From: Clostridiales bacterium
GTDB taxonomy: Bacteria > Bacillota > Clostridia > Lachnospirales > Lachnospiraceae
Length of the DNA: 64,000 nucleotides
Reading direction: 5' to 3'
Assembly: GCA_020860565.1 (NCBI GenBank)
Contig: JAJBUA010000028.1
Coordinates: 21,566 to 85,565 of the forward strand
The position numbers and the translations under genes were made by a program. The notes beneath the pieces were generated by a model, which saw only the letters and a list, made by a program, of their open reading frames with translations, was not told the origin of the DNA and ran no database searches. Shown here one piece after another: positions 1-64,000 of the stretch. Each line of letters starts with the position of its first letter. Within the stretch, counting starts at the first letter, position 1.

Positions 1-1574
1 TGATTACCGGTCATCACCACGCAGTCATCTCTCCGATCAATTCTGACCTGATATTCTTCCTCTCCGGTAAGCTCAGAACTCTGACGGCCGCCGCTTCTCA
101 GGCTGCGCGTAATCGGCAGTACAGAATACGCCGGATTCAGGCGAACCTCATACGACCGGTTATACGGATTGCGGATATTAATATAGGTCGTGTCTGTCAC
201 ATAATCATCCGTACTGTCAAGAATGGTCGCGTAGGCAAAAAAGGGTTCTGTAAATCGCGTCGCCGTCCCCAGCAGATACAGCGTTACCGTAAAAACCGCT
301 GCCAGAATAATGGCTCCTCTGCGATAAAAAATCTGCAGTTCACGATTTTTCAGATACAGGTAAAGCGCCGGTCCCATCAGAAATAAATACAGTAAGATCA
401 AAGCTGTATAAAGAGACAGGTTCGGAAGCTTTTCCACATTTCCGGTATTTACCAGATTCTGTACTGACGTAAAGTACTCCGAATTTCCACTATATACAAC
501 CTCTGCCAGTTCCCGGATTCGATCCTCTCCCAGCAGGCTGGTCAGGAAAAAATCCATATAAGAGGTTTCTTTTTCACAAAACTGCGCAATATCTGACAAA
601 TCAAAAGCAGTCACGCCAATCAGGCCTCTCTCTTTGGCCGCAACCGCAAGTAATCCCAGATCATCACTGGATATTACAATATTTCCGCCATGGAGAGAAA
701 TATCGACACAGGTGATTGCCAGCATCCCTGCGCCTTCTTCTTCCAGTCCGTAGCTTTCTCCCAGATCGACATGGTATAACGACGGCGAATCATAAGATTC
801 ATCCAGAAGCTCCGGCGCAAATCGCCCCAGCGTATCGTCAACCCTCTCTCCCGTTCCCAGCAAAAGGACTCCGCCGTCATGAACCCAGTCCATAATCGCG
901 GATGTCTGCATTTCACTCAGATCTCTCAGCCGGTAATTATTGACAACCAGAACATCCAGCAGATCCAGACCGATCGCATCATCAGAAATATCGGTTTCTT
1001 CCAGATCAAATGTCCGCGTCCGCATGGAACCATAATTGATTCCCACACCATCCAGAAATTTCAGTTCCTGCGGCTCGTCCGACAAAATACCGATAAAAAG
1101 CTCCGGTACATCCCAACTGACATTCAGCTTTACCTGCTCGTCTGCCAGAACTTCACCGCTGTCTCCGGTCAGCCGGACATACAGTCTCGTCGCCCGTGTC
1201 CCCAGAGGAATATACTCCCGAAGCACACTTTCACACGCCGCGTCGATCATCGCCGGAAAATCATACTCATAAATCATGCCGTCGGATTCCATCGATTTGA
1301 TCTGCAGCGTCCCGGTAATTTCCTGATCCTGACTGTTCGTCACGGTGATATCAACCGGGAGATAACGCCCGCCCTTTGCGGAATTCTCATACCCATACTG
1401 AACCTGTATCGTCACAGGAAGAGTCTGATCTTCCGCGGCCCATGCCTGCGGACTTCGTCCGCCAAAGCCCAGTACACTTAAAATCAGAACCAATATCAAA
1501 ACAACCGCCAGCCTTAACCTGCGGTTATTTTGATGCACATATATTTCGCACTCCCGAAAGCCTGTATTTCTCAT
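1..1574 (-). CDS. Hypothetical secreted/membrane protein, C-terminus outside window
   Basis: The minus-strand frame is open from the ATG at 1574 to the window edge (524 codons). It is absent from the ORF track because no stop lies in the window. The ATG overlaps the kinase stop as ATGA. The N-terminus MRNTGFRECEIYVHQNNRRLRLAVVLILVLILSVLGFGGRSPQAWA looks like a signal peptide. A later hydrophobic run, LYTALILLYLFLMGPALYLYL, suggests a membrane span. No family recognised. Confidence 0.7.
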   Translation of the reverse strand, partial: MRNTGFRECEIYVHQNNRRLRLAVVLILVLILSVLGFGGRSPQAWAAEDQTLPVTIQVQYGYENSAKGGRYLPVDITVTNSQDQEITGTLQIKSMESDGMIYEYDFPAMIDAACESVLREYIPLGTRATRLYVRLTGDSGEVLADEQVKLNVSWDVPELFIGILSDEPQELKFLDGVGINYGSMRTRTFDLEETDISDDAIGLDLLDVLVVNNYRLRDLSEMQTSAIMDWVHDGGVLLLGTGERVDDTLGRFAPELLDESYDSPSLYHVDLGESYGLEEEGAGMLAITCVDISLHGGNIVISSDDLGLLAVAAKERGLIGVTAFDLSDIAQFCEKETSYMDFFLTSLLGEDRIRELAEVVYSGNSEYFTSVQNLVNTGNVEKLPNLSLYTALILLYLFLMGPALYLYLKNRELQIFYRRGAIILAAVFTVTLYLLGTATRFTEPFFAYATILDSTDDYVTDTTYINIRNPYNRSYEVRLNPAYSVLPITRSLRSGGRQSSELTGEEEYQVRIDRRDDCVVMTGN

Positions 1575-2779
1575 CCCGGTTCTCCAAAATGTTCCCTGTT
1601 AATATCAAAATTAACCTGAAGTGTCACAGTAAATACCGTTCCATTCAGATCGCTCTTTACCGTGATCTTTCCGCCATGCATATCTACGATATTTTTTACA
1701 ATGGCAAGCCCCAGTCCCGTACCGCCGGTCGTTGTCGAGCGGGACTGTTCTACCCGATAAAATTTTTCAAACAGCAGCGGCAGCTCTTCCTGCGGAATAA
1801 CATAACCATAATTCGCCACTGCCACCTGCACCGTATCCTCCTCTGCATGTACCTTTACAAGAATCCGTTTTCCTTCCGCTCCATATTTAATCGCATTGGT
1901 AATCAGATTATCAAACAGTCTCGCCAGAAGATTTCCATCCGCCGTAATCACCTTTGCCGGTACATTACTCTGCAGTTCATACGACAGACCCCTCTTTTCA
2001 AAATTCGGATAGGCTTCCTCCAGAAGCTGGCTCAGCAGCTTGATAATATCGACTCTGGAAATATGCATGGATATCTTCCCGTAATTCAGTTTCGTAAAAC
2101 CAAATAAATCCTCGATCAGCTTTTCCAGTCTTTTTGCTTTACTATACGCGATATCCAGATATTTTTTCTGAATCTCCGGCGTAAGCTGCGCCTTCTGTCC
2201 GGAAAGGATCTCCAGATATCCGATAATCGAGGTCAACGGCGTTCTCAGATCATGAGCAACATTCGTGATCAGCTCATTTTTTGTCCGTTCCGCCTCACGC
2301 TCTTTATCCATCAGCCGGCGAATCTCTTCTACCATTTTATTCAGATTTTCTGCCATCGCCGAAAACTCATCGTCGCCGATCACCTCAATGCTGGTATTCA
2401 GATCCCCCTCGGAAATATTGCGGACCGCGTCCGAAATTCTGCTGATATACGAAATTGACCGCTCCTGTAACAGCAGAAATGAAACCGCAAATACCGCAAT
2501 CCCCAGCAGCACATACCCCAGAACAATCACCACATCCGAGCTGCTGATCATGCTAAGCAGAGCGTTTTCCCATTGAGCTTTCTCTGCATAATCAGCCAGA
2601 AACGTCAGGTTCATCACCAGGACAATCTCCATCGCAACCGTTACCAGCGTACTGTATAAGATATTTGCAAAGACTCTCGTCCGAAACTGTCTTCTCAGAT
2701 CGCCTTTGCTTTTTTTCTTACTTTTCAATTTTGTATCCAACTCCCCACACTGTCGTGATGATCTTATCCTGGCGTTCAT
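1571..2779 (-). CDS. Sensor histidine kinase (HisKA + HATPase_c)
   Basis: H-box VAHDLRTPLTSIIGY, N-box LITNAIKYG, G-box GTGLGLAIVKNIV. Two TM segments with a short loop, then a HAMP-like linker. The ATG at 2779 overlaps the regulator gene by 62 nt; an in-frame TTG at 2728 is an alternative start. Confidence 0.9.
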   Translation of the reverse strand: MNARIRSSRQCGELDTKLKSKKKSKGDLRRQFRTRVFANILYSTLVTVAMEIVLVMNLTFLADYAEKAQWENALLSMISSSDVVIVLGYVLLGIAVFAVSFLLLQERSISYISRISDAVRNISEGDLNTSIEVIGDDEFSAMAENLNKMVEEIRRLMDKEREAERTKNELITNVAHDLRTPLTSIIGYLEILSGQKAQLTPEIQKKYLDIAYSKAKRLEKLIEDLFGFTKLNYGKISMHISRVDIIKLLSQLLEEAYPNFEKRGLSYELQSNVPAKVITADGNLLARLFDNLITNAIKYGAEGKRILVKVHAEEDTVQVAVANYGYVIPQEELPLLFEKFYRVEQSRSTTTGGTGLGLAIVKNIVDMHGGKITVKSDLNGTVFTVTLQVNFDINREHFGEPG

Positions 2780-3422
2780 CCTCTTTCATTTTGCCGCGCA
2801 GACGGCGAATATGTACCATTACCGTGTTGTTCGCCTCGTAAACCTTTTCATTCCAGACCTTTTCAAAAATTTCATCGGTACTGAATACCTTTCCCGGATT
2901 CGAAGCCAGCAGATATAAAATATCAAACTCAATCGGCGTCAGTTTTACTTCCTCATCATAAATCGTCACTTTATGATTATCTTTGTTGATAGTGAGTCCG
3001 CGAAGACTGATCTCGTTTTTTGCATTTTCATGGACACCGCTGTTTGGATTCAATTGCGTATAACGCCGCAGCTGTGATTTGACTCTCGCAGAAAGCTCCA
3101 GCGGGTTAAACGGCTTTGCCACATAATCATCCGCTCCTGTTCCGAGGCCCAGTATTTTATCGAGGTCTGTGGATTTTGCGCTTAACATGATAATCGGAAT
3201 ATTATTGACTTCACGGATTTTCTTGCACATTTCCAGCCCGCTCATCCCCGGCATCATAATATCCAGAATTGCCATCTGGATATCCTCTTTTTCCAGGATT
3301 TCCAGACCTTCCTGCGCATTGGTCGCCTTAAATACTTTATATCCATCGCTTACCAGATAAATTTCAACCAGATCGGCGATCTCCTGCTCATCATCGACTA
3401 CTAAAATGCTTGTCTCTGCCAT
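2718..3422 (-). CDS. OmpR-family response regulator
   Basis: Receiver motifs ILVVDDE, ILDIMMPGMSG and IIMLSAKS. C-terminal winged helix ending VWGVGYKIEK. Confidence 0.95.
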   Translation of the reverse strand: MAETSILVVDDEQEIADLVEIYLVSDGYKVFKATNAQEGLEILEKEDIQMAILDIMMPGMSGLEMCKKIREVNNIPIIMLSAKSTDLDKILGLGTGADDYVAKPFNPLELSARVKSQLRRYTQLNPNSGVHENAKNEISLRGLTINKDNHKVTIYDEEVKLTPIEFDILYLLASNPGKVFSTDEIFEKVWNEKVYEANNTVMVHIRRLRGKMKEDERQDKIITTVWGVGYKIEK

Positions 3423-3667
3423 AACAATTCCCTCCTGTTTCTTAAAATATTACTTTTAAAAACCACTCAGGCAAAACCGGTTTCCCGACCTGCGGTTATA
3501 AACTGTTGTATGAGATAAAGTGTAACATAAATCGTCAAAACTTGCCTTAATTTTTTATTACAAATCGGGTAACTTATGGAAAAGATTATGGTACAATGGA
3601 TATCGGTTATGAACGAGGTTGACGAACGTCATAACAATACAACGTCAAAAGGAGGCCGTTCTATTCT

Positions 3668-3934
3668 ATGTTTCGAATGTGGGGAAAATTATGGAAAAAT
3701 AATCGCATGATAAAAGATACCGTGATCTCAGTCGCTGACTACAGCCTGTCCCGCACTGCCATGGTATTTCAGTCGCTGGATGAGATCTGTTACGAATTTG
3801 ACCTCGAAAAGCCGATCTGGCTTGATTCCAATATTAAAGAATTTCAGAGAATTGACCGCACACGTTTTCGTCAGGACAGCTTTATTGAACAGATTCCCTT
3901 CGATTATCTGGAAATCCATGTGATCGAAGAATAA
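3668..3934 (+). CDS. Small conserved-looking hypothetical protein (88 aa)
   Basis: Clean ORF with AAGGAGG upstream and a balanced amino-acid composition (ends FDYLEIHVIEE). No family recognised. The start among M1/M4/M14 is uncertain. Confidence 0.55.
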   Translation: MFRMWGKLWKNNRMIKDTVISVADYSLSRTAMVFQSLDEICYEFDLEKPIWLDSNIKEFQRIDRTRFRQDSFIEQIPFDYLEIHVIEE

Positions 3935-4087
3935 TCCTGCAACTCCTGCCCGCATTCATGAGCAATCTCAATCACAGAAGTGACGAAATCGAAATTGCTC
4001 ATGAAGCAGACATTCCCTGCTCGATCGTGTGTATAATCCGATACGGATCGTGAACAGCAACTATTTTCGTCGTTCTCGATCACCGTA

Positions 4088-5005
4088 CTACGTCAGATAA
4101 TGTCGTAAAATATCTCCAATCACTCTGGCTTCTTCCGGGTTAAGCTCTTTCAGCCAGTTCCGTTCTTCTCCCGGCTCAGGCAAATCCTCCGGAGATACCG
4201 AAGCCGCTGTCAGACTTTTTACCATTTCGGCAGACTCCCGGCGTTTTTCCCGCGAAGTCTGCCGCTTCCCGCCAGACTCTGCAGCCGTCTGCACCGACTC
4301 CTGTTCACGAGACGTCCTCCGCAGCGAAGCTCTCCGGTTCTCCGGCTGCTCTTCCTCCCTGACGTACTTACGGTCTTCCGCCCCTGTCGCACTTTCCTCT
4401 TCTGCCAGCCGCCTTCGTTCAAAAAAGCCAAAGCGTCCCCCGCTTTTATCGTGCTCCGGCCGTTCCTTTTCTCCATGATCCGCACGTTCTGATAAACGCC
4501 CCATTCGGGGAAACATTGTATTTTCCAGATAATCCTGCAGCGACGCGATCAGCTGCTCTCTGCGGCTGCCTGCCACATTTCCGTCAAAAAGCATCATCAC
4601 CATCGCCATCAGTACAGCACCCCCGCCATACATCACGATATAGTATGTATCCAGCCGATACCAGTAGGAAAAGAATGCACCGGCTCCGCCTGCAATCAGA
4701 CACAGCCAGGTCAACTGTGTACTTAAACCGCTCCAGCCAGACAGACTAAGTCCACGGAAACGCAGTTCTCCCAGCTGACGCTCCAGCCAGCTCCCTGTGT
4801 CATGCATTCCCTGGTTCATATGATAGGCGGTTTCCGCCCGTTCCCGAAGTTCCCTCAGTCCTTTGTTTTTTGCTGCTGCCAGATTGGTACTCTCTCGAAT
4901 CAGTCTTTTGTAAAGGTTTCTGGTCTGCAGTCTTGCAAGCAGTCCAAGAATGCAGATTCCCACCAGCACATACAGTGCCCGTCCTGTTTCCAGTAGTGTT
5001 AACAT
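4088..5005 (-). CDS. Hypothetical membrane protein with highly charged C-terminal half
   Basis: N-terminal TM (ALYVLVGICILGLLA), two central TMs, then an Arg/Glu/Ser-rich tail. RBS-like AAAGGGGA upstream. No family recognised. Confidence 0.6.
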   Translation of the reverse strand: MLTLLETGRALYVLVGICILGLLARLQTRNLYKRLIRESTNLAAAKNKGLRELRERAETAYHMNQGMHDTGSWLERQLGELRFRGLSLSGWSGLSTQLTWLCLIAGGAGAFFSYWYRLDTYYIVMYGGGAVLMAMVMMLFDGNVAGSRREQLIASLQDYLENTMFPRMGRLSERADHGEKERPEHDKSGGRFGFFERRRLAEEESATGAEDRKYVREEEQPENRRASLRRTSREQESVQTAAESGGKRQTSREKRRESAEMVKSLTAASVSPEDLPEPGEERNWLKELNPEEARVIGDILRHYLT

Positions 5006-5210
5006 AAAAACAGTTCCCCTTTCTTTCCTGATTTTTCAGACAAGTACCATTATAACGGTTCCCGGTCATTTTGGAAAGTTCAGGGAGACGGGAATCGGTC
5101 GTCAAATATTGACAGTTTTCGCCTTCAGATTTCTTCTGAAGCCGGCTCCCTGTTTTTATCAGCATTCCGGTTGCTTTTCTATCCGGAGATCAGCCGGCAA
5201 ATACCGGTAG

Positions 5211-5906
5211 TCAGCCTACCGTCCGAATCAGTTCCCGCGTCAGGTTTACACTGTGGACAATTGCCTGCCGCTCAAATTCCCTGTAATCCATCTGTGCGCT
5301 GTCATCTGCCTTATCTGAAATTGCCCGCACGATCAGAAACGGGATCCCGTTCCGGTAAGCCGTCTGTGCGACCGCGCCTCCTTCCATCTCCGTACAGCAC
5401 CCATCAAACGTCTCAATCAGCCATTCTTTTTTGGTATGATCAGAGACGAACTGATCTCCTGTCATAATCCTTCCTTCATAAACGCTGACGTCTGGATTAA
5501 CCTTTGCGCAGCATTTTTTCGCCGCTTTGCGGAGTTTTTCATCTGCAGCAAACGCAAAGACATCGATCTGAGGGATCTGTCCGATCGGATAATCAAAGAT
5601 CCGGCAATCCATATCGTACTGCACGGCATCCGTAGACAACACCAGATCTCCGATATTGATTTCCGCACGCAGGGAACCGGCGATGCCTGTATTGACAATC
5701 CCGTCTACATGGTAACAATCCGCCAGAATCTGTGCGCAGATAGCCGCATTCACCTTGCCAATGCCGGATTGAACCACCACGGTATCCCTGCTGTCTATTT
5801 TACCTCTGTAAAATTCCATTCCTGCCACATTTCTGATCTCAGGCAGTTCCATCTCTGCTTTCAGCTGTTGTACCTCTTCTGCCATTGCTCCGATAATTCC
5901 TAACAT
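5211..5906 (-). CDS. mtnN: 5'-methylthioadenosine/S-adenosylhomocysteine nucleosidase
   Basis: MLGIIGAMAEEV start, then GIGKVNAA, TEMEGGAVAQ and LIVRAISDKADD motifs. Length 231 aa is typical. Confidence 0.9.
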   Translation of the reverse strand: MLGIIGAMAEEVQQLKAEMELPEIRNVAGMEFYRGKIDSRDTVVVQSGIGKVNAAICAQILADCYHVDGIVNTGIAGSLRAEINIGDLVLSTDAVQYDMDCRIFDYPIGQIPQIDVFAFAADEKLRKAAKKCCAKVNPDVSVYEGRIMTGDQFVSDHTKKEWLIETFDGCCTEMEGGAVAQTAYRNGIPFLIVRAISDKADDSAQMDYREFERQAIVHSVNLTRELIRTVG

Positions 5907-6057
5907 TTTATCCTCCCAGATGCTGCTTTTTCTGATTTCTTAGTTGACTTTTTATCCGGTATGGGTACTATAATGATAGACAGCGGCTTCTGATTTTCTT
6001 TATGAAACCGCATACCGCATTTCATTTCCTGTAAGTATAACCACCGGAGGTTTCTTT

Positions 6058-7140
6058 ATGAAAAAAATTGTTTTAACCGGCGGCGGAACAGCCGGTCATG
6101 TTACTCCAAATCTTGCTCTTCTTCCCAATCTTTTGCAAAAAGGCTATGAAGTTCACTATATTGGTTCCTATAACGGTATTGAAAAAAAACTGGTCGAAGA
6201 CATCGGACTATCGTATGACGGCATTTCCTCCGGGAAACTCCGTCGTTATTTCGATCTCAAAAATTTCTCCGATCCTTTCCGTGTTATCAAAGGCTATTGG
6301 GAAGCGCTTCATCTGCTCAAAAAATACCGCCCCGACGTCATCTTTTCCAAGGGCGGCTTTGTCGCTGTTCCCGTAGTCCTTGCCGCAAAACATTATAAAA
6401 TCCCAACCATTATCCATGAATCGGACATGACGCCGGGTCTCGCGAACCGGATCTGCATCCCCTCCGCCGCGAAAGTCTGCTGCAACTTTCCTGAAACGCT
6501 GGAATATCTCCCTAAAGAGAAAGCCGTACTGACCGGATCTCCCATCCGCAGAGAACTGCTTGAGGGCGACCGTTTCACCGGCCTGCAGTATACCGGACTC
6601 TCTGCCACAAAACCCATCATCCTGGTGATCGGAGGCAGTCTTGGAGCGGTTGCCGTCAACATGGCCATCCGTTCTCTTCTGCCAAAGCTTCTGCAAAACT
6701 ATCAGGTGATACATATCTGCGGCAAAGGCCATCTTGACGAATCCCTGATCAGTCAAAGCGGATATGTCCAATACGAATACGTGATGGCTCCGCTTCGCCA
6801 TTTATTTGCCGCCGCCGATATCATCGTATCCCGCGCCGGAGCGAATTCCATCTGCGAAATTCTCGCCCTTCGCAAACCAAATGTCCTGATCCCTCTCTCC
6901 GCAGCGGCAAGCAGAGGCGATCAGCTGCTAAACGCCCATTCCTTTGAACGTCAGGGATACTCCTGCGTTCTTGAAGAAGAGGATGTCACCGACGAAACTC
7001 TCCTCACTGCCATTAATTCTACCTATGAAAACCGGCAGAAATATATTCAGGCTATGAACCAAAGTTCGCAAAATGACGCCATCGGAACTATCATGGATCT
7101 GATCGCCTCTTTCGCTGAAAAGCCGGAAGAGACGCAATAG
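6058..7140 (+). CDS. murG: Undecaprenyldiphospho-muramoylpentapeptide beta-N-acetylglucosaminyltransferase
   Basis: N-terminal LTGGGTAGHVTP glycine loop, GGSLGA motif, 360 aa GT28 layout. Confidence 0.9.
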   Translation: MKKIVLTGGGTAGHVTPNLALLPNLLQKGYEVHYIGSYNGIEKKLVEDIGLSYDGISSGKLRRYFDLKNFSDPFRVIKGYWEALHLLKKYRPDVIFSKGGFVAVPVVLAAKHYKIPTIIHESDMTPGLANRICIPSAAKVCCNFPETLEYLPKEKAVLTGSPIRRELLEGDRFTGLQYTGLSATKPIILVIGGSLGAVAVNMAIRSLLPKLLQNYQVIHICGKGHLDESLISQSGYVQYEYVMAPLRHLFAAADIIVSRAGANSICEILALRKPNVLIPLSAAASRGDQLLNAHSFERQGYSCVLEEEDVTDETLLTAINSTYENRQKYIQAMNQSSQNDAIGTIMDLIASFAEKPEETQ

Positions 7141-7717
7141 CAGAATCCGTCAGCCGGACAGGATGGACCTTTCTCTTCCTGTCCGGCCGTTTCCTGTCAT
7201 GATCCTTCATATACGCGGCAAGATATTTTTTGCCGCGGGAATGCCGCATTCGGCACGCAGCTTCCGATATCCCCAGCTGACTGCTGATTTCTCTCATGGA
7301 CTTCCCCTGAAACTCATATGAGACATACACCTGCCTCCAGTCTTCTCTCATACTTTTCAGGACTTCACGGAAATCTTCTAAAAGCATCCTTTCCAGCACA
7401 ACATCCAGAGTATCCCTCGCTCTCAGCCGGTCATTCTCTACCAGCAGCATCTCCAGATCTCCCAAACCACGGAAATCAACAATCTGATTCCCTTTCTTTT
7501 TCAGGTAATCAATACATCGATTTTTCATGATTTTCGCCAATATTGCCTTTATATGAGAATCGGGCCATGTCAGCGGATAATGTGCATAATAAGACAAATA
7601 ACATTCCTGTACAGCATCTTCAATCTCATCATAAGGAAGTCCGCAGCGTCCGCCAATCGTCCGAAGCATGGGCATATATTCCTTATAAAGATACCGAAAT
7701 CTTTCCTCTGTATCCAT
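7091..7717 (-). CDS. RNA polymerase sigma-70 family factor (ECF-like)
   Basis: Region 2-like DAVQECYLSYY..RCIDYLKKK. Region 4 HTH is MREISSQLGISEAACRMRHSRGKKYL. The basic C-terminal tail overlaps the murG 3' end by 50 nt. Confidence 0.8.
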   Translation of the reverse strand: MDTEERFRYLYKEYMPMLRTIGGRCGLPYDEIEDAVQECYLSYYAHYPLTWPDSHIKAILAKIMKNRCIDYLKKKGNQIVDFRGLGDLEMLLVENDRLRARDTLDVVLERMLLEDFREVLKSMREDWRQVYVSYEFQGKSMREISSQLGISEAACRMRHSRGKKYLAAYMKDHDRKRPDRKRKVHPVRLTDSAIASLPAFQRKRRSDP

Positions 7718-7732
7718 ACGTCACGCTGTATA

Positions 7733-8158
7733 TTAGTCCTCTGTAATTGCCGAATGAATGAGCGCGGCCGTCTCTGCCAGCTCCTCCGGAGCGGATTTAC
7801 CCGGCTTCCATGCTACCATTTCCGGTCCTCCCTCATATCTGGGGATAATATGGACGTGCAGATGAAAAACCGTCTGCCCCGCGCATGTCCCGTTGTTCTG
7901 AACGACATTAAAACCGGCCGCCCCGAGACCTTTTTTCATGCCCTTTCCGATTTTTGAAGCTAACGGAAACAGTTTCCCCGCTGTCTCTGCGTCTGCCTCT
8001 GTAATATCCTTAAAATGTGATTTTGGCAAAATCAGCGCATGACCCTTTGACGCCGGCCCCATATCGAGTATTACCCGAAATTCCTCATCCTCATATACGG
8101 TTGCAGACGGGATTTCTCCATTGGCAATTTTACAAAATATACAATTCTGATCGTTCAT
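7733..8158 (-). CDS. HIT (histidine triad) family protein
   Basis: Histidine triad HLHVHIIP and N-terminal CIFCKI zinc-binding-like motif; 141 aa. Confidence 0.9.
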   Translation of the reverse strand: MNDQNCIFCKIANGEIPSATVYEDEEFRVILDMGPASKGHALILPKSHFKDITEADAETAGKLFPLASKIGKGMKKGLGAAGFNVVQNNGTCAGQTVFHLHVHIIPRYEGGPEMVAWKPGKSAPEELAETAALIHSAITED

Positions 8159-8190
8159 TGTTTTACTCCATTCTTCATTGTGTTTTTCTT

Positions 8191-8219
8191 AATATACCAT
8201 AGTCTACGAATTTTGTTAA
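8191..8219 (-). promoter_or_regulatory. Sigma-A-like promoter upstream of the HIT gene
   Basis: The minus strand reads TTAACA, a 17-nt spacer, then TGgTATATT (extended -10). It sits about 30 nt upstream of the GGAG RBS and ATG at 8158. Confidence 0.4.
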
Positions 8220-8276
8220 CCATTGACTTTCCGGCATTTTTATTTTTCGCTTCCTGTTTTTCTTTCCTATTCTCAG

Positions 8277-9482
8277 TCATTCAAACCGAAAACGATATCG
8301 GGCAATTCCAATCTCATCTCCTGTCCGTACCTCCTCAACTGCGTTATTTTCCAGTAATTGTCCCCGAAGAGTTGTTCCATTCGTGGAATTCAGATCCTGC
8401 AGCAGATACCGATCATCCCTCCGGTCAATTTTTAAATGCAGTCTACTCACAGTATCATCATCCAGCCGATAATCTACAAGATTTTCCTGCTTTCCGATCA
8501 CAAACGGATAATAGGCGATCGGAATATCCGGTATCCCCGTATCCAGTGCCCGCAAAACCCGGTTGTTCATCTGTTCCCTCACTTCTGCCAAAAGGATGGT
8601 ATCCGACTTTACTTCTGTTTCTGATTTATCCTTAAAATACGGTTCCTCCCGCTCTTCCTGTAAAGATTCCTCCCCTCCCGGCATCAGTTCCTTCCATAAA
8701 TCTTCCTGTTCGGTCTCTTCTGTCCTTTCCGACAACGCTTTTTCCTGCTTTCCGGGAAGCAGTTCCCGCACTCTTCCGATAATCTTATCCCACGCTTTTT
8801 CTCTGCTTTCCCCGAATTCTTTCGCATCTGGTTTCTTTTTGCCTGACATAAATTCATCTGATATCATTTTCTTACCGGTTACTTCGTCTGACATCGCTTT
8901 CTCTGCCGGACTTTCCCTGACAGGAATCTGCTCTGGCATATCTGGCTTTTTATAAACCAGTTTCATGAGATCTTCGATTCCGTAATTTTCTTTTCTGGTT
9001 TCCTGATAAATCCCATATGCCAGCACAACACACTCTCTGTCACGGTGATCCGCACACTCTAATAGCTTTTCCAGCAGTCTCCCCAGATCCTCCGGAAAAT
9101 CCCGTTCCATTCCCGGTATCATACAAAACCATAATTTCCGTGATTCCGGGTCCATATAGATAAAATCCGAATCCAGAAAAATCCGCGACTCTTTCAACAG
9201 ATATTCATCAATCCGTTCCAGTAACCCGCAAATCTGAATCAGCAGATTTCTAAAATCATCTGCACTCCACTTCGGCCCGTTTAACATCCGGGAAAGCGGC
9301 TGTTTCGATGTGATATCATAATAAAACCGGATCCCGTTCTCCATCTGTCGAATGCGGATTTTCAACAATCCATCCACCGTATTGGACGCTACCATACGGC
9401 TCTCATAACCTTCCCAGTTCCAGTCCTCAGGATCAATAATCATATAATTCCGCTTCATTTCCCTCTGGTAACTAACCTTCAT
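8277..9482 (-). CDS. FHA domain-containing protein (unknown N-terminal domain)
   Basis: C-terminal FHA signature: GKQENLVDYRLDDDTVSRLHLKI...LQDLNSTNGTTLRG. The first ~300 aa have no recognised motif. The start overlaps the stop of the upstream gene by 4 nt. Confidence 0.85.
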   Translation of the reverse strand: MKVSYQREMKRNYMIIDPEDWNWEGYESRMVASNTVDGLLKIRIRQMENGIRFYYDITSKQPLSRMLNGPKWSADDFRNLLIQICGLLERIDEYLLKESRIFLDSDFIYMDPESRKLWFCMIPGMERDFPEDLGRLLEKLLECADHRDRECVVLAYGIYQETRKENYGIEDLMKLVYKKPDMPEQIPVRESPAEKAMSDEVTGKKMISDEFMSGKKKPDAKEFGESREKAWDKIIGRVRELLPGKQEKALSERTEETEQEDLWKELMPGGEESLQEEREEPYFKDKSETEVKSDTILLAEVREQMNNRVLRALDTGIPDIPIAYYPFVIGKQENLVDYRLDDDTVSRLHLKIDRRDDRYLLQDLNSTNGTTLRGQLLENNAVEEVRTGDEIGIARYRFRFE

Positions 9483-9814
9483 TCAAGCTCCTCCAGCAGA
9501 CTCCACAGCCTCAGCGAATTTTCCGGGCGAAAAACAGGCGCTGTGATCTGGATCTTCCAGTTCATACCTTCCTTCTCACCAGAAATTTCCTCTTCTCCGA
9601 TATTTGCAATCAAATGTCTTTCCCGCTCAATTTCCTCATGCAGTTCAAACTCCCCGACCGTCTCCCCTCGAAGATGAAAAGCCTGCGTGAACAGAAACAT
9701 AAGCGTAAGAAATACCACTGCAAATACGCCGGCTGCTTCCACAGTATAACTTCCCTTCAGCTTTATCAATAACCACTTTTTCAAAATCATCCGTCTCCCA
9801 CACACTTCATCCAT
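9479..9814 (-). CDS. TadE-like pseudopilin candidate
   Basis: Prepilin-like N-terminus KG/SYTVEAAGVFAVVFLTLMFL, with Glu at +5 after Gly. The likely true start is MILKK at 9790. Confidence 0.6.
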   Translation of the reverse strand: MDEVCGRRMILKKWLLIKLKGSYTVEAAGVFAVVFLTLMFLFTQAFHLRGETVGEFELHEEIERERHLIANIGEEEISGEKEGMNWKIQITAPVFRPENSLRLWSLLEELE

Positions 9815-9865
9815 TCTATAATGAACGACAAAATATTTTCTCGTTTATAAAACTCTTCCTTTTTT

Positions 9866-10345
9866 CTATACGTCCAAAAGCAGGATAAGGAATTCCCCGG
9901 CAGCCGCAAATGGAAGAAACGGAAAGGTCTCTTTCCCGGCATCCAGACCGTACCGGAACCTTTTATAAACATAAATTCCCAGACCGTATAACCCACTTAA
10001 TAAAAGAGCCGTACAGAAAAGCCGCAGATTTTCCTTCAGGCCCAGATATAACCCACTTACCGCAAAAAAGCATCCGTCACCTGCCCCCACAGCACCTTTT
10101 AATCCTGCACCGGCCACCAACAGGCCGATACCTACCGCGCTTCCATAAAAATATGGCAGAAATGTTCTCTCAGTGAGATTCAGGATCAATGCTGCCAGGC
10201 CAGATACCGCAAATATCCAGACTGCAATTTCTTTTCTTCTGAAATCCTGCCATGCGGCTGCCAGCAAAAACGTCCAGAAAAAGACCTCCCTGACCATATT
10301 CCTCCCCTTTCCCGTCATTTTTCTTATTCTCCGGCTACTTCCCAC
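9866..10345 (-). CDS. Prepilin peptidase, A24 family (CpaA-like), copy 2
   Basis: Polytopic membrane protein with the two Asp motifs AAWQDFRRKEI and GAVGAGDGCFF. Confidence 0.75.
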   Translation of the reverse strand: MGSSRRIRKMTGKGRNMVREVFFWTFLLAAAWQDFRRKEIAVWIFAVSGLAALILNLTERTFLPYFYGSAVGIGLLVAGAGLKGAVGAGDGCFFAVSGLYLGLKENLRLFCTALLLSGLYGLGIYVYKRFRYGLDAGKETFPFLPFAAAGEFLILLLDV

Positions 10346-11300
10346 AATAGGAACACGCTCCCAGATATGCCACCTCAGAAAGTCTCACTGCGCGCGCATA
10401 AGAAATGATCGCACCGCACTCACGATCGGTGTGATAGCTTTTTCCGGATGCCATAATATATACGGTATCTGCTTCCGCCTTCCCGCACACGGCACAGGGA
10501 CGATACTTCCCTCCACTGCTGTTTCTCATCACCTCAATGCTCGCCACAGGCACCGCTGTCAGATTATTCGCAAGATAATGACAGCTTCTGCTCCAATGAT
10601 AACGGGTACTCGTTTTTCCTACATATACGACAGGATCTTCCTCCGTCCCGCTGCTGCCGCTCCCATCATAATCCTTGCCGGCCAATCCGATCCACGCTCT
10701 TCTCCGGCATCTGGCCGTCCGGCTTAACCCTGATACTCCTAATACCGGAAATGGAAAATGAAACTCATAATTGCAAACCAGATCGATAAATTCACCGTCA
10801 GTAAATATCTCCGATTCCGACAACTCCACATTGCTTATCTTATCTGTATCCACATGGTTTAAAACATTGGCTCTGGCATAAATGCCTCCTGCTCCATCCG
10901 TGAGGTATTCAGAAAACCGCCATGCCGAATCATCCGCACCGGGAATCATGGACTCCATTCCCTGACCGATGATCTCTTTCAGATAGGCATATCTGCTGAA
11001 ATCCTCACCGGTCTCTTCCAACGCCGCCTGTATCCTGCGCTCCGTATTCATCAGCTTCATCGGCAGGAGCATACAGACCGAAGCGAAAATAAACAGACTC
11101 AGCCCAATCGCTGCTTCCAGTGTCAGCGAGGCGGACAGAAATGCCTTTTTCTCATGACGAAAATGAAAAATAAAATCTTTAAGGATGGTTCGTACCTGGA
11201 GAGTCACGATTGATTGTGTTTTTTTATTGGATGGATCCGATAATGGATTATGATTGAAAATACTTTGATTACAGCAATTCTCCGCCATGGAAAAAGGCAT
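10335..11300 (-). CDS. TadE-like protein with C-terminal tandem His/Cys modules
   Basis: N-terminal LSASLTLEAAIGLSLFIFASVCMLL (TadE-like). The C-terminal 99 aa carry two modules, YH-x4-C ... C-x2-CG. Confidence 0.6.
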   Translation of the reverse strand: MPFSMAENCCNQSIFNHNPLSDPSNKKTQSIVTLQVRTILKDFIFHFRHEKKAFLSASLTLEAAIGLSLFIFASVCMLLPMKLMNTERRIQAALEETGEDFSRYAYLKEIIGQGMESMIPGADDSAWRFSEYLTDGAGGIYARANVLNHVDTDKISNVELSESEIFTDGEFIDLVCNYEFHFPFPVLGVSGLSRTARCRRRAWIGLAGKDYDGSGSSGTEEDPVVYVGKTSTRYHWSRSCHYLANNLTAVPVASIEVMRNSSGGKYRPCAVCGKAEADTVYIMASGKSYHTDRECGAIISYARAVRLSEVAYLGACSYCGK

Positions 11301-11329
11301 ATCTGTCCGCCTCCCTTCTTAAAAAATAT

Positions 11330-13297
11330 CTAATAAACCCGCTCTGCCGTAATCTGCATCGGATACCCATATTCCCGGTTCCCCGTCAGATTTTCCACAA
11401 AACCAGGCGAAAAAAACACATGTTTTCCATTCAGTTCACATTGAATCTTTGTCTGATATATTCCCCGCCGCATTCGAAATGAATTCTGTTTCTGACGCAG
11501 ATTCATCTGAATCATATCCATCATCCGATATTCCTGAATCACGATATCATCCGCATACAATAACAGCTTCAGCCATGACTGATAAGTCAGCCCCTGCTCA
11601 CCGCCTCCGGTGCCGATGGTCCCTGTCTCCCCTGCCGCCAGCAGACTTTCCATTGTAAGCGTCCATGTCTCTGCCGACTTCCATATCGGAACTTTTTTCC
11701 CCGACAGCAGTCCGCGAATATCCATGAGTGCTTCTCCCGCAGCCCATACGCAAAGGATAAAAAATGTTGTAATCAGTACCAGCGGTGCAAGCCCTGTAAT
11801 CCCGGTCACAGTCATAGCCAACGTGCGCGCCTCCTCTCTCTTTTCCGAATCTGTCAGAAGATATGCCAGATTCAGTCCCTCCCTCACAGCAAAAAGCCGC
11901 TCCACTGTCGTTGTCAGATTTTCGCGATCACTGTCAGCACCGCCGATCAGATATTCCATTTCATACATCAGTAATTCCCCGTTTAAGGCCTCCGTCTCTC
12001 CGTCAGGCTCCGCTTCTCCACCCCCTGTAGTTCCCCTGTCACAGAAATTTTTAAAAAAGCTTCCGCAATATTCATTGACAATCAGATGATTCAGGAGTGT
12101 GATTGTTCTTGCTCCCTGCGCACACTCCTCCAAAGCGGACGGCAGCTCTGTCGTATCCAGAATGTTTTCCGACACCTCTCTGTCTTCCGGCAGCACCAGC
12201 TTCAGAATCCCATTCTGGATCAGCGTCTTAATATTTTTCAGCCATCCTTCCTTTTCCTTATCTGCGATTCCATGCCGAAATGACAGTTCTGCGATCTTCA
12301 GCCTCTCAAAGTGCCGGATGACCGGTGACCACAGCTCATCAATATCCAGATCATCTTCATCATCCTCACCGCCGTCCCATTCATCAATGATTTCCTCTAC
12401 CTCCTTAACTTCCTCAATGACCTCCTGCACCAACGCAATCTGCTCCTTCGACAATTCGGTCAGTGCTTCAACCTCCTGCCTGCGGTCTCCATCCTCACTT
12501 ATATAAGACTCATATTGTCCGATCTCTTCCTCAAATTTTGACTGGATCTCATCTGTGCAGTCATCCTTTTGCCCCTCATAATAACTGCGGCTCTCTCTGA
12601 GATTTTCCGCCAGAATATCTGCCTTTTCCTGATAGACGGTCACCAGGCCCGGCACTTTTTCCATCTCCTGAATCAGTTTTTCCGCTGCCCGGTAAAACCC
12701 GCTGCTGTCGTAATCACTGAGGCAGGATCCGGCCTCTTTCCGCTCACTTTCCTGATTATTCAGATTATCCGAAATATCCTCCAGCGATTCCTCCAGCTCC
12801 AATACTTCCCGCGAATGACCGTCGTAACAATCTCCGATATTTTTGATTGCGGCGGCTTCTTTGCTCATATTCCAGAGTTCTTCGGCTGTCTCCGACTCAT
12901 AATCCAGCTTCCATATCCCGACCGCCATATAATCCAGAATCTCTTTTTCCAGATAACTGCCATGACTGTCCACCGCCGTAACCCATTCTTCAACTTCCGT
13001 ATCCGTGAGTGTCATCGGATACCACTTTCCGGTTTCCAGATAAGCATTCAGAAACACTGCAAAGTCTGTTTTCAATTCTTCTTCCTCATCATATTCTGCA
13101 AACAACAAACGATAAGAATCCCATAATTCCCTGTGGTACTGACTGAAAACAGAATCCAGCGCCGAAGAGGCGGCTGTCTGAAGATACCATCGGGCACCCG
13201 CTGTTCTGGCGGATTCGATAAGCACACAGAACAATGCGAATATACACATCATCGTAAGGCTGATAAATATCGTCACCTGACCGGCGGCACGCTTCAT
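11330..13297 (-). CDS. Large Tad-associated protein with TadG-like N-terminus
   Basis: N-terminus MKRAAGQVTIFISLTMMCIFALFCVLIESAR, a long acidic coiled region, and TM segments near the C-terminus. Position is immediately after the flp gene. Confidence 0.6.
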   Translation of the reverse strand: MKRAAGQVTIFISLTMMCIFALFCVLIESARTAGARWYLQTAASSALDSVFSQYHRELWDSYRLLFAEYDEEEELKTDFAVFLNAYLETGKWYPMTLTDTEVEEWVTAVDSHGSYLEKEILDYMAVGIWKLDYESETAEELWNMSKEAAAIKNIGDCYDGHSREVLELEESLEDISDNLNNQESERKEAGSCLSDYDSSGFYRAAEKLIQEMEKVPGLVTVYQEKADILAENLRESRSYYEGQKDDCTDEIQSKFEEEIGQYESYISEDGDRRQEVEALTELSKEQIALVQEVIEEVKEVEEIIDEWDGGEDDEDDLDIDELWSPVIRHFERLKIAELSFRHGIADKEKEGWLKNIKTLIQNGILKLVLPEDREVSENILDTTELPSALEECAQGARTITLLNHLIVNEYCGSFFKNFCDRGTTGGGEAEPDGETEALNGELLMYEMEYLIGGADSDRENLTTTVERLFAVREGLNLAYLLTDSEKREEARTLAMTVTGITGLAPLVLITTFFILCVWAAGEALMDIRGLLSGKKVPIWKSAETWTLTMESLLAAGETGTIGTGGGEQGLTYQSWLKLLLYADDIVIQEYRMMDMIQMNLRQKQNSFRMRRGIYQTKIQCELNGKHVFFSPGFVENLTGNREYGYPMQITAERVY

Positions 13298-13306
13298 GGC
13301 TCCTCC

Positions 13307-13492
13307 TTAATAAACTTCCTCTGACTGCGAATTAATCTGTGTAAAAATATTATTTAAAAGCTGCGTAATCTGCGTTTTAAATATGATAACAAGAGCAATC
13401 AGCACAACCAGGATCAGCACCAGTTCGATCACCCCCACACCAGTCTCATCTGCCAGAAAATCTTTCATTTCCTTCCATTCTCCATATGCCAT
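13307..13492 (-). CDS. flp: Flp-family type IVb pilin
   Basis: 61 aa with the leader ...DETG/VGVIELVLILVVLIALVIIF: Gly, then Glu at +5, then a hydrophobic helix. AGGAG RBS upstream. Confidence 0.8.
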   Translation of the reverse strand: MAYGEWKEMKDFLADETGVGVIELVLILVVLIALVIIFKTQITQLLNNIFTQINSQSEEVY

Positions 13493-13511
13493 AATTCTTT
13501 CTCCTCTCTCA

Positions 13512-14798
13512 TTATCCCATTGCCATCATCGCCGGCACCATGATCATAACCATAACGATTCCCAGCATCAGAAACAATGGCACCAACAATTTAGTTCCCG
13601 CTTCCTCCCCCAGCCGACGCGCCAGATTCTTACGCCCTTCCAGTGCGTCGGTCATCTCCATCTGCAGAATTTCACGCAGATTCTTTGTACCGGAACGACA
13701 ATTCTGCTCCAGAAGGCTGCAGAATTTAAGATAACAGGGAAGTCCGCATCGTCGTCCGAAAGCCCGGTAGGCTTCCTGTTCGGACACTCCGTTTCTCATC
13801 TGACGACATGCCTGACCCATCTCTTCATACACAGCACGCTGTTCCTGTCTTCCATCCGCCCTTGCTTCTTCATAATCTCTTACGATCCTCTCCCAGACAT
13901 TACGCGCTGTCAGCCCGGCACCACTTAAAACAACAAATTTTGAAAGCATGTCTGAATAATCCAGTGACAATTCCTTCTCCCGTTTCTTACGCCTTTCCTT
14001 TTCCTGACTTTGTTCCCGGACAGCCAGCAGTACCGCTGCCAGAACCCCGATCAGCAGAATCGCCCGGTAATCATCTCCTTCACTGGCGGAATATCTCAGA
14101 ATATGCCCCTCATAATCTGTGGGAAGCTGAAATGTTTCATGGGTTCTCTGCTCTTCCTCCTGTGCGGAAACTGCCGACAGAAAGTCAGACAACCGTTGTT
14201 CCTCCGCGGTTTTTTCCGGCGGTATCACACGGATCGGGATCTCGTAATACTCCTGATATTGTTTTTTCCCGGCGCGGTTGTCCGCATCTGTATCCGACAA
14301 TCCTTCTCCCCCGATCTCCGCCAAAAGCTCCGCTGACAAAATCAGCCCGGTCTCCTCCTTCACCTCCTTTAACAGTTTTCCTGAACTATCCATAATACCC
14401 GTATCCGAAGAATACCAGCGAACCTTAATTCCCCGCTCCGCAATCCCTGTTACAAGCTTTAAATCGCTCTGAACCTCCATCAGGGAATCATTTTCCCCCA
14501 GAATCCGCTCTTCCATGGTTTCCATAATCTCAGCAAAAGCCTGCTGTGCCTCTTCCTGAGTGTAAACTCTCGGATTTACAGTGACAGTAATCGGCACTTC
14601 CTCTTCCGACAGTCCTTCTACCTTCAGCTGATACTCCGATGCGGTGCTTCCGTAATCTCCGCGTCCAATCACCCCCGCTTCGTTTATCGATCCACTTCCG
14701 GACGCCACCCACGTAAGCAGCAGATACAGAACGATACTTCCCGCGACACAGACGGCGGATGACAGATACTCTTTCCGAATCTTCCATTCTTTCATCAC
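13512..14798 (-). CDS. TadC-like type II secretion system F-domain protein with large N-terminal extracytoplasmic domain
   Basis: The C-terminal part is T2SSF-like and ends AGTKLLVPLFLMLGIVMVMIMVPAMM. An N-terminal TM is followed by about 200 aa of a non-membrane domain before the next TM (AILLIGVLAAVLLAV). Confidence 0.65.
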   Translation of the reverse strand: MMKEWKIRKEYLSSAVCVAGSIVLYLLLTWVASGSGSINEAGVIGRGDYGSTASEYQLKVEGLSEEEVPITVTVNPRVYTQEEAQQAFAEIMETMEERILGENDSLMEVQSDLKLVTGIAERGIKVRWYSSDTGIMDSSGKLLKEVKEETGLILSAELLAEIGGEGLSDTDADNRAGKKQYQEYYEIPIRVIPPEKTAEEQRLSDFLSAVSAQEEEQRTHETFQLPTDYEGHILRYSASEGDDYRAILLIGVLAAVLLAVREQSQEKERRKKREKELSLDYSDMLSKFVVLSGAGLTARNVWERIVRDYEEARADGRQEQRAVYEEMGQACRQMRNGVSEQEAYRAFGRRCGLPCYLKFCSLLEQNCRSGTKNLREILQMEMTDALEGRKNLARRLGEEAGTKLLVPLFLMLGIVMVMIMVPAMMAMG

Positions 14799-14809
14799 AC
14801 TCCTCCCAT

Positions 14810-15676
14810 TCAGATTTCAATCTCCAGAATCTTCCTCGCTGTTACATAGGAAATCAGGTAAACTGCCAGGCAAATCGTCATCAGGAGGCGCCCCGCTCCT
14901 GTTTCATACATCTGGTCAAAAAATCCCGGAGACGCGCCATCTACATAAAATACGATAAAAAATGGTATCAGGTTCATAATCTTCTGCTCAAAACGCCTGG
15001 ACGCCGTCATGGTCACAATCTCCTCTTGCACCTGCATCCGATCCCGGATCACCTCCGCCGTATGTCTCATGATACTGCCCAGATCTCCGCTGCTGCGCTT
15101 TGCCACAGAAAAAACCTCTGAGAAACTTCGAATCTCTTCCAGTCCGCTCCTCTGCGCAAAATCCTCCAGTGCCTGCTCAACAGTCCGGTTCATTCGCACC
15201 CACTGTACCATGGACGCAAATTCTCTGGTAATCAGGCCATCGCTCCCATATAATGTAGTCAGCTCCCGGATGCTTGCAGCCAGAGCGTTTTCCATCGAAT
15301 ATCCCGCGCTGAATAGCGCTGCCAGGATCATCATGCTCTCCTTAAACTGCCCGGACAGCTCCCGCTGCCGTTTTTCCATCCGGCTCTGCCGTTCCGCAGC
15401 AATTCCAACGACACATCCAACCGGCAGCATAATCAGAAAAATCATCATACTGCGGTAAAATGTATACGCCAGCAGTGCGCTCACCACAGCCCCTTTTCCT
15501 GCTCCCGTCAGGATCTCAGCGGGTGACAGGCCATACCGGTCATATCGGATAGCCTGCGGCGCGAAGCTTCCCGACGCTCTTAAGTTCTCCGACTTTTTTG
15601 AGACTGCCGCAGACAATGGCGCTCCCGCCGGAGCTTTCTTCAAATCGGAACAGCGGATTAAGCTGTATTTCTCCAT
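14810..15676 (-). CDS. TadB-like type II secretion system F-domain protein
   Basis: Polytopic T2SSF-like layout; the conserved-looking part begins near YDRYGLSPAEIL. The start is uncertain: the ATG at 15676 overlaps cpaF by 137 nt, and an in-frame TTG lies at 15616. Confidence 0.7.
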   Translation of the reverse strand: MEKYSLIRCSDLKKAPAGAPLSAAVSKKSENLRASGSFAPQAIRYDRYGLSPAEILTGAGKGAVVSALLAYTFYRSMMIFLIMLPVGCVVGIAAERQSRMEKRQRELSGQFKESMMILAALFSAGYSMENALAASIRELTTLYGSDGLITREFASMVQWVRMNRTVEQALEDFAQRSGLEEIRSFSEVFSVAKRSSGDLGSIMRHTAEVIRDRMQVQEEIVTMTASRRFEQKIMNLIPFFIVFYVDGASPGFFDQMYETGAGRLLMTICLAVYLISYVTARKILEIEI

Positions 15677-16760
15677 CCGAGTACTCTCCTATCTCTACAA
15701 TCTCCAACACCTTTCGGCTCTTATCCCTCATCCGGCCCAGGTGCACCAGAATATCAATTGCGGAAGCAATCTGGCTCCTGATCGCAGCAAGCGGCAGGTC
15801 TGCAGCCATCAAGGTCATCGTCTCCAGACGAGAAAGCATGTCTTTCGGACTGTTCCCATGTCCGGTCGAAAGACTCCCGGAATGTCCGGTATTCAGCGCC
15901 TGCAGCATATCCAGAGTCTCCGCACCACGCACTTCCCCGACAATGATCCGATCCGGCCGCATCCGCAGTGACGCTCGAATCAGATCACTGATCGTAATCG
16001 CACCTTCCCCTTCTGCGTTGGCATTGCGTGTTTCCATCCGCACCAGATTGGGCACCTGACGGATCTGCAATTCTGCGGAATCCTCGATGGTGATGATCCG
16101 CTCTTCCGGCGGAATAAATGCAGACATTGCGTTTAAAAAAGATGTCTTTCCTGATCCGGTTCCTCCACTGATAAAAATGTTATACCCTGCCCGGACCAGC
16201 TTTTCCAGGAACCCGGCCGTCTCCTCATTCAACGATCCGAAACGGATCAGACGATCTACCGTAATCGGCTCGGGGAATTTACGGATCGTAACCACCGGAC
16301 CGTCGAGCGCGACCGGCGGAAGCACGATATGAACCCGTGCCCCATCTTCCAGCCTCGCATCCACAATCGGATGTGATACATTAACCGAACGGTTAATCCG
16401 GCTGACAATCTGCTGAATCATATCTTCCAGCTGCTCCACCCGCTCAAACCCATAATTCCACCGGCTGATCCTCCCGTGCTTCTCGATAAAGATCCGATCC
16501 CTCCCATTAACCATGATCTCTGTCACTTCCGGATCATCGATCAGCTCCTGTAAGATATCGAGCCGCCGAAAGGAATCAAACAGCCGTTTTCTGAGCTCAA
16601 TCCGCGTTTTCAGCGGGAGATAACTTTCCTCTCCGGTTCTGGCAATCATCCTGTCAATGCATTCGTTCAGTTCTCTGTCCCCCGTCTGGCCCAGATGATC
16701 CAGTTCCTCCTGGATTTCCCGTTTCAACCGGATATAAAGCTCTGAAAATGTTTCACCCAT
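15540..16760 (-). CDS. cpaF: CpaF/TadA-family pilus assembly ATPase
   Basis: Walker A GGTGSGKTSFLNA, then IITIEDSAEL and RPDRIIVGEVRG, and the GHSGSLSTGH His-box typical of the T2SSE/VirB11 class. Confidence 0.9.
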   Translation of the reverse strand: MGETFSELYIRLKREIQEELDHLGQTGDRELNECIDRMIARTGEESYLPLKTRIELRKRLFDSFRRLDILQELIDDPEVTEIMVNGRDRIFIEKHGRISRWNYGFERVEQLEDMIQQIVSRINRSVNVSHPIVDARLEDGARVHIVLPPVALDGPVVTIRKFPEPITVDRLIRFGSLNEETAGFLEKLVRAGYNIFISGGTGSGKTSFLNAMSAFIPPEERIITIEDSAELQIRQVPNLVRMETRNANAEGEGAITISDLIRASLRMRPDRIIVGEVRGAETLDMLQALNTGHSGSLSTGHGNSPKDMLSRLETMTLMAADLPLAAIRSQIASAIDILVHLGRMRDKSRKVLEIVEIGEYSDGEIQLNPLFRFEESSGGSAIVCGSLKKVGELKSVGKLRAAGYPI

Positions 16761-17793
16761 TCACCCTCTCCCCGCTTTCCGCCCCGCGCAGCATTTCCTG
16801 TATGTAACACCCCAGTTCCCCCCAGCGCAGCTGTTCCAGATAGCCTTCCACCCGTCCGGTATCTGCCGGCACCGGCAGCTGCAGCAGCCGGATCCGTTCC
16901 AGCAAATCTCCTCTCCCGGAATCCGCAAGTCCCCGCCTCCACTCCGCAGCTTTTGCCAGCGATACACAATCATCCCGCACAGGCACATAAATCGTCCCAC
17001 ATAGTTCCAGAATCATAGCCGCATCTTTTCCCAGACGCCCAACATCCAGAATGATTACTTCATATCTCCCATTCCGTGCAATCTCAGCTGTAAAAGCGGC
17101 AATCTCTTCACTTCGAATCTCCTCCATATCCTCCGGACACGCTGCCGGCGGCACATAATCCAGATTTCCAACCTGATACAATGTACTTCCCAGCCGTCCT
17201 TCATCAAAAACGCCCTGCCGGTAATAATAAATCAGATCCGACAACGATCCCTTATAGGTTATTCCCGTAAGCGCCGACAGCCCCGAGCATTCCTCCAGAT
17301 TCAGATACAGCGTTTTCCGGTTTTGTGCCAGAATCTGCCCCAGAGTAATCGCAAAGCCTGTTTTCCCGCAGCGGTTTATCGGTGAATATACCCCGATAAT
17401 CCTGCTTTTCAGTACTTCTCCGGGCAGCCATTTTTTATCCCGCACATGATAACAGGTCATAACCTCCCTCATCAGAGAATCTGATGACTGATATTTATAG
17501 ATCACCGGTATTTTTGTCTCATTCTCCCGCAATTCCTCCGTTTCCACGCCTGCCTTGCCGTCTTCCCTGAGGCGAATGACCTGACCGACAGGCAGACCCG
17601 CCAGTTCTTCTTCCGGATGGTTCCCGCCCACCAGCAGAATTTCCACCGTCTGCTTTTCGGCAAACGCCTTCAACTTCTCCAGACTTGCGAAAGCAACGAC
17701 ATGAAAAGGAGTCATATCCTTCTCATTTGCGTGCTCCGCAAAACGATCCGCATACAACAGATCCACGTCATACACCGCCATCACTCGTTTCAT
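16753..17793 (-). CDS. CpaE/TadZ-like ParA/MinD-type ATPase with receiver-like N-domain
   Basis: Deviant P-loop GVYSPINRCGKTGFAITLG. The N-terminal ~120 aa resemble a degenerate receiver fold. Overlaps the cpaF start by 8 nt. Confidence 0.65.
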   Translation of the reverse strand: MKRVMAVYDVDLLYADRFAEHANEKDMTPFHVVAFASLEKLKAFAEKQTVEILLVGGNHPEEELAGLPVGQVIRLREDGKAGVETEELRENETKIPVIYKYQSSDSLMREVMTCYHVRDKKWLPGEVLKSRIIGVYSPINRCGKTGFAITLGQILAQNRKTLYLNLEECSGLSALTGITYKGSLSDLIYYYRQGVFDEGRLGSTLYQVGNLDYVPPAACPEDMEEIRSEEIAAFTAEIARNGRYEVIILDVGRLGKDAAMILELCGTIYVPVRDDCVSLAKAAEWRRGLADSGRGDLLERIRLLQLPVPADTGRVEGYLEQLRWGELGCYIQEMLRGAESGERVNG

Positions 17794-17814
17794 CTTAAAC
17801 AGCCTCCTTCCGGC

Positions 17815-18393
17815 TCAGAACATAAAGGACACAAAAAGATACAGATAAGTCCCAGCTGCCATACAGGCAGCAAGCGGTATCGTATTTTCCTGATTTTTTA
17901 CGGAAAAGCTTCCACATTCCGTTATTTTTCTTAAGTGAATCATCTGCCAGAACCAGGCAGCAAGAAAATTCAGACGAACCGATAAGTTCTCTTTCTGACA
18001 ACAGTGATACAAAAAATAGACAATTCCGGTCAGCATCCCGGCTCCAACTGCTTTTAATCCGGCGTCCACACCAAGATATCCCGCAATCAGCGCGGCAACC
18101 TTCCCATCACCACCTCCTGCCAGCCGCAGGCGAAACAGCACATAAGATACCACGTAAAACAACAACGCCGGGCCCAAAAATGTACCTCCCCGCAGGCCGA
18201 TCCCGATCAGGATGCCGGGCGCAAGCCAGCGGTTATATACTTTTCTCTCCCGCAGATCGGTCCAGCCCGCGCCTGCTAAAACAACACAAAGTACACAGAC
18301 GGTAACCAGTCTTTCACCTCTTTTCCCACAGTTAAAATTAACACCGGTTTTCGTTTTTTCAATTTTTCGTTTTTTCCAATCTCCGGAAAGCAT
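17815..18393 (-). CDS. Prepilin peptidase, A24 family (CpaA-like), copy 1
   Basis: Asp motifs AGWTDLRERKVYN and LAGGGDGKVAAL. The start is uncertain: the ATG at 18393 has no SD, while an SD-like AAGAGGTG precedes an in-frame CTG at 18309. Confidence 0.7.
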   Translation of the reverse strand: MLSGDWKKRKIEKTKTGVNFNCGKRGERLVTVCVLCVVLAGAGWTDLRERKVYNRWLAPGILIGIGLRGGTFLGPALLFYVVSYVLFRLRLAGGGDGKVAALIAGYLGVDAGLKAVGAGMLTGIVYFLYHCCQKENLSVRLNFLAAWFWQMIHLRKITECGSFSVKNQENTIPLAACMAAGTYLYLFVSFMF

Positions 18394-18447
18394 TTGCCGA
18401 TATGGCTGATCAGAGAATTCAGATTTGTTTTCCTGTCGATAAGCAAC

Positions 18448-18476
18448 ATTATGCGCTTTTCTTCGTCATCTGTCAA
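18448..18476 (-). promoter_or_regulatory. Sigma-A-like promoter for the Tad cluster
   Basis: The minus strand reads TTGACA (18476-18471), a 17-nt spacer, then CATAAT (18453-18448). Confidence 0.45.
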
Positions 18477-18613
18477 TCCCCAATTTTTAAAATTTTTTCC
18501 AGGCATTTTTTACCAGTTTTTTTCATAAATCCTCATCATTTTAGTTGACTCTGTCGATATTTCATGATAGAATATGGTATGTTTAAATTTTTAAACCAAA
18601 AAGGAGGGATCCT

Positions 18614-18955
18614 ATGACGGCTCAGGACGAGCTGACGATACGCTATCATGAATGCATGCCGCTGTTTATCGCTCTCGGTGATGAAATACGTCTCCAGATC
18701 ATAGAAATTCTCACCCGCGCCTTCGCCCACAAAGCAGACCATCCAAATGGTTTAAACGTCAACGAAATCACGGAACAGACCAGACTCTCGCGCCCTGCCG
18801 TATCCCATCATCTTAAGATTTTAAAAGAAGCAGGACTTGTTGAAGTCACCCGCTGCGGCACATCCAATTACTACCGCGTGACTATGAGTGACTGTAATCA
18901 ACGGCTCATGAAGCTGGGAACACTCGCAAAAGAATTTTATGACTCTGTTGAATAA
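18614..18955 (+). CDS. ArsR/SmtB-family transcriptional regulator
   Basis: The HTH segment LSRPAVSHHLKILKEAGLV is the family signature; 113 aa. Confidence 0.85.
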   Translation: MTAQDELTIRYHECMPLFIALGDEIRLQIIEILTRAFAHKADHPNGLNVNEITEQTRLSRPAVSHHLKILKEAGLVEVTRCGTSNYYRVTMSDCNQRLMKLGTLAKEFYDSVE

Positions 18956-19031
18956 CTTTTCCATTTTCCGAACATACTAACTTTGTGCAATCCGCACATA
19001 GTTTGATTCTCTGGAGGCAAATCGTCAGATC

Positions 19032-19235
19032 ATGAAAAAAAGAGAGTATTCGGAAGAGTACCGCAGGCTCCGCACACAGATCAACCGGACTCGCAGCGAA
19101 CTGGAAGCTGTCGAAAACCATTTTGGGCAGGCTACCGATCCGGTATTGATCGACTGTTACATTTATGAGCGCAAGGCAATCCATCTCCGATATCAGTTTC
19201 TGCTCCGCCAGTTCAAGCATCTGGAAAACACGTAG
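19032..19235 (+). CDS. YaaL-like protein (DUF2508)
   Basis: 67 aa with the pattern DPVLIDCYIYERKAIHLRYQFLLRQFK, typical of the family. Confidence 0.7.
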   Translation: MKKREYSEEYRRLRTQINRTRSELEAVENHFGQATDPVLIDCYIYERKAIHLRYQFLLRQFKHLENT

Positions 19236-19333
19236 CTATTGATGGATGGTTCCATCATTCCAACCAGAACGAAAAACCAAATTTCAATCTACCAGGCAAC
19301 ATCGATTGCCTTAAAACCAGGGAGGTTCCTATT

Positions 19334-21253
19334 ATGGCTGTAAGAAAGAAAAAACCGAAGGATCTTGGCGTAATCAGTGACGTTGACCGCTATCTCTTCG
19401 GCAATGGGACACACTACGAAATCTACGAAAAACTCGGCGCCCATCCAATGACGATCAAGGGGAAAAAAGGTATTTATTTTGCCGTCTGGGCGCCTCACGC
19501 CCAGGCTGTAAGTGTTGTCGGTGATTTCAATAACTGGGATGCCAAAGCGACTCCGATGACCGTACTCGACACCTCCGGAATCTATGAGGCGTTTGTACCG
19601 GATCTGGGTGTCGGCGCGCTTTACAAATACTCCATCAAGGCGGCAGACGGCCGGGAATTTCTCAAATCCGACCCTTACGCCCAATACGCGGAATTCCGGC
19701 CAGGCACCGCATCGATCGTCTATGATACCTCCGGTTTTGTATGGAGCGACGATACATGGATGACCAAACGTCCGACCATCAATCCGCGTGAGGCCGCTAT
19801 GAGCATCTATGAAGTCCATCTCGGCTCCTGGCGCAAGCATGACACTGAAGAAAGAGCCGGCTATTATACCTACAAAGAAGCTGCAAAAGAACTTGCTGAT
19901 TATGTGAAAAAGATGGGCTATACGCATGTCGAGCTGATGGGCATTGCCGAGCATCCGTTCGACGGTTCGTGGGGATATCAGGTAACCGGCTATTACGCGC
20001 CGACCTCACGATACGGCAAGCCGGACGAATTTATGTATTTCGTCAACTACTTACATAAAAAGGGCATCGGCGTCATCCTTGACTGGGTACCTGCGCACTT
20101 CCCGCGGGACGCGCACGGACTTGCCGACTTTGACGGACAGCCACTCTATGAATACGCAGATTCCCGCAAGGGCGAGCATCCGGACTGGGGCACCAAGGTC
20201 TTCGACTATGAGAAGCATGAAGTCAGCAACTTCCTGATCGCCAACGCTCTCTACTGGATCAAGAAATTCCATGTCGACGGCCTGCGCGTAGACGCCGTCG
20301 CTTCCATGCTCTACCTTGATTACGGCCGCAAGGACGGCCAGTGGGTCGCCAACAAATACGGCGGAAACCAGAACCTGGAAGCCATCGAATTCTTCAAGCA
20401 TCTCAACAGCTCCATCCGTGACCGCGGAAACGGCGCGATGATTATCGCGGAGGAATCTACCGCCTGGCCGAAAGTGACTCATGATCCTGCGGAGGACGGT
20501 CTCGGATTTACTTTCAAGTGGAATATGGGCTGGATGCATGACTTCCTTGAATATATGAAGCTGGATCCCTATTTCCGCAAATATAACCACAACAAGATGA
20601 CCTTCGGTCTCACCTACTTTAACAGTGAAAACTTTATCCTGGTGCTCTCTCACGATGAGGTCGTCCATCTGAAATGTTCCATGCTCAACAAGATGCCGGG
20701 ATATTTCTCAGACAAATTTGACAACCTCAAGGTTGGCTACACCTATATGATCGGCCATCCGGGCAAAAAACTGCTCTTTATGGGACAGGATTTCGGCCAG
20801 CTGCATGAGTGGGATGAAAAGGTCAGCCTCGACTGGTATCTGACCGAAGAGCCGCTGCACCAGGGTCTGCAGGACTATGTCCGCGACCTGCTGCATGTCT
20901 ATAAAAAATATCCTTCCCTCTGGGAAGCAGATGACGACTGGAACGGATTTAACTGGATCAATGCCAACGACGGCGACCGCAGCATCTTCAGCTTTGTCCG
21001 CTACGCAAGGAACCACAAACAGAGCCTTATCTTTGTCTGCAACTTCACTCCGATCGCGCGCGACGATTACCGCGTGGGCGTACCGAAGAAGGGCAGTTAC
21101 ACTCTGATTCTGGACAACAAGCAGGGTCTCTACAAAGCCCCGAACAAGGCTCCGATCCTCAAAGCTGTCAAGCAGGAATGTGACGGGCAGCCTTACTCTA
21201 TAGCGCTCCCGCTGTCTGCTTACGGCACCGCGATCCTGCGTTTTAACGGCTAA
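19334..21253 (+). CDS. glgB: 1,4-alpha-glucan branching enzyme
   Basis: GH13 motifs DWVPAHF, GLRVDAVASMLY, IAEESTAWP and LSHDEVVH. An N-terminal CBM48-like region is present; 639 aa. Confidence 0.95.
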   Translation: MAVRKKKPKDLGVISDVDRYLFGNGTHYEIYEKLGAHPMTIKGKKGIYFAVWAPHAQAVSVVGDFNNWDAKATPMTVLDTSGIYEAFVPDLGVGALYKYSIKAADGREFLKSDPYAQYAEFRPGTASIVYDTSGFVWSDDTWMTKRPTINPREAAMSIYEVHLGSWRKHDTEERAGYYTYKEAAKELADYVKKMGYTHVELMGIAEHPFDGSWGYQVTGYYAPTSRYGKPDEFMYFVNYLHKKGIGVILDWVPAHFPRDAHGLADFDGQPLYEYADSRKGEHPDWGTKVFDYEKHEVSNFLIANALYWIKKFHVDGLRVDAVASMLYLDYGRKDGQWVANKYGGNQNLEAIEFFKHLNSSIRDRGNGAMIIAEESTAWPKVTHDPAEDGLGFTFKWNMGWMHDFLEYMKLDPYFRKYNHNKMTFGLTYFNSENFILVLSHDEVVHLKCSMLNKMPGYFSDKFDNLKVGYTYMIGHPGKKLLFMGQDFGQLHEWDEKVSLDWYLTEEPLHQGLQDYVRDLLHVYKKYPSLWEADDDWNGFNWINANDGDRSIFSFVRYARNHKQSLIFVCNFTPIARDDYRVGVPKKGSYTLILDNKQGLYKAPNKAPILKAVKQECDGQPYSIALPLSAYGTAILRFNG

Positions 21254-21300
21254 AAGCAGTCCCTGCCTTCCAAAATTCATAAATCATTCATAAATGATTA

Positions 21301-21334
21301 AACGCCTTGCTGATTGCGGCAGGGCGTTTTTTGA
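21301..21334 (+). terminator. Intrinsic terminator after glgB
   Basis: AACGCCTTGC, an 8-nt loop, then GCAGGGCGTT (10 bp, one G-U), followed by TTTTTT. Confidence 0.8.
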
Positions 21335-21371
21335 TGTATACTAAATTTATCGATTGTAAAGGAGATTATTT

Positions 21372-22067
21372 ATGCAGACAATTCTGGTATGCGATGACGA
21401 TAAAGAAATTGTAGATGCCATTGACATCTATCTGACCGGAGAGGGTTTCCGTGTCCTGAAAGCCTACGATGGCTATGAGGCGCTGGACATCCTCGAAAAA
21501 GAATCCGCCGACCTGATGATCGTTGACGTGATGATGCCTTCCCTGGACGGCATCCGCACCACGTTAAAGGTCCGCGAGACCAGCAGTATCCCGATCATCA
21601 TCCTTTCCGCCAAATCAGAAGACACCGACAAGATTCTGGGTCTTAATATCGGAGCGGATGATTACCTGTCCAAACCGTTTAACCCACTCGAACTGGTCGC
21701 CCGCGTCAAATCCCAGCTGCGCCGCTACACCCAGCTCGGCAACATGAACCAGCAAACCAGCGATCAGGTTTTTAAATGCGGCGGCCTGTCCATCAATGAC
21801 GATACCAAGGAGGTCTTTGTGGATGATGAGCTCGTCCGGCTGACCCCGATCGAGTACAATATACTCCTCCTTCTGGTTAAAAACGCAGGTAAAGTGTTCT
21901 CTATTGATGAGATCTACAAACAGATCTGGAATGAAGAAGCCATCGGCGCGGATAATACCGTTGCCGTCCATATCCGCCACATCCGGGAAAAAATTGAAAT
22001 CAACCCCCGTGAACCGCGCTATCTCAAGGTTGTCTGGGGTGTCGGCTATAAGATCGAAAAACAGTAA
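21372..22067 (+). CDS. OmpR-family response regulator
   Basis: ILVCDDD, MIVDVMMPSLDG, IIILSAKS; winged helix VVWGVGYKIEK. Confidence 0.95.
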   Translation: MQTILVCDDDKEIVDAIDIYLTGEGFRVLKAYDGYEALDILEKESADLMIVDVMMPSLDGIRTTLKVRETSSIPIIILSAKSEDTDKILGLNIGADDYLSKPFNPLELVARVKSQLRRYTQLGNMNQQTSDQVFKCGGLSINDDTKEVFVDDELVRLTPIEYNILLLLVKNAGKVFSIDEIYKQIWNEEAIGADNTVAVHIRHIREKIEINPREPRYLKVVWGVGYKIEKQ

Positions 22068-22104
22068 CCCGTGCAACCGAAAAGGGAGATGACAAAAAGA
22101 GCTT

Positions 22105-24399
22105 ATGTTAAAAGATTATTCTTTCCGCGCAAAAAAAACAATCCTGATATTACTGCATCTGCTTTTTCTGACTCTGGCCGTGGCCGGCCTCGGCATCATC
22201 CATATGAATTCCATCAGAGGTTCCGGCATCATGGCCACCCTGAAGGAGGATTTTGAAGACTCTGCCGAATTTCAGGAAATGTTTCAGACTAATCTGGACG
22301 AAGTCTTCCAGTATGTTTCCTATCGGGACGTATTTGAAACTGATGGATATCTGGATCTCTCCAAGGAAATGTTCTCGGTCTCCCGCGGCGGCAGCCCTGA
22401 GATTATCTATACCCTGGAAGAGGTTCTTCGCTATGCCAAAAGCCAGGGCTTTTACCTGAATGATAACTTTGAGATTGTCAATGACCTCTATCTGTACGAC
22501 AATGCCTCCACTGCAACTGACCAGATCGTCAACTGGCGTGCCTATCCGACTGATCACCAGATCAGCGAGCCGGGCGATGCCTATGTCTCTCTGCTGGAAC
22601 TGTCGCGGGAGGTTCTGTCCTGTCTGAGCAGCTATTACAAGGTTTACTATCATATGATCGTAAATCCGTCAAACTTCTACTTCCAGGTCTTTTATATGGA
22701 CGAAGATGAGGAAATCATTTCCTACTCCAACTGCTATGACTATAATCCGGATGAGCTGCTTTCTATCGGACGTTACTGCTATTTTAACAGTGATACTGCC
22801 GTGGTGGATAATAATCTTCCCGCCACCCCGACCGGAGTCAGTCTCGCGATGGAAAACAACAATTTTTATGATACTCCGGATTACTATCTGATTGCCGCCG
22901 TCGATACCGACTATTACGAAGATGATATCTACGCCGCCAGCCGGGATCAGTTTAACCGCACCAAGGAACTTTTAAAAGACGGCCTGCTTGTACTCGCTGT
23001 CGGCATCATCGGCTGCCTGATCACACTCTTATCTATGGTCCGTCTGGCCGGCTGTCAGAGCAGTGATCCCGCCACCCCAACCCTGTACAGCTTCGATATG
23101 ATCACGACAGAAAGTTGTCTGGTTCTGACCTGCCTCTGCGCCTATTTCGCCCTGTTTTTAGGTGAAAAAGTCGGATTTCGGCTGATTCATCTCATTTTTA
23201 TAGAATCCAGCTGGCCCTTTATCGAAAAACTATGTCAGTCTGTCATCCTCTACGGTTGCTGCATGATCGGCGCTTTCAGCCTGCTCCGGCGTTATAAAGC
23301 CGGTCAGCTCTGGAAAAACAGCTCCATCCGCAGATTTAAAATCGGCCTGGAAGACTATTTCGCAGACTGCACATTCGCGTACCGTCTGTTCTGCCAGTAC
23401 ATTATCTTTTTAGTGGTACAATTCGCCGCTTTTACCGGTATTGCTGTCGCTCTTTATTTCCGGTCGGCACCTGCGGCAAAGATGATAGCCGTGGTTCTGC
23501 TTCTCGCGCTGATTGCCTTTGATTATCATATCTATCGATCACTGTTCCTTACCTCCGGTCAGGAAGACCGGATCGCCGACGCAATTAAAAAGATTGCCGG
23601 CGGCGATATCTCCTATCAGATGGATTTAAATGGTTTAAGCGGAAAGCAATTAAAAATCGCACAGCAAATCAACCAGATCGGCACCAGCCTGGAGCGTGCA
23701 CTGCAGGAACAGGTCAAGAGTGAACGGCTGAAAGCGGATCTGATCACCAATGTTTCCCACGACATCAAAACTCCGCTGACCTCGATCATCAATTATATTG
23801 ACCTGATCCGGCGGGAACACATTCCCAATGACCGCGTCCAGGAATATCTGACCGTACTCGAGCAGAAATCTCAGCGGCTCAAGACGCTGACCGAAGACCT
23901 CGTCGAGGCCTCCAAAGCCAGCTCCGGTAATCTGAAGATGGATATGGCGCGTTTAAATTTTGTGGAAATGATCTGGCAGACCAATGGAGAATTTGAAGAA
24001 AAATATGCCGAACGGCATCTCGAACTGATTTCCGCACTTCCGGAAAATGGGCTGACCATCGAGGCAGACGGACGACATCTCTGGCGTATTCTGGAAAATC
24101 TCTACAACAATGCCTATAAATACGCCATGGAAAACAGCCGCGTCTACACGGATGTCACCAGCGAAGACGGCATGGCCTGGTTTACGATTAAGAACGTTTC
24201 GGAACATCCGCTCAATATCAGTACCGACGAACTCACCGAGCGTTTTGTCCGCGGCGATGTTTCCCGTACCACCGAGGGCAGCGGACTCGGCCTTTCCATC
24301 GCACAGAGCCTGACGAAGCTGCAGGGCGGTACCTTTGAGATTATTATCGACGGAGATCTGTTTAAGGTATGCGTTGGGTTTCCGCTGCAGGAAGGATAA
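22105..24399 (+). CDS. Sensor histidine kinase with large N-terminal sensor and multi-TM region
   Basis: H-box VSHDIKTPLTSIINY, N-box LYNNAYKYA, G-box GSGLGLSIAQSL. About 270 aa of extracytoplasmic region follow TM1, then about 5 more TM segments. Confidence 0.9.
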   Translation: MLKDYSFRAKKTILILLHLLFLTLAVAGLGIIHMNSIRGSGIMATLKEDFEDSAEFQEMFQTNLDEVFQYVSYRDVFETDGYLDLSKEMFSVSRGGSPEIIYTLEEVLRYAKSQGFYLNDNFEIVNDLYLYDNASTATDQIVNWRAYPTDHQISEPGDAYVSLLELSREVLSCLSSYYKVYYHMIVNPSNFYFQVFYMDEDEEIISYSNCYDYNPDELLSIGRYCYFNSDTAVVDNNLPATPTGVSLAMENNNFYDTPDYYLIAAVDTDYYEDDIYAASRDQFNRTKELLKDGLLVLAVGIIGCLITLLSMVRLAGCQSSDPATPTLYSFDMITTESCLVLTCLCAYFALFLGEKVGFRLIHLIFIESSWPFIEKLCQSVILYGCCMIGAFSLLRRYKAGQLWKNSSIRRFKIGLEDYFADCTFAYRLFCQYIIFLVVQFAAFTGIAVALYFRSAPAAKMIAVVLLLALIAFDYHIYRSLFLTSGQEDRIADAIKKIAGGDISYQMDLNGLSGKQLKIAQQINQIGTSLERALQEQVKSERLKADLITNVSHDIKTPLTSIINYIDLIRREHIPNDRVQEYLTVLEQKSQRLKTLTEDLVEASKASSGNLKMDMARLNFVEMIWQTNGEFEEKYAERHLELISALPENGLTIEADGRHLWRILENLYNNAYKYAMENSRVYTDVTSEDGMAWFTIKNVSEHPLNISTDELTERFVRGDVSRTTEGSGLGLSIAQSLTKLQGGTFEIIIDGDLFKVCVGFPLQEG

Positions 24400-24432
24400 A
24401 TGCGTACGCAACGATTCTTCCCGGAAATGAAA

Positions 24433-24482
24433 CGGCAGCCATTCTGCCCGTAACCAATGGACAGGATGGCTGCTGTTCTTTT
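24433..24482 (+). terminator. Intrinsic terminator after the kinase gene
   Basis: A 17-bp imperfect stem, CGGCAGCCATTCTGCCC / GGACAGGATGGCTGCTG, followed by TTCTTTT. Confidence 0.65.
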
Positions 24483-24619
24483 ACCATAACTTATTGACAA
24501 TTAATTATATGATTGGCAAACTTTCCGGCTATGATTAAGAGATATCCGCAGACGGCATTTCTCCCTGCCGGAATTGCTTTACCAGTATATGTAACACCTC
24601 TAATTCACTTCTATCTTGC

Positions 24620-26239
24620 TTACCCGAATATCCTCCACCCTACGATGAAGTTTCTCGACCACCAGGAGCTTAACGACCGATGAACGACCTTGCCATTACC
24701 GGAAGATGCGTCAATCACGGTACCGCCGCCTGCGACAATTCCCACATGGCCGCTGACCACGATAATATCCCCGGCTTTCAGGTTGGAAAAGCTGCTTACT
24801 CTTGTGTATTTTCCTACATTTCTCCATCCGGAGGAAGTGATATAACTCTGCCGCACACCCACCTGATTCAGACACCAGTAAACAAATCCGGAGCAGTCAA
24901 AGCTGTTTGGCCCCTTCGCTCCCCATACATACGGACATCCCAGTTTGGAACTGGCTACCGCGATCAGAGCGCTCGCGCCTCCGCTCGCCGTGCCGGTATC
25001 CGGAATCGATGAGGAACCGCCGCTCGATCCGGAAGAAGAACCACCAGAAGAAGAGGAACTGCCTCCTGAGGAAGAACCGCCGCCCGAAGAAGAGCTGCTG
25101 CCCGAACTTCCCGCCGGCGCCCGCTTTGCGCTGCTGCTGTCCAGCTTTGCCATCGTCAGTACACCTACGATGCCATCCGCTCCCAGATTGTTGGTTCGCT
25201 GGAAAAGCTTCACCGCATTTTCGGTCACATCACCAAAATATCCTGTCGCGTTTGCGGAACTCAGATATCCCAGACTGCTCAGTTTCTTTTGCACGGAACG
25301 GATATCCTCTCCGCTGTCACCAAGCCCCAGACCGTTCGGCAGAGCAGTTGAACTGTTCAGCGCGATCCTCGTCGAGGGGCCCAGATAGCCGTCTACAACC
25401 TGATCGTTACGCGATTGAAAACGCTTAACCGCGCTGATCGTATCATCGCCATACTGCCCGTCCGGTTCCGTCGTCATATAGCCCAGCTCTTTCAGCCTTT
25501 TCTGTGCTTCCAGAACGACATCGCTCTGATCGCCGTACGCCAGCAGGTTCGCCTTTACCTCGTCGCTGTAGAGCAGGTTCATCGTCTTGCGCCCTACCTT
25601 GCCGTCCTGTTCAAGGCCATTTCTCTCCTGAAGCTTTTTCACGGCTTCTTCGGTCTCATCTCCGAAGGTTCCCGTCATCTGATTTTCCCGCGCCAGATAT
25701 CCCAGTTCATATAACCGGTTCTGGATCCGCAGAATATCATCGCCGATATCTCCGTTCTGGGCTGCGTAATACTTTGCGTCCGATGCAAAGATCTCTTTTA
25801 ACGTCTCCAGGCCGACGATGCCATCCTGGGCGAGCTTATTCTGCCGCTGATAAACCTTGACCGCGCTCTGCGTCACCTCGCCGTAATTCTCCGTTGGTTC
25901 ATCATTATCCATAAAACCCAGATCCATCAGACGCTGCTGCAGGCGCGCCACCACCGGGTGCTGCATCCCCACGCGAAGATAATCCGGGATCGGCTCACTG
26001 TACTCCGCCTCGATATCCTCTACGGACGGCAGCAGCGGCCCCTCCGGCGACAGAGCCATAACTGTCTCATCTGCCTGCGTCGAAGCCAGAGTTTCCTCCG
26101 CCAGCACGATCTCCTGCGTCTCGGTCTCAGGCTCCGTCTGCGCTGTCTCCTGCTCGCCGCACCCGGATAAAGACACTGCCAGCAACAGCGCAAGACAAAC
26201 TGCACTCCTCATTACCCAATGTTTCTTATGGAGTTCCAT
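24620..26239 (-). CDS. Secreted peptidoglycan hydrolase: PG-binding repeats + Ser/Gly linker + NlpC/P60 domain
   Basis: Lipoprotein-like signal (LLAVSLSGCG). Four PG_binding_1-like repeats (LQQRLMDLGF, IQNRLYELGY, AQKRLKELGY, VQKKLSSLGY). Ser/Gly tract encoded at about 25007-25114. C40 motifs DCSGFVYW and GHVGIV. Confidence 0.9.
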   Translation of the reverse strand: MELHKKHWVMRSAVCLALLLAVSLSGCGEQETAQTEPETETQEIVLAEETLASTQADETVMALSPEGPLLPSVEDIEAEYSEPIPDYLRVGMQHPVVARLQQRLMDLGFMDNDEPTENYGEVTQSAVKVYQRQNKLAQDGIVGLETLKEIFASDAKYYAAQNGDIGDDILRIQNRLYELGYLARENQMTGTFGDETEEAVKKLQERNGLEQDGKVGRKTMNLLYSDEVKANLLAYGDQSDVVLEAQKRLKELGYMTTEPDGQYGDDTISAVKRFQSRNDQVVDGYLGPSTRIALNSSTALPNGLGLGDSGEDIRSVQKKLSSLGYLSSANATGYFGDVTENAVKLFQRTNNLGADGIVGVLTMAKLDSSSAKRAPAGSSGSSSSSGGGSSSGGSSSSSGGSSSGSSGGSSSIPDTGTASGGASALIAVASSKLGCPYVWGAKGPNSFDCSGFVYWCLNQVGVRQSYITSSGWRNVGKYTRVSSFSNLKAGDIIVVSGHVGIVAGGGTVIDASSGNGKVVHRSLSSWWSRNFIVGWRIFG

Positions 26240-26485
26240 TCAGGTTTTCTCCTCTCTTCCCATGTGAAATGATCTCTTTTCCATGATCCGGAACACCGGA
26301 TTCCAAATTTTATCATTTTCAGAAAAGCCTGTTTTTCCTGTTCAGAAAACCAGTATATTTCATTTTAACAAAAGACCGGAATATTTACAAGATTCCGGCA
26401 GTTATATTTCATTGTTTTTTCAATATTATAGACAAAAAAAAGTCCCGTCCCAACAGTTCCAAGACTGTCAAAACAAGACCTTTCG

Positions 26486-26558
26486 TGCGCCCTCAGGGAC
26501 TCGAACCCTGGACAAATAGATTAAGAGTCTACTGCTCTACCAACTGAGCTAAGGGCGC
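26486..26558 (-). tRNA. tRNA-Lys (anticodon CUU)
   Basis: Folded by hand into a 73-nt cloverleaf: acceptor GCGCCCT/AGGGCGC, D arm GCTC-AGTTGGTA-GAGC, anticodon arm GTAGA-CTCTTAA-TCTAT, variable TTGTC, T arm CAGGG-TTCGAGT-CCCTG, discriminator A. CCA is not encoded. Confidence 0.9.
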
Positions 26559-26597
26559 ATCTTCTGTGTTGCTGACTGTTTCTCAGCAACGTAATAT

Positions 26598-26626
26598 ATA
26601 ATATCGCATGTTCCGGAAAAAGTCAA
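26598..26626 (-). promoter_or_regulatory. Sigma-A-like promoter for tRNA-Lys
   Basis: The minus strand reads TTGACT, a 17-nt spacer, then TATTAT, about 35 nt upstream of the mature tRNA 5' end. Confidence 0.5.
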
Positions 26627-26710
26627 GACCCGACCTGTAAATTTTTACCTCCGCTTAACCTGCTTTTTTAGGCATTTTTTCCGACGCGCCCTGAATTTTA
26701 TCGATGATGA

Positions 26711-27028
26711 TTATACCGTTGCCTGAAGCATCGCTTCTACTTCTTCCGGATCCTGCAGCCCAACCAGTCGTCCGACCGGCTCCCCGCCCTGATACAGAAT
26801 CAGCGTCGGAATGCTCATAACCCGGTAATTCTGCGCGATACCCATATTTTCATCAATATTCAGCTTGCCAACCGTAACCTTGTCGGCATATTTTTCCGCT
26901 ATCTCCGCCACAACCGGTGCCATCATCTTACACGGTCCGCACCAGTCCGCGTAAAAATCCACCAGCACCGGCTTAACTGACTGCAGCACTTCCTTCTCAA
27001 AATTTTCTGCTGTAAAAATCTTTTCCAT
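26711..27028 (-). CDS. trxA: Thioredoxin
   Basis: Active site WCGPCK; 105 aa. Confidence 0.95.
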   Translation of the reverse strand: MEKIFTAENFEKEVLQSVKPVLVDFYADWCGPCKMMAPVVAEIAEKYADKVTVGKLNIDENMGIAQNYRVMSIPTLILYQGGEPVGRLVGLQDPEEVEAMLQATV

Positions 27029-27184
27029 TTTAATGTCTCCTTTCCCTTCACGTATCTGTTGCTCTGTGAATCTTATTTCATTTCCTTCTCAGCTTCTTTT
27101 CGACTTCACGAAAACATTTCCTTAAATGCAGAATCCGGCGGTTAAGCCCTGTCTGATCAGCGGTCGCGCTTCTCAGGTTACGAA

Positions 27185-27880
27185 TCACTTTTTCTCCGAA
27201 GCCCATAATCTATCCTGCAATCCTTTTTCATTAGTATATGCAGATTTGCGGCTGGCTATCAGCTTGCAGATCGAATTTCCCATCTCGCTGAATTTCGTTT
27301 CGTATTCTGTCATAACGTTTCCAACCGCCATATCGCTGTGATGCAGATCGCGTGTCCAGGCGTCGATCTGCCACCCTGCCGCCGGGATAGATTCCAGAGA
27401 ATAGGCGAAAAGGCCCTGATTATCCGTCTTAAACTCCACAACGCCTTCTTCTGCCAGAATCTGATCATACACCTTCACAAAATCCGGCGACGTCAGACGC
27501 CGCTTCGCGTGGCGATCCTTCGGCCAGGGATCCGAAAAATTGAGATAAATCCTCGCAACCTCCCCCGGAGCGAATATTTCTCCCAGCTGTGCCGCATCCA
27601 CACACACAAAGAACAGATTGTCAAGCTCCATCTCCTCCCGTTTTTGCAACGCACGCAAAAGGACGCTCGGATAACGCTCAATCCCGATATAATTGATCTC
27701 CGGATGCAGACCGGCCAGCTCCATGATAAATTTTCCTTTTCCCATCCCGATCTCAATCTCAAGCGGATGGTTATTTCCAAAAAACTCATCAAACCTGCCG
27801 CGGTAATCCTGCGGCTGTGCGATCACATACGGACTGTCCGCAACCGCTTCCTCCGAACCCGGAATATGACGTAATCTCAT
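27185..27880 (-). CDS. trmB: tRNA (guanine46-N7)-methyltransferase
   Basis: MRLRHIPG start, EIGMGKGKF SAM motif, FSDPWPKDRHAKRRL. I place the start at the internal Met (27880), preceded by GGAGG; the track ORF extends to 27913. Confidence 0.9.
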   Translation of the reverse strand: MRLRHIPGSEEAVADSPYVIAQPQDYRGRFDEFFGNNHPLEIEIGMGKGKFIMELAGLHPEINYIGIERYPSVLLRALQKREEMELDNLFFVCVDAAQLGEIFAPGEVARIYLNFSDPWPKDRHAKRRLTSPDFVKVYDQILAEEGVVEFKTDNQGLFAYSLESIPAAGWQIDAWTRDLHHSDMAVGNVMTEYETKFSEMGNSICKLIASRKSAYTNEKGLQDRLWASEKK

Positions 27881-28053
27881 GATGCGATATCCTCCAGCGT
27901 TTTCATCTGTCACGTCCTGATTTTACCAGACCTTCTTCCTCTTTGCAAGGAGAGATACGAAACACATTTTTCTCTTTCCACCGTTTTTTCGTGCACAATC
28001 TTCAAAAACGTAGTATAATCGAATCAACAAAACCGAAACACAAGGAGGACGCC

Positions 28054-28866
28054 ATGCCAACTCAGAATAAAGATACCAGCTGGGAACGGATTCAGTCCGG
28101 CGTAAAAGAAGCCGAGAAGCTGATCACCCAGCGCGATTACAACAGCGCCCTGATTAAATGCCGTCAGACTCTGGAATTTATGGTAAAGCAGCTTGCCGCC
28201 CGCGCCCACATTCAGGAAGACGGCGATCTGAAATCCATGATTGATGAGCTTTATCAAAACCGCTGGATCAGCAAAACGACCTGTGAGCACTACCACACGA
28301 TCCGTATGGCCGGCAATAAAGCAGTCCACGAGGGATATAATAACGCCTACGACGCGACACAGGCGCATCATATGCTGTCACAGGAAGTTTATTCCTTTTC
28401 CAATGATTACAGCAACGCCTTAAAGGGCGTTCGCTCACGGAAATCTTCTTCTGCAGGCAACTCGCGCAGCCGCAAACGTTCTTCCGGCAGGCAGCAGGAA
28501 CCGCTCGGAGCCGCAACCATCCTGAAGCTCCTGATTCCCATTTTGTGCGTGATTCTTCTGATCCTCATTATCCGCATGATCAAACCCGCACCGGATGCTG
28601 CGAACAGCACTCTGGCCCCGGCTCCAACCGAAACCTATGAGGAAACCCAGGCCGCCGAACCGGCTCCACAGGAAACCGCCGCCGTCTATAAGACGACAAC
28701 GGTATTAAATGTGCGCAGCGAGCCTTCTACTGACAGCACCGTCCTCGGCAAGCTGAGTTCCGGCGCGGTTGTCGAATATATCGAAAGTGCAGGCACCGAT
28801 TGGGCAAAGATCCTCTATAATGGGCAGGAAGCCTATGTCGCCAGCCAGTACCTGACAACCGAATAA
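28054..28866 (+). CDS. Membrane-anchored protein: DUF4145-like N-domain, one TM, C-terminal SH3b domain
   Basis: Start at 28054 after AAGGAGG (the track ORF starts at 27943). The N-domain has CRQTLEFMVKQL and IRMAGNKAVHEG, a DUF4145-like pattern. TM is ILKLLIPILCVILLILII. SH3_3-like region is VLNVRSEPSTDSTVLGKL...AKILYNGQEAYV. Confidence 0.7.
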   Translation: MPTQNKDTSWERIQSGVKEAEKLITQRDYNSALIKCRQTLEFMVKQLAARAHIQEDGDLKSMIDELYQNRWISKTTCEHYHTIRMAGNKAVHEGYNNAYDATQAHHMLSQEVYSFSNDYSNALKGVRSRKSSSAGNSRSRKRSSGRQQEPLGAATILKLLIPILCVILLILIIRMIKPAPDAANSTLAPAPTETYEETQAAEPAPQETAAVYKTTTVLNVRSEPSTDSTVLGKLSSGAVVEYIESAGTDWAKILYNGQEAYVASQYLTTE

Positions 28867-28926
28867 TCGGGCGGAATCATCGTAAATAACAAACTCAATT
28901 CGTCAGGAAGCCTTTTCCGATAATCT

Positions 28927-29114
28927 CACTGGAGTTGGTAATCAGCATGAACGCGGAAGGCTCCCTGCGCCTCATTTTTCAAAATCATGGCAATGAGATC
29001 GGTTCCGCCGCTCGAGGCGCCGATATTAAACAGCAAAGCGGAACCTACCGCCGGCAGGAAAACCGCAAAAAACAACTCCAGCAACGGTTCCTCTGTGATC
29101 GGCCTGCTTCGTCT
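28927..29114 (-). pseudogene. Remnant of a YitT-family membrane protein gene
   Basis: The minus-strand frame reads ..RRSRPITEEPLLELFFAVFLPAVGSALLFNIGASSGGTDLIAMILKNEAQGAFRVHADYQLQ*. It contains the YitT-like GGTDLIAMIL motif, has no start codon, and covers only about 60 codons. Confidence 0.5.
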
Positions 29115-29270
29115 GTGTCCGCTGTAACATCATTGTTACCCTGTATGCATAATTCGACAAGAGTGTTTGTTCCTGTCAGCCTAACTATGACGCTGCCAAT
29201 CCAAAATTTCCACCATCATTTTTACTGATTCTTCTACAATATCCATATTGTTCTGCGGGCAGATTTATCC

Positions 29271-30422
29271 TCATCCTCCAATCGCCCCCAGGAGCGCTCG
29301 CAGGGAAAACCGCATATCGCGGGTCAGGGCGTCTTCCAGCATCCCACGATTCTCATCTGCATGCTCAACCTCTCTGGAAAATTTGTGCGCGATATCAACA
29401 ATCTCCTCATGAGAAAGCACTTCCCCCTGTTCCTGCCACACAGCCTGGCACATATCCTCGATCAGCAGGGTACAGGCGACTGCCAGCTTCATTTTTCCAT
29501 AAGGGTTCTCATCGTATACGGCTCCGTTAAAATACGCAAACACCCAGTACACCATCAGCTGTTCTCTGAGGTGCGGCAGCCCTGCTCCGATATCGCTCTC
29601 TAAAAACCGCTGTCGCTGATCCTCATAGCTCCCCGCTCCATTCTCATAGAGCGCTGCACGCATCCGGCTCCGCTCGGCCGGCCATTCCGGCTTTAATTCC
29701 GCCATCCGTTCCATTACCCCATAAAGCGCCTTCATCGTCTCATAACGGCTTTCCCGCTCCAGCCCGCAGCGGGCCATCTTTTCTGCAAAACGTTCCTCCC
29801 GATCCGACCTGCGGTAACGCTTCAGAAGTTCATCTGTCTCATACAGTTTTTCCTCCCGGATCCGTCTCTGCAGATCATGTGCCAGAGAAAGGCACAGTCC
29901 CATCCGTATCCGATCGTCAGCCGTCCGCTTCTGCAGGATCTCCATGACCAGATCCCGCGTATCTGCTAACTTGGTATAAAGGAAGAAGTCGAAATCCTCA
30001 TATTCCTCCTCCCGGTCTGTTCCCTTTGACAGGAAACGCACCGGTTCTTCGGTTCCCAGAATGATCCGCGCCGCCTCGATGCAGGAAAGGCACAGCGATA
30101 CCTCCCTGACGCCCTCAAATTCTTCGATATGTCTCGGATATACCCGGCATGTCCGGCAAAAACCATCTTCACCAAGTTCCGTATACAGATCACAAAGCCC
30201 CTCTTCATTCAAGAACTCACAGCGGCCCTCATACTGACGAAAGGCATGCCTCCTCCAGTCAACCGAATTATGCAGACGATTGCCGAGCGGTCCGGAAACA
30301 TTTTTGTATCGTTCCAGAGATTTCCGGTCGATCATGATCTCCCAGCCCGCGCAGCAGGTGTCCGGACAATCCGACGCAATGCAATGAAACTTCTTATAAT
30401 AATGAGGATATACATACAACAT
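29271..30422 (-). CDS. Cys-rich FliB/YkgJ-like protein (annotated in this family as flagellin lysine-N-methylase)
   Basis: N-terminus MLYVYPHYYKKFHCIASDCPDTCCAGWEIMID (C-x5-C-x3-CC). I place the start at 30422 after GGGAGG; the track ORF extends to 30452. Confidence 0.7.
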   Translation of the reverse strand: MLYVYPHYYKKFHCIASDCPDTCCAGWEIMIDRKSLERYKNVSGPLGNRLHNSVDWRRHAFRQYEGRCEFLNEEGLCDLYTELGEDGFCRTCRVYPRHIEEFEGVREVSLCLSCIEAARIILGTEEPVRFLSKGTDREEEYEDFDFFLYTKLADTRDLVMEILQKRTADDRIRMGLCLSLAHDLQRRIREEKLYETDELLKRYRRSDREERFAEKMARCGLERESRYETMKALYGVMERMAELKPEWPAERSRMRAALYENGAGSYEDQRQRFLESDIGAGLPHLREQLMVYWVFAYFNGAVYDENPYGKMKLAVACTLLIEDMCQAVWQEQGEVLSHEEIVDIAHKFSREVEHADENRGMLEDALTRDMRFSLRALLGAIGG

Positions 30423-30657
30423 ATCATTTCCTCCCTGGTGTTTTACCAACATTCATGCCGTCATATCATACTGACTATAAAATCTGCTTTTTATAATCCG
30501 TAACGAACCATACCATTAAATCCAGACTTCGTCAATCATCTCCTTTCCTCAATCTCAAAAATATGCTACAATGAGCGCAGGCGAGGAAAGAACATATAAC
30601 AATAACAAACACTTTTCTGTCATGCACCATATTTTTCATTCATTTACAGGAGTTGCC

Positions 30658-33048
30658 ATGAATCAAAAATCTCTGACTATATTAGAATATGATAAAATCA
30701 TCGCCCGTCTCACGGATTATGCCGCGTCAGAGCCTGGCAAGAAGCTCTGCCGTGAGCTGGAGCCGGAGACAGACCTTGCCGCGATTCGTCTCGCACAGGC
30801 ACAGACCAGCGACGCCTGCTCCCGTGTCCGCCTGAAGGGCGGAATCTCTTTTGCGGGAGTCCGCGATATCCGTGATTCCGCCAAGCGTCTGGAGATCGGA
30901 AGCTCTCTCAGCATTACGGAGCTTCTCTCCGTCAGCGGGCTGCTTACGGCTGCCGCCAGAGTGAAAGCCTATGGGCGCAGGGAAGAAACGGACACGGTGC
31001 CGGATGATTCTCTGGACGAAATGTTCCGCGGCCTGGAACCGCTCACCCCGGTTAATAACGAGATCAAACGCTGTATCCTCTCGGAAGATGAAATCGCAGA
31101 CGACGCAAGTCCCGGACTGCAAAAGGTGCGCCGTTCGATGAAGACCATCCAGGGACGCGTCCACACCCAGCTGAACAGTGTCTTAAACTCCTGCCGGACT
31201 TATCTGCAGGATGGTGTGATCACCATGCGTGACGGACGTTACTGCCTGCCGGTCAAAGCAGAGTCCAAAAATCAGGTACCCGGCATGGTTCACGACCAGT
31301 CCTCGACCGGATCCACGCTCTTTATTGAGCCTATGTCCGTCGTCCAGCTCAATAACGAGTTACGCCAGCTGGAGATTCAGGAGCAAAAGGAAATCGAATT
31401 TGTCCTTACGGATCTGAGCTGCCAGCTCATTCCTTACACGGAAGCTCTGACCTCTGATCAGGCAATCCTCTCTCATCTGGATTTTGTCTTTGCCAAGGCC
31501 GCCTTTTCCCGACATTACAAGGGCAGCGAACCGGAGTTCAATGAGGATGGGATCATCCATATCAAGGACGCCCGCCATCCGCTGCTTGATCCGCGTACTG
31601 TCGTCCCGATCACCGTATGGCTGGGAACGGATTTTAACCTCTTAATTATCACAGGACCAAATACCGGCGGCAAGACCGTTTCCTTAAAAACCGTCGGACT
31701 CCTCACGCTGATGGGGCAGGCCGGCCTGCATATTCCCGCGTTTGAGGGCTCAAAACTCGCCGTATTTAACGAAGTCTTTGCTGATATCGGAGATGAGCAG
31801 AGTATTGAACAGAGTCTCAGCACATTTTCTGCGCATATGACGAATATCATCCACATTCTCGGCAAAGCGGACTCCCATTCGCTGTGTCTGTTTGACGAGC
31901 TTTGTTCCGGAACCGATCCGACCGAGGGCGCGGCGTTAGCCATCGCCATCTTAAACTTCCTGCACAATCTGCAGTGCCGGGTCATGGCGACAACGCATTA
32001 CAGCGAACTGAAGCTCTACGCGCTGAGTACCGAGGGCGTACAGAACGCGAGCTGTGAATTTAACGTACAGACACTCCAGCCGACCTACCGCCTGCTGATC
32101 GGGCTGCCCGGCAAAAGCAACGCCTTTGCAATCTCTCAGAAGCTCGGACTGCCGGACTACATCATCGATGACGCCAGGAGCCGCATCGAATCCGAAGATG
32201 AGACCTTCGAAGACATTATCAGCCATCTGGAGGAAAGCCGCCTGACGATCGAACGGGAACAAACCGAGATCCAGTCCTACCGTCAGGAGATCGCCCGGCT
32301 GAAAAAGCGTCTGGAGCAAAAGGAAGAACGCTTCGACGAACACAAGGATAAGATCATCCGCAAAGCCAACGAAGAAGCGCAGAGCATCCTGCGGGAAGCA
32401 AAAGAAACCGCTGACCAGACCATCAAAAATATCAACAAACTCGCTTCCTCCTCCGGCGTCAATACCAAAGCGCTGGAAGCAGAACGCACCCGGCTGCGGG
32501 AGAATCTCAAAAAGGTCGACAACAACCTGGCTGTCAAACAGGACACCCGTCCACACAAAGCAATCAATCCGAAAACCCTGAGACTGGGCACCGGAGTCCG
32601 CGTACTGTCGCTGAACCTCAACGGCACAGTCAGTACACTGCCGGACGCCAAAGGAAATCTCTTTGTCCAGATGGGTATTCTCCGTTCTCAGGTCAATATC
32701 AGCGATCTGGAACTGATCCCGGAAAACTCTGTCAGCGGCCCCGGCCTTGACAAACGGCGCAAGGGCAGCGAAAGCAGCGGTATCAAGATGTCCAAATCCG
32801 CCGGTATTTCCCCGGAGATCAACCTGCTCGGCATGACCGTCGATGAAGCGGTCTCCGTGCTGGATAAATATATGGACGACGCGATCATCGCCCATCTCGG
32901 ACAGGTCCGCGTCGTACACGGCAAAGGTACCGGAGCTCTGCGCGCCGGCATCCATAAACATCTGAAAAAGTGTAAACATGTAAAGGAATTTCACCTGGCT
33001 GAATACGGAGACGGCGACGCAGGCGTCACCATTGTTGTATTTAAGTAA
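30658..33048 (+). CDS. mutS2: Endonuclease MutS2
   Basis: Walker A GPNTGGKTVSLKT. C-terminal Smr domain (LLGMTVDEA...VRVVHGKGTGALR). Start at MNQKSLTILEYDKI after AGGAG; the track ORF starts at 30571. Confidence 0.95.
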   Translation: MNQKSLTILEYDKIIARLTDYAASEPGKKLCRELEPETDLAAIRLAQAQTSDACSRVRLKGGISFAGVRDIRDSAKRLEIGSSLSITELLSVSGLLTAAARVKAYGRREETDTVPDDSLDEMFRGLEPLTPVNNEIKRCILSEDEIADDASPGLQKVRRSMKTIQGRVHTQLNSVLNSCRTYLQDGVITMRDGRYCLPVKAESKNQVPGMVHDQSSTGSTLFIEPMSVVQLNNELRQLEIQEQKEIEFVLTDLSCQLIPYTEALTSDQAILSHLDFVFAKAAFSRHYKGSEPEFNEDGIIHIKDARHPLLDPRTVVPITVWLGTDFNLLIITGPNTGGKTVSLKTVGLLTLMGQAGLHIPAFEGSKLAVFNEVFADIGDEQSIEQSLSTFSAHMTNIIHILGKADSHSLCLFDELCSGTDPTEGAALAIAILNFLHNLQCRVMATTHYSELKLYALSTEGVQNASCEFNVQTLQPTYRLLIGLPGKSNAFAISQKLGLPDYIIDDARSRIESEDETFEDIISHLEESRLTIEREQTEIQSYRQEIARLKKRLEQKEERFDEHKDKIIRKANEEAQSILREAKETADQTIKNINKLASSSGVNTKALEAERTRLRENLKKVDNNLAVKQDTRPHKAINPKTLRLGTGVRVLSLNLNGTVSTLPDAKGNLFVQMGILRSQVNISDLELIPENSVSGPGLDKRRKGSESSGIKMSKSAGISPEINLLGMTVDEAVSVLDKYMDDAIIAHLGQVRVVHGKGTGALRAGIHKHLKKCKHVKEFHLAEYGDGDAGVTIVVFK

Positions 33049-33092
33049 ACACGGCAGTTTCACAGATCGATTTCATAAATCAGGAGAAGGAT

Positions 33093-33809
33093 ATGGCAGA
33101 AAAACAAAGAATTTTAATTGTAGATGATGATGAGAATATCGCGGAGCTGATTTCTCTCTATCTGACAAAAGAATGCTATGAGACCCAAATCGAATATGAC
33201 GGGGAGGCTGCTCTAAAAGCTGTCCCCACATTTCACCCGCACCTGATCCTGCTGGATCTGATGCTTCCCGGCATCGACGGATATCAGGTTTGCCGGGAAG
33301 TACGCAAAAACTCCCAGATACCGATTATCATGCTGTCCGCCAAAGGCGAAGTCTTTGACAAGGTTCTGGGGCTCGAACTCGGAGCGGATGACTATGTCAT
33401 CAAACCGTTTGATTCCAAAGAGCTCGTTGCCCGCGTCAAGGCGGTTCTGCGGCGCTATCAGCAACAGCCTGCCGCTGCTCCCGGCACTGCCGCCAGCCTT
33501 GAACCACAGGGCAAATATGTAAAGTACCCGGATCTGATTGTTAACCTGACAAACTACTCCGTCACCTACAAGGGGCGCACGGTCGATATGCCTCCCAAGG
33601 AACTGGAACTGCTTTATTTTCTGGCTTCTTCACCCAATCAGGTCTTTACCAGGGAACAGCTCCTCGACCATATCTGGGGCTATGAATATATCGGCGATAC
33701 CCGGACCGTTGACGTACATATCAAGCGCCTGCGCGAGAAAATCAAGGATCATGAGCACTGGGCCATTAGTACGGTCTGGGGAATCGGGTATAAATTTGAA
33801 GTCCGGTAG
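33093..33809 (+). CDS. OmpR-family response regulator (no kinase gene downstream)
   Basis: ILIVDDDE, LILLDLMLPGIDG, IIMLSAKG; winged helix TVWGIGYKFEV. Confidence 0.95.
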   Translation: MAEKQRILIVDDDENIAELISLYLTKECYETQIEYDGEAALKAVPTFHPHLILLDLMLPGIDGYQVCREVRKNSQIPIIMLSAKGEVFDKVLGLELGADDYVIKPFDSKELVARVKAVLRRYQQQPAAAPGTAASLEPQGKYVKYPDLIVNLTNYSVTYKGRTVDMPPKELELLYFLASSPNQVFTREQLLDHIWGYEYIGDTRTVDVHIKRLREKIKDHEHWAISTVWGIGYKFEVR

Positions 33810-33831
33810 CTGCTTTATATGCAAGGAGTCC

Positions 33832-33969
33832 GTCTCTGCGGGGGAAGAATATCCTCCGAGGACCGCTTGCGCTTAAGTTTTCACGTAGCGGTACTAAGCT
33901 CGCAAAAACCTGCTCGCTAAGTGCCGACGTGAAAAATGTCCTCTGCGGATATTCTTCCCCCGCAGAGAC
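33832..33969 (+). repeat. Extended-hairpin repeat element, copy A (candidate structured RNA or palindromic element)
   Basis: A 23-bp perfect basal stem, GTCTCTGCGGGGGAAGAATATCC / GGATATTCTTCCCCCGCAGAGAC, encloses a conserved core shared with copy B. The strand call rests only on one T-G pair. Confidence 0.85.
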
Positions 33970-33983
33970 TATTTTATTGGCAT

Positions 33984-34034
33984 ATATAAAATGGCATCTT
34001 CCAACGCTTTCATCTACCGTTGAAAGATGCCATT
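33984..34034 (-). terminator. Intrinsic terminator for the cell-wall-binding protein/kinase operon
   Basis: Stem AATGGCATCTT / AAGATGCCATT (11 bp) plus an inner CAACG/CGTTG. On the minus strand it is followed by TTTTATATAT. Confidence 0.55.
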
Positions 34035-34091
34035 CTCAATTTTATATTTCTTTTACCTGTTTCTGTAATTCTTCGCTATTTATATGCCTCT

Positions 34092-35021
34092 CTACTGCAC
34101 CCATACCCCGTCCGAACCGACATAATACCCGTCTGGCGTATAGGTATCGCCCAGCAGCGCTCCGTCTTCTCCACAATAATACCATTTATTATCCCAGTAG
34201 ATCCAGCCGTAGCGCCGGTATCCGTCGGAATTAAAGCAGTAATATTTTCCATCGATACACTGCCAGCAATTCTTAGGATAGGTTCCGTCTGCGTACTGAT
34301 ACCACCAGCCATATCCATCCTGGCACCAGTGATTTCCTCCGTAGGTTGCCGCTCCTACCGTCGAATTGCCATACGTTACGACTCCTACACCCTGTTCGAC
34401 GACTCCGCTGGTCGATGACGAAGAACTGGCTCCGCCGGGTCCGTAAGAATAACTGTACGAGTAGCTTCCCGTCACTCCCGGACCATGATTGACGTCTGCC
34501 GTACCGCTGCTGTAATCATCATCATCGTCGTAATCGTCCCGGATATCTCTCGCTTCCGATGACGACACATACCACAGATCCGAACTCACCCAGTCGCTGA
34601 CCACCGAATTCTGCCCCACTCCCCTTACCTCAAAATGATAATCTCCGGAAGTTGTAAAATAATTGCCAAATTCATAATAGGTTTCCTTGGTCGTCTTTGT
34701 CGCCCTGCAGCTGCTGCCCCGATACAGCTTAACCTCATATTTATACGCATATGAATTCTTATCCCAGCGGGCTGTTCCGCTCGATTCGTTCCAGCGAAGG
34801 CCGGTCACCACCAGATCATCCTCCGTCACATCCGAAGAGTCCGTCGCCGCCCAGGCAATAACCGGCAGCGACGCCATCGGAGTCAGGGACAGTATCACCA
34901 CAGCCGCTGCTGTCACTGCCAGCTTTACTGCTGCACCCAGGCACATTCCTTTATAATTTTTACTTTCTTTTTTCCCTGTCATCATCTCTGCGTACCTCAT
35001 ATCTGACTCCTTTCTTCTCAT
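34092..35021 (-). CDS. Secreted cell-wall-binding repeat protein
   Basis: Signal peptide ending PVIAWA/ATD and an acidic DYDDDDDY linker. C-terminal choline-binding-type repeats (GWWYQYADGTY, GKYYCFNSDGY, GWIYWDNKWYYCGEDGALL). Confidence 0.8.
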   Translation of the reverse strand: MRRKESDMRYAEMMTGKKESKNYKGMCLGAAVKLAVTAAAVVILSLTPMASLPVIAWAATDSSDVTEDDLVVTGLRWNESSGTARWDKNSYAYKYEVKLYRGSSCRATKTTKETYYEFGNYFTTSGDYHFEVRGVGQNSVVSDWVSSDLWYVSSSEARDIRDDYDDDDDYSSGTADVNHGPGVTGSYSYSYSYGPGGASSSSSTSGVVEQGVGVVTYGNSTVGAATYGGNHWCQDGYGWWYQYADGTYPKNCWQCIDGKYYCFNSDGYRRYGWIYWDNKWYYCGEDGALLGDTYTPDGYYVGSDGVWVQ

Positions 35022-35053
35022 GCGCAGGGACGCGAAAGGAAGTTCACTTCCTG

Positions 35054-36460
35054 CTATCGCTCAACCGCGCGCGGCAGCGTAAAGATAAATTCTGTTCCCA
35101 CATCTTTCGTACTGATCACGTCGATCGTTTCTTCATGCGCCTGAATAATCTCTTTTACGATCGCCAGGCCCAATCCGGTTCCCTTTTTATCCTTTCCCCG
35201 GGAGCTGTCCGTCTTATAGAAACGATCCCATATTTTCTTGATACTTTCTTTGGGAATGCCGATGCCGGTGTCTTTTACGGAGACATAAATCTTTCCGGAT
35301 CTCATATAAGACTGAATAAAAATGGTCGCCCCCTGGTGACTGAATTTGATTGCATTGTCAATTAGATTATACAACACCTGCTGAATTTTTCCAAGATCTG
35401 CATAAACCATTTCAATATTGTCAGAAAATGTTAAGTCAAACGTAATATCTTTCTCCATGCAAGTGACCTCAAAGGAAGCCGCCGTATCCTTGATTACACG
35501 GTTAATATCAAAATTGCTCCGGTTCAGATATCCCTTACTTTCCATCGAATTGAGTGTCAGCAGATCCTGCGTCAGTTTATTCAGCCTCTCGGTCTCCGAA
35601 ATGACCCTGCGCAGATATTTTTCCTGCATCTCAGGTGCGATCGTCCCGTCCAGAATCGCTTCCAGATAGCCTTTGATTGACGTGAGCGGCGATCGGAAAT
35701 CATGGGAAACATTCGCGACAAACGCACGCTGATATTCCTCCATCTTATTCAGTTCATCCGACATATAATTTAACGTCGCCGCCAGATACCCCATCTCATC
35801 GTGGGTATCCGCCTGAATCTGATAATCCAGATTGCCGGCCGCATACTGCTTCGCTCCCTCTGTGATCCGCAGCAACGGCAGATAAACCGTCGTTGTAAAA
35901 ATAATCAGAATGATCAGCGACAGGATAAAGATCACCAGCCCGCAGATATAAAAGAGGTTCAGATTATAATACCCTCTTGTGACCGCTTCTGACATCGGCA
36001 GATGGATCACCACATATCCGTAAGTATTGTAATTACCGGTAATCGGCGCGGATGCACTGATCACTTCTTCCGCAAACTGGCCAAAGTAATCCCCGATCAT
36101 ATAATGCTGATTGCCCATCGCGGCCGGATCAAAATTCTCAATCTGGATCCCGGTCTCACCGGGCTCACTGCTTTTGGTTACAATCACTCCGTAGCGATTG
36201 ACGATCCAGATGTCCGCGTTCAGATATCCGGCAATCGCTTCAATCCCGGAATAAACCATACTGGAGTCCTGCCGTTTTCCCTGATACAGGCTGCTGAACT
36301 CAGAGGCAATGGTATTCGCCTCATCGTACAGGGACTCCGCCTGCACGCTTACCTCCTGATCCTGCAGAACCTGTGCGAAAACAGTTGAGATTACGGCGAA
36401 TCCCAGAAGGCCGAAAATGAGATATCCTAAAAGGAATTTTATGTAAAGAGAATGTTTCAT
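35054..36460 (-). CDS. Sensor histidine kinase (no regulator gene adjacent on this strand)
   Basis: Two TMs flank an ~150-aa sensor domain, followed by HAMP. H-box VSHDFRSPLTSIKGY, N-box LIDNAIKFS, G-box GTGLGLAIVKEII. Confidence 0.9.
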   Translation of the reverse strand: MKHSLYIKFLLGYLIFGLLGFAVISTVFAQVLQDQEVSVQAESLYDEANTIASEFSSLYQGKRQDSSMVYSGIEAIAGYLNADIWIVNRYGVIVTKSSEPGETGIQIENFDPAAMGNQHYMIGDYFGQFAEEVISASAPITGNYNTYGYVVIHLPMSEAVTRGYYNLNLFYICGLVIFILSLIILIIFTTTVYLPLLRITEGAKQYAAGNLDYQIQADTHDEMGYLAATLNYMSDELNKMEEYQRAFVANVSHDFRSPLTSIKGYLEAILDGTIAPEMQEKYLRRVISETERLNKLTQDLLTLNSMESKGYLNRSNFDINRVIKDTAASFEVTCMEKDITFDLTFSDNIEMVYADLGKIQQVLYNLIDNAIKFSHQGATIFIQSYMRSGKIYVSVKDTGIGIPKESIKKIWDRFYKTDSSRGKDKKGTGLGLAIVKEIIQAHEETIDVISTKDVGTEFIFTLPRAVER

Positions 36461-36510
36461 AAGTCACCATGTCTGTGTCAGATTTATGAGAAGCTATGTT
36501 ATCAGTACCT

Positions 36511-36541
36511 CGTCCGTCCCTGAAAGGAGAGAATATCCTCC
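36511..36541 (+). repeat. Half copy (5' arm only) of the extended-hairpin repeat, copy C
   Basis: CGTCC-GTCCCTGAAAGGAGAGAATATCC-TCC matches the 5' flank, the 23-nt arm and the first 3 core nt of copies A and B. No complementary arm lies nearby. Confidence 0.7.
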
Positions 36542-36869
36542 CATTTATTAGTAGTATACATAATTTTCAGATTTCACGCAATCCCACACCGTAAGATATT
36601 ATCCTCGCGCTGCAATGTCAATCATGACCCCCACCAATTCGACTGTAAAAATTTTACTGACATTTTCTGACGTACTATCCAATAATCCCTCAGTAAAATC
36701 TTCTTGTCCTTGAGCATACTACTATCGTAATCATCGAGCAGAATGATTGTTCTCTGCTTGACGTACAGTGTGCGTCCGGCTGCAGCCAGATAACTGCCCG
36801 GTGCGTTCCTGCTCACGTAACTGCCGGTCTTTCCGGCAATTGCGACCCTACAAAGAAAGGAGAATCGCT

Positions 36870-37097
36870 ATGACTTCAACCTCAACCTGCGAATGCAGCG
36901 CCGCCCCCGCGTCCTGTGGCTGTGACGAGAAGCTTCCCGGCGTATCAGAAAGCGCCGGTCTGTGCCTCACGATCGCAACCGTCCCGATGCAGTTCTGGGA
37001 GACGCCCTATGACTGTGCCTGCGCGTTAAATCAAGGCACGATCTTTCCCTCTCTGGACAAACCATTTTTCAAAAATGGAGGTGATCGTCATGTCTAA
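36870..37097 (+). CDS. cotJA: Spore coat-associated protein CotJA
   Basis: ATVPMQFWETPYD...ALNQGTIFPSLDKPF motif. Start after AAAGGAGA; the track ORF starts at 36768. Confidence 0.85.
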   Translation: MTSTSTCECSAAPASCGCDEKLPGVSESAGLCLTIATVPMQFWETPYDCACALNQGTIFPSLDKPFFKNGGDRHV

Positions 37098-37389
37098 CCG
37101 TGTTCAATGCTTACAGGAAATCCAGGAGGCCGGATTTGAGATCGATGACCTGACCCTCTATCTGGACACCCATCCTCTGGATACCACCGCGCTGGAGTCT
37201 TTCAATAAAGCCCGCGAGCGGCGTTATGAACTTCTGAAAAATTATGCCAGAGACTATGAACCGCTCAATCTCTATCTCGTGGATCCGGCAAATAACAACG
37301 AAACGGAGAGTTACAGCAAGTATCTCGGCAAGGAACATTTTACCTGGACAGACGGACCTCTGCCCTGGGACAATCAGGGAGGTGTGTAA
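37090..37389 (+). CDS. cotJB: Spore coat protein CotJB
   Basis: LQEIQEAGFEIDDLTLYLDTHP... pattern. Start after GGAGGTGA; overlaps the cotJA end by 8 nt. Confidence 0.85.
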   Translation: MSNRVQCLQEIQEAGFEIDDLTLYLDTHPLDTTALESFNKARERRYELLKNYARDYEPLNLYLVDPANNNETESYSKYLGKEHFTWTDGPLPWDNQGGV

Positions 37390-37391
37390 TT

Positions 37392-38003
37392 ATGTGGACT
37401 TATGAGAAACGACTCCAGTTCCCGGTCAATATCCGGAAAACCTGCCCGAAAACCGCTTCTCTGATCATCAGTCAGTTTGGCGGTCCGGACGGAGAGATGG
37501 CTGCTTCCATGCGTTATCTTTCCCAGCGTTTTACGATGCCATGCAAGGAATGTGCCGGCCTGCTGACGGATATCGGTACGGAGGAACTGGCGCACCTGGA
37601 GATGGTTGGCGCCATCATCTACCAGCTTACGAAAAATATGAAACCGGAGGACGCAAAGGCTGCCGGATTTGACGCCTATTATATTGATCATACCGCCGGT
37701 GTCTGGCCGACCGCAGCAGCCGGCGTCCCCTTTAATGCCTGTGAATTCCAGTCTAAGGGGGATGCCATTACTGACCTCTATGAAGATATGGCTGCCGAAC
37801 AGAAGGCGCGCTCCACGTATGAAAACCTGATCCGGATTATCGATGACCCGGATGTTCTGGCTCCGCTTAAGTTTCTGCGGGAAAGGGAGATCGTGCACTT
37901 CCAGAGGTTTGGTGAGGCAATGGAGAAGATCAAGTCGCAGCTGGATGAGAGGAACTTCTATTACTTTAATCCGGAGTTTGATAAGCAGTTTGTGCTGAAT
38001 TAA
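37392..38003 (+). CDS. cotJC: Manganese catalase-family spore coat protein CotJC
   Basis: MWTYEKRLQFPV start. Di-metal ligand segments EMAASMRYLSQ and EELAHLEMVG; 203 aa. Confidence 0.9.
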   Translation: MWTYEKRLQFPVNIRKTCPKTASLIISQFGGPDGEMAASMRYLSQRFTMPCKECAGLLTDIGTEELAHLEMVGAIIYQLTKNMKPEDAKAAGFDAYYIDHTAGVWPTAAAGVPFNACEFQSKGDAITDLYEDMAAEQKARSTYENLIRIIDDPDVLAPLKFLREREIVHFQRFGEAMEKIKSQLDERNFYYFNPEFDKQFVLN

Positions 38004-38019
38004 GCAGCGGCAAAGCAGC

Positions 38020-38066
38020 AAAACAACAGCCCATTGGGAATGTCTTCCTTCTGGGCTGTTGTTTTT
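38020..38066 (+). terminator. Intrinsic terminator after cotJC
   Basis: A 14-bp perfect stem, AAAACAACAGCCCA / TGGGCTGTTGTTTT, running into a T tract. Confidence 0.85.
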
Positions 38067-38106
38067 ACCTTATCTTATCTGGCGCAAGGCTATTGTCGGA
38101 CAGTCC

Positions 38107-38250
38107 GTCCCTGAGAGGGAAACATATCCTCCGAGGACCGCTCTCGCTTAAGTTTTCACGTAGCGGTACTAAACTCACCGGAAAAGCATCCGGTTCGTTA
38201 AGTGCCGACGTGAAAAATGTCCTCTGCGGATATGTTTCCCTCTCAGGGAC
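38107..38250 (+). repeat. Extended-hairpin repeat element, copy B
   Basis: A 23-bp perfect basal stem, GTCCCTGAGAGGGAAACATATCC / GGATATGTTTCCCTCTCAGGGAC. The core is near-identical to copy A; the tip is replaced by ACCGGA-AAAGCA-TCCGGT. Confidence 0.85.
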
Positions 38251-38330
38251 TAATGTATTGGCATAATCTTATCAGAAATAGATTATATTGAATGCAACTG
38301 TCTTTAATAATTTAAAAGTTCTTTCCTACA

Positions 38331-40919
38331 TCACTCCACATACGCAATCAGCTTATCATGGTTCGCCGAGGTATCGATTACGATCACCTGTCCCTGATGG
38401 ATATTGCCCTGCAGAATGATCCTTGCGGCTAATGTTTCGACATTTTTCTGCAAATAGCGTCTGAGCGGCCGTGCGCCGTAGGTTGGGTCGTAGGCGTTTT
38501 CTGCGGTGAAGTTTTTCGCGTCGTCTGTAAGTTCTACGGTCAGTTCTTTATCCGCCAGCCGACGATTGATATCTGCCACCATCAGGTCGATGATGTGTGA
38601 TATGTCGTCTTTCGTCAGCGGTTTAAAGAGGATCGTCTCGTCCAGACGGTTAAGGAATTCCGGACGGAAGTGTTCTCTCAGCTCGCCCAGTACCATCTGC
38701 TCTGCCTCCGGACGGATGGTTCCGTCAGCGTCGATTCCATCCAGCAGGTACTGCGAACCGATGTTGGACGTCATGATCAGGATTGTATTTTTGAAATCGA
38801 CAGTCTTGCCAGTAGAATCGGTGATCCGACCGTCATCCAGTACCTGCAGCAGCACATTGAAGACATCCGGATGGGCTTTTTCTACTTCATCGAAAAGTAC
38901 TACGGAATATGGTTTTCTGCGTACTGCCTCGGTCAGCTGGCCGCCTTCTTCGTATCCGACATATCCTGGAGGCGCTCCGATCAGACGGGCAACGGAATGT
39001 TTCTCCATGTACTCGCTCATATCGATCCGCACGATGTTATTTTCATCGTCAAAAAGAACTTCCGCAAGTGCCTTGGCAAGCTCAGTTTTTCCGACACCGG
39101 TTGGACCGAGGAATAAGAAGGAACCGATCGGCTTGCTCGGATCTTTGATGCCTGCCTTGGATCTCAGGATCGCTTCGGTTACTTTTTGTACGCCTTCATC
39201 CTGGCCGACGACCCGTTTGTGCAGCTGTTCGTCCAGATGCAGGATCTTGCTGCGCTCGGATTCATTCAGCTTACTTACCGGGATACCGGTCCAGCGGGAG
39301 ATAATCCGTGCGATCTCATCCTCTGTGACGCTTTCATGCACCAGACTCAGATCCTGATTGCGGACTTTTTCTTCCTCCTGCTCCAGATCCTTCTGCAGCT
39401 GCGGCAGCTTGCCGTACTGGAGCTCAGCGGCTTTATTCAGGTCATAGGACTGCTGTGCCTGAGCGATATCGCGGTTGACCTGTTCAATCTCCTCGCGAAG
39501 TGACGACAGACGGTCTACACTGGCCTTTTCATTTTCCCACTGAGCCTTGCGAGACGCGAACTCATCATGCAGTTCCGCCAGATTTTTCTGCAGCTCTGCC
39601 AGACGTTCCTGACTCAGATGATCCGTTTCTTTCTTCAGCGCGGTCTCCTCGATCTCCATCTGCATGATCCGCCGGGAGAGCTCGTCCAGTTCGGTCGGCA
39701 TGGAGTCGAGCTCGGTCTTGATCAGCGCACATGCCTCATCGACCAGATCGATGGCCTTATCCGGCAGAAAACGGTCGCTGATATAGCGATCCGAGAGCGT
39801 TGCCGCCGCGACCAGTGCCGAATCGGTAATCTTTACTCCATGGAAGACCTCGTAGCGGTCCTTGATACCACGCAGGATTGAGATCGTATCCTCAACGCTC
39901 GGCTGATCCACCATAACCGGCTGGAACCGGCGTTCCAGCGCGGCGTCTTTCTCAATGTATTTGCGATACTCATCCAGTGTCGTCGCACCGATGCAGTGCA
40001 GCTCGCCGCGGGCAAGCATCGGCTTGAGCAGATTTCCGGCATCCATCGAGCCTTCGGTCTTGCCTGCGCCGACGATGGTATGCAACTCATCGATAAAGAG
40101 GATGATTTCTCCTTCGCTCTTTTTCACTTCCTCCAGAACCGCTTTCAGACGCTCCTCAAACTCTCCGCGGTACTTTGCACCTGCGATCAGCGCGCCCATA
40201 TCCAGAGAAAAGAGCTTGCGGTTCTTCAGCCCCTCCGGTACATCTCCGCGGACGATCCGCTGTGCCAGACCTTCCACGACGGCGGTCTTGCCGACGCCGG
40301 GTTCCCCGATCAGTACCGGATTATTCTTGGTCTTACGGGAGAGGATGCGGATCACATTGCGGATCTCACTGTCTCGGCCAATGACCGGATCGAGTTTCTG
40401 GCTGCGCGCCCGTTCTACCAGATCCTGACCATATTTTTCCAGAGTATCGTAGGTCGCCTCCGGGTTATCGCTTGTCACCCGCTGGTTCCCGCGGACCGTG
40501 GAAAGCGCCTGCAAAAAGGCGTCCCGCGTGATGCCGTACTGACGGAACAGTTCCCGCATCGTCCGGTCGGCATGTTTGATCATCGAGAGGAAGATATGTT
40601 CCACAGAAACATATTCATCCCCCATCGCGCGTGATTCGTCCTCCGCATTGATCAGGACTTTATTCAGATCATTGCTGATATAAACCTGTCCGCCGCTCAC
40701 TTTTGGCAGCGCAGCGAGTTTCTGCTCTGCCTCATTGGTAATCAATTCCTTTGTAATGCCCATCTTGGTCAGCAGTTTTAGGATCAGACTCTCTTCCAGC
40801 GTCAGCAGGCTGTAAAAGAGATGCTCCTGCTCGATCTGCTGGTTTCCGTATTCATATGCCAGCTTTTCACAGTTCTGCACCGCTTCCATGGACTTCTGTG
40901 TAAATTTCTGTATATTCAT
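38331..40919 (-). CDS. clpB: ATP-dependent chaperone ClpB
   Basis: Two AAA+ modules (GEPGVGKTA and [14 protein letters not shown]) with a long coiled-coil middle domain. Start at [10 protein letters not shown] after AGGAGG; the track ORF extends to 40967. Confidence 0.95.
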
Positions 40920-40955
40920 AAGACTGTGCCTCCTGTATCTCTTTGTTATACCCGA

Positions 40956-40984
40956 ACTATAACACATGTTGTTAGCACTGTCAA
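40956..40984 (-). promoter_or_regulatory. Sigma-A-like promoter of clpB
   Basis: The minus strand reads TTGACA (40984-40979), a 17-nt spacer, then TATAGT (40961-40956). The -35 lies inside the CIRCE spacer. Confidence 0.6.
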
Positions 40985-40998
40985 GCGGTGAGTGCTAA
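40972..40998 (-). promoter_or_regulatory. CIRCE element (HrcA operator)
   Basis: TTAGCACTG-N9-GAGTGCTAA, against the consensus TTAGCACTC-N9-GAGTGCTAA (17 of 18 arm positions). Confidence 0.85.
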
Positions 40999-41116
40999 TT
41001 TTTTTCGACGATCACGTTTTTTGCTCTGAAATACATAGACTTTTATTTTTCGCAAATTTTTGCAATCCATAGGCAAAAGTTCGTGCTAGTTCTACTGCAA
41101 AATACAGGTATGCACT

Positions 41117-41545
41117 TCATGCATGCTTCTCATACCACCGAAATACCAGGGACACCACCGCAAACCCAATCGCTATCGCAAAGATCGTTTCCGCTGTTGT
41201 GATCATATAAATTTTAAACTCCGGTATATTGCCGCTGAGAGCATATGACATCGTATAATATAAGCTGCCTCCGGGGATCATCGGCACGGTTGCCGGCGTC
41301 AGCAGGCAGGTAGTCGGCGCTTTTACGATCCTTGCCGCCAGATGTGCGTACAGACTGCAGAACGTCGCTGCGGCAAGGTTGGCAAAAAATCCGCCAGTCA
41401 GCGGACAGCTCGCCAGATAAATCATCCACGATATCGTCCCGTCAATCGCAATCAACATCCAGTATTTCTTTTTTGTGCCGAATACCATGGAAAATCCTAA
41501 GCTTCCGATAAAAGCAGTCGCCGTCTGCACCACCGCATTTGTCAT
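41117..41545 (-). CDS. Threonine/serine exporter family protein, small subunit (DUF3815-like)
   Basis: 142 aa with 4-5 TM segments. Overlaps the upstream ThrE-like gene by 4 nt, the usual pairing. Confidence 0.7.
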   Translation of the reverse strand: MTNAVVQTATAFIGSLGFSMVFGTKKKYWMLIAIDGTISWMIYLASCPLTGGFFANLAAATFCSLYAHLAARIVKAPTTCLLTPATVPMIPGGSLYYTMSYALSGNIPEFKIYMITTAETIFAIAIGFAVVSLVFRWYEKHA

Positions 41546-42321
41546 AACACGCCTCCCATAATCGTCGATGAAAGGATATAACCGCTCGCGATACTCGCCG
41601 CGATTAACAGGGATTCCACAAACCGCAGGAGTCCGGTAATGATCTCGCCGGTTAGCATGTCCCGCACTGAATAGGTGATCGCTATTCCCGGTATCGTCAG
41701 CATGATACAGCCGATCAGCATCTTATCCAGATTCATCGGAATACCCATATCCGCGGACACTCGTACCAGCAGACTGCCGGCAAACCCGGTTACAACAGAG
41801 AATACAAAATAATACACGAGTTCATTATCACTCTTCGTATGGATATGGCGGTTCATCACAGTAATCAGACAGGCCAGCACTGCCGTAGCCGCCGCGTCCG
41901 CCAGACTGCCGCCAAAAAACACTGTAAAACCGCTCGCCGCCAGAATTGCCCCCACATAAGCAATCAGGACACCCTTTTTTCTCTCTTCACGATCGGTCTC
42001 ATCCCAATCCGCAATCATCCTTTCAATCTCTTCCGGGTTCGGTTTCCGCGCACAGATATCCCTCGACATCTGATTCAGTTCCTCAAGCCCTGCCAGGTCA
42101 GTCCCCCACTGATAAACGCGACGAAGTTGATTGTACACCTGCCCGTTAGCGTCTACCGCCGTTACCTGTATCTGAGACGTAATTGTAAATACATCCACCC
42201 GCACAAAACCATAGGCGCGCAGAATCCTGCTGATCGTGTCCTCCACGCGGCTGACCTCACCGCCGGTCCGCAGCATCCTCTCGCCAAGATCCAGTGTCCT
42301 TCCCAGCAATTTTCCATTCAT
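41542..42321 (-). CDS. Threonine/serine exporter family protein, large subunit (ThrE/DUF1212-like)
   Basis: Soluble N-domain (LDLGERMLRTGGEVSRVEDTI) followed by TM segments. Start at MNGKLLG after AGGAG; the track ORF extends to 42393. Confidence 0.7.
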   Translation of the reverse strand: MNGKLLGRTLDLGERMLRTGGEVSRVEDTISRILRAYGFVRVDVFTITSQIQVTAVDANGQVYNQLRRVYQWGTDLAGLEELNQMSRDICARKPNPEEIERMIADWDETDREERKKGVLIAYVGAILAASGFTVFFGGSLADAAATAVLACLITVMNRHIHTKSDNELVYYFVFSVVTGFAGSLLVRVSADMGIPMNLDKMLIGCIMLTIPGIAITYSVRDMLTGEIITGLLRFVESLLIAASIASGYILSSTIMGGVL

Positions 42322-42567
42322 CACAATTACTCCTGCTGTCCGTTTCTTCTCACTTTCATCACTGATTGTTTTCCCCATCCATAGACAGTTCATGCCAGTT
42401 GTCCGATCACCAACTGATTCATGTCCTGGTCAGTATCTTTCCAGACGTAATCATACCATATTTTACATTTTCTTCAACTTGTATATTTATCATCCTGCGA
42501 TTCCCGGTTAGCATCCTTAGCATTTCCATTTGTACTTTCCCCTTTTTTATCGTATGATAAAGGTGAG

Positions 42568-43485
42568 GTGATAAAAATAGATTTCATGAAAATTCATTTA
42601 CTCGTACATAAAAAAAATCTCGTCACACTTCTTCCCACTTTCCTGATGGTGATACTCACTCTCGTTTCCTGCACTTCCACAGAAACCGACAGCAGCACCG
42701 CACAGGAAACCGCGGAGATTACCATCACGGTAGATGATCCGCTGACCATGACCTTCGTCGATGCCCACGATAATACCTATCAGATGGAAATTGATCCGGA
42801 TGTCGCTCCTAATTCTTATGTTCCTGACTGCTTTATCCGCAGCGGAGACCGGCTCTCTTATGAGGATGCGCAAACCACTTCCCGCATCGGTCTTGACGTT
42901 TCCTATTATCAGGGGGATATTGACTGGGAGCGGGTAAAAGCCGACGAAATGGAGTTTGTTATCCTGAGACTCGGATACCGCGGGTATGGATCCGCGGGAA
43001 GCCTGAATGTCGATTCCAGCTTCTCTGATAATCTGAAAGGAGCACAGCAGGCAGGACTGGATGTGGGCGTATATTTCTTTTCTCAGGCCGTCAACGAAGA
43101 GGAAGCCATCGAAGAAGCACAGTTTGTCATAAACTGCCTGGACGGACAGGATCTGCAACTGCCGATCGTCTTTGATCCGGAACATGTAACTGGTGTGGAA
43201 TCGCGTGTCAATACTGTAACCCGCGAACAATTTACCCAAAACGCCATCGCATTCTGCGATACCGTTCAGGATGCCGGATACGACGCCATGATTTACTGTA
43301 ATATGATCTGGCAAGCATACTGGCTTGACCTGAAAGAGCTGGCAGACTATTCGATCTGGTACGCGGACTATCAGCCGCTCCCGCAGACGCCTTATAATTT
43401 TGCGTTCTGGCAGTATACGGAGAGCGGACGGGTGGATGGGATCAGCGGGGATGTTGATCTGAATATTCAAATAATCCGAAAATAA
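42568..43485 (+). CDS. GH25 muramidase (lysozyme), lipoprotein-type signal
   Basis: GLDVSYYQGDIDW and VILRLGYRGYG motifs with a lipobox-like LTLVSCTS. The start may be the Met at 42586. Confidence 0.85.
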   Translation: MIKIDFMKIHLLVHKKNLVTLLPTFLMVILTLVSCTSTETDSSTAQETAEITITVDDPLTMTFVDAHDNTYQMEIDPDVAPNSYVPDCFIRSGDRLSYEDAQTTSRIGLDVSYYQGDIDWERVKADEMEFVILRLGYRGYGSAGSLNVDSSFSDNLKGAQQAGLDVGVYFFSQAVNEEEAIEEAQFVINCLDGQDLQLPIVFDPEHVTGVESRVNTVTREQFTQNAIAFCDTVQDAGYDAMIYCNMIWQAYWLDLKELADYSIWYADYQPLPQTPYNFAFWQYTESGRVDGISGDVDLNIQIIRK

Positions 43486-43589
43486 CCCCGCCGCATAATT
43501 CCGCATCCGCCCGTGCGCATACAAAAACGGTACGGCAATCGTATTTTCCCCGATTCCGTACCGCAACTTTAGTTTTCCCTGCGCTTCTG

Positions 43590-44957
43590 TCAATGAACAA
43601 TCAATGCACCGTATCCCTTTTTTCCGACGACAGCACCGCCTGCCGCCATAAGTGCTCCTCTGACCCATGTCGCCACGGGAAGTCCCGTGCCGGTCATTCC
43701 CTCAAAAGCGGAGATTTTATTTTTGTAATACAGACTCTCCGCCTTTATCTCCCACTCTTGTTTCGAATCTATCATCACCATATCCGCGTCAAATCCTGGA
43801 AGCAGCGCACCCTTCTTTCCCCATAATCCGAAAGCTTTTGCCGGGTTTTCACTCATAACACGCGTCAGCACAGCAGGCGCCAGACCGCGCTTCATACATC
43901 CTTCACTGAAAACCGCCTGAAAACAACTCTGAATACCACTGATCCCTCCCCACACGTCAAACACGTTGTCAATCCTTCTCCCCATGAGGGAAACATGTTT
44001 TTCCTCCCATGTACACGGGGAATGATCGCTGGCAATGCCGCTGAATGTTCCATCCGCCACGTAATCCCAGAGCTGTTCCCGCTCTTCCTTTGATCGCAAT
44101 GGCGGCGCGCATTTATATAACGGTCCTTTCTCTGTCAGATCATCTTCCGTGAAGCACAGATAATGAGCACAGGTTTCCGCGGTAACGTCTATTCCCTGTT
44201 TTTGTGCCTCTTTAATCTTCTGCGCGACATCCGGACTGCTGACATGACAGATATGTGCCTTACAACCGGTTGACCTGGCAATCTCGATAACAGCCAGCGT
44301 GGCAATCATCTCGGCGGATACCGGCCGCGAATCTAAAAAAGCCTGCCAATCCAGCCGTCCCTGTTCCTTCATTCGCTTTTCCAGCCACTGAATCATCGAC
44401 ATATCTTCACAGTGAAAACCAGCCCTTCCATTAAGGCTGTGGATTATTTTCATTGCTTCATATGCCTGACCATAACTCAGCGGTGCATAATCAGAAGAAA
44501 CCGGCCCCAGAAAAGATTTAAATGCCATACAACCCTTTTTGCGTAATTCCTTCAGGTTATTAAAATTATCCGGTACCAAACCTCCCCAAAAGCAATAATC
44601 AACATATGCATTAGGGCTTACCGTGTTCTCCTTTTTATCAAAAAGCGCCGCCGTTGTCATCGCGGGATCATTCTGTAACGGCATATCCATAACTGTGGTA
44701 TACCCGCCCACAGCAGCTGCAGCCGTTCCATGTTCATAATCCTCCCGCCATGTATATCCAGGATCATTCAAATGCGCGTGAGTATCAATTGCTCCCGGGA
44801 AGAGATAGCATCCTCTCCCATCGATAATCTCTTCTGCGTCGACACTCTCACCGGACAGAAGAAGGGAAGATATCTTCCCGTTTTCAACGGCAAGTCCCCC
44901 TTCCCTCACTTCTTCCGGCAAAACCAGATTTACATTTTTAATCAATAAGTCTGCCAT
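43590..44957 (-). CDS. Cyclic amidohydrolase (allantoinase/dihydropyrimidinase/dihydroorotase superfamily)
   Basis: Metal ligands DTHAH, the carbamyl-Lys context AFKSF, plus HCED, HICHVSS and SDHSP; 455 aa. The exact subfamily cannot be resolved by eye. Confidence 0.8.
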   Translation of the reverse strand: MADLLIKNVNLVLPEEVREGGLAVENGKISSLLLSGESVDAEEIIDGRGCYLFPGAIDTHAHLNDPGYTWREDYEHGTAAAAVGGYTTVMDMPLQNDPAMTTAALFDKKENTVSPNAYVDYCFWGGLVPDNFNNLKELRKKGCMAFKSFLGPVSSDYAPLSYGQAYEAMKIIHSLNGRAGFHCEDMSMIQWLEKRMKEQGRLDWQAFLDSRPVSAEMIATLAVIEIARSTGCKAHICHVSSPDVAQKIKEAQKQGIDVTAETCAHYLCFTEDDLTEKGPLYKCAPPLRSKEEREQLWDYVADGTFSGIASDHSPCTWEEKHVSLMGRRIDNVFDVWGGISGIQSCFQAVFSEGCMKRGLAPAVLTRVMSENPAKAFGLWGKKGALLPGFDADMVMIDSKQEWEIKAESLYYKNKISAFEGMTGTGLPVATWVRGALMAAGGAVVGKKGYGALIVH

Positions 44958-45895
44958 TAGTCTTTCTTTAACCCCAATTGCACAGCCGCATAATCAAATG
45001 GTTTTGAATCTACAATTTCATCATACGGAATGACATCATCAATCACATGTCCTGACACCAGAAATCTCTGCCATCTGTTCAGTTCATCCTCCTGGATACG
45101 GACAGTTTCCGGCCACATATTCTGAACCTTATATTCATCAATAATGGCAATCGCTTTTTCCAGTTCAACCTTTGGCCAGTTCCGCTGCAAAATCTCCCTA
45201 CAGTCATAACCATCATGTTCACGCAGCCATGTCTGTGCCATCTGCAGTCCCTGTGTAAAACGCCCGCACAAATTCCTTTGATCCGCCAGCGTTTCCGGCG
45301 TCGTATAATAAACACTCCACGGAACCGCACCTCCTGTAATCGTCAGGTCTGTAAGGACATACCCTTTTCCCTGCGCCTCCAACTGAGACGCCAGATCTGA
45401 TTTGATCATAATAACGTCGCCAAATCCGCCGATAAATAATTCCTGAAGCATCGCAATGGTAAAATCATGAATAAAATGGATTTTGGAAACATCAGCACCA
45501 CCTTCGCCCGCAATACCAGCCAGATACAGTCCCGGACTTGCCCCATTTCCCCCGGAAGTAAGCACTTTCTTTCCTTCCAAATCGCTCCAGGTAAAATTTT
45601 CAACTGGCTCATGAGACAACAACGACATCGGACAGCGTGACGCTACTTTTGCGAACGCATAATAATCCCCGGCTCTGCGCTTATAAATCAACGGACACCA
45701 GATACCGCCCACGACAGCCTCCGCTTGGTTCGTATTAATATCTGTAAGCACTGTGGTCCACGGATGCGGTACATAAGACGTAACTTTCAGACCCAGCTGT
45801 TCAAAATACCCCAATTCAACCGCCAGATATTCCGGCATGTAATTCATAGAAAGACCGGTTGCTGAAATGTGAAATCGATCAAGTGTTTTTTCCAT
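44957..45895 (-). CDS. NMT1/THI5-like periplasmic-binding-protein-fold protein without signal peptide
   Basis: 312 aa starting MEKTLDRFHISATG, with no hydrophobic leader or lipobox. The stop overlaps the next start as TAATG. Confidence 0.6.
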   Translation of the reverse strand: MEKTLDRFHISATGLSMNYMPEYLAVELGYFEQLGLKVTSYVPHPWTTVLTDINTNQAEAVVGGIWCPLIYKRRAGDYYAFAKVASRCPMSLLSHEPVENFTWSDLEGKKVLTSGGNGASPGLYLAGIAGEGGADVSKIHFIHDFTIAMLQELFIGGFGDVIMIKSDLASQLEAQGKGYVLTDLTITGGAVPWSVYYTTPETLADQRNLCGRFTQGLQMAQTWLREHDGYDCREILQRNWPKVELEKAIAIIDEYKVQNMWPETVRIQEDELNRWQRFLVSGHVIDDVIPYDEIVDSKPFDYAAVQLGLKKD

Positions 45896-45943
45896 ATCTG
45901 TCGTCCTCCTCTAATTAAAATAGTATTCTGGTAGTCACTTTGC

Positions 45944-47263
45944 TTAATTTGCCTTCTTTTTCTTCGCAATCAGAATAATCATCAGAACCCCCGATACGAC
46001 AATAAAGAGCGCGTCAATTCCCAGAAGCGTCCAGACGCTCGTCAGAATCACAGCCGGCAAAATCGGAGTTAACAGATTATTCCACCAGAAGATAGCGTTG
46101 TACACGCCATGAGCCTGCGGTGCGCAGCACTCGGAATCCGGATCAACCGCGCGAACCAGAGCCAGACCATTCGGGCTGGATCCTGTGCAGGTTCCGATCA
46201 CCATCAGACATTTTTCAAACCACTCGGGGTTTCCCACTTTCCGGAAAAACCAGAGACAGAAGACGGTAGTTAATGCACAGATCACCACGATGTTGACCAG
46301 AAGCGGCAGCCAGTATTTTGTAAGGATATCCAGACTCAGACTGGAAATAGCCGTTACAATCAGAATCTCCAGGCAAAATCCGCTAATATTATTCAATGTC
46401 TTCTTATCCACATACTGATCCACATGTACTTTACGCATAACCGGCCACATAATCAGGCCGCCTACCATACCATAAAGCATAGCGTTGATTTTGGAAAGAA
46501 CCGGAATAAACCGAACCAGAATCGTAAAAATGCCAAGGCCCAGCGCGTAGCAAACCATAATCAGCCCCAATTGAAACGCCAGTGGGTTAACAGCGACAGT
46601 CGTTGTTGTACAGTGCCCGATCGGTTCCTTTTTATCCGCAGGCAGGATACCACCATAAAAATAATCAGGCTGTTTTTCCGGATTCTTCACAAAGGTTGTC
46701 CATCCCTTACGTACACCATAATTGACAACCGCCATACCAACAACCATAGACCAGATCAGTCCGCCCGTAGCCAACACCATGCCAATATCTACGGCTCCCT
46801 GAACACCCATTTCTTCCAGCACCCCACCGGCGGCCGCAGCATTTCCGTGGCTTCCAAAATAGGCAAACGTACTCAGAATACCCCAGCCCTCCGGCATCCC
46901 CGGGATAATGTTTTCGAAAAACAGCATTAACAGCACGCCAATCATCATCTGCGCGCCGTACAGAAAAATGTTGGTGAGTGTATAATCCAGATGCTCTAAC
47001 ATTTTACTTGCATTTACATTGATGCCCAACACGACACAGGTCATGATAATCCTCATCAGAATTCCGTTAAAACTGGCAAACGATTCCGGGATCGTAATAA
47101 CCCCCAGAACCTGCTCCCCGAGAATAAGCCCAATGACACCTCCGATAACGGAGGCCGGCAAAAACAGCTTCTGCAGTGGTTTGCAGTAAGAACGAACCAC
47201 AAAACCGGCAATTAAAAGCAGGCTCATCAGCATAATATCCTGAAATAAAGATGCTAGTGTCAT
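45944..47263 (-). CDS. GltS-like (sodium/glutamate symporter family) permease
   Basis: 439 aa with about 10-12 TM segments. The general layout and the IGTCTGSSPNGLALV segment resemble the GltS family. The family call is tentative. Confidence 0.5.
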   Translation of the reverse strand: MTLASLFQDIMLMSLLLIAGFVVRSYCKPLQKLFLPASVIGGVIGLILGEQVLGVITIPESFASFNGILMRIIMTCVVLGINVNASKMLEHLDYTLTNIFLYGAQMMIGVLLMLFFENIIPGMPEGWGILSTFAYFGSHGNAAAAGGVLEEMGVQGAVDIGMVLATGGLIWSMVVGMAVVNYGVRKGWTTFVKNPEKQPDYFYGGILPADKKEPIGHCTTTTVAVNPLAFQLGLIMVCYALGLGIFTILVRFIPVLSKINAMLYGMVGGLIMWPVMRKVHVDQYVDKKTLNNISGFCLEILIVTAISSLSLDILTKYWLPLLVNIVVICALTTVFCLWFFRKVGNPEWFEKCLMVIGTCTGSSPNGLALVRAVDPDSECCAPQAHGVYNAIFWWNNLLTPILPAVILTSVWTLLGIDALFIVVSGVLMIILIAKKKKAN

Positions 47264-47417
47264 AAATGATCTCCTCCTAAACTAAAATAATTTTAATGGT
47301 CCCCCTGAAGAGACACGCCGCGTGCTGCCATTCCAACTTCGCCTTGCATAATCCGCATTGAAAATTCCTATAGAAAACAATCCCTTTTGTTCCATAGGGC
47401 ACACTTTTCTATGAAAC

Positions 47418-47458
47418 AAAAAAAAGCGGCACAAAGAACTCCCATACGTCCTTGTACC
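47418..47458 (-). terminator. Intrinsic terminator-like hairpin inside the operon leader
   Basis: The minus strand reads GGTACAAGGA, an 11-nt loop, then TCTTTGTGCC (10 bp, two G-U), followed by GC and T8. Confidence 0.55.
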
Positions 47459-47493
47459 TCTGATTTCGAATTTTCAATATGCAATTATGTTTT

Positions 47494-47522
47494 ATCATAA
47501 TTAAATACGCGAACTTTGTCAA
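47494..47522 (-). promoter_or_regulatory. Sigma-A-like promoter facing the permease operon
   Basis: The minus strand reads TTGACA, a 17-nt spacer, then TATGAT. Confidence 0.55.
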
Positions 47523-47605
47523 TAATCTAACTTTTCCTCCGTACCTTCTTCCAACCGAAAAAGTGCAAGTTGCACATCTTTTTTCCTGTTTTTTCGGCAT
47601 TTATG

Positions 47606-47634
47606 TTGAGCTTTGAATGTTTTTATCGTATGAT
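47606..47634 (+). promoter_or_regulatory. Sigma-A-like promoter of the PucR-family gene
   Basis: TTGAGC, a 17-nt spacer, then TATGAT. It lies very close to the RBS, so it is tentative. Confidence 0.4.
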
Positions 47635-47652
47635 AGCAACGAGGTGATCAAA

Positions 47653-49347
47653 ATGGCTTTAACTATTGACTGGCTGCTGAATCAGACTTCTCTGCCCGGG
47701 TTTTCTCTCCTTGTCGGAGAAGGCCCTTTTAAACAAACGATTTCCGGCGTCAATATCATTGACAATCCTAATACCGTTCCCTGGCTCTCCGAAGGCACCC
47801 TTGTTCTGTCTACCGGCTATCTCCTATCTCAATCGGAATTATCCAGGGACATTATCCACCAGCTTCATCAGAAGAACTGTGCCGGCTTCGCAATCAAGAT
47901 GAACCGTTACCTGGACAAACTCTCGCCGGAAATGATTTTTCAGGCTGAACAATTACATTTTCCTGTCATTGGTATCCCTTTTTCCTGTAATCTGGAACAA
48001 GTCACCAACCTGATCTACCGCAGACTTTTTGATGAAGAAATGGACGAAGCAGGAAAACGGATTCTGGCCTACCAGAATATCAGCGATTGCATCTTAAAGG
48101 AAAAATCAATGACCCGGGCGTTGGATATTATCAGCAATATTTTCCAGTGCAGCGTTTATCTGACAACCCCCTCTTATGAGATTATTGATTACTCTCTCCG
48201 GGACGATAATCTGTATCCTTTTCTTTCCGACAGGGATACCTATACCCTCTTTTCTGATACCGATATCCAATATCTGAAAAAGAGCTACATAGATCACCCG
48301 TTTCCATTAAATACACACCAGGTCACTAATGGTTCCAGCACTCAGGACTTTCAGATCCTGTCTATTACAAACCAGGGACAACTGTTGGGATTTCTGATTC
48401 TCGCACATATATCGTTCAGGGATAACTATAGCCTGTATACATTTCTTACAAACCTTCCCTCGATCCTCAGTATTGGAATTTTGAATCAATCGATATATGT
48501 CAAAAACAACAGGCTCTCCAATAAAGAGATTTTTTTCCAGAAGCTTCTCTCCGGAGAACCGGATTCGGTTCAGGAAACAGAAACTTTGTGCATGAGAAAC
48601 CATTTTGATTACAGAACCAGCCGCATATGTATCCTTTTCAGTCTTGGAAATTACGAGCATCTCCCCTTTGTGCGTCAACGCCCTGCCGAACACAGGATTA
48701 TGGAACTTGTAAAACCCCATCTGAAAAAATACTGGGATAATTATCAATACACATTTTATGAGAACCAGCTTATATTATTTTTATTCACCGAAAACCGGTT
48801 ATCTCACACGGACTATATGACCCGCGGCCTGGAAACAGCAGAAAACCTGTCTCAGCTTCTTACCAGTAACGGATTTTCTTCCCGTGCAGGCATCAGTTCG
48901 GACAGCAGCGGAGCCATGACAATCCACACCGCCTATCAGCAGGCCCGGCAGGCGCTTGAAACCGGTCCGAAACTACACCCGGAAAACCATTGCTTTTCCT
49001 ATTTTCAGGATCGCATCTATCATAAACTCATGAATCATTTTACCTATCGTGAGCTCCATGAGATCTATGCGGAATACCTGGAATGCCTAGAACGATACGA
49101 TCTTGAAAATCACACCGAACTTCTGACCGCACTTCAGGCTTACCTTCTTTGCGGCTGTAATGCCTCCAGAACGGCGAAAGAGCTCTTTATTCACCGCAAT
49201 ACCATGTCTTACCGGCTGGAGCAAATCAGAAATCTTCTCGGAATTGATCTGAAAAATCCGGAGGAATGCCTTTCTCTGCAAATCGCGTTTTATGTGCGTA
49301 CACTTCTGAATCAGACGCAACCAAAAGGACCTACCGAATACACTTAA
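47653..49347 (+). CDS. PucR-family transcriptional regulator
   Basis: N-terminal PucR-type domain (LPGFSLLVGEG...VLSTGY). C-terminal PucR HTH (AKELFIHRNTMSYRLEQIRNLLG). Start after GAGGTGA; the track ORF starts at 47617. Confidence 0.85.
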   Translation: MALTIDWLLNQTSLPGFSLLVGEGPFKQTISGVNIIDNPNTVPWLSEGTLVLSTGYLLSQSELSRDIIHQLHQKNCAGFAIKMNRYLDKLSPEMIFQAEQLHFPVIGIPFSCNLEQVTNLIYRRLFDEEMDEAGKRILAYQNISDCILKEKSMTRALDIISNIFQCSVYLTTPSYEIIDYSLRDDNLYPFLSDRDTYTLFSDTDIQYLKKSYIDHPFPLNTHQVTNGSSTQDFQILSITNQGQLLGFLILAHISFRDNYSLYTFLTNLPSILSIGILNQSIYVKNNRLSNKEIFFQKLLSGEPDSVQETETLCMRNHFDYRTSRICILFSLGNYEHLPFVRQRPAEHRIMELVKPHLKKYWDNYQYTFYENQLILFLFTENRLSHTDYMTRGLETAENLSQLLTSNGFSSRAGISSDSSGAMTIHTAYQQARQALETGPKLHPENHCFSYFQDRIYHKLMNHFTYRELHEIYAEYLECLERYDLENHTELLTALQAYLLCGCNASRTAKELFIHRNTMSYRLEQIRNLLGIDLKNPEECLSLQIAFYVRTLLNQTQPKGPTEYT

Positions 49348-49447
49348 AAAAGACAACTTCAGGGCCGTCGGTTTTATCCGGCGACCCTGTTTTTCGATCA
49401 CTCATTTTCCGGAACTTTCTCCGGATTGCTTTTCAAAAGACTGCCCT

Positions 49448-51028
49448 TTAAATATTCAGCAGATCACTGTACTCCTTCAGCGCTCCGTCCGTATCATGCG
49501 CAAGCACACGCTTCGCGAGCAGCTTGCCCAGCTGTACGCCTTCCTGATCGAAGCTGTTGACATTCCAGACAAATCCCTGGAACATCACCTTATTCTCAAA
49601 GTGAGCCAGCAGTGCGCCGACTGTCCGCGGATTGACCTGATCGCCGATGATGATGCTGGAAGGACGCCCGCCTTCGAAGTTTTTATTGCGGTTCTCATCT
49701 TCTTTGCCGCAGGCAAACGCTACGATCTGGGCCGCCACATTCGCGCACAGCTTCTGCTGGCTCGTGCTGCCCTGAATCACAACGTCTGTCTCCATCTGGT
49801 TATTGCGGTATCCGATGAACTGCAGCGGTACAATCGAGGTTCCCTGATGCAGGAGCTGATAGAAAGAATGCTGTCCGTTCGTCCCCGGCTCGCCGAAGAT
49901 CACCGGACCGGTCTCGTAGCTGACTCTCTCGCCAAAACGGTTCACACTCTTGCCGTTGGATTCCATATCCAGCTGCTGTAAATGAGCCGGGAAGCGGCTG
50001 AGTGCCTGCGAATACGGCAGGACTGCGGTACACAGATATCCCAGCACATTGCGCTCATAGACGCCGATCAGCGCGTCCAGCATAGAAGGATTCTCCAGCA
50101 CATTTTTATTCTTGCACAGCTTATCCTCCTCAGCCATACCGTCGAGGAACGCCGCAAATACCTCCGGTCCGAACGCCAGCGACAGCACTGCGCCGCCTAC
50201 CGCGGAGCTTGAGGAATAACGTCCGCCGATATAATCATCCATAAAGAATGCCGCCAGATAATCCGCGCTCTTCGCCAGCGGAGAAGTCTCGCTCGTAACC
50301 GCGATCATGTGCTTCGACGCGTCCAGACCCGCATTCTTCAGAGCGTCCTTGACAAACGACTCATTGGTCAGAGTTTCCAGCGTGGTGCCGGACTTGGATA
50401 CCAGTACGAAAATCGAATGCGCCACATCAATCGAATTCAGAACTGCAGCCGCATCATCCGGATCGACATTGCTGATAAACTTTGCTTCCATCTTAAGTGT
50501 ATCGTGCTTCTTTGCCCAGTTCTCCAGAGCCAGATAGATCGCGCGCGGTCCCAGATCGCTTCCCCCAATCCCGATCTGGACAACGGTTGTAAATTTCTCA
50601 CCCGCCGCGTTGGTAATCTCGCCTGCGTGAACCTTATTGGCAAACTCCGCGATCTTCTGCTGCTGCGTCGTATAGAATGTGCGCTTATCCACGCCGTCCG
50701 CCTCAACCGGCTCGCCCAGCTGTCCGCGCGTCATGTGATGCAGCACGAGACGCTTCTCACCGGTATTAACCATTTCCCCGTTATAAAGAACCTCAAATTT
50801 CTCCGCCAGCTGCGCCTCTTCAGCCAGCTTTACCAGATCCGCCAGAATCCCGTCATCTACCTGCTTCGCGGCATAATTATAAACCAGCCCTTCAGCCATC
50901 GGTACGCTGTACTTCTTTACCCGCTCCGCGCCGCTCTCTCCGGACATCGCCTCCACGAGATTGACACGCTTTGCCTGCTTAAGTTCCTCATAGGACGCAA
51001 GCGTGTCCAGATTATTCCAGTTAACCAT
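49448..51028 (-). CDS. pgi: Glucose-6-phosphate isomerase (long type)
   Basis: IGIGGSDLGP, VSKSGTTLET and the C-terminal NSFDQEGVQLGK motifs. Start at MVNWNNLD after AAGGAGGG; the track ORF extends to 51082. Confidence 0.9.
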   Translation of the reverse strand: MVNWNNLDTLASYEELKQAKRVNLVEAMSGESGAERVKKYSVPMAEGLVYNYAAKQVDDGILADLVKLAEEAQLAEKFEVLYNGEMVNTGEKRLVLHHMTRGQLGEPVEADGVDKRTFYTTQQQKIAEFANKVHAGEITNAAGEKFTTVVQIGIGGSDLGPRAIYLALENWAKKHDTLKMEAKFISNVDPDDAAAVLNSIDVAHSIFVLVSKSGTTLETLTNESFVKDALKNAGLDASKHMIAVTSETSPLAKSADYLAAFFMDDYIGGRYSSSSAVGGAVLSLAFGPEVFAAFLDGMAEEDKLCKNKNVLENPSMLDALIGVYERNVLGYLCTAVLPYSQALSRFPAHLQQLDMESNGKSVNRFGERVSYETGPVIFGEPGTNGQHSFYQLLHQGTSIVPLQFIGYRNNQMETDVVIQGSTSQQKLCANVAAQIVAFACGKEDENRNKNFEGGRPSSIIIGDQVNPRTVGALLAHFENKVMFQGFVWNVNSFDQEGVQLGKLLAKRVLAHDTDGALKEYSDLLNI

Positions 51029-51327
51029 GTTGTAACCCTCCTTGATGGTGTTGATTTGTTGAGATATTTGATCAACGCTCAACTCTCCTGCTCAAATATC
51101 GTCAGATAGTATCATTGTACTATCAAACGGCTTTGAATTCAAGCATTTCGCGAGATTTACTCCTGCTTCCTGTCCCCGGACATCCTGACCGGATGCGATC
51201 CATACAGGGAACCAGACTCCCGGATCGCTCATAACAAAAATGATATACTGCCAACAATTTTTGCATTTTACATTTCTGTCAAATCAGGCTAAAATACTTT
51301 AAGACTATAAAACGGTGAAGCGGTGAT

Positions 51328-51359
51328 ACAGGCGATGAGGTCCAGGTCTCATCGCCTGT
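51328..51359 (-). terminator. Perfect 12-bp hairpin immediately after the LysR gene stop
   Basis: ACAGGCGATGAG, an 8-nt loop, then CTCATCGCCTGT. No adjacent U tract on the minus strand, so terminator function is uncertain. Confidence 0.35.
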
Positions 51360-52223
51360 TTAGATTTTACTGCGAAAAAAGCGAATACAAAAATGTTCAA
51401 ATTCCCTGGCAAGTTCCGTCTGATATACACTGCGATTCGGCTGGATATAAATAAGCCGACGACAATCCATATCCGAGACAGGAATCTGGACGCAGTACAG
51501 ATCCTCATCGCGCAGACTCAGTTTGGGGAAAAGGCAGACGCCCTCATCGATATGAACCAGTGACTCAATGATATTGGTCTTTTCTGAAATCATACGGATA
51601 TCCGGCTCAAAACCGGCCTTACGGCAATAATAGAGCTGAATATCGTACATACTGTTGGATCTGGCTGTAAAAAGGAAATTACAGTCTCTGGCATCAGCCA
51701 GCCTGATGGATGTTTTCTTCGCAAACGGGCTGTCCGGGCTGACAGAAAAATAGAGAGGTTCCTCAGCCAGAGGGATCGCCCCTTCCGGAAGAGCTTTTCC
51801 AATGGTACAGCCAATCATGAAGTGATATTCCCGCGAGAATTCTTTCAGATCGGAACAGATATAAAAAATCGTATCCGGAAAATTCTGTTTAAAGCCGCGA
51901 ATTAATTCCGGGACATGAACTCCTGCCGAAGTGATACAAAGCCGGATGCTGTTATTTTCCATATGGTTCTGCTCGCGGATATATTCTACCGTCTGTTCAT
52001 AATCGGACAGCATCTTATTTACCGTTTCCAGCAACACACGGCCGTTCTCATTCAGGATAATCCGGTTGCCGATCCGGTCAAACAGCGGTGCGCCGATCTC
52101 TTTTTCCAGGGTGTGAATACTGCGGGAGAGGGCCGGCTGAGAAATATTAAGCTGTACCGCTGCTTCGGTGAGATGGCCGAGACGGGCGGTTTTCTGAAAA
52201 GCATACAGGGTTTCCAGATTCAT
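51360..52223 (-). CDS. LysR-family transcriptional regulator
   Basis: HTH segment TARLGHLTEAAVQLNISQPALSRSIHTLEKEIG. Start at MNLETLYAF; the track ORF extends to 52322. Confidence 0.9.
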   Translation of the reverse strand: MNLETLYAFQKTARLGHLTEAAVQLNISQPALSRSIHTLEKEIGAPLFDRIGNRIILNENGRVLLETVNKMLSDYEQTVEYIREQNHMENNSIRLCITSAGVHVPELIRGFKQNFPDTIFYICSDLKEFSREYHFMIGCTIGKALPEGAIPLAEEPLYFSVSPDSPFAKKTSIRLADARDCNFLFTARSNSMYDIQLYYCRKAGFEPDIRMISEKTNIIESLVHIDEGVCLFPKLSLRDEDLYCVQIPVSDMDCRRLIYIQPNRSVYQTELAREFEHFCIRFFRSKI

Positions 52224-52323
52224 TGTGAAATTCTCCTTTTGGGTGACAACAGGGGATTCTGGTATTTCAACACGTTTAACATTATCATAACATGACAGGA
52301 AAGGAAAAGGAAGGGAAAACAAT

Positions 52324-54519
52324 ATGAGAAAAAATCAGAAATACATGGGAACTGTCGAGATGACGCCGACCTGTGATGTAACAGCCGGTGAATTTTCCAC
52401 CTGGACATTCACCTTCACTGCCGGAGAGTACGGAATCGATGATGGCGGTTCGCTTGTACTCGCATGGAAAAGCGTCAGTGACTGGGACTCTCCCCAGTTT
52501 GATGAACCCGGCGAGCCGGGCTATACCACGGTATCCACGACAGGAAGCTGCGTAATTAAGGCACGCTACGCCAAATTTCAACGTTCGTTCGGCAACAGCA
52601 TCTGTATGGATATAACAGGCGGCTACATCAAAAAAGGCGATATCGTCACTATCGTTATGGGAGATCGAAGCCACGGCAGCCTGGGGATGCGGGCCCAGTC
52701 CTTCTGCGAGCGGGAACACGAGTTTCGATTCTTTCTGGACCCCTGCGGAACCTACCGCTATGAAGAAATGCCGCAGCGCCTGAAAATACGGGTGGTGCCC
52801 GGTTATCCGCATGAAATTCAGGCGATTGTACCTGGTTCCGTCCACTGCGGCGAAGAATTCAGCGTTACGGTACGCGCGCTGGACGAATTCGGTAATCCCA
52901 CGGACAAATATAACGGTACCGTAAAGTTAACCCTTCCGCAACTGCCCGGAAGCGGTTTCCCGAAAACCGTGACATTTAAAAAGGAAGATGGCGGCGCGGT
53001 ACGGATCGACGGCTGTCATATGAACGGTGAGGGGTTCTGGCATCTGGAGCTTACCGATGAGGCAAACGGATTCCACGCATACAGCAACGCTTCTCTGGCA
53101 GAGCCAGCATGTGAGAAAACATTATTCTGGGGCGATATGCACGGACAGACCCGGGAAACTGTGGGCACCGGCTATCTGGACGATTATTATACCTTTGCGC
53201 GCGATAAGGCTGCGATCAGCTTTACCGGCTGGCAGGGCAATGATTTTGAAATTTCGGAAGAAACCTGGCAGAACGTGCGGAAAAAGTCAAAAGAATATAC
53301 CGAAGAAGGCAAATTTCTCGCTTTTCTGGGGTATGAATGGTCAGGAACTACTCCTCAGGGCGGCGACCATAATGTGTTTTTCCTCGGAGATACGGAACAT
53401 TATTATCCAAGCAGCAACTGGACTGCGACCGAAGTATCCAACGAATACAACGCAAATCCGGTTTCCGAGCTTCACGAATGGCTAAAAGACCGAAAAGACG
53501 TAATTTTAATTCCTCATATCGGCGGTCGTTACGCGAACCTGGATCATTGGAATCCTGAATTTTCGTCGGTAATTGAGATTCATTCCCATCATGGCACCTT
53601 TGAATGGTTTGCCATGGACGCGATGAAAAAACGGATGAAGGTCGGTTTTATCGCGGCCAGTGACGATCATACCTGCCGCCCCGGCCTTTCCTACGCGCTC
53701 AGCGGTCATGGGAAATCCGCTTCCGGTGCGTTTGATGTACGCAGCGGTTTTACCGGTGTATTTGCAGAGAATCTGACAAAACAGGCAGTCTGGGACGCGA
53801 TCCGCGCCCGGCGCTGTTACGCGTCAACGTTTGACCGGATTTTCCTGAAGCTGGATATCAACGGCATGGAAATGGGACAGGAAGCAGAAGTCGAGGGAAC
53901 TCAGACCTTACATCTTCTGGCGGCTGGCATCAGCCCGATCGAAAGTATTGATGTATTTGACTGGGAAAAGCCCATCATCCATCGGGATCTGCTTGCCAAA
54001 AGTAAAAAGCGGATCCGCGTGCGCTGGAGCGGCGTCGTTTACCGCGGACGCGGAAAATCAGCGAAATGGGATGGTATGCTCTATGTAGATCAGGGGTGTA
54101 TCCGCGGCGCAAAGACCTACGCCTTTGACCGGATCGATCAGGGAATCCTGATCTGCTCTGACCGCTATGTAAAATGGACTTCCTCTACTTCCGGAGACTA
54201 TGACGGACTGATTTTGGATATCGACGGAAACGAAGAAACCATACTGAGATTTTCCAGCCTGCGGGGCGCGGCTGAGGTTCCGTTTACCCGGCTGCTGGCA
54301 GGGGAAACCGTCACACAGGAAATGGGCGGACTGAACCTGAAGGCAGAGTTTGCCCTTGATAATGCCGACATCTGTGAGAAAGATTATCTTGCGTCCTGTC
54401 AGACACAATGCGAGCTGGTATTGCCTGACGCTGTGGGCGAGCATGCCTATTGGGTGAAAGTAACACAGGCAAACGGCAACGCAGCCTGGTCGTCGCCGGT
54501 ATTTCTCACACGCAGATAA
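52324..54519 (+). CDS. Cytoplasmic PHP-like / DUF3604-like metal-dependent hydrolase with long N-terminal extension
   Basis: Motif series FWGDMHGQT, YEWSG, HNVFF, IPHIGGR, IEIHSHHG, AASDDH. There is no signal peptide, and the ~270-aa N-terminal region has no recognised motif. Confidence 0.55.
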   Translation: MRKNQKYMGTVEMTPTCDVTAGEFSTWTFTFTAGEYGIDDGGSLVLAWKSVSDWDSPQFDEPGEPGYTTVSTTGSCVIKARYAKFQRSFGNSICMDITGGYIKKGDIVTIVMGDRSHGSLGMRAQSFCEREHEFRFFLDPCGTYRYEEMPQRLKIRVVPGYPHEIQAIVPGSVHCGEEFSVTVRALDEFGNPTDKYNGTVKLTLPQLPGSGFPKTVTFKKEDGGAVRIDGCHMNGEGFWHLELTDEANGFHAYSNASLAEPACEKTLFWGDMHGQTRETVGTGYLDDYYTFARDKAAISFTGWQGNDFEISEETWQNVRKKSKEYTEEGKFLAFLGYEWSGTTPQGGDHNVFFLGDTEHYYPSSNWTATEVSNEYNANPVSELHEWLKDRKDVILIPHIGGRYANLDHWNPEFSSVIEIHSHHGTFEWFAMDAMKKRMKVGFIAASDDHTCRPGLSYALSGHGKSASGAFDVRSGFTGVFAENLTKQAVWDAIRARRCYASTFDRIFLKLDINGMEMGQEAEVEGTQTLHLLAAGISPIESIDVFDWEKPIIHRDLLAKSKKRIRVRWSGVVYRGRGKSAKWDGMLYVDQGCIRGAKTYAFDRIDQGILICSDRYVKWTSSTSGDYDGLILDIDGNEETILRFSSLRGAAEVPFTRLLAGETVTQEMGGLNLKAEFALDNADICEKDYLASCQTQCELVLPDAVGEHAYWVKVTQANGNAAWSSPVFLTRR

Positions 54520-54568
54520 AAAGTTCTGATACACGGATCACAAAAGAGGAGTCAGGGAGGGAATCTAT

Positions 54569-55954
54569 ATGTTAATTGTAATTATTCCGATCTTATTTTT
54601 AATGCTTGTAAGCGCGGTAAAAAGGATCCCGGTCATCGGAGGAAATCTTGTCGCAGCGTTTGTCGGCTCCGGTATTTTAGCCATGCTCTTAGGCGGCGTA
54701 TATCAACCGGCTGTCTGGGGAAGCGCATGGCTGAAAGGTCTGGATCAGGTGGCTTATATTATATTCATCGTGATCTTTGGCTCTGTTTTCTCGGCGCTGC
54801 AGGTTAAATCCGGCGCGATGGATACCGTATTGAATACGCTGCGCGCAATATTCGGACACACCCCGCAGGGTCTGGTGCTGGCAATCCTGATTGCCATGTA
54901 TCTGGGCGGTTCTCTGGTTGGCACAGTAGCGGCGGTCGGTGCAGTAATCGGTCTTCTGGTTGTCCCCGCTCTGGACGATATGGGACTGGATCCGGATCTG
55001 ATCTGTGCTATTATTGTAACCGGCGGATCGCTCGGCGCTATCATGCCTCTTATCTCAAACGCAGTCAATGTGGCCTGTTCGATTATGGATATCCCAACGG
55101 ATCAGGTACTTCAGATCAGCTACGTGACGGTCGCGATCGCGATCGTGCTGGTCAGTACCTTCGTGTGTAAGGTTTATATCGGAAAGAAGTACCAGATGCC
55201 TCAGCATCTCATTCCCAAAGAGAGTCCGTTTACTATCCTGAAGCGGGAATGGTCACGGTTGATTCCGCTCCTGATCCTGATTCTGTTAGTCGCCCTCAAC
55301 AGCATACCGGCGATCAAATTCGACGTGACCGGCAGCCTGCTCAAAGCGATCCCGGCAGGCGATACCAATTTATATGCCATGATAAACACGGTACCGGTTT
55401 TCGGAAAAATCACAAACAATATCGTTTTATCGCTGATTGTGGCAATTATTGCCGCTTTTCTCTGCTCGAAAGAATTGCGCACAGATTCCGGAACTCTGAT
55501 AAAAAACTCGCTCTACAATATCCGGGCCAGTGTCATCATTCAGATTTTTGCCGGATTCTTCCTGGGTGCTTTCCGCGCGGGCGGACAGATGGAGGCGATT
55601 GCCGCCTGGGCGTCCGGTCTGAGCGCTCTTGCGCTGAAATTTGGCGGCTCAATCTCTCTTTTGCTGGGCGGTATGCTGATGGGCGCACAGAGTACGACAC
55701 AGACAACCCTGCTGCCGATTCTGGGATCGGCATGGACGGCGATTGGCGTCAGCGATATCCATGCGGCAGTTGCCAGCGCACATCTGGCCGCCGCCGGACA
55801 GGGACTTCCGCCTGCGGATTTGAACACATTCGTAATCGCCGGGCTGGTGTCTTCCCTGCTGCACAAAAAAGTAAACCCGATGCGCTCCATGCTGCTGACC
55901 GTGCCTTATTGTATGGTGCTGGCAGGATTGGGGCTGATCTTCCTCTTCATTTAA
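54569..55954 (+). CDS. Polytopic permease, family unresolved (DctM/GntP/ion-transporter-superfamily-like)
   Basis: 461 aa, at least 10 hydrophobic segments, Gly/Ala-rich helices. Lies 49 nt after the PHP-like gene. Confidence 0.6.
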   Translation: MLIVIIPILFLMLVSAVKRIPVIGGNLVAAFVGSGILAMLLGGVYQPAVWGSAWLKGLDQVAYIIFIVIFGSVFSALQVKSGAMDTVLNTLRAIFGHTPQGLVLAILIAMYLGGSLVGTVAAVGAVIGLLVVPALDDMGLDPDLICAIIVTGGSLGAIMPLISNAVNVACSIMDIPTDQVLQISYVTVAIAIVLVSTFVCKVYIGKKYQMPQHLIPKESPFTILKREWSRLIPLLILILLVALNSIPAIKFDVTGSLLKAIPAGDTNLYAMINTVPVFGKITNNIVLSLIVAIIAAFLCSKELRTDSGTLIKNSLYNIRASVIIQIFAGFFLGAFRAGGQMEAIAAWASGLSALALKFGGSISLLLGGMLMGAQSTTQTTLLPILGSAWTAIGVSDIHAAVASAHLAAAGQGLPPADLNTFVIAGLVSSLLHKKVNPMRSMLLTVPYCMVLAGLGLIFLFI

Positions 55955-56095
55955 ATCAGAAGATGCTGTCATAGATCAAACGATTAAAATACCGTATCTG
56001 ATTTACGCTTGTATCATTCATTCGAATCATGATATACTGATCTGCGAAGCAACAACTTTCACCGATATACAAAAGTCTTTTAAGGGAGATCTCAT

Positions 56096-56608
56096 ATGGA
56101 TATACAGACAGCAAGATTAATGACAGCAATGATTCACTATGACTGCGGAGACGCGCGGCGCATCCAACATTTCGTAAAAGTTCACGACCTGGCAGCGACC
56201 ATCGGCGTGCTGGAAGGGCTCGATGAGCAGACGCAGCGGATTCTGGAGGCCGCCGCTATCCTGCACGATATCGGAATCCACATCAGTGAAAAGAAATACG
56301 GATCGGGTTCGGGACGCTATCAGGAGATCGAGGGTCCAGCCGAAGCAGAGAAAGTTCTTCGCGCTCTTGGCGGATATTCCGATGAGGAAATCAACCGCAT
56401 CCAGTATCTGATCGGACATCACCATACCTATACCCGAATTGAGGGAATGGACTATCAGATCCTGGTGGAAGCAGATTTTCTTGTTAATCTTTATGAGGAT
56501 TCTTCTCCCCGCAGCGCGATCCTGGCCGCTCGAGATCGGATCTTCCGCACGAGTACGGGGCTGCGGATTCTGGATGATATGTTTGCCACATCAGAAGAAG
56601 ACTCGTAA
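56096..56608 (+). CDS. HD-domain phosphohydrolase
   Basis: AAAILHDIG (H..HD context) and LIGHHHTY motifs; 170 aa. Confidence 0.8.
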   Translation: MDIQTARLMTAMIHYDCGDARRIQHFVKVHDLAATIGVLEGLDEQTQRILEAAAILHDIGIHISEKKYGSGSGRYQEIEGPAEAEKVLRALGGYSDEEINRIQYLIGHHHTYTRIEGMDYQILVEADFLVNLYEDSSPRSAILAARDRIFRTSTGLRILDDMFATSEEDS

Positions 56609-56636
56609 ACAACGATACGAGATATTGCACTCAAAT

Positions 56637-56670
56637 AAGGGAAGTCACGAGTGGGCTTCCCTTTATTTTT
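56637..56670 (+). terminator. Intrinsic terminator between convergent HD and GH32 genes
   Basis: AAGGGAAG, an 11-nt loop, then CTTCCCTT, followed by TATTTTT. Confidence 0.7.
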
Positions 56671-56699
56671 ATAAATTTATTTAGTAAAACCTTATCGCC

Positions 56700-58175
56700 T
56701 CACCGCTCCGTCTTCTCCTGCGACAAAGAATACATCCGGATATCCGCCCCTTCTGCCTCTATATCAATTTTATAATGCTCCGGATAATATCTTGTGCTGA
56801 ACACCACTTCTCCATCATTTACAAATACTTCGACCGACGACACATCCGCCAAAATCTTAATATTGCTCACGCTTTCAATCTCCGCGCACCTTCTCCTGCG
56901 TCCCCCGGAGATATGCTCCGTCTCCCTGTCAGGAAATCTCATTACAAAACGATGATCCGTATACTCCAGTATCAGGCCTTCCGAAAAGGTCACCCGGAAG
57001 CGATTGTCCTGAATATCTTTAATATCTACTTCATAGATCCGGCCATTTTCTGTCAAAAGATGATTCCGCGCCTCTCTGACCAGACATCGTCTTTTTTCCA
57101 GTTCTCTTACCGGTCTCTGTCGGATTTTCCCCTCTGCCACAAATATTTCTCTGGGGAATGTAAAACAATGTTGCCATCCTTCCTCAATCGTCCGGTTTGT
57201 ATACTCCTCGCAATCCGGCATCCCCATCCATGCGATCAGGATTCTTCTGCCATCTTCTGTTTCAAAGCTTTGGGGAGCATAATAATCAAACCCGTAATCC
57301 CACAGCCGATACCCGGACAAACAGTAATCATCGTAAATGCTCCCGTCAACCATAAAATATCCTGACTGATAAATATTTCCCTCGTCCCACGGTTTCCCGG
57401 TAAGGCCCTGTACCGATACGGACAAAACCTTCTTTCCACCAACGGTAAAATAATCCGGACATTCCCACATATAACCAAATTTGTCGTCTGTCTGAATCTC
57501 CTGATCAAATTTCCATTTTACCTTATCCTCTGAATGGAACAGAAGCGCCTCTCCTCTGTCCTCTTTCGTCCGCGCTCCCTGAAGCATATAATAGGTTCCA
57601 TTGTCCTTCCATACCTTAGGATCACGCACATGCAACGTGAGGTTCGCGGGATAATCGCTGTTTCTCATCAACAGTTTTTTCCTGCCAAAATGTACCCCGT
57701 CCGGGCTTTTGACCAGAACCGTATTCGCCTCTCTTCCTGAAAGGACATAATCATAGTTTTCCCCGTCTTCCAGCCAGACATTTCCCGTATAATAGAAATA
57801 CATTTCGTCATTCTCAACCAAAGCACAGCCGGAATAGATTCCATGGCAGTCAAAGAGCTGATCCGGATAAATGGCCACGCCCTCATACTGCCACTCGATC
57901 ATGTCTCTGCTCGTGTAATGCCCCCACATTTTAAGCCCGCTGTTGACATCAAACGGAGAATACTGAAAAAACGCATGGTAAATACCCCTCAGTTGACAAA
58001 GTCCATTCGGATCATTGAGCCAGCCTATCGGCGGCATCAAATGAAATTCCTGCCGGAATCTCCCGTCTTTTTTTGCATTGCTTTCCACCTGACCAACCAG
58101 TTTCATGAGATCTTTTTTCAGCGCATTCATGTCCCAAAACTCCTCAATCCGGGTTTGCCGCCTGTCATTGCTCAC
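56700..58175 (-). CDS. scrB: GH32 sucrose-6-phosphate hydrolase / beta-fructofuranosidase
   Basis: WLNDPNG nucleophile motif, the RDP motif (HVRDPKVW) and the EC motif (MWECPDYF). Sits directly downstream of a sucrose-type PTS gene. Confidence 0.85.
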   Translation of the reverse strand: MSNDRRQTRIEEFWDMNALKKDLMKLVGQVESNAKKDGRFRQEFHLMPPIGWLNDPNGLCQLRGIYHAFFQYSPFDVNSGLKMWGHYTSRDMIEWQYEGVAIYPDQLFDCHGIYSGCALVENDEMYFYYTGNVWLEDGENYDYVLSGREANTVLVKSPDGVHFGRKKLLMRNSDYPANLTLHVRDPKVWKDNGTYYMLQGARTKEDRGEALLFHSEDKVKWKFDQEIQTDDKFGYMWECPDYFTVGGKKVLSVSVQGLTGKPWDEGNIYQSGYFMVDGSIYDDYCLSGYRLWDYGFDYYAPQSFETEDGRRILIAWMGMPDCEEYTNRTIEEGWQHCFTFPREIFVAEGKIRQRPVRELEKRRCLVREARNHLLTENGRIYEVDIKDIQDNRFRVTFSEGLILEYTDHRFVMRFPDRETEHISGGRRRRCAEIESVSNIKILADVSSVEVFVNDGEVVFSTRYYPEHYKIDIEAEGADIRMYSLSQEKTER

Positions 58176-58214
58176 GACCGCACGTAAGCAATAACCAGGC
58201 TTCTCCCTTTCTCC

Positions 58215-60185
58215 TTACGTTTCCATTTCCGTCCGATTACCCTTCATAATACAAACGGTCTCTGTCGCCGCAGACACAACCGTCTCTGTCTTTATATTAT
58301 CTGCAGATTCTCCCGATGTAAATACTACAATAACCGTATTATCCTTGCCCGCGTTTCTCACGGTCTCAAGATTTACTTTAGCGATGGATTCCCCTCGCCG
58401 GATTGTCTGCCCCTGCTTTACCAGCAGTTCAAACCCCTGTCCCTGCATCTCCACCGTATCAATTCCAATATGAATCAGGATTTCATTTCCCTCTCCGGTT
58501 ACGATACCTATGGCATGTCCCGTCTCATAAGCGGCTTCAATCCTGCCATCCACAGGAGCTTTTATCCTGCCATCGGATGGAATGACAGCGAAGCCATCTC
58601 CGAGGACTTTCTTTGAAAATGTTGGATCATTAACCTTTTCCAACGGAATAATTTTCCCGTTTACCGGAGATGTGATCTCCAGTTCTTTGCTATCAGTCCT
58701 CCTGTTATCATTTTTCTGATTTTCTCCCATGAGGGAATCGATTTCATGAGAATCATTTTCCGGGGTTCCACCGTCCGGAACCAGCACTTCCTTCGGTATA
58801 CCAAACAGGCAGGTTAAAACAAAGCATAAACCCACAGAAAACACGGATACCATAAAGTACACGATCAGCTGCCTCCATTCGTATATGTACATCAGGTAAG
58901 AAGGCAATACCGCCAGTCCATAGGAGTTGGACTGAATCGACAGCAGAGATAAAATCGCCGCGCCCAGACCGGATGTAAACAGCATAATCATCAACGGTCT
59001 TAAATTATATCTGAGCTGGATTCCGAACAGTACCGGTTCGCTGATACCAAAAAGCTGAGAAAGCATGGCACCGATGCTGGTCTGCCTTACGCTTTCCTTT
59101 TTTGCTTTGACAAAGAACGCCAGACATGTCCCAACATTTGCAAAACCATACATCGCACAGAGAGTAATCACCGGATTGAATCCCGTATTCGCTAACAGTG
59201 ACGTTTCGATCATCGTATAGGTATGATGAAGACCCGTAATCACAAGCAGCGGATAAGTCGCTCCGATCAGAAATCCTCCGATTCCTAACGGCAGGTTTAC
59301 CAGAAATTCCACGATATCTACAATCCCCAGTTCAATTGTGTGCATGATTGGCCCGATTCCCAGAATGACAACGAGAAACGTTACCAGCATGACAACAAAC
59401 GGAGTCATAATCAGGTCAAGAGCATTTGGCATCACCGCTCTGAGCTTTCGCTCAAGATTAGCTCCGATCAATGCCGTCAATATGGCGGTTAATACACTTC
59501 CCTGACATCCCACAATCGGTATGACGCCAAATGCCATTACCGCATTTACTCCACTCGTTGGATCTGCCACTGAATAAGCATTGGGCAGGGACGGCGAAAC
59601 CAACATCAGCCCCAGCACAATACCAATTACCGGAGTCCCGCCAAAGACTTTAAACGCAGACCAGCAGATGATGGCCGGCAAAAACGCAAATGCTGTCTCC
59701 GTCAGTACGTTGACAAGCGTCACGACATAATCCGGTATCATCGTCGTCGACGCACCAAACAACCCTAAAACATTATCATTGAAAACGCAGCCTTTCAATC
59801 CGAGAAACAGTCCGGTTGCCGCTATCACCGGTATGATCGGGATGAAAATATCTCCCAACATACGCATCAGGCGTTTGACACCCTTCTGCTGATTCTTTAT
59901 AAGTTCATCCTGCTCCTGTTTAGAAACAGTCTTAAGTCCCATGGTTTCCATCTCGGCATAAACCTTATTGACAATCCCTGTGCCAAGAATAATCTGATAT
60001 TGGCCCGCGTTAAAGAATGTCCCTTTTACCAGCGGAATCGTTTCCAGTTTTTTCTCATCAATTGCATTTCGATCTTTTACAATCAAGCGAAGCCTGGTCG
60101 CGCAATGTGTTGCGGACAGGATGTTGTCTGCCCCTACCACTTCTATGATGGACGCTGCTGTCTGCCTGTAATTATGATCTGCCAT
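58215..60185 (-). CDS. scrA: PTS sucrose/beta-glucoside-family EIIBCA component
   Basis: EIIB Cys motif HCATRLRL, an EIIC membrane domain, and a C-terminal EIIA-Glc domain (GDGFAV...HIGIDTV...GQGF). Sugar specificity is inferred from the GH32 neighbour. Confidence 0.8.
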   Translation of the reverse strand: MADHNYRQTAASIIEVVGADNILSATHCATRLRLIVKDRNAIDEKKLETIPLVKGTFFNAGQYQIILGTGIVNKVYAEMETMGLKTVSKQEQDELIKNQQKGVKRLMRMLGDIFIPIIPVIAATGLFLGLKGCVFNDNVLGLFGASTTMIPDYVVTLVNVLTETAFAFLPAIICWSAFKVFGGTPVIGIVLGLMLVSPSLPNAYSVADPTSGVNAVMAFGVIPIVGCQGSVLTAILTALIGANLERKLRAVMPNALDLIMTPFVVMLVTFLVVILGIGPIMHTIELGIVDIVEFLVNLPLGIGGFLIGATYPLLVITGLHHTYTMIETSLLANTGFNPVITLCAMYGFANVGTCLAFFVKAKKESVRQTSIGAMLSQLFGISEPVLFGIQLRYNLRPLMIMLFTSGLGAAILSLLSIQSNSYGLAVLPSYLMYIYEWRQLIVYFMVSVFSVGLCFVLTCLFGIPKEVLVPDGGTPENDSHEIDSLMGENQKNDNRRTDSKELEITSPVNGKIIPLEKVNDPTFSKKVLGDGFAVIPSDGRIKAPVDGRIEAAYETGHAIGIVTGEGNEILIHIGIDTVEMQGQGFELLVKQGQTIRRGESIAKVNLETVRNAGKDNTVIVVFTSGESADNIKTETVVSAATETVCIMKGNRTEMET

Positions 60186-60205
60186 TTTACTAACCCTCCC
60201 CGTTT

Positions 60206-61900
60206 TTATTTTTCTGGTTTTTTATTTTCTGTTCTTTCATTTATCAACAGTGCCTGATAGGGCTGAAGCCTGATTTCATTTCCCTTGATCTCTGTTCCGC
60301 TCAAATTTCCCCATACCGGAATATGTTCTCCCTCTTCGAGACGGATCAACGCCTCATCATTGGCAAAATTAAACAGACAAAGGATGGCTTCCTTTTCCCG
60401 GTATCTGCGATATGCGATCACATGATCACAGATCTCTAATGGTTCGATATCCCCATAAACAAGTGTATCATGATAAGGTCCGTTCTGTCGGAAAGCAATC
60501 ATCTCCTTGTAAAACTCAAGGACACTTCCCTCTTTTTCTATCTGCGCAGCTGCGTTTATTGCCGGATATTCTTCTGTCATGCCAATCCACGGCTTTGTTT
60601 CTGAGAATCCACCGTACTTTTCATCATTCCACGGAAAAGGTGTGCGGGAATTATCCCGGCTTCGTAAATTTACAATGTTTAACGCCGCTTCTTCTGAAAA
60701 TCCCTCCTCCAGCGAACGTTGATACTGACCGATACTGGAAATATCGTCAAACTCCTCCATACTCTTTCTCTGAAAATTCACCATTCCCAATTCCTGTCCC
60801 TGATACACAAACGGCACTCCTCTCAGGAAGAAATACATGGCGCCGAGCATTTTCACCGCATTTGCATCATTCTGATCACTCCCAAGATATTTCGACGCGG
60901 CTCTGGGCTGATCATGATTCTCAATAAAATTGGCAGCCCAGCCATATTCCTGCATCACACTCTGGCTCTTCATCATTTTATCTTTCAAATCTTTTACCGT
61001 CCAGGAGATACGGTGAAACCATTCATTACCGGATGCGATATCCAGATCTGCGTACCGGAAATCAAAAATCATATCGAAAAATCCCTGATCCCCGATAAAT
61101 TCCCCCATCTTTTCATAAGGGACTCCCGCTGCTTCGGCAACCGTTACGCAGGGATGGCGGTCAAATGTTTTTTCTTTCAGCTCCTTTAAAAACACTTCGA
61201 TTCCGAGTTGGTTTCTTGACGCTTTACTGCATTTCGCCAGACCATCTGCTCCATCCGGTTCCCGGTCTTTCCACGTAAGATCCTTTTTAATATAGGAAAT
61301 CGCATCGATACGGAATCCGGCAATCCCCTTATCCAGCCACCAGTTTACCATATCATAAAGTTCTTCCCGAAGTTCCCTGTTTTCCCAGTTCAGATCCGGC
61401 TGTTTCTTGCCAAAAGTATGGTAATAATACTCATCCCTCCCGGGCACCTTCTCCCACACGCTTCCGCCAAAAACAGATCTCCAGTTATTCGGTTCTTTTT
61501 TCCCTTCTTTAAATATATAGTAATCATGATATTTACTGTCCGGCTCCGAAATTGCTTTCTGAAACCACTCGTGTTCATCCGAGCTATGATTAATCACAAG
61601 ATCCATGATGATCTTGATCCCTCTCCTTTTTGCCTCTCCGATCAACTCATCCAGATCTCTAAGGGAGCCAAATTCCGGTGCCAGCGCCCGATAATCCGAC
61701 ACATCATAACCATTATCATCCATGGGCGATTGATAAACCGGACAGATCCACAGCATGGTTACCCCCAGATTTTCCAGATAAGGGAGTTTCTCTGTGATTC
61801 CCCTGATATCCCCAATCCCATCATGATTGCTGTCATAAAAGCTTTTCGGATAAATCTGATAGATCACCTCTTTTTGCCACCAATGTCTTTCCATTTCCAT
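60206..61900 (-). CDS. GH13 alpha-glucosidase (oligo-1,6-glucosidase / TreC-like subfamily)
   Basis: WWQKEVIYQIYPKSF, DGIGDIRG, nucleophile GFRIDAISY, acid/base TVAEA, and NHDQPR. Confidence 0.85.
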   Translation of the reverse strand: MEMERHWWQKEVIYQIYPKSFYDSNHDGIGDIRGITEKLPYLENLGVTMLWICPVYQSPMDDNGYDVSDYRALAPEFGSLRDLDELIGEAKRRGIKIIMDLVINHSSDEHEWFQKAISEPDSKYHDYYIFKEGKKEPNNWRSVFGGSVWEKVPGRDEYYYHTFGKKQPDLNWENRELREELYDMVNWWLDKGIAGFRIDAISYIKKDLTWKDREPDGADGLAKCSKASRNQLGIEVFLKELKEKTFDRHPCVTVAEAAGVPYEKMGEFIGDQGFFDMIFDFRYADLDIASGNEWFHRISWTVKDLKDKMMKSQSVMQEYGWAANFIENHDQPRAASKYLGSDQNDANAVKMLGAMYFFLRGVPFVYQGQELGMVNFQRKSMEEFDDISSIGQYQRSLEEGFSEEAALNIVNLRSRDNSRTPFPWNDEKYGGFSETKPWIGMTEEYPAINAAAQIEKEGSVLEFYKEMIAFRQNGPYHDTLVYGDIEPLEICDHVIAYRRYREKEAILCLFNFANDEALIRLEEGEHIPVWGNLSGTEIKGNEIRLQPYQALLINERTENKKPEK

Positions 61901-62825
61901 ACCTCTTTTCTTTTTCTGATTTTTTGACAGTTCTTTCTATGTCCTCATCTATGATTTTTCTTTGAATCAGTTCCCGGTATATCCCATCCTCCGCAGGAGA
62001 ACCGCAGACCGAATCCGCATATCTCAGAAGTTTTTCACTGCATCCTTTCACAGCGATCCCAATCCCGGATTCCAGAAGCATCCCGACATCATTTTCACCA
62101 TCCCCGAAGCTCATGCTGTTCTCCTTTCGGATATTTAAATATTCATTCAGAAATTTCACCGCTCTTCCTTTTCCGCTTCCGGGAGGGAGCATTTCCAGAT
62201 ACATCCGATGGTTCCATTCTCTGATCTGGCTGATTTCAACCACCCCATTAAATTTATTTTTTATTGCTTCTATGAATGGCCCGTCGCCAATCAGACATAC
62301 TTTGTGAACCTTGCCAATCTCTTTCCACAACTGGGAAATATTATTTTCATAGAATATCCGATTCTCCTCTTTCCGTTTTTCCGCTCCCTGATCTCCGCAG
62401 ATTTTCTTTTCGAAATCTTCTTTATAAAACAGGGCTGCTTCTGCATTCATATAAATCGAATTGTCGGATTCGAAAGAAGCTCCGGAACCGCTCCCTTTTA
62501 CTTCTTCTAAAATTTCCTGCACAATCTCAATGGAAAACGCAATATGCTTCAGTACTTTTTGTTTCCATCGGACTCCGCACCCATCACCGGATATCACTCC
62601 GTCAGCATTCAGAGCTTTCACATCCTCCTGAATACTTTCCTCATTACGGCCAGTACAGATAACAATTAAGATTCCTTTTTCTCTGCATTTTGTAATCGCC
62701 CTGCAGACACTGTCGGGGAGTCCCTGCTTTTCATCCCTGAGTGTCCCGTCTATGTCAAAATAAATCACCTCGGTCATTCCTGTCTCCATTTCCGGCTCTT
62801 TATCAAGAGCTTCCCTGTTCTTCAA
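61833..62825 (-). CDS. Cof-type HAD-IIB phosphatase
   Basis: Motif I YFDIDGTL and motif IV GDGENDVGM. The likely start is METGM or MTEV, a few codons in. The 3' tail overlaps the GH13 start by 68 nt. Confidence 0.8.
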   Translation of the reverse strand: MKNREALDKEPEMETGMTEVIYFDIDGTLRDEKQGLPDSVCRAITKCREKGILIVICTGRNEESIQEDVKALNADGVISGDGCGVRWKQKVLKHIAFSIEIVQEILEEVKGSGSGASFESDNSIYMNAEAALFYKEDFEKKICGDQGAEKRKEENRIFYENNISQLWKEIGKVHKVCLIGDGPFIEAIKNKFNGVVEISQIREWNHRMYLEMLPPGSGKGRAVKFLNEYLNIRKENSMSFGDGENDVGMLLESGIGIAVKGCSEKLLRYADSVCGSPAEDGIYRELIQRKIIDEDIERTVKKSEKEKRYGNGKTLVAKRGDLSDLSEKLL

Positions 62826-62949
62826 CTGACATTATCCTAACAAAAAAAGAAAAGCCCTTCAATAGAATGACTCTTCTTATGTTTTTTGTACGCTTTTGGT
62901 GCAAATATTCAGTTTTTAAATTTTTGTGCACTTCTTGTTTAAAGAAACA

Positions 62950-63705
62950 TTATCGTTTCTCCGCCAGAAAATTGCAATAGGATAAATATAAAAATTCAAT
63001 TAATATAAAATATGGCGTCGATATCTCATATTCCATCTCATTTCCCACACTCATCTGCACGGAATGAATATAGAGATTTTCCGCAGCGATAGAAGCCAGC
63101 GTATTATTTTTCAGTCTTGTTATGGACACCATAGGCACATGATTCACTCGCAGCATTTTTGCAAGATCTACCACTACGTCTGATTCTCCCGAAAGAGAAA
63201 TGATAATAACCAGATCTTCCGGATGAGCGATCCGTTGAAGTGCCTGAACCATATCATGTCCGTGAACATACGTCATTCCTTTTACCGGAAGAAAAATACG
63301 TTTCATTTCACTGGCAACTCTCGCCTGGGAGGAACCGCTTCCATAGATAAATACCTGATTCGCATTCTTAATCAGCTCAAAAACATTCGCAAAGTCCTTC
63401 TTCATCATATCGTCTAACATCTTATGATAACTCTGCGTAACTCTTTCCATCAATCCCTGGCACGACACGTCTCCGCCTTCCAGCTCCATGCGGATCCTTG
63501 CCTTCAGCTCACCATATCCGGCCATCCCTGTTTTTTTCGCAAAACGAACCAGCATGGTCTGAGATACATTACACTTCTTTGAAAAAACAGCAATGCTGTC
63601 CTTCGCGCAGTCCTGATAGTGTCCGGTCAGATAATGGCAAATATATTTTTCATTCTCATTAAACGAATCATAATGGGCATTGAGGATTTCTTCCACTCTC
63701 GCCAT
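62950..63705 (-). CDS. MurR/RpiR-family transcriptional regulator
   Basis: N-terminal HTH_6 (SKKCNVSQTMLVRFAKKTG). SIS domain (VFIYGSGSSQARVASE...IIISLSGES). Confidence 0.85.
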   Translation of the reverse strand: MARVEEILNAHYDSFNENEKYICHYLTGHYQDCAKDSIAVFSKKCNVSQTMLVRFAKKTGMAGYGELKARIRMELEGGDVSCQGLMERVTQSYHKMLDDMMKKDFANVFELIKNANQVFIYGSGSSQARVASEMKRIFLPVKGMTYVHGHDMVQALQRIAHPEDLVIIISLSGESDVVVDLAKMLRVNHVPMVSITRLKNNTLASIAAENLYIHSVQMSVGNEMEYEISTPYFILIEFLYLSYCNFLAEKR

Positions 63706-64000
63706 TGTCTTCTCCTCTCAGCTTCTGCCTGTATTCCAGATATCTGACCGTCAGGATATCCAAAAGAATATAAAAAGAAGCTACCATTTCATAACTTTCT
63801 CCCTCTTTGGGATGAACCGTTTTTGTCCCCACATAAAGGTTTTCCTGACACATGACCGCTAACGAATTATTCGCCCACCGGGTAAGTGACGCCGTCTGTA
63901 TTTCCGCCGTCTGGACACATTGCATGACCTGCAGTGCGTCCCTGCTCTCACCGGACAAAGAGATCGCCAGAAAAAGATCGTCCTTTTTAAACCGGCTTCT
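63668..64000 (-). CDS. Second MurR/RpiR-family regulator, N-terminus outside window
   Basis: The frame is open to the window edge and reads ..DDLFLAISLSGESRDALQVMQ.., a SIS domain C-terminal half. Overlaps the next regulator start by 38 nt. Confidence 0.7.
   Translation of the reverse strand, partial: RSRFKKDDLFLAISLSGESRDALQVMQCVQTAEIQTASLTRWANNSLAVMCQENLYVGTKTVHPKEGESYEMVASFYILLDILTVRYLEYRQKLRGEDNGESGRNPQCPL

Follow-up and report, generated by a model that had tools for sequence, protein, structure and literature searches.

A candidate family of small interspersed hairpin repeats with a near-invariant core and covarying stems in gut Clostridia

Two hairpin-forming sequences in the stretch of DNA analysed here (64 kb, hereafter the window) appear, on balance, to be copies of a previously undescribed family of small interspersed non-coding hairpin repeats, non-autonomous and mobile or recently mobile. 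Each copy has a fixed central core and a closing stem in which pairing is preserved although the sequence varies, and the unit is probably not an RNA gene. The family is much larger than two copies could show, and more modular and mosaic. Although the family itself is new and its architecture unusual, it is of a known general kind.

Two full copies and a truncated copy in the window

Copy A occupies positions 33832-33969 (138 nt) and copy B positions 38107-38250 (144 nt). The earlier note had described them as one repeat of about 140 nt that can be aligned from end to end, and the comparison bears this out, as the mean column identity is 86% and the fold is the same. Each detail of the architecture proposed there was recovered too. 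The basal stem of copy A, the variable closing stem of the element, is formed on the plus strand by the 5' arm 33832-33854 and the 3' arm 33947-33969, and that of copy B by 38107-38129 and 38228-38250. Both stems consist of 23 base pairs with no mismatches in the fold and in the comparison of the arms. Next inward are a 3x3 internal loop TCC/TGC and the helix GAGGAC/GTCCTC, followed by a 14-nt bulge on the 5' side (CGCTTGCGCTTAAG in A, CGCTCTCGCTTAAG in B). Beyond the bulge lie the helices TTTTCACGT/ACGTGAAAA and CGGTACT/AGTGCCG, the latter with one T.G pair. Towards the apex, an A.A mismatch leads into a 3-bp helix, which is followed by a TC/TC loop and finally by the variable tip. The conserved core of copy A (33858-33943, plus strand), delimited by the fold and by a nucleotide diversity near zero across the 51 copies described below, thus reads GAGGAC, 14-nt bulge, TTTTCACGT, AG, CGGTACT, apical hairpin, AGTGCCG, ACGTGAAAA, AT, GTCCTC.

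The basal arms of the two copies differ at positions 4, 8, 10, 16 and 17, and all five differences are compensated in the opposite arm. The sixth compensated change that had been reported, AGC/GCT in A versus AAC/GTT in B, is present in the apical part of the alignment. The predicted folding energies are -85.6 kcal/mol for A (z -13.4) and -88.9 kcal/mol for B (z -13.6), and none of 200 shuffled sequences folded as stably as either copy. The hairpin of A and B is a feature far beyond chance, and chance or an assembly artefact was rejected as its source. The reverse strands of both copies have equally stable predicted folds.

Short flanks are common to A and B, as had been noticed earlier: AGTCC on the left and TATTGGCATA on the right. 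Conserved sequence outlasts the hairpin, covering on the plus strand positions 33815-33989 in copy A (left flank TTATATGCAAGGAGTCC, right flank TATTTTATTGGCATATATAA; flank alignment) and 38092-38265 in copy B. In blastn comparisons with the MAG copies introduced in the next section, the similarity of the copy A region spans 33808/33815-33989, with 93% identity over 182 nt to locus L035, while copy B is 95% identical over 170 nt to locus L025. The immediate flanks, GTCC on the left and TAC-TTT on the right, are common even to distant GC-rich relatives. Outside both stem ends, at a distance of about 10-15 nt, there is a conserved ATTGRC motif in direct orientation.

A repeat search revealed a truncated third copy at 36488-36548 (plus strand), consisting of a left flank and a 5' basal arm (36512-36541, GTCCGTCCCTGAAAGGAGAGAATATCCTCC). 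A right arm matching it and a longer parent element were searched for in the window and in the loci, and neither was found. Profile searches with nhmmer identified no more full copies in the 64-kb window or in close relatives.

Size and distribution of the family

A collection of species-representative genomes was searched for exact matches to a 26-mer taken from the core on its 3' side. The 26-mer matched 46 loci with about 52 copies on both strands, all in a single MAG, Clostridiales bacterium BH.7_2. At least 51 full copies, located at unrelated loci, could be delimited in this MAG. Three size classes can be distinguished, 138, 144 and 187 nt, and the longest carries an additional 43-nt hairpin nested inside the apical stem. 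No gene was common to the window and the MAG among the loci compared.

The second query, the 18-mer TTTTCACGTAGCGGTACT, was applied to metagenomes and yielded 99 loci, mainly from human gut. They represent about 12 genomic contexts, frequently with two or three copies within 15 kb. Nearly all of these loci have the same architecture and very different closing stems. Thus the repeat that the earlier note had seen in two copies has at least 51 members in one MAG and further members in some dozen gut contexts, and its distribution is dispersed and patchy among lineages. A metagenome scan with a 21-mer from the 3' part of the core gave no matches. Viral contigs, plasmids and phages gave none either, and therefore there is no sign of a plasmid or phage origin. 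Literature searches found no paper containing the core sequence and no description of a small interspersed repeat in gut Clostridia.

Two Logan short-read contigs of the same organism stop inside the copies, L047 at window position 33874 (copy A) and L048 at 38131 (copy B); the repeat therefore breaks assemblies.

Conservation of pairing

The claim that pairing, and not sequence, is kept in the stems around a nearly invariant inner core extends from two copies to the whole family. In the alignment of 51 copies, 97.4% of the pair cells form standard pairs, compared to 88.4% in column shuffles and about 42% when the partners are slid by one to three columns. Changes on both sides occur in 28 of the 68 pairs (295 cells), and none of 500 shuffles reached any of the observed pairing measures. 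The nucleotide diversity is 0.25-0.27 in the basal arms, up to about 0.5 in the variable apical helices and 0.18 in the apical loop, and it is essentially zero in the core (GAGGAC, helix 3 and helix 4 with their partners). There are 39 distinct basal arms among the 51 copies around an almost invariant core of about 90 nt. The invariance of the core is not merely a product of the search, because the 5' halves of the core lay outside the query and the 8-kb loci contained no full copies with a diverged core.

The core helices change in distant gut relatives, and they change by covariation. The pair TTTTCACGT/ACGTGAAAA is replaced by GAAGAACGT/ACGTTCTTC, TTCTTACGT/ACGTAAGAA or TTCTCGCGT/ACGCGAGAA, GAGGAC/GTCCTC by CAGACC/GGTCTG, and CGG.../...CCG by TGG.../...CCA. 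Therefore the fold is conserved across a wide evolutionary range, and the refutation that the earlier note had allowed for, uncompensated stem changes in a larger alignment, did not materialise.

In ordinary RNA helices G.U intermediates build up, and compensated substitution is slower than neutral change. Here one-sided G.U changes account for 13 cells of the 51-copy alignment, as against the 295 cells with double changes. The rarity of these intermediates, together with a diversity of the stems equal to or above that of the apical loop, argues for strict upkeep of Watson-Crick pairing rather than for the drift of an ordinary RNA helix. Template switching at quasi-palindromes is a process that could copy one arm to the other, and active copying of this kind would fit the data. 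So would strong selection on replication competence in an element population that is turning over, by analogy with what has been proposed for REPINs (PMC3116915).

Strict Watson-Crick pairing is also what one would see in a site that the host uses as double-stranded DNA or as a cruciform, for instance to bind a nucleoid protein, gyrase or a recombinase. Such a site would be dispersed in the manner of REP/BIME sequences, and the protein would bind at the core. Both arms of the core are invariant, placement independent of orientation would be natural for such a site, and ATTGRC stands in direct orientation on either side. However, a duplex site has no need for a 23-bp closing stem of free sequence or for compensated 3-bp helices, the asymmetric 14-nt bulge and the fixed mismatches make sense only in a folded single strand, and no candidate protein is known. 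We regard this explanation as unlikely.

Strand and transcript context

All copies are intergenic and adjoin ordinary housekeeping genes. They usually lie close to the 3' end of a gene, nearer to the upstream stop codon than to the downstream start. Between co-directional genes the plus strand of the element is antisense in 22 copies and sense in 10; the further contexts are convergent for nine copies and divergent for three. Among 50 MAG copies the local GC skew in the plus orientation of the element is negative in 36 and positive in 14 (p = 0.005), that is, in 36 of the 50 the element plus strand coincides with the C-rich, gene-antisense strand. Skew correlates with the gene strand (r = 0.9), and therefore replication and transcription are inseparable here.

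The earlier note had taken the T.G pair of the apical stem as a pointer to a plus-strand RNA. This conclusion finds no support here. Firstly, the pair is invariant in all 51 close copies and is therefore a fixed feature and not a matter of tolerance. Secondly, distant relatives have T-A in its place or an A.G mismatch next to it, so that it gives no pointer to the functional strand. Thirdly, the fold energies of close copies do not differ between the strands, and those of distant relatives show a weak trend in favour of the minus strand, which is better in 15 cases of 20. Finally, the plus strand is mostly gene-antisense, as described above.

These observations bear on the possibility that the copies are an independently transcribed family of small RNA genes on the plus strand, encoding a trans-acting sRNA or an RNP component. 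Such genes could have a conserved core and covarying helices, and the invariant T.G is a standard pair on the plus strand only. However, the unit has no conserved promoter or terminator of its own, the orientation bias disfavours the plus strand (which is the C-rich one in 36 copies of 50), the minus strand folds equally well or better, and the T.G pair gives way to T-A or stands beside A.G in relatives. Moreover, more than 50 copies accompanied by half-copies and mosaics would be atypical of an sRNA gene. Copies are found in both orientations, expression signals of their own are lacking, and the neighbouring genes are unrelated from copy to copy. Rfam 15 scans returned tRNA only for the whole window at the gathering thresholds, nothing relevant for 33600-38500 at E<=10, and tRNA only for ten gut loci at E<=1, in agreement with the earlier failure to recognise a named RNA family. 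An sRNA gene family is thus unlikely. A small ORF was rejected too, as the core has stops in all frames and the element has no coding potential. Neither is the element a riboswitch or leader, since the copies sit at the 3' ends of genes and between convergent genes, nor an intrinsic terminator, since no U-tract is located behind the hairpin.

The few imperfections of the stems are distributed unevenly between the strands. On the sense strand of the flanking genes, the single stem mismatches read as G.T in 17 cases and as A.C in 3 (two-sided binomial p ~0.003). The tally was made copy by copy, both arm by arm and on the alignment, and two rows with misaligned basal stems were dropped; a census based on MFE structures was too noisy and was replaced by these counts. 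The excess of G.T on the gene-sense strand holds for copies of both orientations. At two loci sampled in many gut metagenomes the common alleles are G-C, G.T and A-T on the gene-sense strand, with the per-locus polymorphism groups partly confounded by mixed paralogues. Either the fold matters on the sense or lagging-template strand, whichever of the two it is, or mismatches arise asymmetrically on it; in both cases the effect does not follow one particular strand of the element. Possible causes are an RNA-level constraint in 3' UTRs and strand-biased C-to-T mutation.

The positions of terminators in the window are relevant to the first of these. Copy A is followed by a bidirectional terminator-like hairpin at 33990-34034. 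With transcription ending there, copy A belongs to the 3' UTR of the response-regulator gene, whose stop is at 33809, and is not reached by the transcript of the minus-strand gene at 34092-35021. A similar bidirectional hairpin at 38020-38065 stands before copy B. It stops the cotJ transcript ahead of B, whereas the clpB transcript (stop at 38331) would cross B in antisense and end at this hairpin. Judging by these terminator positions, copy A would be transcribed in sense in the response-regulator 3' UTR, and copy B would be transcribable in antisense only, in the 3' UTR of clpB.

The main rival to a mobile repeat is accordingly a structured cis-acting RNA in mRNA 3' UTRs, such as an exonuclease barrier, a processing site for RNase III or another enzyme, or a protein-binding hairpin. 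Selection would act on the transcript in any orientation, and the spread of the element would be secondary. The copies lie between stop codons and terminators; every helix covaries, including those of two or three base pairs and across species; the extra modules can expand helices; and unpaired nucleotides are strongly conserved. The 17 of 20 single mismatches would be G.U in RNA read from the strand of the flanking genes, and the orthologous alleles form a series G-C, G.T, A-T on that strand. BOX, ERIC and Correia repeats are precedents, as they act on co-transcribed mRNAs (PMC3049150). On the other hand, the element is used in two orientations, so that the core must function whichever complement is read. 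In contrast to typical RNA helices, the family as a whole has very few G.U pairs, and the loss of one pair from a hairpin of -85 kcal/mol should barely matter, yet the pairing is near perfect. Finally, a C-to-T bias on the non-transcribed or lagging-template strand could give the same G.T excess. A role as 3'-UTR RNA is a serious possibility, though one that we hold to be considerably less probable than a mobile repeat. By analogy with BOX, ERIC and Correia repeats, it could coexist with mobility.

Modules, gain and loss of copies

The family is modular. The 43-nt hairpin module is present in 17-18 of the 51 MAG copies, namely the long ones of 181-187 nt. Some gut relatives have a module of about 55 nt, GTAACTGAGATCTTAACGAGGCTAGCCGAGTTTAGTTCGAAGTTATACAGAGT, inserted in helix 3. 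It is found in the 3' arm in L063 (about 8010-8065) and L055, and its reverse complement in the 5' arm of L097 (about 7900-7950). The basal stem of copy A recurs in copies that differ in bulge type, insertion module and apex, five combinations in all, and therefore modules have been exchanged between copies.

Some MAG loci contain half-copies, with one to three left halves in tandem directly upstream of a full copy. They were found in L043 (3890-4045, minus strand), L037 (1836-1900), L011 (7339-7383) and L010 (6960-7050). All left half-copies are broken at or just after GCGCTTAG and are joined via a spacer of the ATTGACAA type. The recurrence of this breakpoint suggests a site of specific cleavage or template switching.

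Three relatives, with about 75% protein identity, have no element at the orthologous site of copy A; a terminator is all that lies between their response-regulator and choline-binding genes. In a closer relative, L049 (94.5% identity), the left flank and the first six bases of the stem remain; a junction at the microhomology CTCT connects them to the stop of the gene that follows. This loss is a 250-bp deletion (window 33838-34087) and not a precise excision. The absence of the element from the site in the more distant relatives and the remnant in L049 together fit a lineage-specific gain followed by decay. The same relative lacks the 61-nt block 36488-36548 of the truncated copy, which is bounded in the window by ATTTAT direct repeats. 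Deletion beside the hairpins thus appears to be an active route of decay.

A clean pair of filled and empty sites or a precise excision was not seen, both differences in L049 being microhomology deletions, and an extra adjacent copy in some gut samples proved to be a replacement rather than a simple insertion. A scan of 44 copies for target-site duplications at all boundary offsets (k = 3, 4, 5, 6, 8 and 9) detected only a conserved TATA/ATA in 7-12 copies. No transposase-like gene was found among the genes examined between or beside the copies. A phmmer search of 3136 ORFs (about 460 kb) for a Y1 transposase was also negative; it was a weak search, with IS200 TnpA and E. coli RayT sequences as queries.

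Comparison with known repeat families

REPINs are REP doublets mobilised by RAYT tyrosine HUH transposases and are known mainly from Proteobacteria and cyanobacteria, whereas the present family is from gut Clostridia. The GTAG directly 5' of the apical hairpin (CACGTAGCGGTAC...) is, as we take it, reminiscent of the 5' tetranucleotide of REP sequences. The likeness to REPINs is considerable: both are extragenic imperfect hairpins of roughly 100-190 nt with tens to hundreds of copies, compensation, half-elements and tandem clusters. Compensatory hairpin changes are common in REPINs, which coexist with REP singlets and clusters, and no target-site duplication has been described for them (PMC3116915). 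The elements studied here agree with the definition given there in being extragenic, in having two inverted arms that form a hairpin, and in carrying compensatory changes. However, REPINs have conserved ends and a variable spacer, whereas the present family shows the reverse, a variable closing stem around an invariant centre.

The streptococcal BOX element, boxA-boxB(n)-boxC, is modular, often co-transcribed with its neighbours and enriched near the 3' ends of genes (PMC3049150). Like it, the present family is a Firmicutes intergenic repeat of 100-200 nt with pairing terminal modules, optional self-folding internal modules and a 3'-proximal location. The modularity is of the BOX kind, with the 43-nt module in a third of the MAG copies and, among gut relatives, the module of about 55 nt in one arm or the other. 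The difference, in a comparison made by description and not by sequence, is that the terminal modules of BOX are conserved in sequence and resemble the ends of ISSpn2, whereas here the arms vary. The family thus most resembles REPINs in its hairpin, compensation, singlets and clusters, and BOX in its pairing ends, optional modules and 3'-proximal placement.

Correia and ERIC MITEs are likewise small, non-coding, hairpin-forming and intergenic, and MITEs can sit in transcripts and be processed. However, MITEs have terminal inverted repeats matching a parent IS and target-site duplications, and neither was found here. An ordinary MITE was rejected, as the arms are the most variable part of the element (39 variants in 51 copies), no longer element with the same ends exists in the window or loci, and there is no variable target-site duplication. 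The attC sites of integrons are imperfect hairpins of 60-140 nt that act as a folded single strand, and they too conserve structure above sequence. In contrast to the present family, the stem base of an attC site carries RYYYAAC...GTTRRRY, its centre varies, and it is located in a cassette array beside an integrase. The elements studied here lack R/L boxes, their stem base is GTC...GAC and their centre is conserved. Moreover, they are scattered among housekeeping genes such as mutS2, clpB and polC, so attC was rejected as well. The earlier failure to recognise an attC stands, and the ordinary MITE that the earlier note had named as a possible refutation is not borne out.

A possible mode of propagation

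As a mobile repeat, the element would be moved in trans and would act as a single-stranded hairpin. The core of about 90 nt, with its three helices, 14-nt bulge and fixed mismatches, may be the recognition module for a trans-acting protein. The sole requirement for the closing stem, of 23 bp or longer, would be Watson-Crick pairing, kept through selection for replication competence or through templated correction from arm to arm, while the apical part would take optional hairpin modules. Copies would settle in intergenic DNA near the 3' ends of genes in both orientations, swap modules by recombination and vanish by microhomology deletion. Against a mobile repeat stand the negative searches for a transposase, a variable target-site duplication and a clean empty site described above, and two further observations. 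Firstly, the most conserved part is the centre and not the ends, the reverse of MITEs and REPINs, and a conserved centre would be expected of a functional RNA or a protein-binding site. Secondly, the predominance of G.T among mismatches on the gene-sense strand (17 of 20) and the G-C/G.T/A-T alleles fit a constraint on the transcript.

A more specific and rather doubtful proposal is that the copies represent a widespread undescribed class of single-strand structured elements of human-gut Clostridia in which the core is a protein substrate and the arms are kept complementary by active templating of one arm on the other, and not by compensatory evolution in the usual two steps. Such templating would account for the speed of change at paired positions, which equals that of loops even though 97% of the pairing stays Watson-Crick. 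Under the templating proposal the core-binding protein could be a new transposase or recombinase specific for hairpins; alternatively, it could be a factor that binds or processes RNA in 3' UTRs.

If the preferred reading of a mobile or recently mobile repeat is true, it adds a repeat system to gut Clostridia, although the family alone reveals no new biological principle. It also provides over 100 natural variants of one hairpin, in which the core is fixed and the closing stem free, as a data set on the upkeep of complementarity and on the protein that reads the core. The points to follow are the conserved core, the strictly Watson-Crick and fast-evolving stems, and the asymmetry of mismatches on the sense strand. 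In practice the repeat is a possible marker for strain typing, and it should be masked in screens for RNA motifs and sRNAs.

Other features

A second repeat is present in the MAG as tandem arrays of a unit of about 100 nt with three hairpins, TTATCGAAAGTTCC-GTCA-GGAACTTTCGATAA, GGCGCATGC..GCGCC and ATTATGGGGTTCTGCGTCAGCAGGTTCCCATAAT. Such arrays occupy L035 3102-3700 and the flanks of many copies in L005, L011, L013, L024, L032, L033 and L046, and the hairpin element of the MAG is often embedded in them or abuts them. In the window a piece of the second repeat of about 20 nt (AATCTTATCAGAAATAGATTAT) follows copy B at 38262-38285.

A tRNA gene in L064 (5342-5413) is located about 285 nt downstream of a copy from a gut relative; no general association with tRNA genes was seen. 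The window segments 21588-21727 and 33318-33457 are 71% identical, belong to paralogous genes of OmpR-type response regulators and lie outside the repeat family.

A 41-nt direct repeat, TTTTTATCGTATGATA....GAGGTGAT.AAAAT.G.TTT, was found in the window at 42544-42584 and 47620-47660, the two occurrences being 80% identical. Each is located just upstream of the start of a plus-strand gene and runs into it. The repeat may be a shared operator or leader of the two genes.
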